DNA of 30,891 nucleotides from Chloroflexota bacterium. Its GTDB lineage: Bacteria; Chloroflexota; Dehalococcoidia; GIF9; UBA5629. The notes under the pieces are model-generated. The model was given only the letters and a program-made list of their open reading frames with translations. It did no database searches and had not been told where the DNA came from. The stretch lies in contig JAPLHM010000083.1 of assembly GCA_026389635.1 (NCBI GenBank), positions 1 to 30,891 of the forward strand. Direction: 5' to 3'. Positions 1 to 30,891 of this stretch are shown here, piece by piece (position 1 is the stretch's first letter; each line of letters starts with the position of its first letter). A program made the translations under genes and the position numbers.

Positions 1-65
1 GGCGGCCTCTTGTGGTTATATTGCAAACGGTTATAATTGAAGCGAATATAATACGGAGGTCAGAA

Positions 66-167
66 ATGGGAAGCAAAGGAAGAAGGAACGAGAAAAAACC
101 CAAGAAGCAAGCAGAAAAGAAGCCGGCAGCCAGGACACCGGATAAGACAGAACAAAAGAAGAAATAA
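66..167 (+). CDS. Putative 33-aa Lys-rich small protein (MGSKGRRNEKKPKKQAEKKPAARTPDKTEQKKK), not in the ORF track
   Basis: GGAGGT Shine-Dalgarno at 55-60, ATG at 66, tandem stops TAA TAG at 165-170, TATAAT hexamers at 32-37 and 47-52. No homology evidence. Confidence 0.45.
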   Translation: MGSKGRRNEKKPKKQAEKKPAARTPDKTEQKKK

Positions 168-288
168 TAGTACCGCTAATACAGATTGGGGCACACTGGC
201 GACCGGGCAGGATAGTTGCCCTGTTGTTCCAGGTTAAGGCATAATCTGATGATCAGGGACGATGAATATACGTCCAGGAGCACTAACC

Positions 289-1743
289 TTGTTTGAGCAG
301 GCCTTTAAGAACATTGACGACACGCTCCGTAAGGATGCCGGTTGCAGCAGCGAACTGGATTATGTGGAGCAAACATCGTGGATTCTCTTTCTGAAATACC
401 TGGATGATTTTGAGAAGGACAGGCAAACGGCGGCTGAACTGGCGGGCAGGGCATATAAGGGCATCATTAGCTCTGAGTACCGCTGGGAAGCATGGGCGGC
501 GCCCAAAGACAGCAACGGCAAATTAGATCATCATAACGCGCTCACCGGCGATGACCTGAAAGACTTCGTTGACAGCAAACTGTTTCCCTATATGAAGAGA
601 TTCAAAACCGACGCCCTGGGCCCGGACACCATCGAATACAAGATCGGTGAGATTTTCAGCGAGCTGAAAAACAAAATTCAGAGCGGCTACAACCTGCGCG
701 AGGTCATTAATCTTATCGAAGAACTCCGATTCGGTTCCCATGCCGAAAAGCACGAGATGTCGCACCTGTATGAAGACAAGATCAAAAACATGGGCAATGC
801 GGGCAGAAATGGCGGTGAATATTACACACCCCGCCCACTCATCAAGGCTATCGTTAGAGTCGTTGCGCCCACTATCGGCAACAAGGTCTATGACGGCGCG
901 CTCGGCTCGGCAGGCTTCCTAGCGGAGTCTTTTGAATACCTGAAAAACAGCAAGGACCTCACTACCAAAGATGCGGAAACCCTGCAGAAGAGCACCTTCT
1001 ACGGCAAGGAAAAGAAATCGCTGGCTTACATCATCGGCATCATGAATATGATCCTGCATGGCATCGAAGCTCCCAACGTTGTGCATACCAACACCCTGGC
1101 GGAAAACCTGGCCGATATCCAGGAAAAAGACCGCTTCGACATCGTCCTGGCCAATCCCCCTTTTGGCGGCAAGGAACGCGCCGAGGTGCAGCAGAACTTC
1201 CCTATCAAGACCGGTGAGACCGCTTTTCTCTTCCTCCAACATTTCATCAAAATACTCAAAGCAGGCGGCCGGGCAGGTGTGGTAATCAAGAATACCTTTC
1301 TATCCAATACTGACAATGCCTCAACCAGCCTCCGCAGGCTGTTGCTGGAAAGCTGCAACCTGCATACCGTGCTTGATTTGCCCGGCGGCGTCTTCGCCGG
1401 CGCGGGCGTTAAGACCGTGGTGCTCTTTTTTGATAAGGGCGCGCCCACCCGAAAAGTCTGGTTCTACCAGCTCAACCTGGACAGGAATCTTGGAAAGACC
1501 AACCCGCTGAACGAAGCTGATCTTGAGGATTTCGTAAAATTGCAGAAAACAAAAGCCGATTCAGACAATTCCTGGTCGGTGAATGTGGCGGATGTGGATA
1601 CCACTACCTGCGACCTGTCTGTGAAAAATCCGAATAAAAAGGATGAAACCGCCCTCAGAGATCCGCAAGAGATACTGGACGATATGCAGAGACTGGATGA
1701 GGAGAGCACGGAAATCCTGAGTACGATCAGGGAACTGGTATGA
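289..1743 (+). CDS. hsdM: Type I RM N6-adenine methyltransferase subunit M
   Basis: Motif I (VYDGALGSAGFL), motif IV NPPF, GEYYTPRPLI. Start moved from 262 to TTG at 289 because AGGAG at 276-280 precedes it and it gives the family-typical MFEQ N-terminus. Confidence 0.97.
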   Translation: MFEQAFKNIDDTLRKDAGCSSELDYVEQTSWILFLKYLDDFEKDRQTAAELAGRAYKGIISSEYRWEAWAAPKDSNGKLDHHNALTGDDLKDFVDSKLFPYMKRFKTDALGPDTIEYKIGEIFSELKNKIQSGYNLREVINLIEELRFGSHAEKHEMSHLYEDKIKNMGNAGRNGGEYYTPRPLIKAIVRVVAPTIGNKVYDGALGSAGFLAESFEYLKNSKDLTTKDAETLQKSTFYGKEKKSLAYIIGIMNMILHGIEAPNVVHTNTLAENLADIQEKDRFDIVLANPPFGGKERAEVQQNFPIKTGETAFLFLQHFIKILKAGGRAGVVIKNTFLSNTDNASTSLRRLLLESCNLHTVLDLPGGVFAGAGVKTVVLFFDKGAPTRKVWFYQLNLDRNLGKTNPLNEADLEDFVKLQKTKADSDNSWSVNVADVDTTTCDLSVKNPNKKDETALRDPQEILDDMQRLDEESTEILSTIRELV

Positions 1744-2819
1744 AGAAGGATTGGAAAGAGAAAAAGCTGGGTGAGGTTTGTGAGGTTCTGGACAGCAAGC
1801 GCAAACCAATAACTAAAAGAGACAGAACTGCCGGTGAGTACCCATATTATGGTGCAACAGGTATTTTAGATCACGTTCATGACTATATTTTCGACGAAAA
1901 ACTTATACTCATCGGGGAAGACGGCGCCAAATGGGGTCCAGGAGAAAATTCGGCATTTATTGCGGAAGGGAAATATTGGGTTAACAATCACGCACATGTT
2001 ATACGCCCTAATAGATCAATAGTATTGGACAACTGGATTGTTTACTTTCTGAATTTCAACGATTTGTCCAAATATGTGACAGGACTTACTGTCCCAAAAT
2101 TAAATCAAGAAAAAATGCGGGGGATTATTTTGCCAATCCCTCCTCTCTCCGAACAAAAGCGTACCGTCGCCATCCTGGATGAAGCCTTTGCCGCCATCGC
2201 CACGGTAAAAGAAAACGCCGAAAAGAACCTGCAAAACGCCCGCGCTCTATTTGAAAGTTATTTGGATGAAGCTGATGCAGATAAGGCTTGTCTCGGTGAC
2301 CTTGTTGATATAACAACAGGTAAGTTAGATGCAAATGCGGCTACAGAATGCGGAGAATATCCTTTCTTTACATGTTCCAGAGACATTTACAAAATTGACA
2401 AATATGCTTTCGATTGTGAAGCAATCCTATTGGCCGGGAACAACGCCGTAGGTGATTTTAATGTGAAGCACTACAATGGTAAATTTAATGCGTACCAGAG
2501 GACATATGTGATTACGGTAAATGAGAAAAAGCAAGTGCTGTATCGGTTTCTCTATTTCCAAATGTTGAAGAGCTTGAAGAAATTCAAAGACCAGTCAGTA
2601 GGTGCAGGGACCAAGTTTCTGAAACTTGGAATGATCAAAGATATGAAAATTGCGTTGCCAAGCCTTCCTGAACAGGGAATGATAGTTACTAATATGGATT
2701 CGCTACTTGAAGAAACCCAACACCTCGAGGTAATCTACCAGCAAAAGCTCGCCGCGCTGGAGGAGTTGAAAAAGTCGCTGCTACAAAAAGCCTTTAACGG
2801 AGAATTATTTGGAGAATGA
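1740..2819 (+). CDS. hsdS: Type I RM specificity subunit S, two target-recognition domains (TRDs), 359 aa
   Basis: ATGA overlap with hsdM stop; two PPLxEQ-type conserved regions (IPPLSEQ, LPSLPEQ); C-terminal LKKSLLQKAFNGEL. Confidence 0.95.
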   Translation: MKKDWKEKKLGEVCEVLDSKRKPITKRDRTAGEYPYYGATGILDHVHDYIFDEKLILIGEDGAKWGPGENSAFIAEGKYWVNNHAHVIRPNRSIVLDNWIVYFLNFNDLSKYVTGLTVPKLNQEKMRGIILPIPPLSEQKRTVAILDEAFAAIATVKENAEKNLQNARALFESYLDEADADKACLGDLVDITTGKLDANAATECGEYPFFTCSRDIYKIDKYAFDCEAILLAGNNAVGDFNVKHYNGKFNAYQRTYVITVNEKKQVLYRFLYFQMLKSLKKFKDQSVGAGTKFLKLGMIKDMKIALPSLPEQGMIVTNMDSLLEETQHLEVIYQQKLAALEELKKSLLQKAFNGELFGE

Positions 2820-2823
2820 AACC

Positions 2824-2838
2824 GTGACAAATTGTCAC
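2824..2838. repeat. Perfect 15-bp palindrome GTGACAA-A-TTGTCAC
   Basis: Read directly from the sequence. Confidence 0.9.
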
Positions 2839-2872
2839 AGTTTGAATATGGAAACGGTTTACCCATGTAAGC

Positions 2873-2890
2873 GGGGAACAATTTGTCCCC
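2873..2890. repeat. Imperfect palindrome GGGG(A)ACAA-T-TTGTCCCC
   Basis: Read directly; one bulged A; shares the ACAA-w-TTGT core with 2824-2838. Confidence 0.75.
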
Positions 2891-2971
2891 TGGTTGCTTG
2901 AAGCATTTTAAATAAGGACTTATAAAAATGATCAATTTAATACGAAAGCTGACAAACGAAGGGGTCAAATG

Positions 2972-2996
2972 AACTGTACGAAATTATCGTACAGTT
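2972..2996. repeat. Palindrome with 10-bp arms, AACTGTACGA-aatta-TCGTACAGTT
   Basis: Read directly; arms 2972-2981 and 2987-2996 are exact reverse complements. Confidence 0.9.
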
Positions 2997-3093
2997 AAAA
3001 AAGCGGCACCATGGTTTCAACAAGTGAGAATTATAAGGAGCTTCCCGAGATTAAGCGTAAAGCACTCAAGCGGAATAAAAAGGTTAAATAAGC

Positions 3094-5409
3094 ATGAATG
3101 AAGCGGAAACCAGGGCGGAACTGATCGACCCGAAGCTTAAACAGAGCGGTTGGGGTGTAGTCGAAGGCTCCAAAATCCTGCGCGAATACCAGATTACCGC
3201 CGGTAAAATCCAGACCGGAGGAGGGCGCGCCAAACCGCTGATAGCCGATTATGTGCTGGTTTACCAGGGACGCAAACTGGCGGCTATAGAAGCTAAGAGC
3301 ACTGAGCTTGAGGTCGGCGAGGGTGTAGCACAGGCTAAGAACTACGCTGAGAAAATGCGCCTTGCTTATACCTTTACCAGCAACGGCAAAGAGATTTACC
3401 AGATATGCATGCAAACCGGCGAAGAGGGTCTGATTTCCGCTTTCCCCACGCCGGATGACCTCTGGAAGAAAACCTTTGCCTCTCTTAATCTGTGGCTGGA
3501 CAAGTTTAACCAGGTACCATTTGAAGACATCGGCGGCACTAAGAAAGTGCATTACTACCAGGAGATAGCGGTCAACAATGCGATGGCAGCTATTGCGGAA
3601 GGAAAACCACGTATTCTGCTCACCCTGGCAACCGGAACGGGAAAAACCTTCATTGCTTTCCAGATTGCCTGGAAGCTTTTTCAGACCCGCTGGAACCTGA
3701 AACGCGATGGCGCCCGCAGGCCTCGTATCCTGTTCCTGGCAGATAGAAATAACCTGGCCGACCAGGCATTCAACGAGTTTCGCGCCTTCCCTGAAGATGC
3801 CCTGGTGCGGGTTAAGCCGGGGGAGATCAGCAAGCAAGGGAAGGTGCCTACCAACGGCAGTATTTTCTTTACCATCTTCCAGACCTTCATGAGTGGCAAG
3901 GATAACCAGCCTTATTTTGGACAGTATCCGCCCGACTATTTCGATTTTATTATTATCGATGAATGCCATCGTGGAGGTGCAAACGACGAAGGCAATTGGC
4001 GTGATATCATGGAGTATTTTGCTCCTGCCGTCCAGCTCGGTTTAACCGCGACGCCTAAGCGGTTAGAGAATGCGGATACCTATAAGTATTTCGGCGAGCC
4101 GGTGTATGTTTACTCGCTCAAAGAAGGCATTAACGACGGTTTCCTTACCCCTTTTAAGGTAAAGCGCATCCAGACCACGCTCGATGATTATGTCTATACG
4201 TCCGATGACCACATTATTGAAGGTGAGATCGAAGAAGGCAAACTCTATACAGAACCTGATTTCAACAGGATCATCGAGATTAAGGAGCGCGAAGCCAAAC
4301 GGGTAAAAATATTTCTTGCCGATGTCAATCAAACCGAGAAGAGCATTGTGTTTTGCGCTACCCAGGACCACGCGCTGGCCGTCAGGGATTTAATCAACCA
4401 GAACAAGAAAAGCAAGGAGCCCAATTACTGCGTACGCGTTACAGCCAACGACGGCGCTTTGGGCGATCAATACCTGGAGGAATTCAGGGATAATGAAAAG
4501 ACAATCCCGACCATTCTAACCACCTCACAAAAGCTTTCCACAGGCGTGGATGCCCGAAATATCAGAAATATCGTGCTGATGCGGCCGATCAACTCCATGA
4601 TCGAGTTCAAGCAGATAGTCGGCCGCGGGACACGGCTCTTTGATGGGAAAGAGTATTTCACTATCTATGATTTTGTGGACGCCTATCATCATTTCGCCGA
4701 CCCAGAATGGGATGGCGAACCGGTGGAACCTGAACCAAGACAGGAAAGAAAAACTGACATTAGCTCCAGGGAACCCGGTGGCCATTACGGTCCAACCGGT
4801 ACGGGCGACACAGAGAAAAAACAAAAGGTGAAGATTAAGCTGCGTGACGGTAAAGAACGCGAGATCCAATATATGATGTCTACCTCGTTTTGGAGCGTAG
4901 ACGGGCGGCCGATTTCAGCCGAAGAGTTTTTGCAAAACCTGTTTGGTACTTTGCCCGAATTCTTTAAAAGTGAAGATGAACTGCGTAGAATCTGGTCTGA
5001 TCCCGGCACGCGCAGGACACTGCTTGAAAGACTCGGCACTGCCGGTTATGGTAAGGGTATGCTGACAACGATACAAAGAATGATAGATGCCGAAAAAAGC
5101 GACCTGTTTGATGTGCTCGAATACATATCTTTCGCTGTAAAACCGATCACCCGGAAAACAAGGGTGGCCAGGGCACAGTCCCTCATATTCGCTCAAATGA
5201 ACCACCAACAGAAGGAGTTCCTGGAATTTGTTCTTTCCAAGTATATTGAAACCGGCGTCGAGGAACTTGATCAGGAAAAATTGCCCAATCTACTGACATT
5301 GAAATATCACGCGCTCGACGATGCTAAGAGAATACTGGGCGGTGTTGAGGACATCCGCAATATCTTTGTTGGTTTTCAGAAATACCTGTATATGGGCACA
5401 ACGGCGTAA
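3094..5409 (+). CDS. hsdR: Type I RM restriction subunit R (EcoAI/EcoEI-like)
   Basis: Nuclease motif ADYVLV...AIEAK, Walker A ATGTGKT, DECH box, LTATP, QIVGRGTR, helical C-terminal domain. Confidence 0.96.
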   Translation: MNEAETRAELIDPKLKQSGWGVVEGSKILREYQITAGKIQTGGGRAKPLIADYVLVYQGRKLAAIEAKSTELEVGEGVAQAKNYAEKMRLAYTFTSNGKEIYQICMQTGEEGLISAFPTPDDLWKKTFASLNLWLDKFNQVPFEDIGGTKKVHYYQEIAVNNAMAAIAEGKPRILLTLATGTGKTFIAFQIAWKLFQTRWNLKRDGARRPRILFLADRNNLADQAFNEFRAFPEDALVRVKPGEISKQGKVPTNGSIFFTIFQTFMSGKDNQPYFGQYPPDYFDFIIIDECHRGGANDEGNWRDIMEYFAPAVQLGLTATPKRLENADTYKYFGEPVYVYSLKEGINDGFLTPFKVKRIQTTLDDYVYTSDDHIIEGEIEEGKLYTEPDFNRIIEIKEREAKRVKIFLADVNQTEKSIVFCATQDHALAVRDLINQNKKSKEPNYCVRVTANDGALGDQYLEEFRDNEKTIPTILTTSQKLSTGVDARNIRNIVLMRPINSMIEFKQIVGRGTRLFDGKEYFTIYDFVDAYHHFADPEWDGEPVEPEPRQERKTDISSREPGGHYGPTGTGDTEKKQKVKIKLRDGKEREIQYMMSTSFWSVDGRPISAEEFLQNLFGTLPEFFKSEDELRRIWSDPGTRRTLLERLGTAGYGKGMLTTIQRMIDAEKSDLFDVLEYISFAVKPITRKTRVARAQSLIFAQMNHQQKEFLEFVLSKYIETGVEELDQEKLPNLLTLKYHALDDAKRILGGVEDIRNIFVGFQKYLYMGTTA

Positions 5410-5435
5410 CCTTTCAGTTAGCTATTACAGCCGGC

Positions 5436-6586
5436 TTAAAACTTCATCAATTTAGCTATTGAGCCATCGTCTTTAATCGGGCCGACAATCGCCAGGTTCA
5501 ATTTCTCCGTTTTAAACAAATCTCCAGCTATACGCTTTATATCTTCCATGGTGACATTTTCGATGACCTGTGTAACCTCGTCAATAGTCATGATCTTGCC
5601 CGTCAGTACCTCCTGTCCACCGTACCAGCTGGCTACATTGTAGCTGTTCTCCATTCTGAGCAGTAACGAACCCTTGGCCATCTCCCTGACTTTCTTCAAT
5701 TCGGCATCGGATATGCCATCCCTGATAACGGCCAGTTGATGTAAAATACCCTTATTTCCGTAAATAGCCGGCTGCTCATGCCCACACCCAGTATCATATT
5801 AAGCAAATACACTGCAAACCTGTCGGGATGGAAAACGGATGGCGCTTCGACTCCCAGCACCAGGTTTACCTGCTCGGTTTCACGATACTCGATTTTCGTC
5901 CTCGGAACGGCCTGCTCAATAATGCTGTCCCTGTACCCCGGAACTATACCCCCCTGCCAGTCCGCGGTAGCCTGCCGGATTAGTTCAATCGCTTTTTCGG
6001 TTTCAAAATTGCCCGCTATACTCACCAGCATGTTACCGGTTGTATAGCAGTTGTTGAGGTAATGCAGCATCTGCTCATGCGTAATAGCACTGACCGTCTC
6101 TTTGCTGCCCGCGATATCCCTGCCCAGCGCTTTCCCCGGCCACATCAGTTCGTCGAATATCATGCCCACGCGCTGCTGCGGGGAATCAAGGCTCATGTTG
6201 ATCTCTTCGATGATAACCTGCCTTTCCTTATCCACATCCTCTGCACGGAAGAGCGGGTTGCGCAGCAGGTCAACAATCACGTCGACCGCCATTTCAAAAT
6301 GCTGGCTGGCCAGCTTGCAATAATAAGAAGTGACCTCGCGGTCGGTGCCCCCATTCATGATGCCCCCCACACCTTCGATGGCCTCGCTTATCTCGTTGGA
6401 TGTCGGCCTCTTACCGGTGCCTTTGAAACACATATGCTCAACGAAGTGCGATATGCCCGCCTCTTCATCCCTCTCGTAACAGCTCCCTGCCTTGACAAAA
6501 AACAACACGGATACCGACCTGGTATGCGGCATGGGGCAGGTAATGATTTCCAGTCCGTTATCGAGGGTGTCTTTCTTATATTCCAT
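5436..6586 (-). pseudogene. M16 (pitrilysin/insulinase) family zinc peptidase, split by an internal deletion with frameshift near 5748-5750
   Basis: HFVEH zinc motif is intact. The frame breaks after SSRLFTEIR; a second frame resumes as ILHQLAVIRDGISDAELKKVREMAKG and runs into ORF 5436-5699. The span is 1151 nt, not a multiple of 3. Confidence 0.85.
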
Positions 6587-6630
6587 ATTCTTCTGCTCGT
6601 CCTATCAGTGACGCTCCAATTTAATCTCCA

Positions 6631-6639
6631 ATTATAGCA
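6631..6639 (-). promoter_or_regulatory. Extended -10 promoter element (TGCTATAAT) for the M16 peptidase gene
   Basis: ATTATAGCA on the + strand is TGnTATAAT consensus on the - strand, about 45 nt upstream of the ATG. Confidence 0.6.
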
Positions 6640-6661
6640 AATTCAAATCAGCTGATATCCG

Positions 6662-6670
6662 TGCTATAAT
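6662..6670 (+). promoter_or_regulatory. Extended -10 promoter element (TGCTATAAT) for pdxS
   Basis: Perfect TGnTATAAT about 45 nt upstream of the pdxS ATG. Confidence 0.6.
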
Positions 6671-6715
6671 CTATTTGCAGGAACAATTCAATCGTAGGCG
6701 AGATACGAAATAAAG

Positions 6716-7576
6716 ATGGGACTTGAAGAGATGGAAACTGGAACCTGGAAGGTAAAAACGGGCCTTGCCCAAATGCTCAAGGGCGGGGTCATTATGGATG
6801 TCGTGACTCCGGACCAGGCCAGGATAGCCGAAAATGCCGGCGCCTGCGCTGTGATGGCTCTGGAGCGTGTGCCGTCCGACATACGGGCGGACGGGGGCGT
6901 GGCCAGGATGGCCGACCCCACCGTGATCGCGGCTATCATGAAGGCCGTGACCATACCGGTCATGGCGAAGTGCCGCATCGGCCATTTCGTGGAGGCGCAG
7001 GTGCTGCAGGCACTGGGTGTCGATTTTATCGACGAATCGGAGGTGCTGACCCCGGCGGACGAGAGTAATCACGTATGGAAGCATGATTTCAAGGTGCCTT
7101 TCGTCTGCGGCTGCCGCGACCTGGGCGAAGCCCTGCGAAGGGTCGCCGAAGGCGCCGCCATGATACGCACCAAGGGTGAAGCGGGCTCGGTACAGTCTGC
7201 ACTGCGCAGGCTGAAATCAATGAGCCCTGACGAGCTTCCCGCCGAGGCCAAGTCGTTGGGGGCGCCTCTTGAATTAGTCATCGAGGTGCATAAAACCGGT
7301 AAATTATCTGTGGTCAACTTCGCCGCAGGCGGTGTGGCCACACCTGCCGACGCGGCGCTTATGATGCAACTCGGAGCCGAAGGCGTATTCGTAGGGTCAG
7401 GGATATTTAAATCCAGCGACCCTCAAGCGCGTGCCATAGCCGTGGTAAAAGCGGTCACACATTATAACGATCCTGCCATCCTTGCCGAGGTATCAAAGTC
7501 GCTTGGCGCTGCCATGCCCGGCCTCGATATCAAAAGCATACCTGAAGACAATTTGCTGGCCACCAGGGGATGGTAA
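6716..7576 (+). CDS. pdxS: Pyridoxal 5'-phosphate synthase lyase subunit, apparently lacking about 12 internal residues
   Basis: [48 protein letters not shown] and C-terminal RGW are present. The usual TGN(I/V)VEAVRHMR after TKGEAG is absent. Confidence 0.95.
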
Positions 7577-7633
7577 CTTGCCCGCAGAATACTCGGCTAT
7601 TGATGCCATACCCACCAACATAGAGGGGTCGTC

Positions 7634-9127
7634 TTGCAGACAGTAAACATCGATGACATCCACTCGCTGCTGGCCGTGATGCCTCCTCACATCGCCTCGG
7701 ACCTCAAGCAGGAGATCGGAAACGGTGACATGCTGGAGATCGTAATGGACCTGGGCCGGTTGCCTGAAGCGCGTTTCCCCAACCGCGAGATATTGTTAGG
7801 CGATCACGAAGTCACAGAAGCAGACATACAGCATGTCACTAACCTGATCGGCACCTTCAGCGGCGACAACCGTGCAGGCCTGACACGCACCCTCCACCGC
7901 ATCTCGGCCATCAGAAACCGCGACGGAAAGATAGTTGGATTGACCTGCCGCGTGGGCCGTGCTGTGATGGGAACGGCAAAGATAATCCAGGACCTTGTGG
8001 AGACCGGTAAAAATGTCCTGTTAATGGGCCCGCCCGGCATCGGCAAGACCACCATGCTGCGTGAAACCGCGCGCGTGCTGGCGGACGACCTCAAAAAACG
8101 GGTCATCGTGGTGGACACCTCCAACGAGATCGCGGGGGACGGCGACATACCTCATCCCGCTATAGGCCATGCCAGGCGCATGCAGGTGCCAACTCCCACG
8201 CTGCAGCACGCGGTCATGATCGAGGCCGTGGAGAACCACATGCCCGAGGTGATTATTATCGATGAGATAGGCACCAGCTTAGAAGCTGAAGCGGCCCGCA
8301 CCATAGCCGAGCGAGGCGTCCAATTGGTAGGCACCGCCCACGGCAACAGCCTTGAGAACCTCGTAATGAATCCTACGCTGTCGGACCTCATAGGCGGCAT
8401 CCAGACGGTAACGCTGGGCGACGAGGAAGCGCGCCGCCGTCACACGCAAAAATCGGTGCTGGAGCGCAAAGCCCCACCCACATTCGATATTGTGGTTGAG
8501 ATACAGGAACGTTACAAGGTGCTGGTGCATCCCGATGTGGCGCAGGCCGTCGATTCCGTCCTGCATGCTCAGGAAAGCCATTCCGAGGTAAGGTGGCTGG
8601 GACCCGACGGCAACGTTGTCAGGGAGCAGGCCGTAACCATACATGAGACCCATGCCAAGCCCGAGTCTACAAAACAGGGGTTGCGTGTTTTCCTTTTCGG
8701 TATAAACCGGCCCATACTTGAGCAGGCAGCTCATGAAAAGGGCCTGCACATAGAAATCATGGAGGATCTGAGGCAATCCAACATACTGATCACGACCAAG
8801 AACTATTTCCGGCGCAAGCCGCAGAAGTTGAGGGATGCCGAGACGCATGGTATCCCGATTTACGCCATACGCGGCAACAGCCTGCAGCAGTTGCGCCACT
8901 GCATAGACAGCATTTATACAGGTCCGCGCGACGAGGCCGTGGACTCTGCCCTTGACGAGGCCCTGATGGCCATCGGGGAGGTAAAAAACGGCACAAAAGA
9001 GGTGGTTCTCAGTCCCCAGAATGCGTTCATCCGGCGCCTCCAGCACGTATTGGCAGAGAAACACGACGTCACTTCCAGCAGCTCGGGGCGCGAACCCGTT
9101 CGCAGGGTCAAGATCGTAAATAACTGA
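7634..9127 (+). CDS. SpoIIIAA/Ycf45-like AAA ATPase with C-terminal R3H nucleic-acid-binding domain
   Basis: Walker A GPPGIGKT, Walker B IIIDEIG, GTAHG, R3H RRLQH; TTG start with GAGGGG SD. Confidence 0.88.
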   Translation: MQTVNIDDIHSLLAVMPPHIASDLKQEIGNGDMLEIVMDLGRLPEARFPNREILLGDHEVTEADIQHVTNLIGTFSGDNRAGLTRTLHRISAIRNRDGKIVGLTCRVGRAVMGTAKIIQDLVETGKNVLLMGPPGIGKTTMLRETARVLADDLKKRVIVVDTSNEIAGDGDIPHPAIGHARRMQVPTPTLQHAVMIEAVENHMPEVIIIDEIGTSLEAEAARTIAERGVQLVGTAHGNSLENLVMNPTLSDLIGGIQTVTLGDEEARRRHTQKSVLERKAPPTFDIVVEIQERYKVLVHPDVAQAVDSVLHAQESHSEVRWLGPDGNVVREQAVTIHETHAKPESTKQGLRVFLFGINRPILEQAAHEKGLHIEIMEDLRQSNILITTKNYFRRKPQKLRDAETHGIPIYAIRGNSLQQLRHCIDSIYTGPRDEAVDSALDEALMAIGEVKNGTKEVVLSPQNAFIRRLQHVLAEKHDVTSSSSGREPVRRVKIVNN

Positions 9128-9152
9128 AACGCCTGATATCCTTAATTGTACT

Positions 9153-9791
9153 ATGCTGAAGCGTCAGGGATTGTTTATCACTTTCGAAGGCGGTGAAGGC
9201 TGCGGCAAGAGCACCCAGGCCAGGCTCCTGTTTAATAGCCTGGAGCACCGCGGTATACCCTCGGTGCTGACACATGAGCCCGGCGGCACCCCCCTGGGCA
9301 ACAGGATCAGGGGTATACTCAAAGTCAAACGTGATTTCGATATCAGCCCGCAGGCTGAACTTTTTCTTTTCGCCGCCTGCCGCGCGCAGCTTATCCGGGA
9401 GGTAATCCTGCCTGCCCTCGATGTCGGCCGCAATGTAATCTGTGACCGCTTCTCCGCCTCCACCATTGCCTACCAGGGATACGGCCGGGGCCTGGGACAA
9501 GATCTCATCGAATCGATCAACAGAGCCGCCACGGGCGGGCTGGAGCCCGACCTCATTTTCCTGCTGGATATACAATCTGAAACAGGCCTGTCACGCAAGC
9601 ATAATACGGGCGATGACCGCTTCGAGGCCGAGCACATCGCCTTCCACCGCAGGGTGAGGGTCGGGTACCTTGAACTTGCCAGGCGCGATCCCGGCCGCTG
9701 GATCGTCATAGAAGCACGGCAGCCCGTTGAGACACTGGCAAAGGCCATACTGGATCACGTCTTAGCGATTCTGCATAAGGCTGCAGCGTGA
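9153..9791 (+). CDS. tmk: Thymidylate kinase
   Basis: FITFEGGEGCGKSTQ, HEPGGT, ICDRF, AYQGYGRG. The true start may instead be TTG at 9171. Confidence 0.96.
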   Translation: MLKRQGLFITFEGGEGCGKSTQARLLFNSLEHRGIPSVLTHEPGGTPLGNRIRGILKVKRDFDISPQAELFLFAACRAQLIREVILPALDVGRNVICDRFSASTIAYQGYGRGLGQDLIESINRAATGGLEPDLIFLLDIQSETGLSRKHNTGDDRFEAEHIAFHRRVRVGYLELARRDPGRWIVIEARQPVETLAKAILDHVLAILHKAAA

Positions 9792-10435
9792 GCCGCAATA
9801 AGGCGGCCTCCAGGACTCCCCACTTCAGGGAGGAGCAGGCCCTGCTCTCATCAGGTTACCACCGCATAGCCGGCATAGACGAGGCAGGCCGGGGAGCGCT
9901 GGCCGGGCCGGTGGTGGCCGCCGCAGTCGTGCTGCCGCCGGAACCCAATTTCCTCTGGGTGCCCATGGTCAGGGACAGCAAGCTGCTGCAGGCGAAGGTA
10001 CGCCAACGCATTTTCGACTCAATGCAGGAATGCGGAATAGAAATGGGCGTCGGCGTGGTCGGGCCGGAAGTCATCGATACTATAAACATACTGAATGCCA
10101 CCAGGATGGCCATGAAGCTGGCTCTGGCAAATCTAACGAAACCGCCGGATTATTTGCTGATCGATGCCGTGAGGCTGAGGGATGTACCCATCCTTCAGAA
10201 GGCCATCATCCGGGGTGACCTCAACATAGTGAGCATTGCATGCGCATCAGTGGTGGCCAAGGTCACGCGCGACCGCATCATGCTCGAACTGGATGAGCTC
10301 TACCCCGGGTATCAATTCGGACGTCACAAGGGCTACGGCACACGCATGCACATGGAGTGCCTGCGCACCTGTGGGGCATCGCGCATACACAGGATGACTT
10401 ACTCACCACTGCGAGACCTGGCCAGGTTGATATGA
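9788..10435 (+). CDS. rnhB: Ribonuclease HII
   Basis: IAGIDEAGRGALAGPVVAAAV, VRDSK, LLIDA, ACASVVAKVTRD, HKGYGT. Confidence 0.96.
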   Translation: MSRNKAASRTPHFREEQALLSSGYHRIAGIDEAGRGALAGPVVAAAVVLPPEPNFLWVPMVRDSKLLQAKVRQRIFDSMQECGIEMGVGVVGPEVIDTINILNATRMAMKLALANLTKPPDYLLIDAVRLRDVPILQKAIIRGDLNIVSIACASVVAKVTRDRIMLELDELYPGYQFGRHKGYGTRMHMECLRTCGASRIHRMTYSPLRDLARLI

Positions 10436-10794
10436 AGAGACAGGAAACGGGAAAACTGGGGGAGCAGATCGCCTGCAAGGCCCTTGAAAAGAAAGGTTAC
10501 CGCATACTGGAAAAGAATTACCGCTGCCGCCACGGTGAAATAGATTTAGTTGCCCGCCAGCGCGATTACATCGTCTTTGTCGAGGTACGCACCAAGACGG
10601 GGAACTCTTTCGGGACGCCCGAAGAATCGTTGACGGCAACCAAGAAAAAGAAACTTGTCGCAACGGCCCTTGACTACCTCAGCAGCCACCCCGGCCTACC
10701 CGAAAACTGGCGCATCGATTTCGTGGCCGTAGAGCTTGACCCGGCCGGCGGCCCGCCGAAGCGCGTCGAAATCATGGAAAACGCGCTCGGCTGA
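10432..10794 (+). CDS. yraN: YraN/UPF0102 family putative endonuclease
   Basis: TGKLGEQIA, NYRCRHGEIDLVA, VFVEVRTK, WRIDFVAV. Start set at the ATGA overlap with the rnhB stop (10432), not 10357; rnhB-yraN synteny is conserved. Confidence 0.88.
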   Translation: MKRQETGKLGEQIACKALEKKGYRILEKNYRCRHGEIDLVARQRDYIVFVEVRTKTGNSFGTPEESLTATKKKKLVATALDYLSSHPGLPENWRIDFVAVELDPAGGPPKRVEIMENALG

Positions 10795-10800
10795 TGAGAG

Positions 10801-11127
10801 CTATTCTTCCAGGGCTTCCATGGCGATGCAGCTATGGGCCAACGAGCTACCCGCCTTCAGCGCAATGGCGACAAATATCGCCTCGGCGATCTCCTCATCG
10901 CTGGCGCCGGTCTTTTTGGCGCCTTTGACGTGGCCCTCAATGCAATAGGGACACTGCGTAATGTGCGCGCAGGCAACCGCGATCAGCTCCTTGGTCTTCT
11001 TGTCCAGGCTGCCGTCGACGAATACCTTGGCATCTATATCGAGGAAGGCCTTCAATAAGTCGGGCTTGAGCGCATATAGCTTGGCCACCTTTTCGATGTC
11101 TTTTTTTCCGTAATACTGTTCTTTCAT
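10801..11127 (-). CDS. Carboxymuconolactone decarboxylase / AhpD-like protein
   Basis: LDKKTKELIAVACAHITQCPYCIEGH (CxxC plus His), GASDEEIAEA; GGAGG SD. Confidence 0.88.
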   Translation of the reverse strand: MKEQYYGKKDIEKVAKLYALKPDLLKAFLDIDAKVFVDGSLDKKTKELIAVACAHITQCPYCIEGHVKGAKKTGASDEEIAEAIFVAIALKAGSSLAHSCIAMEALEE

Positions 11128-11164
11128 TTATTCCTCCGGCATTATCTATCTCTTCAGTAATCTC

Positions 11165-13516
11165 TTATACCTTTAAGCGCGTACGTTGGATGATCTCAAG
11201 CTTGGACGGCTTCGGCAGATCGTCAAAATAGGCGCAGTATCCGGCTACCCGCACAACCAGGCCGGGATATTTACCGGGGTGGCTGTAGGCATCCTCCAGC
11301 ATAGCGGGGTCATGCACGTTGAACTGCACCTCCATACCCCCTTTCTCGAAAAACCCTCTCAGCAGGGCCGCCAGAATATCAGTCCCGCGCTGGCCTTCAA
11401 TGACCGCGGGATCGAAGCGGAGGTTGAGGGCATAGCCGTTGGGGGAATGACAGGGGTCGACACAGGCAGCCGAGTTGAGCAGGGCTGTAACGCCCAGCCT
11501 GTCCTTGCCGTTGGAGGCGCCAAGGCTTGCGGCGAAGGGCTGGCCGGCCCTGCGACCACTGGGCAGAGCTCCCACCAGGGAACCGAAAGCCACGTGGCAT
11601 GTCACAGAGTAGAACCCGGGGACGTACTTGCCGCCCCGCGTATTGCTATGCCGGGCCAACGCCCGGTAGAAGATAGCGGCTACCTCCGCGGCGTAACCAT
11701 CGGGCAAGTTATGATCGTTGCCATATTTAGGCGCGGCGGCCAGCTCCGCCTGCATAGACGGGCTGGAGCGGAAATCGTGTCTGAGCGCTTGATGAACCTC
11801 TGGCATACTGTGCTTTTTCCTGCGGAATACGACCTCATCCAGCGCCGCCAGCGAATCGGCCACGTCGGCCAATCCCACTCCCTGGATGCCGCTCGAATTA
11901 AACAGCGCCCCTCCCGCGCTGACATCTTTTCCAGACTCCATGCAGCCATCCACCAGCATGGACGAAAAAGGGGTGGGATGGTAGTTGCGGTTGCCGAGCT
12001 CCACCACCTGGATGTCGTCCACCAGCCGGTCAACCATGTAGTTCACCTGCACGGAAAAAGCGTTTAAAACCTCTTCAATTGAGCGGAATTTGCAGGGGTC
12101 TGCCGTCGCAACGCCCCGGCGCCTGAGGCTGCCCAGTTGCCGGCCGCGGTTGAGCGCCAGTTCGAGGCAGGCAGGGAGGTTCACAAGGGCGGCATCGGTG
12201 GAGAAAAAGCTCCTGCCGGGCAGCGCCGGCTCCACGCAGCCTACTATGGCGTAGTTCCTGGCCTCCTCAAGAGGGACGCCGTTGGCGACAAGCGATTTGA
12301 TGATGGCTTCATCACTGAATACCGCGGGTACACCGTTGCCCCGCTTGGCCACTTCGATCAGCCTGTGCAAATATGCCTCCGGGGAACCACTGTGCAAGCG
12401 CGCCTGGTAATTGGGGTCGCGCAGTCCGGACTCCTCCATTACGTCGAGCATAACGTAGGTCAATTCGTTCGTTACATCCACCCCGCCCCTGTCCACTCCA
12501 CCCACGATGGCGGCCTGCACCACCAGGTAGCCGCCGTGGTACTGGCTGACGTTTTCTGACAGCAGGAAGACGTGCTCAACAGCCTTGGCTGAGAAGCACA
12601 GCAAAAGCTCCTTAGCCTTCTGCGGGGTGATGCGTCCCTCATCAATGTCGCGTCTATAGTAAGGGTATAAGAACTGGTCCATCCTGCCGAACGAGACGGC
12701 GGAGTTAATCCCCTCCAAACAGACGGCCATGTGAGTCAGCCACAACGACTGTAAGGCCTCTTGAAAGGTCCCTGCCGGGTTCAGCGGCACCCTGCGGCAG
12801 GTAGTGGATATATTCTCGAGCTCCCTGCGCCTGACGGGGTCCTCTTCGGCGGCTGCCATCCGCCCGGCTTCATCGGCAACCCGGTTGGCATAGTTCAGCA
12901 AACCCTCGCAAACTATAGCGGCGGCTTTGTGCAGGTCACCGCCCCGGCCTTTCATGGATTCCAGGTATCCTTTGACCCCCAGCCTCAACATCTTCTCGTA
13001 ATTGGGCAGGAAATGACCGATGCCCCCTGCTTCGTTGATAAGGTAAAAAGTGGCCTTGAGCTGTTCAGCCGCGTACTGCAGGAACTTGCCCATATGCGGG
13101 AAGAAGGCCCTGAACGGCATATTCCTGAAAATCCAGTAGGGAATGACGTCGAACATGACCCTGAGCCGGTCCTTCCAGGGCATCAGCAACGGCGCGGTCT
13201 TCCTTTTATCTATACGCGGTATATCCGTGCCCATGAAGACTCCGCTGAGCTCCGGTTGCATGAGGGCAGATATGCGGTAGCTGCCCATGTTCCCCACTAT
13301 AAGCTCGTCAGGATATATCCGCACCGACTTGTTCTGCAGGATATAACGGGTGGCCATAGCCCGGCGGATTATGGTGGGCTTGGAGGGGTCGTCATGGTGT
13401 CTGGAAAAATCGGTAACCAAGTAGGCCCGCTCGGGACACAAATGTACCCTGCTGCCCAGCAGTTCTTTTTTTATACGCTGTAAGCGGTCAGTCCGCGCGG
13501 CTGTTTCGACTGCCAT
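11165..13516 (-). CDS. Glycyl radical enzyme of the PFL2/dehydratase (eliminase) class, substrate unknown
   Basis: Cys loop AIVGCVEP, glycyl radical loop LVVRVAGYCAYF, SFGRMDQFLYPYY, 783 aa. Single-Cys GCVE motif, not the CC of true PFL. Confidence 0.93.
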   Translation of the reverse strand: MAVETAARTDRLQRIKKELLGSRVHLCPERAYLVTDFSRHHDDPSKPTIIRRAMATRYILQNKSVRIYPDELIVGNMGSYRISALMQPELSGVFMGTDIPRIDKRKTAPLLMPWKDRLRVMFDVIPYWIFRNMPFRAFFPHMGKFLQYAAEQLKATFYLINEAGGIGHFLPNYEKMLRLGVKGYLESMKGRGGDLHKAAAIVCEGLLNYANRVADEAGRMAAAEEDPVRRRELENISTTCRRVPLNPAGTFQEALQSLWLTHMAVCLEGINSAVSFGRMDQFLYPYYRRDIDEGRITPQKAKELLLCFSAKAVEHVFLLSENVSQYHGGYLVVQAAIVGGVDRGGVDVTNELTYVMLDVMEESGLRDPNYQARLHSGSPEAYLHRLIEVAKRGNGVPAVFSDEAIIKSLVANGVPLEEARNYAIVGCVEPALPGRSFFSTDAALVNLPACLELALNRGRQLGSLRRRGVATADPCKFRSIEEVLNAFSVQVNYMVDRLVDDIQVVELGNRNYHPTPFSSMLVDGCMESGKDVSAGGALFNSSGIQGVGLADVADSLAALDEVVFRRKKHSMPEVHQALRHDFRSSPSMQAELAAAPKYGNDHNLPDGYAAEVAAIFYRALARHSNTRGGKYVPGFYSVTCHVAFGSLVGALPSGRRAGQPFAASLGASNGKDRLGVTALLNSAACVDPCHSPNGYALNLRFDPAVIEGQRGTDILAALLRGFFEKGGMEVQFNVHDPAMLEDAYSHPGKYPGLVVRVAGYCAYFDDLPKPSKLEIIQRTRLKV

Positions 13517-13522
13517 ATATTT

Positions 13523-14143
13523 CTATGTGTCCAGGCTGAAGGGCGGGTACTTGTCAGTTATCATGATCATGGCATAGCACATGACCCTGAAACCCCACCT
13601 CATCACGCTGAGGACAAAGTCGAACATACTTTTAGGGTATTTGCCAGTGAAGAGAATGGCAAACCATGCGATCATAATCACCACCATAGCGGCTATGCCC
13701 AGGAAGCACAGCACTATAATATGCGGTATAGCCAGAAACCATTTGACCAGCGGAAGCCAGCGGTTAAGTCCCGTTGCGTCCGGGTAGGGCATTTCCAGGT
13801 GCACGTTCTGTTCCTCGTCGGTGGACGGGTAAACGTCGGTCATCAGGTAGAGGTAGGCTGCCACCCTGTAGGCGAACATGGAGAGATTGAGGTTCCAGTC
13901 GTACCACCACTTCGGGTACTTCCTGCGGAATAGAAGCATCAGTATGAGAGGGAGAAAAACCAGTCCTATACCTGCCGCCATCGTTCCGCCTTCTTTACCT
14001 GAAAGCTGCATGGCGTTATCCATGAGCAAGCCCAGGATGATCAGGATCGGGATGACCGTGAAAATGCGGAAAAACGTGGTCAGCCTGTTGAGCTTACGAT
14101 CGGGGTAATCAACCTTTAAACTAACCGGGTAATCTGCTGCCAT
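13523..14143 (-). CDS. DUF4389-like membrane protein with two internal repeats
   Basis: Two similar units: LNR...IP(I/H)...F(R/T)(R/G)KYPK..(Y/F)D...(Y/F)RV..Y....TD(V/K)YP. Confidence 0.75.
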   Translation of the reverse strand: MAADYPVSLKVDYPDRKLNRLTTFFRIFTVIPILIILGLLMDNAMQLSGKEGGTMAAGIGLVFLPLILMLLFRRKYPKWWYDWNLNLSMFAYRVAAYLYLMTDVYPSTDEEQNVHLEMPYPDATGLNRWLPLVKWFLAIPHIIVLCFLGIAAMVVIMIAWFAILFTGKYPKSMFDFVLSVMRWGFRVMCYAMIMITDKYPPFSLDT

Positions 14144-14191
14144 TTTACTGCCTCCTCTGTTTATTTGTGGTTCGCCCGCTACTGGTATCTA

Positions 14192-14587
14192 TCAGTCAAC
14201 CTTAAAGCCTCCCTTGCCCAGGTCGTAGATCTCCTCAAGCTTGACCTTGACCACTGCCTTGGGCGGCATCGGGATCTTCATCATCTCCGAGAGCTTTTTG
14301 GCTTCCTCGTAGAGCGGCCCTGACGTAATATTTTCCACGACCTTGCCCTCAAACCTGAACCCCATGACCTTGCTGCGGTCGGCTACCGCGATGGCTACCC
14401 ATGGGTTTTTCTGTATGTTTTGCCAGGTCCGGCCCCCCATCATCTCAAAGAATGCAACGTGCTCGTCATCGATTATTTTGAGACTGCCCTTGACCGCGAC
14501 ACTGGGCTTGCCGTCCGGCATGGATGTGGCCACGTATGACAACTGGCCGGAAATCAATGATTTCATCTGATCTGTCAATTTCGCCAT
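14192..14587 (-). CDS. Pyridoxamine 5'-phosphate oxidase-like FMN-binding split-barrel protein
   Basis: YVATSMPDGKPSVAVKGS, RTWQNIQKNPWVAI, FRFEGK; AGGAGGAGG SD. Confidence 0.82.
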   Translation of the reverse strand: MAKLTDQMKSLISGQLSYVATSMPDGKPSVAVKGSLKIIDDEHVAFFEMMGGRTWQNIQKNPWVAIAVADRSKVMGFRFEGKVVENITSGPLYEEAKKLSEMMKIPMPPKAVVKVKLEEIYDLGKGGFKVD

Positions 14588-14617
14588 CTGCTGTTACCTC
14601 CTCCTACTTTCGCCTGG

Positions 14618-14646
14618 ATTATATGTAATCGGGTCGGTTAATTCAA
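14618..14646 (-). promoter_or_regulatory. Sigma70-type promoter TTGAAT-N17-TATAAT for the split-barrel/DUF4389/GRE/CMD operon
   Basis: Read directly on the - strand; the -10 lies inside the near-palindrome GATTATATGTAATC (14617-14630). Confidence 0.65.
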
Positions 14647-14689
14647 CAACGAGCGGCTGCACCATGTGTCCTTTCAGCAAAATGCAGCT

Positions 14690-14718
14690 TTGACTCGCCC
14701 CCACCCTCTTCCTATAAT
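14690..14718 (+). promoter_or_regulatory. Sigma70-type promoter TTGACT-N17-TATAAT for the DUF362-polyferredoxin genes
   Basis: Near-consensus hexamers with 17-bp spacer; ATG follows 17 nt after the -10 with no SD (short leader). Confidence 0.7.
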
Positions 14719-14735
14719 TCTTCTACCACACATTT

Positions 14736-15629
14736 ATGACAGAATTCACCCGCCGCGATTTTCTAAGGTACGCCCTTGCAGGTGTAGGTGCATTGCTGGC
14801 CGCGTCTGCCAAATACCCGGATATAGCCGTGGTGCGCGGCGGAGAACCGGAGGCCCTGGCGCGCGAGGCGGTTGACCTGCTGGGCGGCATGAAACGCTTC
14901 GTCAAGAAGGGCGATAACGTGATAATCAAGCCAAACATCGGCCCCGCAATGCGGACCTACGAGTATGCCGCCACCACCAACCCCTGGCTGGTGGCTGCCG
15001 TGGTTAAGCTCTGCATGGAAGCCGGCGCGGGCAGGGTCAGGGTCATGGACAAGCCCTTCAGCGGGACGGCTGAATCGGGATTTGTTAACAGCGGGATCAA
15101 GGAACAGGTGGAAAAGGCGGGTGGGGAAATCGAGCTGATGTCCCGCTTTAAATTCGTTTCTACCGATATACCTCAGGGCAAAGACATCAGGAAATGGGAC
15201 ATCTATGAAGACATCCTTAAGGCCGATGTGCTGATCAACATGCCCATCGCCAAGCAGCATGGATCGTCACGTCTCACGCTGGGCATGAAAAACCTGATGG
15301 GCGCCATCAACTCTGCCCAGATGTTCCACATCAACCTGCACCAGCGCATCGCCGATCTGGCCAGCCGGGTCAGGCCGGCGCTGACCATTGTGGATGCCAT
15401 CCGCGTCCTGACGGCCAACGGCCCTACCGGGGGCAACCTCTCGGACGTTAAGAAGCTGGACACCGTGATCGCCGGCGCCGATATCGTGGCGGTGGACAGC
15501 TACGCCACCTCGCTTTTCGGCCTCAAGCCGGACGATATACCCCACATAAAGATAGCCGCCTCCATGGGACTGGGCAGCAACGATCTAAGCAAGTTGGATA
15601 TCAAGGAAATCACACTTGGCAGTTCGTAA
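14736..15629 (+). CDS. DUF362 family protein with N-terminal twin-arginine (Tat) signal
   Basis: TRRDFLRYALAG; VIIKPNIG, TTNPWLVAAVV, LINMPIAKQH, TLGMKNLMG, IVDAIRVLTANGPTGG. Confidence 0.85.
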   Translation: MTEFTRRDFLRYALAGVGALLAASAKYPDIAVVRGGEPEALAREAVDLLGGMKRFVKKGDNVIIKPNIGPAMRTYEYAATTNPWLVAAVVKLCMEAGAGRVRVMDKPFSGTAESGFVNSGIKEQVEKAGGEIELMSRFKFVSTDIPQGKDIRKWDIYEDILKADVLINMPIAKQHGSSRLTLGMKNLMGAINSAQMFHINLHQRIADLASRVRPALTIVDAIRVLTANGPTGGNLSDVKKLDTVIAGADIVAVDSYATSLFGLKPDDIPHIKIAASMGLGSNDLSKLDIKEITLGSS

Positions 15630-17124
15630 AAAGAGATCCGGCGGCTGGGATACGCGCAGCTGGCTTAACCTGCGCACAGCGGTGCAGGTAATTGCCTTCC
15701 TCGGCTTCCTGGCGCTCTTTTTGGGCGCACTGCCTCTGCTGATGCGCCTCGACCCGCTGGCCATGCTGGCCAACACCATAGCCAGCCGCAGTTTCCTGCT
15801 GCTTTCGCTGGTTGCAATGGTTCCGCTGGCCCTGTCGCTGGTCTTCGGCCGGGCCTGGTGCGGCTGGCTCTGCCCGATGGGTACCATGCTGGAATGGTTT
15901 TCATTCAACAAGTGGCGCCGCAAAAACATCCGGTTACCGGACGGCTGGAGAGCTGTTAAATATGTCGTCTTAATCGCCATTATCGCTGCCGCCATCTTAT
16001 CCAACCTGACACTGCTGATATTCGATCCGCTGACCGTCATGCTGCGCACCTTCGCCACCGCCATGTGGCCCGCCCTCGACTTCATAATCAACGCCGCGGA
16101 GTCAGCGCTCAACAACGTCCCCGTACTGCAGGAACCACTGGCGCGCTTCGACAACGCGATCAGGCCATTGCTGCTGCCGACCAACCCGCTGTACTACCGC
16201 GACGGCCTGCTCTTCGGCGCCATTTTTATTACAATCATCCTGCTTAATCTGCTGGCAGAACGATTCTGGTGCCGCTACCTCTGCCCGCTGGGGGCGTTCT
16301 ACGGCCTGTTGAGCAAGGTCAGCCTGGTGCGCCGGCGCGTTAACCAAAGCTGCATCGGCTGCAAGTTGTGCGAGGACGCCTGTCCCACCGGCACAATCAG
16401 GAGGGACAGGGACTGTTCCAGCGACCCGGGCGAATGCATAATGTGCCTCAAATGCATGGATTCCTGCCCCTGCTCGACCAGCGATTTCGGGCCCGTGTAC
16501 GCGCCGGCAAAGTTTAACAGCTACGACCCGGTGCGCCGCCAGCTCTTCCTGGGACTGGGCGCGGGCGTGCTACTGGCTGTGCTCTTCAAGTTCAACCCCT
16601 TCAGTGGCCGGCGCAGCCCATACCTTATCCGTCCCCCGGGAGCCGGCGATGAGGACATGACGGCCAAATGTATACGCTGCGGCGAGTGCATCAAGGCCTG
16701 CCCGACGGGCGCCATACAGCCTTCGCAGATGGAGGCTGGGGGTGAGCTGCTGTGGACCCCGTTGCTGGTCATGCGCAGCGGCTTCTGCCAGTACTCCTGC
16801 AATGCCTGCGGCAAGGCCTGCCCCGTGGCTGCCATTCCGGCACTTCCACTGGCCGAGAAAAAGGTCACGCCTATCGGAAGGGCATTCATCGACCGCGGCC
16901 GCTGCCTGCCCTGGGCACAGGGTACCCCCTGTATAGTCTGCGAGGAGATGTGCCCGGTTCCACACAAGGCCGTACTGCTGAGCACTTCGGAGGTTAAAAA
17001 GGAGGACGGCGGCACGATAACCCTGCAGCTGCCCACGGTGCTGGCCGGGCGCTGCATCGGCTGCGGGTTGTGCGAATATAAATGCCCCGTCGAGGGAGAG
17101 TCGGCCATACGTGTAATGGTTTGA
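15616..17124 (+). CDS. Membrane polyferredoxin (NapH/MauN-like domain fused to NapG/MauM-like domain)
   Basis: CGWLCP and CRYLCP motifs, transmembrane stretches, about six CxxCxxCxxxCP-type 4Fe-4S motifs, internal RRQLFLGLGAG. Start codon uncertain. Confidence 0.88.
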   Translation: MAVRKKRSGGWDTRSWLNLRTAVQVIAFLGFLALFLGALPLLMRLDPLAMLANTIASRSFLLLSLVAMVPLALSLVFGRAWCGWLCPMGTMLEWFSFNKWRRKNIRLPDGWRAVKYVVLIAIIAAAILSNLTLLIFDPLTVMLRTFATAMWPALDFIINAAESALNNVPVLQEPLARFDNAIRPLLLPTNPLYYRDGLLFGAIFITIILLNLLAERFWCRYLCPLGAFYGLLSKVSLVRRRVNQSCIGCKLCEDACPTGTIRRDRDCSSDPGECIMCLKCMDSCPCSTSDFGPVYAPAKFNSYDPVRRQLFLGLGAGVLLAVLFKFNPFSGRRSPYLIRPPGAGDEDMTAKCIRCGECIKACPTGAIQPSQMEAGGELLWTPLLVMRSGFCQYSCNACGKACPVAAIPALPLAEKKVTPIGRAFIDRGRCLPWAQGTPCIVCEEMCPVPHKAVLLSTSEVKKEDGGTITLQLPTVLAGRCIGCGLCEYKCPVEGESAIRVMV

Positions 17125-17141
17125 AGATACGATCGGCCCCT

Positions 17142-17170
17142 TTGACTAAGCAGGGTATTTGTGTTAGAAA
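17142..17170 (+). promoter_or_regulatory. Possible tat operon promoter TTGACT-N17-(TGt)TAGAAA
   Basis: Good -35 and TG extension, imperfect -10. Confidence 0.4.
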
Positions 17171-17223
17171 TTACCCGTACGTTCCACTGACATGAGACGA
17201 CTGAAATAAATAGGAAGTGAGCT

Positions 17224-17439
17224 ATGTTTCGCAGTTTCGGCATACCGGAGCTTTTACTTGTCCTCCTCATAGTCCTGCTTGTGTTCGGGGCCACGCGGCT
17301 GCCCCAGATCGGCGACGCCCTTGGTAAGGCCATACGCAACTTCCGCAAGGGCGCTTCGGGCGAAGGTGAAAAAGATAAGGAGACCGGCATCAGCAAGACT
17401 GATACCACGGGCAAGGACAAGGACGGCTCAAATACATAA
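17224..17439 (+). CDS. tatA: Tat translocase TatA
   Basis: [39 protein letters not shown]. Confidence 0.92.
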
Positions 17440-17486
17440 TCTTCGCAATCACCATTTTGACCATTGCTGTGATGAAGTTGTAAGCC

Positions 17487-17717
17487 ATGGACATTTTTGG
17501 GATAGGCCTGCCTGAATTAATCCTCGTTCTGCTGATCGGTTTTATACTCTTCGGCCCAAAACGGATACTGGAGATAAGTAAAACCGCAGGCAAGATGATG
17601 GGCAACCTGTCGCGGGATGCCTCGGATATACAGCGCAAACTGAACGATGAACTGGAAGGGGAAAAACCGGTCACGCCGGGCGCCGTGGATAAGCCCTCCC
17701 GGCAGGTCCAGCCTTGA
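17487..17717 (+). CDS. tatB: Tat translocase TatB (or second TatA-family subunit)
   Basis: FGIGLPELILVLLIGFILFGPKRI; located between tatA and tatC. Confidence 0.8.
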   Translation: MDIFGIGLPELILVLLIGFILFGPKRILEISKTAGKMMGNLSRDASDIQRKLNDELEGEKPVTPGAVDKPSRQVQP

Positions 17718-18463
17718 ACCCGCAGAAAATGAACTCCCCTCATTTTAAGGGAATATCGACCCACCTCAACGAATTAAGGCGGCGTCTGATCGTCTGCATA
17801 GCCGCCGTGGCCATCGGAATCGCGCTATCATTTGCCTTTGCCGACCAGCTCTTCGCCATACTCATCCGGCCTGCCGGCAACATCAGCCTGATCTTCGTGG
17901 AGGTGACCGAGATGCTGAGCACCTACATGCAGGTATGCCTGATCGGCGGCATCATGATCGCCATGCCGGTGCTGGTCTACGAGCTAATCGCTTTCGTGTC
18001 GCCGGCCCTCACCCCAAAGGAAAAGAAGTACCTGTGGATCACTCTGCCGTTCGTCATCCTCATGTTCGCAGGAGGCGTGACCTTCGGCTATTTCGTGCTC
18101 ATACCACCCGCCATGCAGTTCTTGCTGAGTTTCGGCGCGGGCATCGCCACGCCCCAGATCAGGATAGGCAATTATATCTCGCTGGTGTCCCGGCTGCTGC
18201 TGGCCATCGGGCTGGTCTTCGAAACACCCGTCATCACAACCTTCCTGGCGCGGCTGGGCATAGTGTCCTCAAAATGGCTGGCAGCCCAGTGGAAGTGGGC
18301 CGTCATACTGGCCTTTGTGCTGGGCGCCGTCATCACCCCTACACTCGACCCCGTCAACCAGACGCTGGTAGCCCTGCCTTTGATAATACTCTACCTTCTC
18401 AGTATCCTGCTGGCCAGGCTGGTTGAAAAACGTAAAATTAAACCAATGGAGGTAACATCATGA
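17714..18463 (+). CDS. tatC: Tat translocase TatC
   Basis: HLNELRRRLI, YELIAFVSPALTPKEKKY, GLVFETP, GAVITPTLDP. Confidence 0.95.
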   Translation: MNPQKMNSPHFKGISTHLNELRRRLIVCIAAVAIGIALSFAFADQLFAILIRPAGNISLIFVEVTEMLSTYMQVCLIGGIMIAMPVLVYELIAFVSPALTPKEKKYLWITLPFVILMFAGGVTFGYFVLIPPAMQFLLSFGAGIATPQIRIGNYISLVSRLLLAIGLVFETPVITTFLARLGIVSSKWLAAQWKWAVILAFVLGAVITPTLDPVNQTLVALPLIILYLLSILLARLVEKRKIKPMEVTS

Positions 18464-19254
18464 TGCATATCTCACCCGGGTGGTACCCGGCCATCAACTC
18501 CAGGCGCTCGCGGCGCAACTACGAGAAGGGCAGGCCCATAGGGGCAGAAGCCCTGAACAGGCTCCACGAGGTGTGCAGCGGCTTCAGGCCCTACGGCAGC
18601 GTGCGTGTGGAGTTCATCGATGAACCCCCTGATGACATCTTCGCCAACGCGCTCGGTTTTTACGGCAACATAAAGGGCGCGCCGGCCTTCTTAGCCTTCA
18701 TCGGCGACACCTCCGACCCCCATATGCAGGAGAAGGTGGGATATGCCGGCGAGGCCGCTGTGCTGGAGTCAACTTCTCTCGGCCTGGGCACCTGCTGGGT
18801 GGCGCTAACCTACAATGCCAGGGCGGTCAAGTCCCTGGTCAAACTCGATAAAGAGGAGAAGCTGATCTGCGTATCGCCCGTTGGCTACACCACGGAGCAA
18901 TGGTCGTTCGAGGAAAAGGTATTCAGCGGTTTCGGGTCCAACCACCAGCGCAAACCGCTGCCTTCCATGGTCAGCGGCCAGCCGGAAACCTCCTGGCCTG
19001 TATGGGCAAAATCCGCCGTCGAAGCAGCCCGCTTGGCCCCGTCGGCCATGAACCGCCAGCCATGGGGCTTCCGCGTGGAGGAGCGAAGTATTACCGTTTA
19101 TGTGAAAGACCGCGGACCCGAATTCAATGTTGCCAGGCGGCTGGACTGCGGCATAGCAATGCTGCACCTCGAACTCGGCGCCCTTATCAGAGGGGTAAGT
19201 GGTGAATGGGAGCCGCTGAAACAACCGCAGGTGGCACGTTTCACCGTGAGATAA
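18460..19254 (+). CDS. Nitroreductase family protein
   Basis: AINSRRSRRNY, SLGLGTCWV, ARLAPSAMNRQPW, LDCGIAMLH. Confidence 0.88.
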   Translation: MMHISPGWYPAINSRRSRRNYEKGRPIGAEALNRLHEVCSGFRPYGSVRVEFIDEPPDDIFANALGFYGNIKGAPAFLAFIGDTSDPHMQEKVGYAGEAAVLESTSLGLGTCWVALTYNARAVKSLVKLDKEEKLICVSPVGYTTEQWSFEEKVFSGFGSNHQRKPLPSMVSGQPETSWPVWAKSAVEAARLAPSAMNRQPWGFRVEERSITVYVKDRGPEFNVARRLDCGIAMLHLELGALIRGVSGEWEPLKQPQVARFTVR

Positions 19255-19269
19255 TTAAGAGATTTAGAT

Positions 19270-20652
19270 ATGGAAGCTGTTCCCCCGGTAAAAAGCCACA
19301 AGACAGCCGTGCTGCTGGTAACCTCCATCGCGGCCTTCCTCACGCCCTTCATGGCGGCCTCCGTCAACATCGCCCTGCCGTCCATAGGCAGGGAATACTC
19401 CGTTGATGCGGTCACCTTAAGCTGGATCGCCACGTCCTTTATCCTGTCCGCGGCAGTCTTCCTCATACCGTTGGGGCGCATCGCGGACATCAGCGGCAGG
19501 AAGAAGGTCTTCATCTGGGGAGGCGCTATCTTTGGAGCGGCTTCGGTTATCGCGGCGCTGGCATGGTCACCGCAGGTACTGATAGCCGCACGCGTCATAC
19601 AGGGCGTGGGCGGGGCTATGCTCTTCGGCACGGTGGCGGCCATCATCTCCTCTGTCTACGCGCCGGGCGAGCGGGGACGCGCCATGGGCATCAATATCGC
19701 GATTACATACGTGGGTCTGTCGCTGGGACCCTTTCTGGGCGGGATGATGACGCAGTACCTCGGCTGGCGCAGCATTTTCTGGCTCAACGCGCTGCTCTGC
19801 GCACTTCTGCTGCTGGTAACAGCCTGGAAACTGAAGCCCGAGTGGGCGGAGGCGCGCGGCGAGAGGTTCGACCTGTTCGGCTCGGTCATCTACGGCGCGG
19901 GCCTGGTGGCACTGATGTACGGCCTTTCCGAACTACCCTCTACCCACGGCGTCGTCTCGCTGGGAGCCGGGCTGGTCATACTGCTGATCTTCCTCAAATG
20001 GGAAACTGTGACCGCCAGCCCCATCCTCGATATTACACTCTTCGCCAATAACCAGGTGTTCGCCTTCTCCAACCTGGCAGCATTCATCAACTACAGCGCC
20101 ACTTTCGCGGTCGGCTTCCTGCTCAGCCTGTACCTGCAGTACATAAGGGGTCTGACCCCCGGAAGTGCTGGCCTTGTGCTGGTAGCCATGCCGGTGGTGC
20201 AGGCCGTCTTTTCACCTCTGACAGGCCGTCTTTCCGACAGGATCGAGCCCCGCCTTCTCGCTTCCTCGGGCATGGCGCTGACAGCCGCCGGGCTGCTGCT
20301 GCTGATATTTATAGGCACGGATACAGCGCTCTGGTACATCATCGCCTGTTTAGTTATGCTGGGCGCCGGCTTTGCCCTTTTCTCCTCGCCCAACATCAAC
20401 GCCGTCATGAGCTCGGTAGATAAGAAATCGCTGGGCGTGGCATCGGCCACCTTAGCCACCATGCGCCTTACCGGGCAGATGTTCAGCTTAGGCATTGCCA
20501 TGCTGCTGATCTCCCTTTTCATGGGGCGCGTACAGGTCACACCCGATGTTTATCCGCAGTATATCCTCAGCCTGCAAACTGCCCTGGCTATCTTTACGGC
20601 ACTCTGCATTGGTGGTATATTTGCCTCAATGGCAAGAGGGAAAACACACTGA
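19270..20652 (+). CDS. MFS transporter (14-TM, DHA2-like)
   Basis: GRIADISGRKK (motif A), GERGRAMG, GRLSDRIEPR, continuous hydrophobic helices. Confidence 0.9.
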   Translation: MEAVPPVKSHKTAVLLVTSIAAFLTPFMAASVNIALPSIGREYSVDAVTLSWIATSFILSAAVFLIPLGRIADISGRKKVFIWGGAIFGAASVIAALAWSPQVLIAARVIQGVGGAMLFGTVAAIISSVYAPGERGRAMGINIAITYVGLSLGPFLGGMMTQYLGWRSIFWLNALLCALLLLVTAWKLKPEWAEARGERFDLFGSVIYGAGLVALMYGLSELPSTHGVVSLGAGLVILLIFLKWETVTASPILDITLFANNQVFAFSNLAAFINYSATFAVGFLLSLYLQYIRGLTPGSAGLVLVAMPVVQAVFSPLTGRLSDRIEPRLLASSGMALTAAGLLLLIFIGTDTALWYIIACLVMLGAGFALFSSPNINAVMSSVDKKSLGVASATLATMRLTGQMFSLGIAMLLISLFMGRVQVTPDVYPQYILSLQTALAIFTALCIGGIFASMARGKTH

Positions 20653-20668
20653 ATCCCGGGAGGTAGTT

Positions 20669-21664
20669 ATGAGTGAAACCAGGGTTTCCACACTCAGCAT
20701 CATCCACTACGACAAGGCTGATTTCGTAATCAAGGCCGACGCCACCATCGAAGACTGCAGGGTCTCCAGTGAGGAAGCCGGCGTCACCTGGATCAACGTG
20801 GACAACGTTAATGACCGGGCCCTGCTGCAGTCGATCGGGAGCATCTTCAACCTGCACGAACTTACCATCCAGGACATCGCTAACACGGGACACAGGGTAA
20901 AACAGGAGGATTTCGGGCACTACATCCTTCTGATACTCAAGATGCTCGAATTTAACAAAACCAACAACTCGATCGACGCGGAACAATTGAGCATAGTATT
21001 CGGCAAGAATTACCTTGTAACCTTCCAGGAAACTCCGGGGGATTTTTTCGGGGACCTGCGCGATGAAATAAAGATCTCCGATTCAGTCGTGCGAAGGATG
21101 GGCCCTGATTTCCTGGCCTGCCGCATCATCGACACCATCGTAGACAACTATTTCAATACTGTCGAGAGCTTCGGCGACGAGATAGAGGAAAAGGAAGATG
21201 AATTAGTGGCCAATCCCACCCGCAATACATTGAATTCCATTCAGGGCATCAAGAAAAATATGATGCAGATCAGGCAGTTCATATGGCCGTCCAGGGAGAT
21301 ACTGAGTGACCTGTCCAAAAAGAATTCGCCCCTCATAAAGGAGGAGACCGTGGCTTACTTCCGCGACGTCTACGACCGCATCTTCGAGGCCATGGACCTG
21401 ATCGAAAGCACGCGCGATATGGTGAGCGGCCTGATCGATATCTACCTGTCCAGCATGAGCAACAAGACCAACGAGGTAATGAAGGTGCTGACCGTGGTGG
21501 CAACTATTTTCATACCACTGACATTCATCGTGGGCCTCTATGGCATGAACTTCCGTAATATGCCGGAATTGAACTCCGACTGGGGCTACCCGGGCGTGCT
21601 GCTACTGATGGCAGGTGTAGCAGGGGGTATGCTCGTTTATTTCCACAAAAAGAAATGGATTTAA
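20669..21664 (+). CDS. corA: Magnesium/cobalt transporter CorA
   Basis: TWINVD, VTFQE, YFRDVYD, GLYGMNF (GMN motif), MPEL. Start set at ATG 20669 after GGAGGT, not 20546. Confidence 0.94.
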   Translation: MSETRVSTLSIIHYDKADFVIKADATIEDCRVSSEEAGVTWINVDNVNDRALLQSIGSIFNLHELTIQDIANTGHRVKQEDFGHYILLILKMLEFNKTNNSIDAEQLSIVFGKNYLVTFQETPGDFFGDLRDEIKISDSVVRRMGPDFLACRIIDTIVDNYFNTVESFGDEIEEKEDELVANPTRNTLNSIQGIKKNMMQIRQFIWPSREILSDLSKKNSPLIKEETVAYFRDVYDRIFEAMDLIESTRDMVSGLIDIYLSSMSNKTNEVMKVLTVVATIFIPLTFIVGLYGMNFRNMPELNSDWGYPGVLLLMAGVAGGMLVYFHKKKWI

Positions 21665-21665
21665 A

Positions 21666-23164
21666 TTATTCCACCGGCAGAGCAGGGCCGCTGCTCTTCT
21701 TTATACGCCCGAATGGCAGGAACATGGCCGGTATGATACCGGCCATGATCACCACGGCGCTGATCACGTAATCCATCTGGAAGGCCGTTACGCTGGCCCT
21801 CACATTCATGTACTGGTAGAGCAGGTTGACGGCCGCCTGCTGGGCCGCCTGCAGAGTCATGCCAGCCTGCATCAAATACACCTGCAACTGGGACAGCATC
21901 TGAAGGGCGATGACCGAGTCCGGGGTGATGGTCTGCACTATCATCGACAGGTTGGTCTTCTGGAACGTATCCAGCATGGTGGCAAAGACTGCTATGCCCA
22001 GGGAAGCGAAGATGGTCCTGGACACGTTGATCATGGCCGAGGCCTGGGCGGTCATACGCTGGGGCACGGCTGAGAGCGTGTAGGTCATGACGGGCATCAT
22101 GGCAAAGCCCACGCCAATGCCCCTGATAAAGAGTATCCACCGCAGCAGGTCGTCGGGTGTGGTGACATCCAGCATCTGCAGCCACAGTGAACTGATCCCT
22201 GTGATGAGCAGGCCCAGTACGGTAGGAAAGCGCGGCCCGATCCTGTCGTAAAGCCGGCCCGCCAGGGGCATGGAAATCATGGAGCCGATGACCGTGGGTA
22301 GCACCATCAGCCCGCTGGCCAGCGCGGAGAAGCCGCGCAGGTTCTGCAAAAACAAAGGCAGCAGGAACACCAGCGAAAAAAGCCCGATAGTGGTGACAAA
22401 GGTCAGGCCGATGCCGAGGGAGAAGCCCCCGTTTTTAAACATGTGCAGATCGAGCAACGGTTTCTTCACCCGCAACTCTACGATGACCCAGGCCAATATG
22501 CACAGGCAGCCTACCGTCAGGAGTGTCACAATGCGCCAGTCGTCCCACTGCCAGGTGGGGGCATAGGAGAATGCATAAAGCACCGCGCTGAACCGTCCGA
22601 GGTGGGCGTTTCCTCGATCCATGCCAACCCCATTGCGATGGCTATCAGCACGACCGGCACGTTCACATAGAAGACCATGCGCCAGTCCCAGTAGTCCACC
22701 AGGTAGCCGCCCAGGGTTGGCCCGATAGCAGGCGCCAGCATCATAGGGATGCCGAAGATGGCCATGGCAGTGCCGCGGTCCTCCGGGGGCACGTTCATGA
22801 AGAGGAAGGTCATGGCCAGCGGATTGAGCAGGCCTCCTGCCAGCCCCTGCATTACCCTGAAGGTAATGAGCGAGCCGGTATCCCAGGCAATGCCGCACAA
22901 CAGGGAACCAGCCAGGAAACCCACCTGGCTGAAAAGATATACTTTTTTTATGCCGAATCGCTGCGCCAGGAAGGCAGCCGCGGGAGTAGAGATGGCGGTG
23001 GCCATAAGGTAAGCCGAAACTACCAGCTGTGCACGGTCGGTTGTCTCGTTGAAAACCGCCATGATGTGCGGCAGCGCCACGTTCATGATGGTCTGGTCAA
23101 GTATCACCATAAAGGTGCCGATGATGGCAACCGCCAAGACACGTGATTCGCTCGATTTCGGCAT
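21666..23164 (-). pseudogene. EmrB/QacA DHA2 efflux MFS transporter, split by an internal deletion with frameshift near 22593-22600
   Basis: The N-terminal half (ILDQTIMNVALP, APAIGPTLGGYLVD) ends at AWIEETPT. Another frame resumes as FSAVLYAFSYAPTW and continues to the C-terminus. The span is 1499 nt, not a multiple of 3. Confidence 0.85.
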
Positions 23165-23180
23165 AAGCGCGCTTTACCTG

Positions 23181-23918
23181 TTACCTGGTCGTAATTTTGA
23201 CCTCGACCGATGTGCCGGGTATAAGAACATAGTTGGCCGGGTTGTCCACCGATATCTTGACCGGCACAACCTGGGCGACCTTGATGAAATTGCCGGTGGT
23301 GTTGTTCTGCGGCATGAGCGAGAAGGTCGCGGCGGTGGCTGCGGCTATGCCGTCCACCCTGCCCATAAGCCTGGCGCCTCCCAGACTATCAACTTTTATC
23401 TCAACCTCCTGGCCAGGCTTTACGCGATGCAGGTCGGCCTCGGATATGTTAGCTGTGACCCAGGTGTTGGAGGCATCGTAGAGCGTGATGACGGAGGCGC
23501 CGGGGGTCACAACCTGCCCAGGATACGACCAGACCGCGGCCACGTAGCCGCTTACCGGCGCGTCCAGGCTGGCCCTGCCCAGCGGTATGTCCTTGAGGCC
23601 CTGCCTGTCCGCCGGACTGTCAGGGCGGGGAGCGCCCATGGTGGCTATTCTTTGCCCCTTGTCCACATAGCTGCCCAGGTCAACATCCAGGCTGATGATC
23701 TGGCTGGATGCCAGCGCCGGCACCGCGATAAGCGGGGCGCTGATGCGCGCGTTGTCCGTGCTAACATATTTATAGTTCTGGTAACCGAGGTAGCCCAACA
23801 TCACCAGGCCACCCAGCACGACCGCCAGCGCGACCACAAAAATCACCTTCCCGCGTGTGGTGGAAAGGCCGGATTTCATTTTCTCAGAAAAGTTAGCAGC
23901 CATATTTGTTGCCTCCAC
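23181..23918 (-). CDS. EmrA/HlyD-family adaptor lacking the long alpha-hairpin
   Basis: N-terminal TM, YVSTDNARI, LDAPVSG, WVTANISE, GQEVEIKVD, NTTGNFIKVAQVVPVKI. Confidence 0.87.
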   Translation of the reverse strand: MEATNMAANFSEKMKSGLSTTRGKVIFVVALAVVLGGLVMLGYLGYQNYKYVSTDNARISAPLIAVPALASSQIISLDVDLGSYVDKGQRIATMGAPRPDSPADRQGLKDIPLGRASLDAPVSGYVAAVWSYPGQVVTPGASVITLYDASNTWVTANISEADLHRVKPGQEVEIKVDSLGGARLMGRVDGIAAATAATFSLMPQNNTTGNFIKVAQVVPVKISVDNPANYVLIPGTSVEVKITTR

Positions 23919-23955
23919 ATGTATTTGGATATGAAGCGTGTATTTTCTTCATGGC

Positions 23956-25671
23956 TTATTTACGCAGGGCATTGGCCGGGACGGCGGCCTTTTCCAACAC
24001 CACCGTTTCCCCCTCGGCCAGGCCCGAGATTATCTCCGTGACGGTCTTGTCCTGCAGGCCTACAGTGACCGGGCGCTGCTCGGTCAGGCCCATCTTTTCA
24101 TCCTTGAGTACCAGTACCGTGTAATAGCCACCCTTACCGCTCACTGCAGCGCTGGGCACGGTCAGCACACCGGCGCGCGAATCGACCGCAATCTGGGCGC
24201 TGGCGGACATGCCGCCACTAAGGTATGCGGTCTCAGCGGGGTCGAGGGCGATCTCTATCTTGTAGGTCGGCAGGGTGGTCTGCATTGTGCCGTAATACTG
24301 TATGCTGTTTGATTGCGTGGGGCCGAATGGAGAGATAAAAGTAACGCGGCCCTTGAACTGCTGGCCGGGGAAGGCGTCAACAAGTATGATCGGTTTAAGC
24401 TCTTCCAGCGGCCTGCCCGCAATCTTAGCTATGTCTATCTCGTCCAGGAGGCCAGCCATGCGGACGGCATTCACGTCAGCCAGCTGGACCACGTATGAAT
24501 CTATGGGCACACCTGTCACCGCGTAACGCTGGGTTATCATGTCCCCGGCCCGCAGGTTGATGTCGGTGACCCTGCCGTCGAAGGGCGCAATCAGCTCGGT
24601 CTTGAGCAGGGCCTGCTTGGCCCGCTGCAGGTTGATGATGGCGACCTGAACTGCAATATTGTAGTCGCGCATGGTCTTGAGGTTAAGGCCTGCGCGGAAT
24701 GTTGAGATGTTCTCGTCGAGTATCTTCAAACTCAGCTCCATGTCGTGCTCGATGATGGAGAGTGTTTCCGCATACTTGACCGGGTCCGGGTACTCCTGCT
24801 GCTTCAGCGTGTCCATCTGTGCCAGAGAGGCCGTTATCTCGTTGACCACCGTGTACGCGGTGCAGGTATCGGGGTAAACCGAGTTCTGCGGGAGGTGGTT
24901 GAGCCTCTTTACCACGCTGTAGGTATCGCCCATCTCCACCAGCATATTCTGCAAAGAGTCGGAAGCTGGTCCGTAGCTGCCGCCCTTAAACTGCAACTGC
25001 AGGGCCGATATTTGGTCGATCTCGTCCGTCAGCCTGCCAATGGCCAGGTTGATGTCGTAATCAGAATAATTTGCCTGTGTCACATCCACCAGGTCGAGCC
25101 TGATGCGGCGGTAATCCGGGTCGCTGTAGAACTTCTTTGCACCTTCAAGGTCGTACTTCGCCAGGGTGATCTGCTCCGCGGCATCCCCGTAATTGCCGGC
25201 CTGCAGGAGCACGCGGGCCTTCTCCAGTTCCTTCTGCGCGAACTCGAACCTCAGTTGGGCCACCGCGTCGCAGTAGAACCCGGGGGATCGGTTGACGCCG
25301 CAGCAGGTGGTCTGCACTACGTTGTTGATGGCCAGTTCCAGGGTATACTGCGCCGCTTCCACGGCCATCTTCTGTGTGGTGTCGTCCAGCTTGGCCAGCG
25401 TCGTGCCGGCCCCGACAACATCCCCTTTCTCCACATATATGGCTTTTACCCGCCCGCTGTAGGGCGGGGTGAACATAGAGGTGTCGAAATAGAGGTTGAC
25501 CGCCAATGGCATCTCGATAGTACCGTCGGCGCTGACCTTAACCACCAGGTCGCCCTTCTGGACCCGGGCCACGGCCAGTGGCTGGACGAGCGTGACATTG
25601 CTGCAGCCGCCCAGAATAATGCCCATGGCCAGTACGGCCGCCACAGTCGTGTAAAAATATCTTTTCTTCAT
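23956..25671 (-). CDS. Oversized membrane-fusion/periplasmic adaptor lipoprotein (about 571 aa)
   Basis: Lipobox-like ILGGC, VKVSADG, VEKGDVV, LIAPFDGRV, LDEIDI, VPSAAV, VTVGL. Start set at ATG 25671 after AGGAG, not 25713. Confidence 0.85.
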   Translation of the reverse strand: MKKRYFYTTVAAVLAMGIILGGCSNVTLVQPLAVARVQKGDLVVKVSADGTIEMPLAVNLYFDTSMFTPPYSGRVKAIYVEKGDVVGAGTTLAKLDDTTQKMAVEAAQYTLELAINNVVQTTCCGVNRSPGFYCDAVAQLRFEFAQKELEKARVLLQAGNYGDAAEQITLAKYDLEGAKKFYSDPDYRRIRLDLVDVTQANYSDYDINLAIGRLTDEIDQISALQLQFKGGSYGPASDSLQNMLVEMGDTYSVVKRLNHLPQNSVYPDTCTAYTVVNEITASLAQMDTLKQQEYPDPVKYAETLSIIEHDMELSLKILDENISTFRAGLNLKTMRDYNIAVQVAIINLQRAKQALLKTELIAPFDGRVTDINLRAGDMITQRYAVTGVPIDSYVVQLADVNAVRMAGLLDEIDIAKIAGRPLEELKPIILVDAFPGQQFKGRVTFISPFGPTQSNSIQYYGTMQTTLPTYKIEIALDPAETAYLSGGMSASAQIAVDSRAGVLTVPSAAVSGKGGYYTVLVLKDEKMGLTEQRPVTVGLQDKTVTEIISGLAEGETVVLEKAAVPANALRK

Positions 25672-25742
25672 ATCTGGATACTCCTGATCTATGATGAACC
25701 TTGAGAAGGCCATTTACGCGGGGTATGATAAAAATTGCCTTA

Positions 25743-25771
25743 TTTATATAACTTTTTACACTGGCTGTCAA
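25743..25771 (-). promoter_or_regulatory. Promoter TTGACA-N17-TATAAA for the efflux cluster
   Basis: Perfect -35 and 5/6 -10 with 17-bp spacer on the - strand. Confidence 0.6.
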
Positions 25772-25775
25772 AGGT

Positions 25776-25804
25776 TTGAAGCAAAGCTGCCGTACTGCTA
25801 TACT
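25776..25804 (+). promoter_or_regulatory. Promoter TTGAAG-N17-(TGc)TATACT for gatB
   Basis: Extended -10 with 17-bp spacer; the GTG start lies only 10 nt downstream, with no SD. Confidence 0.6.
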
Positions 25805-25814
25805 ATCAGACGGC

Positions 25815-27284
25815 GTGGACTACGAGACAATCATCGGCCTGGAGGTACATTCCCAGTTGCTGACCATGAGCAAGATGTACTGCGCATGCAGTGCAAACTA
25901 TGCCAGCGACCCTCCCAATACGCACGTCTGCCCGGTTTGCATGGGTATGCCGGGAGTGCTGCCCGCTATAAACCAGAGGGCCGTGGAGTTCACCATCATG
26001 ACTGCCCTGGCGCTTAACTGCTCCATCCCGGAACACGCCAAATTCGACCGCAAGAACTATCCCTATCCCGACCTCATGAAAGGTTACCAGATATCACAGT
26101 ACGATATGCCTATGAGTATCAAAGGTTACCTGGTCATAGATATCGATGGCAGGAAAAAGAAGATAGGCATCACTCGAGTTCACCTTGAGGAGGACGTGGC
26201 CAAGCTGGTGCACCGCACCTCCGCGGAGGGGGAAAGCTACAGCCTGGTGGATGTCAACCGCGCCGGCATGCCGCTGATGGAGATAGTCAGTGAGCCTGAT
26301 ATGAACTCACCCGAGGAAGCACGGCTTTACCTGGTAAAGCTACGGGCCATCCTTCAGTACCTGGGTGTCTCCACCGGCAACATGGAGGAAGGCAGCTTCC
26401 GCTGCGACGCCAATATCAGCATCCGACCCAGGGGCACAAGAGAATACCTGGGCAAGGTGGAAGTCAAGAACATGAACAGCTTCCGCGCCGTTTACCGCGC
26501 CCTTGAGTACGAGGAGAAGAGGCAGCGGGAAGTATTTGATGCGGGGGGCAAGATAGCCCAGGAGACGAGGGGCTGGGTGGACGAAAAAGGTATAACATTC
26601 AGCCAGCGCAGCAAGGAATATGCCCACGATTACCGGTACTTCCCCGAGCCGGACCTGCCTCCCCTGTCCTTCAGCCGCCAGGCGGTGGAAAAGATCAGGG
26701 CAGCACTGCCCGAGCTGCCGGAAGCCAAATTCGACCGGTTCGTCAGCCAGTATAACCTGACCTCTTACGATGCCGGGCTGCTGACCGATAACAGGGCCCT
26801 GGCCGGCTATTTCGAGGATTGTCTGGCCACAACTCCGGCGGCGGAGAAGGAAACCGGTAAAAAAGCCAAGACTATCAGCAACTGGTTGCTGGGCGATTTC
26901 ACTCGCCTGCTCAACTCTACTAACAGGCAGATCTGGGACAGCCGCGTGAAGCCCGGGCAATTAGTTGAAATGATCGACCTGGTTGAAAAAGGTACTTTAA
27001 GCGGGCCTTTAGCCAAGGCAGTCTTCGAAGAAATGTTCGAGACCGGCAAGCCCGCAGGGGCTATTGTCGCAGAGAAAGGGCTGGTTCAAATCAGCGACAG
27101 CGCTGAACTTGCTATAATAATAGATAAGGTGATTACAGATAACGAGAAGGCCGTTGCCGACTACAGAGCAGGCAAAGAAGCTTCGTTGACCTTCCTTATC
27201 GGGCAGGTCATGAAGGCTTCCAGGGGGAAGGCCAACCCTGCTGTTGTCAGGCCCATAATCGTTGATAAACTCGGAGGAAATTAG
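25815..27284 (+). CDS. gatB: Asp/Glu-tRNA(Asn/Gln) amidotransferase subunit B
   Basis: [54 protein letters not shown]. Start set at GTG 25815. Confidence 0.97.
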
Positions 27285-27285
27285 C

Positions 27286-27510
27286 ATGCCCATTTATCTG
27301 ACCATTGCACAGCTTGTACTTGCGGTTGCGCTTATTATCGTCCTGGCCCTGCAGGTCAAGGGCGGAGGCCTGGGAGGTATCTTCGGGCAGGCGGACGGCG
27401 TATACCGGACCAAGCGCGGCGTGGAGAAAACCCTCTTCAACGTCACCATCGTCCTGGCGGTGATGTTTGTCATCCTTTCAATCGTAATCGTCAGGGTCAG
27501 CTCGGCTTAA
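27286..27510 (+). CDS. secG: Preprotein translocase subunit SecG
   Basis: LQVKGGGLGGIFG...RTKRGVEKTL, two TM segments; ATG 27286 after GGAGG. Confidence 0.92.
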   Translation: MPIYLTIAQLVLAVALIIVLALQVKGGGLGGIFGQADGVYRTKRGVEKTLFNVTIVLAVMFVILSIVIVRVSSA

Positions 27511-27527
27511 CAGGGAGGCACAACGAC

Positions 27528-28373
27528 ATGTCACGTGTCATCACGCTGACGACCGACTTCGGCACCGGCGACGGTTACGTCGCAAGCATGAAGGGTGTTA
27601 TCCTCGGCATTAACCCGCAGGCAACCGTAGTTGATATCTCCCACTCGGTGGAACCCCAGTTCATCCGGCAAGCTTCGTTTATCATACACACTTCCTGGCG
27701 CTATTTTCCCGAGGGCAGTATTCATATAGTGGTGGTCGACCCGGGCGTGGGCAGCCACCGCAGGGCCGTTGTCTTAAAAACACCGTCGGCTTATTTCGTT
27801 GCTCCCGATAACGGCACGCTGAGCTATGTACTGCACGAGGTAGCCGACGTGCAGGGGTCTCATAACCGCTCCGCTCCAGACCAGGCGACCAGCCGGGCCG
27901 TGCCGGAGGGATGCGAGGCCGTCTCGCTCACCGCGAAGGAATACTGGAGGCATCCCGTGAGCGCGACCTTCCACGGGCGCGACATCTTCGCGCCGGTGGC
28001 CGCCCACCTTTCTCTGGATATACCCTTGACGAAATTCGGTGAAAAAGTGGACAGCCTGACAGTTTTTCCCATACCTGTCCCTTTCAAAGACGCTACAGGC
28101 CACACGGTTGGTCACATAATACACATCGATCGCTTCGGCAACCTGGTAACCAACCTTCGCAGCCGGGATATACCGCAGGGAGGGGCCGCGGTTGAGGTCA
28201 AGAATCAGCGCATCGATAACACCGGGCGGTACTATTCACAGGGCAGCGGGTTAATGGCCCTCATAGGCAGCAACGACTACCTCGAACTATCCTTCAGGGA
28301 CGGCAGCGCCGCTTCGATCCTTGGGGCACACGTGGGCGACACCATAAAATTGCTCAACCAGCCTTCGCGCTGA
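27528..28373 (+). CDS. DUF62 SAM hydroxide adenosyltransferase (SAM hydrolase; halogenase homologue)
   Basis: ITLTTDFG, VVDPGVGSHRR, SATFHGRDIFAP, HIDRFGNLVTN. Confidence 0.9.
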   Translation: MSRVITLTTDFGTGDGYVASMKGVILGINPQATVVDISHSVEPQFIRQASFIIHTSWRYFPEGSIHIVVVDPGVGSHRRAVVLKTPSAYFVAPDNGTLSYVLHEVADVQGSHNRSAPDQATSRAVPEGCEAVSLTAKEYWRHPVSATFHGRDIFAPVAAHLSLDIPLTKFGEKVDSLTVFPIPVPFKDATGHTVGHIIHIDRFGNLVTNLRSRDIPQGGAAVEVKNQRIDNTGRYYSQGSGLMALIGSNDYLELSFRDGSAASILGAHVGDTIKLLNQPSR

Positions 28374-28374
28374 T

Positions 28375-29733
28375 CTACCTGGCTACCTTCCAGACCGTGC
28401 CCTTAGCAGTATCCTCTATGGCTACACCCATCCCGGTCAGCCGGTCGCGCACTTCATCGGCCAGCTTCCATTCTTTGGCCTTGCGGTATTCATTGCGCTT
28501 TGCTATAAGAGCCTCTATCCCTTGCTCTTCTCCGACCGACAACTTCCTGGTTTCCTGCAGGGTAAAACCGATTACACCGGCCAGTTCCCTCAGCGTGTCC
28601 TGCGCGTCTCGGATGTCGAGTCCTCTCTCATTGCCGCGATTGATTTCACGCACCAGGTCGAACAAGGCTGCCACCGCCTGAGGCGCGTTAAAATCATCAT
28701 CCATCGACTCGACAAAGCGGCCCTTAAACTGCCCTGCGTCCAGGACATCCCCACTTTGTTTTCCCTCTGCCTTGAGGGCCTGCCGCAGGCGATCAAGGCC
28801 GGTTTCGGCCGCATCCAGTGCATCCGTACTGTACTTAAGCGGCATCCTGTAATAGGAGCCTATTATGAAGAGCCGTATAGCGTCCGCGCTATTGCGGGCC
28901 AGCGCCTCTTTAATTGTGACCAGGTTGCCCAGTGACTTGCTCATCTTATCGGCGCCGAGCTGCAGGAAACCGTTATGCATCCAGGTGCGCACGAAGGGTG
29001 TAACGCCTGTATAGCATTCTGACTGGGCCATCTCGTTCTCGTGGTGCGGGAATACCAGGTCCTGCCCGCCCCCGTGTATATCCAGCGAGTTGCCCAGGTG
29101 GCCGGTGGACATGGCGGTGCATTCGATGTGCCAGCCAGGGCGGCCGTCCCCCCAGGGGCTGGGCCATGAGGGCTCACCCGGCTTGACCGCCTTCCAGAGA
29201 GCGAAATCCAGCGGGTCCTCCTTCTTTTCGGCTTCAGCCGTCGCCGTAACGCGCATATCATCAGCGCTCTGGTGCGTTAGCTTGCCATAGCCCGGGAAGC
29301 TCTTAACGCGGAAATAGACGCTGCCATCAGATTGATAGGCATGGCCCTTCTCCACCAGCACACTGATCACCTCGAGTATTCGTGGCACCTCTTCGGTAGC
29401 CCTCGGATAGATGGTTGCCCTCTTAATATTGAGGGCATCTGTGTCGGCAAAATACTCGGCAATATATTTTTCCACCAGGTCCTTCCAGGGGATGCCCCGT
29501 TCCCTGGCGCGGTTAATGATCTTGTCATCGATATCGGTGAAATTCTGAACGTATTTTACCCTGTATCCACGGTATTCAAGGTAGCGCCTGATGACATCGA
29601 ATGACACGTAACACAGCGCGTGACCGAAGTGGCAGACGTCGTAAACTGTCACACCGCAGACGTACATCTTCACCTCGTCGCCTGAGGGCGAAAAGTCCTC
29701 CTTTTGCCCCGACAGGGTGTTGAATATCTTCAT
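28375..29733 (-). CDS. cysS: Cysteine--tRNA ligase
   Basis: YVCGVTVYD, HFGH (HIGH variant), DFALWK, GRPGWHIEC, FPHHENE, KMSKS. Confidence 0.97.
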   Translation of the reverse strand: MKIFNTLSGQKEDFSPSGDEVKMYVCGVTVYDVCHFGHALCYVSFDVIRRYLEYRGYRVKYVQNFTDIDDKIINRARERGIPWKDLVEKYIAEYFADTDALNIKRATIYPRATEEVPRILEVISVLVEKGHAYQSDGSVYFRVKSFPGYGKLTHQSADDMRVTATAEAEKKEDPLDFALWKAVKPGEPSWPSPWGDGRPGWHIECTAMSTGHLGNSLDIHGGGQDLVFPHHENEMAQSECYTGVTPFVRTWMHNGFLQLGADKMSKSLGNLVTIKEALARNSADAIRLFIIGSYYRMPLKYSTDALDAAETGLDRLRQALKAEGKQSGDVLDAGQFKGRFVESMDDDFNAPQAVAALFDLVREINRGNERGLDIRDAQDTLRELAGVIGFTLQETRKLSVGEEQGIEALIAKRNEYRKAKEWKLADEVRDRLTGMGVAIEDTAKGTVWKVAR

Positions 29734-29756
29734 GGGACACCTCGTATCAAGTAAAA

Positions 29757-30227
29757 TTATTCCCCGAGCATGGCGACGGCGTAAGCGGCCATCCCTTCAC
29801 CCCTGCCGGCAAATCCCAGGCCGTCCGTTGTGGTGGCCTTGACCATCACCTGGTCCTCCTCTATCCGCAGGGCCAGGGCGATATTGTGCCTCATCTGGTC
29901 TATATACGGTGCCACCTTGGGTTCTTCGGCAATCAGCGTGCTGTCCACGTTTTTAATTACGTAACCGGCCGAAGCCACCTTGCGACCCACATGCTCCAGC
30001 ATATGTATGCTGGAGGCGTCCTTGTGCCGGGGGTCACCGGTGGGGAATTGGTGCCCGATATCCTTTAATCCGGCGGCGCCCAGCAGAGCATCCATGACGG
30101 CATGTACCAGCACGTCTGCATCGCTGTAGCCATCCAGCCCTTTTTGGAACGGGACAGTCACCCCTCCCAACACCAGGGCGCGCCCGGCCACCAGCGGATG
30201 GACATCGTAACCTATGCCTGCTCTCAT
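29757..30227 (-). CDS. ispF: 2-C-methyl-D-erythritol 2,4-cyclodiphosphate synthase
   Basis: GIGYDVH, SDADVLVHAVMDALLGAAG..DIG..FP, KATTT. Confidence 0.96.
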   Translation of the reverse strand: MRAGIGYDVHPLVAGRALVLGGVTVPFQKGLDGYSDADVLVHAVMDALLGAAGLKDIGHQFPTGDPRHKDASSIHMLEHVGRKVASAGYVIKNVDSTLIAEEPKVAPYIDQMRHNIALALRIEEDQVMVKATTTDGLGFAGRGEGMAAYAVAMLGE

Positions 30228-30231
30228 ATTA

Positions 30232-30891
30232 TCACCTTCGCTTTGCGATTATTTCCGCCAGTGCCAGGTCTTCACGTGTAGTGATCTTGATATTCTCGTA
30301 ATCCCCCGCATACAGTCTTACCTTAAAGCCGATCCGCTCCACGGCTGCGGCATCATCCGTGACTTCGCCATCCAGCGAATTGTATGCCTTTTTCAATATT
30401 TCATATCGAAAGACCTGGGGTGTCTGAACTGCCATTAGCCGGTCACGCGGCAGAGTCGCGGACACAATTTGGTTTCCATCCACCTGCTTAACAGTGTCCT
30501 TGACCGGCACAGCCGCGGCCGCGGCTCCAGTTGACCTGGCAGCTTTTATCCCATCGTCTATCAGCCTGTCCGTAAGGAAAGGGCGCGCGGCGTCATGTAT
30601 CAGCACCAGTTCACAATCCCCCACGCCGGCCAAACCATTTTTAACAGAATCCTGCCTCAGGTTGCCACCGGCGCAAACCCGGGTCACCTTTGACCATTCA
30701 TTTTCATGGGCAAGGGCCCTGCCTTCCCGCAAACGACTTTTATGTAAAACTAAGATGATTTCCCGCACATGAATATTACGCTGCAGGACTTCAACCGGCC
30801 AGGCTATAACGGGTCTGCCGGCCAGGTCCAGGAATGCCTTGTCGGCGCCCATCCTGCTACCGCTCCCGGCGCCGACCACGATGGCAACCAC
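30232..30891 (-). CDS. ispD: 2-C-methyl-D-erythritol 4-phosphate cytidylyltransferase, 5' end probably cut by the window edge
   Basis: AGSGSRMGADKAF, GGNLRQDSV, LIHDAARPF, VQTPQVF, TDDA, NIKITTREDL. Confidence 0.95.
   Translation of the reverse strand: MVAIVVGAGSGSRMGADKAFLDLAGRPVIAWPVEVLQRNIHVREIILVLHKSRLREGRALAHENEWSKVTRVCAGGNLRQDSVKNGLAGVGDCELVLIHDAARPFLTDRLIDDGIKAARSTGAAAAAVPVKDTVKQVDGNQIVSATLPRDRLMAVQTPQVFRYEILKKAYNSLDGEVTDDAAAVERIGFKVRLYAGDYENIKITTREDLALAEIIAKRR

Follow-up and report, generated by a model that had tools for sequence, protein, structure and literature searches.

The hsdS-hsdR Spacer of a Type I Restriction-Modification Locus

The window, i.e., the whole stretch of 30,891 nucleotides analysed here, carries a type I restriction-modification (RM) locus in which the genes for HsdM, HsdS and HsdR are adjacent, all matched by Pfam profiles, and all three reading frames are open. 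A spacer of 274 bp lies between hsdS and hsdR, and three short pieces of sequence, referred to below as relics 1 to 3, are found in or at the edge of it. The features, all on the forward strand, are arranged as follows:

262 to 1743, forward strand: hsdM, methylase subunit of the type I system, intact (Pfam N6_Mtase, 1.1e-62, and HsdM_N)
1740 to 2819, forward strand: hsdS, specificity subunit, intact (Pfam Methylase_S, 1.6e-49)
2815 to 2850, forward strand: relic 1, 36 nt, the 'VTNCH' version (palindrome core 2824-2838, extended 2822-2840)
2873 to 2896, forward strand: relic 2, 24 nt, the 'GTICP' version (palindrome 2874-2891, with G-to-A damage)
2897 to 2941, forward strand: leader, AAGGA ribosome-binding site and the first 13 nt of the recently lost gene (ATG at 2929), forming the left edge of deletion 1
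2942 to 2996, forward strand: middle piece of relic 3, 55 nt, the 'LYEIIVQL' version, matching codons ~47-66 of the gene P0001 (L003:678-1514, reverse strand)
2997 to 3073, forward strand: 3' piece of relic 3, the last ~25 codons (...STSENYKELPEIKRKALK), aligning to the 3' ends of the gene in the genomes G016 and G134
3094 to 5409, forward strand: hsdR, restriction subunit with an EcoEI-type C-terminus, intact (Pfam ResIII, 8.4e-39, EcoEI_R_C, 2.3e-28, and HSDR_N)

An initial annotation of this DNA had drawn attention to three palindromes with AT-rich centres within about 175 bp, and all of them are present, that is, GTGACAA-A-TTGTCAC at 2824-2838, which has one mismatch when extended to 2822-2840, GGGG(A)ACAA-T-TTGTCCCC at 2874-2891, and AACTGTACGA-aatta-TCGTACAGTT at 2972-2996, in which the 10-nt arms are perfect (10+5+10). 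The peptides that had been read from them, TVTNCHSL, GTICPL and ELYEIIVQL, do lie in one forward frame, with the codons phased from 2791, and the translations run ...NETVTNCHSLNM... in relic 1, ...GTICPLVA* in relic 2 and ...NELYEIIVQLKK... in relic 3.

The spacer is AT-rich, with 37.6% G+C against 55% in the window, and AT-rich spacers commonly hold short palindromes, which means that chance, or ordinary intergenic elements such as terminators or REP-like repeats unrelated to any gene, has to be considered as the source of these structures. Palindromes with arms of at least 7 nt and loops of up to 5 nt have a background of 0.55 per kb over the whole window, and two in the spacer conform to this definition, in addition to a third, which is imperfect. 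The spacer was simulated 2000 times under a Markov-1 model, which gave a probability of 0.017 for at least two such palindromes and one of 0.0035 for an arm of at least 10 nt. The spacer is also single-copy, given that no second copy was found elsewhere in its own genome, an intact orthologous gene occupies the same site in a relative, and the relics match intact genes base for base at the position of a palindrome in those genes. The four-genome alignments and the intact-gene matches described below refute an origin by chance or as ordinary palindromes, the probability of which is next to nil.

A Gutted Bro-N Gene Between hsdS and hsdR

The genome of the window (G000) was aligned over the site with three further genomes of the same family which share it (G007, G016 and G134); in G007 and G016, the site also adjoins the same M16 peptidase gene, and a broader search of 400 genomes of the class returned G134 as the sole further genome with the site. 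The M16 peptidase frame of the window itself (5696-6586, reverse strand) has 296 aa, against 403-418 aa in G007, and may be truncated or frameshifted in the assembly.

In the sister genome G016, the site holds an intact open gene of 278 aa, P0001, which contains ...SEGLNELYEIIVQLKLEAEDGK... and has the C-terminal end ...NENYKELPEIKHKALK. When compared with this gene, the window lacks the 123 nt that come after codon 5, following ...TTTAAT (deletion 1), and ~560 nt beginning at 2996/2997, i.e., 0-5 nt past the palindrome (deletion 2), leaving the start of the gene (2929-2941), the 55 nt of the middle piece and the last 77 nt, in which the orthologous stop codon is mutated. Palindrome 3 is, then, the internal palindrome of a PDC-S13/DinD-like Bro-N gene that was gutted here by two deletions. 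An independent deletion in G007 also starts at the palindrome's 3' edge, to within 1 nt, and G134 has a third, different deletion, which lies between 9-nt direct repeats and farther downstream. The comparison of the hsdS-hsdR gap among relatives thus yields an intact gene in one genome and differing deletions in the other three, and the spacer is a worn-out passenger-gene slot between hsdS and hsdR. Palindrome 3 is the youngest of the three copies in the spacer, and only one of its 25 columns varies among the four genomes, against six of 29 in the flank.

The decay of the locus has taken different courses in these genomes. In G016, it is the reverse of that in the window, with the Bro-N/PDC-S13 gene intact and hsdR absent (L003:1623-2450 and L003:678-1514, both on the reverse strand), and a stump remains in which the N-terminus of hsdM is fused, without a change of frame, with the final codons of hsdS. 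G000 has kept open RM genes beside a dead passenger. The passenger of G134 is dead as well, with the 3' end of hsdS upstream and the start of hsdR downstream.

The identity of the lost gene was taken from the intact orthologue. P0001 scores 45.4 bits with the Pfam Bro-N profile (PF02498), against a gathering cut-off of 25.6, and residues 3-275 align to positions 6-275 of the 286 positions of the PADLOC profile PDC-S13 (E 3.8e-122), a phage-defence candidate family that combines a Bro-N N-terminal part with a DinD-like C-terminal part. The orthologue matches this family over its full length, whereas the window keeps three scraps only, which are too short for profile scoring and were assigned to Bro-N by orthology. 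DinD itself was considered and rejected, given that the score of P0001 with the DinD equivalog NF008573 of NCBIfam is 18.9 bits, over the C-terminal part only and below the cut-off of 242, which makes P0001 a distant relative, just as the DinD of Escherichia coli is a distant relative of PDC-S13.

Homologues were sampled at 80 loci from genomes, 76 of which were usable, and at 80 from viral contigs, which resulted in 156 intact homologues. A general link between the family and type I RM loci is not supported, as type I genes were found by tblastn, with the HsdM, HsdS and HsdR of the window as queries, beside two of the 80 genomic homologues and none of the 80 on viral contigs. The neighbours of the sampled homologues include MmeI-type enzymes, helicases, housekeeping genes and one tandem paralogue.

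Two Older Scraps Upstream of the Lost Gene

The palindrome of this family was defined by its place at codons ~55-67, which lie 165-200 nt from the start of the gene, between the flanks ...EG-N/S-E... and ...LK(L/M)..., and all three relics conform to this definition, relic 3 through its position in the orthologue and relics 1 and 2 through their matches. For example, relic 1 matches the intact genes L099-L104 at 31 of 32 nt and L022 at 24 of 24, and the G007 copy of relic 2 matches the intact gene L047 at 24 of 24 nt, at a gene offset of 172; the matches of both relics always fall 165-200 nt into the intact genes, which is the position of the family palindrome. The peptides ETVTNCHGLK, GTICPPL and EVYEKIVQLK, which the initial annotation gave for Bro-N-like proteins, also exist in intact members, as NETVTNCHGLKM (L022), WGTICPPLKL (L023) and NEVYEKIVQLKM (L134), and these matches support its suggestion that the three peptides of the spacer represent a single hypervariable segment of Bro-N proteins in alternative forms.

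The stop codon of hsdS (TGA, 2817-2819) lies inside relic 1 and overlaps its AAT-GAA codons. In relic 2, the odd A of the palindrome is, by comparison with relatives, a G-to-A substitution in a once-perfect 8+8 palindrome, and a bulge as its cause is ruled out by the sequences of the relatives. Both relics are present in all four related genomes and, being common to them, predate the loss of the gene. Judged from these alignments, relics 1 and 2 represent older scraps, near-identical to the palindrome spot in other versions of the family, and what the spacer holds is, as had been proposed, left over from successive versions that lost their coding bodies by deletion, given the four-genome alignments together with the matches to intact genes.

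Metagenome contigs aligned to the window provide a separate view of relic 1. A peak of contig depth is observed on 2815-2850 in four unrelated metagenomes (runs X4, X5, X6 and X10), and the stretch of ~36 nt is common to the intact genes of other organisms at an identity of at least 85%, with differing flanks. The likeness of these intact genes to the window begins at 2815 and ends at 2850, and the contigs piled on 2810-2850 continue as ...RLKEEG codons before 2815 and as ...AADGKMRL codons after 2850. Given that the flanks differ outside 2815-2850, the contigs are intact genes of other organisms which share this short stretch alone, and a shared stretch of ~36 nt with differing flanks indicates that the palindrome segment is far more conserved, as DNA and across taxa, than the genes that surround it. 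No joints were found in the metagenome contigs aligned to the window, contigs being the only material searched.

The initial annotation had also supposed that the spacer preserves a stack of operators, and this supposition fares badly. Seven of the 19 columns of relic 2 vary among the four genomes without compensation, and the copy is decaying in three of the four, while the two variable columns of the 19 in relic 1 are single, uncompensated differences. Such decay of orphan copies, set against the constraint on the palindrome in intact genes, fits relics that have lost a constraint acting in the intact gene only, and argues against a preserved stack. There is no supporting signal of transcription either, given that the spacer region has two promoter-like sites against 1.0 expected, neither suitably positioned, which is no excess over background, and that no terminator-like site, i.e., a G+C-rich stem followed by a run of T, was found in 2600-3300. 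We infer that the three palindromes of the spacer are inert relics, and neither operators nor a working system. The relics themselves are ordinary; it is their parent element that is unusual, and apparently undescribed.

A Palindrome Kept at One Codon Position

Among the intact homologues, all 76 usable genomic sequences have a perfect palindrome within the aligned codons ~50-70. Its arms are 5-17 nt long, and the short ones reach ~15 nt when one mismatch is allowed. The palindrome, which is hairpin-forming with stems of 6-17 bp, is kept at a single codon position in ~150 of the 156 homologues, which come from bacterial and archaeal genome bins and from viral contigs. Its mean arm of 9.8 nt compares with 4.3 nt in synonymous-codon shuffles of the same peptides, so that the segment is indeed palindrome-encoded, as the initial annotation had it, and with 4.0 nt in other windows of the same genes, and in 69 of 74 members of the genomic set it ranks first in length among the palindromes of the gene. 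Similar results were obtained from the viral contigs, which have 40 distinct palindromes with a mean arm of 9.1 nt, the longest of the gene in 70 of 80 cases.

The arms change in concert. The pairs at 3-8 nt from the centre are Watson-Crick in 92-100% of the sequences, with two to four pair types each, those at positions 11, 12 and 14 in 88-100%, and the total pairing of 87.6% compares with 18-37% after the partner has been shifted by 1-3 nt. There is conservation but no covariation in the central AAWTT, and the structure supported is therefore a stem with an AT-rich centre of 5 nt. The same palindrome can, in addition, be read in two frames, given that GGGTACAA-a-TTGTACCC encodes WVQIVP and GGGTACAA-t-TTGTACCC encodes GTICT. 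The covariation of the arms and the use of one palindrome in two reading frames indicate that selection acts on the nucleic acid, which the peptide follows, in keeping with the earlier proposal that the segment is diversified as a DNA unit. Inversion of the loop leaves no signal, as only five of 49 pairs of centres on identical stems are reverse-complementary.

A role in RNA would account for part of this pattern. The palindrome of the intact gene would, in this case, form a stem-loop in the mRNA which contributes to its stability, processing or translation, and the hairpins of the spacer, which sit inside an operon-like gene order, would be REP-like intercistronic stabilisers or attenuators that set the ratio of hsdMS to hsdR. 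The covariation fits a stem with a loop of 5 nt rather than pairing through the centre, relic 1 is fairly conserved, and the mismatches in the stems include 29 G:T against 14 A:C, an imbalance that leans slightly towards a sense-strand RNA or a single-strand structure. This excess, on the other hand, comes mostly from one or two clades, and the counts are phylogenetically non-independent. A centre of A and T only is atypical for stable RNA loops, no Rfam match was found up to E = 1 in 2600-3300, a region that also lacks terminator-like sites as noted above, and the decay of relic 2 speaks against a maintained hairpin in the spacer. The locus was, in addition, found in no RNA run. A function in RNA is, on balance, improbable.

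Several loci in the sample present irregularities at or near the palindrome. At L075 (2950-3010), a scaffold gap (a run of N) falls exactly at the position of the palindrome, between two unlike palindromes of the family, GGGGTACAA-t-TTGTACC... and GGGGGCAA-a-TTGCC..., a situation that could result from strain heterogeneity, from a tandem duplication of the segment or from a failure of the assembly at the hairpin. A member of the G8/C8 class at L072 (2930-2965) is frameshifted within the palindrome, with a C10 tract and an altered centre, and the homopolymer arms of this class could slip in the manner of a phase-variable tract. At L089 (2740-2950), a duplication of the final ~25 codons of an MmeI/Eco57I-type methylase gene lies directly upstream of the Bro-N gene, with the duplicates ending in ...LYGLTEEEIKIVEGI and ...LYGLTEDEVKIVEGV and a palindrome with 14-bp arms between the copies, an arrangement which looks like the footprint of an insertion or replacement. 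Tandem Bro-N paralogues with differing palindromes are found at L078 (2013-2861 and 2989-3822), and a decayed third palindrome lies 33-48 nt upstream of the first paralogue (L078:1930-1979), which may be the living precursor state of a stack such as that of the window. Finally, N-terminal fragments of other versions of the gene, palindrome included, are present at L052 (1951-2170) and L058 (1-180), 0.9-1.1 kb upstream of an intact copy; they end ~25 codons past the palindrome, and that of L058 precedes an unrelated open reading frame.

The Palindrome in the Middle of a Swapped Block

An AlphaFold model of the protein, built from 46 sequences (pLDDT 88), consists, in order, of a beta-hairpin, the helices H27-34 and H40-53, a short helix H58-62, a wing (E64-69 and E75-81) and a helical C-terminal domain. 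The palindrome is predicted to encode the short helix H58-62, between the basic helix H40-53 and the wing. The sole clear structural match is DdrC of Deinococcus radiodurans (PDB 7qvb, 7udi and 8u0g), a dimeric protein that binds DNA breaks, with a Foldseek E of 5e-7 and a VIA-align Z of 11.8 over 212 residues, or 8.3 for the N-terminal winged-helix domain. Both proteins present the same layout, i.e., an N-terminal beta-hairpin and winged helix-turn-helix followed by a helical C-terminal domain, and the likeness is one of fold only, at a sequence identity of 12-14%. A coding palindrome is not known from ddrC.

The identity of residues 38-80 between homologues is uncorrelated with that of the rest of the protein (Spearman -0.03). 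For example, L014 and L015 are 78% identical before this block, 17% inside it and 88% after it, and there are 285 pairs in which the backbone is at least 75% identical and the block at most 35%, while pairs with the reverse pattern also occur. In the model, this block of ~43 codons, with the palindrome at its middle, spans H40-53 as the second helix, the linker and the wing of a DdrC-like winged-helix domain. By these identity profiles, it is exchanged between genes that elsewhere share up to 88% identity.

The position of the palindrome in a winged-helix domain, after the second helix and before the wing, recalls an operator, that is, a site to which a DNA-binding protein would attach as a dimer, and this protein may be encoded by the gene itself. 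The stack in the spacer would, in this case, be kept to regulate hsdR or the slot. The basic H40-53 would suit this reading, as would the ACAA-W-TTGT core common to several versions, and a swapped block would carry the reader and its site together. The stems vary freely, however, while H40-53 remains constant within a class, which argues against sequence-specific reading, and the central pairs lack covariation. In the window, each of the three palindromes is of a different class and no cognate protein is left, relic 2 is decaying as described above, and the promoter-like sites in the gap do not rise above background. The N-terminal domain of DdrC is a winged helix-turn-helix after a beta-hairpin, and its winged-helix surface is acidic, unlike the basic H40-53 found here, with the authors arguing against its binding DNA (PMC9303277). 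An operator is therefore an unlikely explanation of the palindrome.

A DNA Hairpin as a Possible Site of Breakage and Exchange

The origin of palindrome 3, the older scraps, the family-wide palindrome and the swapped block can, taken jointly, be accepted with high confidence. A wrecked slot that holds three relic versions of an element with a DNA hairpin is probably the best explanation of the locus as a whole. The mechanism proposed for it is more tentative: the coding palindrome would act as a DNA hairpin or cruciform, which would be a preferred end point both for deletions and for the exchange of the ~43-codon block. Were the hairpin to draw end points in this manner, the scraps that outlive the gene would be palindromes.

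This reading rests on the end points of the deletions, the survival of the palindromes, their AT-rich centre and the position of the hairpin in the middle of the mosaic block. If 24-55 nt were left from the interior of a gene of 837 nt, they would include the palindrome by chance in ~3% of cases, and here this has happened three times. Two of ~10 independent end points in the four genomes lie 0-5 nt from the hairpin's 3' edge (P ~0.01, calculated post hoc), while the deletion of G134 and deletion 1 of the window do not end at it. AT-rich centres favour the extrusion of cruciforms, as reported by Lilley, and palindromes attract the end points of deletions, as reported by Glickman and Ripley in 1984. 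Linkage combined with diversifying selection on the protein surface could, however, yield a mosaic block without any such hot spot. The recombination hot spot suggested in the initial annotation thus receives weak support from the two deletion ends at the 3' edge and from the mosaic block, and a hot spot of DNA structure for both deletions and exchanges is plausible, at somewhat below even chances.

Deletion and template-switch mutagenesis at palindromes and quasi-palindromes is known from the work of Glickman and Ripley (1984), Ripley (1982) and Lovett's laboratory. The features shared with the present case are deletions that end at the base of the hairpin, microhomology at the junctions and arms that evolve in concert. 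Such sites are accidental hot spots, whereas the palindrome of this family is kept at one codon position, and the single mismatches in the relics are, in contrast to those cases, not quickly corrected.

The upstream position of relics 1 and 2 also raises the possibility that they are silent cassettes, i.e., donor copies used to switch the specificity block of the expressed gene. Gene conversion of this type, initiated by a DNA structure and fed by silent cassettes, is known from pilE of Neisseria, with its G-quadruplex and the pilS copies, and from vlsE of Borrelia, which likewise have a non-B structure beside or in a hypervariable block and short non-expressed copies upstream. The relics lie directly upstream of the gene and in the same orientation, they belong to the classes of the nearest backbones (L015, L022 and L023), and family-type short palindromes are found 16-170 nt upstream of other intact genes, at L042, L078 and L081-L083, which are comparable to the relics, and at L088. 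The four genomes share one expressed palindrome, however, which indicates that there has been no switching at a divergence of ~10%, and relic 2 is decaying, so that the relics do not behave as members of a silent-cassette system. The flanking homology, just 6-18 nt, is also very short in comparison with the known systems, no recombinase or other dedicated machinery was seen among the neighbours scanned, and the nearest backbones with other cassettes (L015, L016, L022, L023, L025 and L062) have no upstream copies. Donor copies of this kind are thus quite improbable here.

A hairpin that is kept for a purpose is a further reading, which would place a cruciform in the linker of the PDC-S13 recognition module, either as the starter of block exchange or as the structure-specific site of the gene's own product. 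In the former case, the structure would initiate gene conversion of the ~43-codon specificity block between genes, and in the latter, the site would be transferred together with its reader in a single cassette. On this view, the short copies found upstream, in the window and elsewhere, would have arisen from such exchanges as by-products or archives. The odds are clearly against this reading. The attC sites of integrons offer a partial parallel, as in both cases the structure is conserved while the sequence varies, and in both it is tied to the exchange of a unit the size of a gene or block. The attC sites, however, lie outside the coding sequence, at the ends of cassettes, contain extrahelical bases and need IntI, whereas the hairpin of this family is perfect, short and in frame inside a domain.

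Implications for the Bro-N/PDC-S13 Family

The Bro-N/PDC-S13 family is already known as a defence candidate, and it is its coding hairpin that is apparently undescribed. No published description of the coding palindrome was found in the literature searched, part of which was obscured by unrelated "Clavien-Dindo" papers.

In this widespread family of defence candidates, a nucleic-acid hairpin is retained at a single codon position, under selection strong enough to dictate, and to keep rewriting, the residues between the second helix and the wing of a domain of DNA-binding type. The window and its relatives form a natural deletion series across four genomes, in which the positions of the breaks can be compared with that of the hairpin and orphan copies are seen to decay, and this series constrains the functions that the hairpin may have. 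If the hairpin drives exchange, it would be a simple and portable way to diversify a recognition surface, and if it is bound by the product of its own gene, it would constitute a self-contained unit of reader and site.
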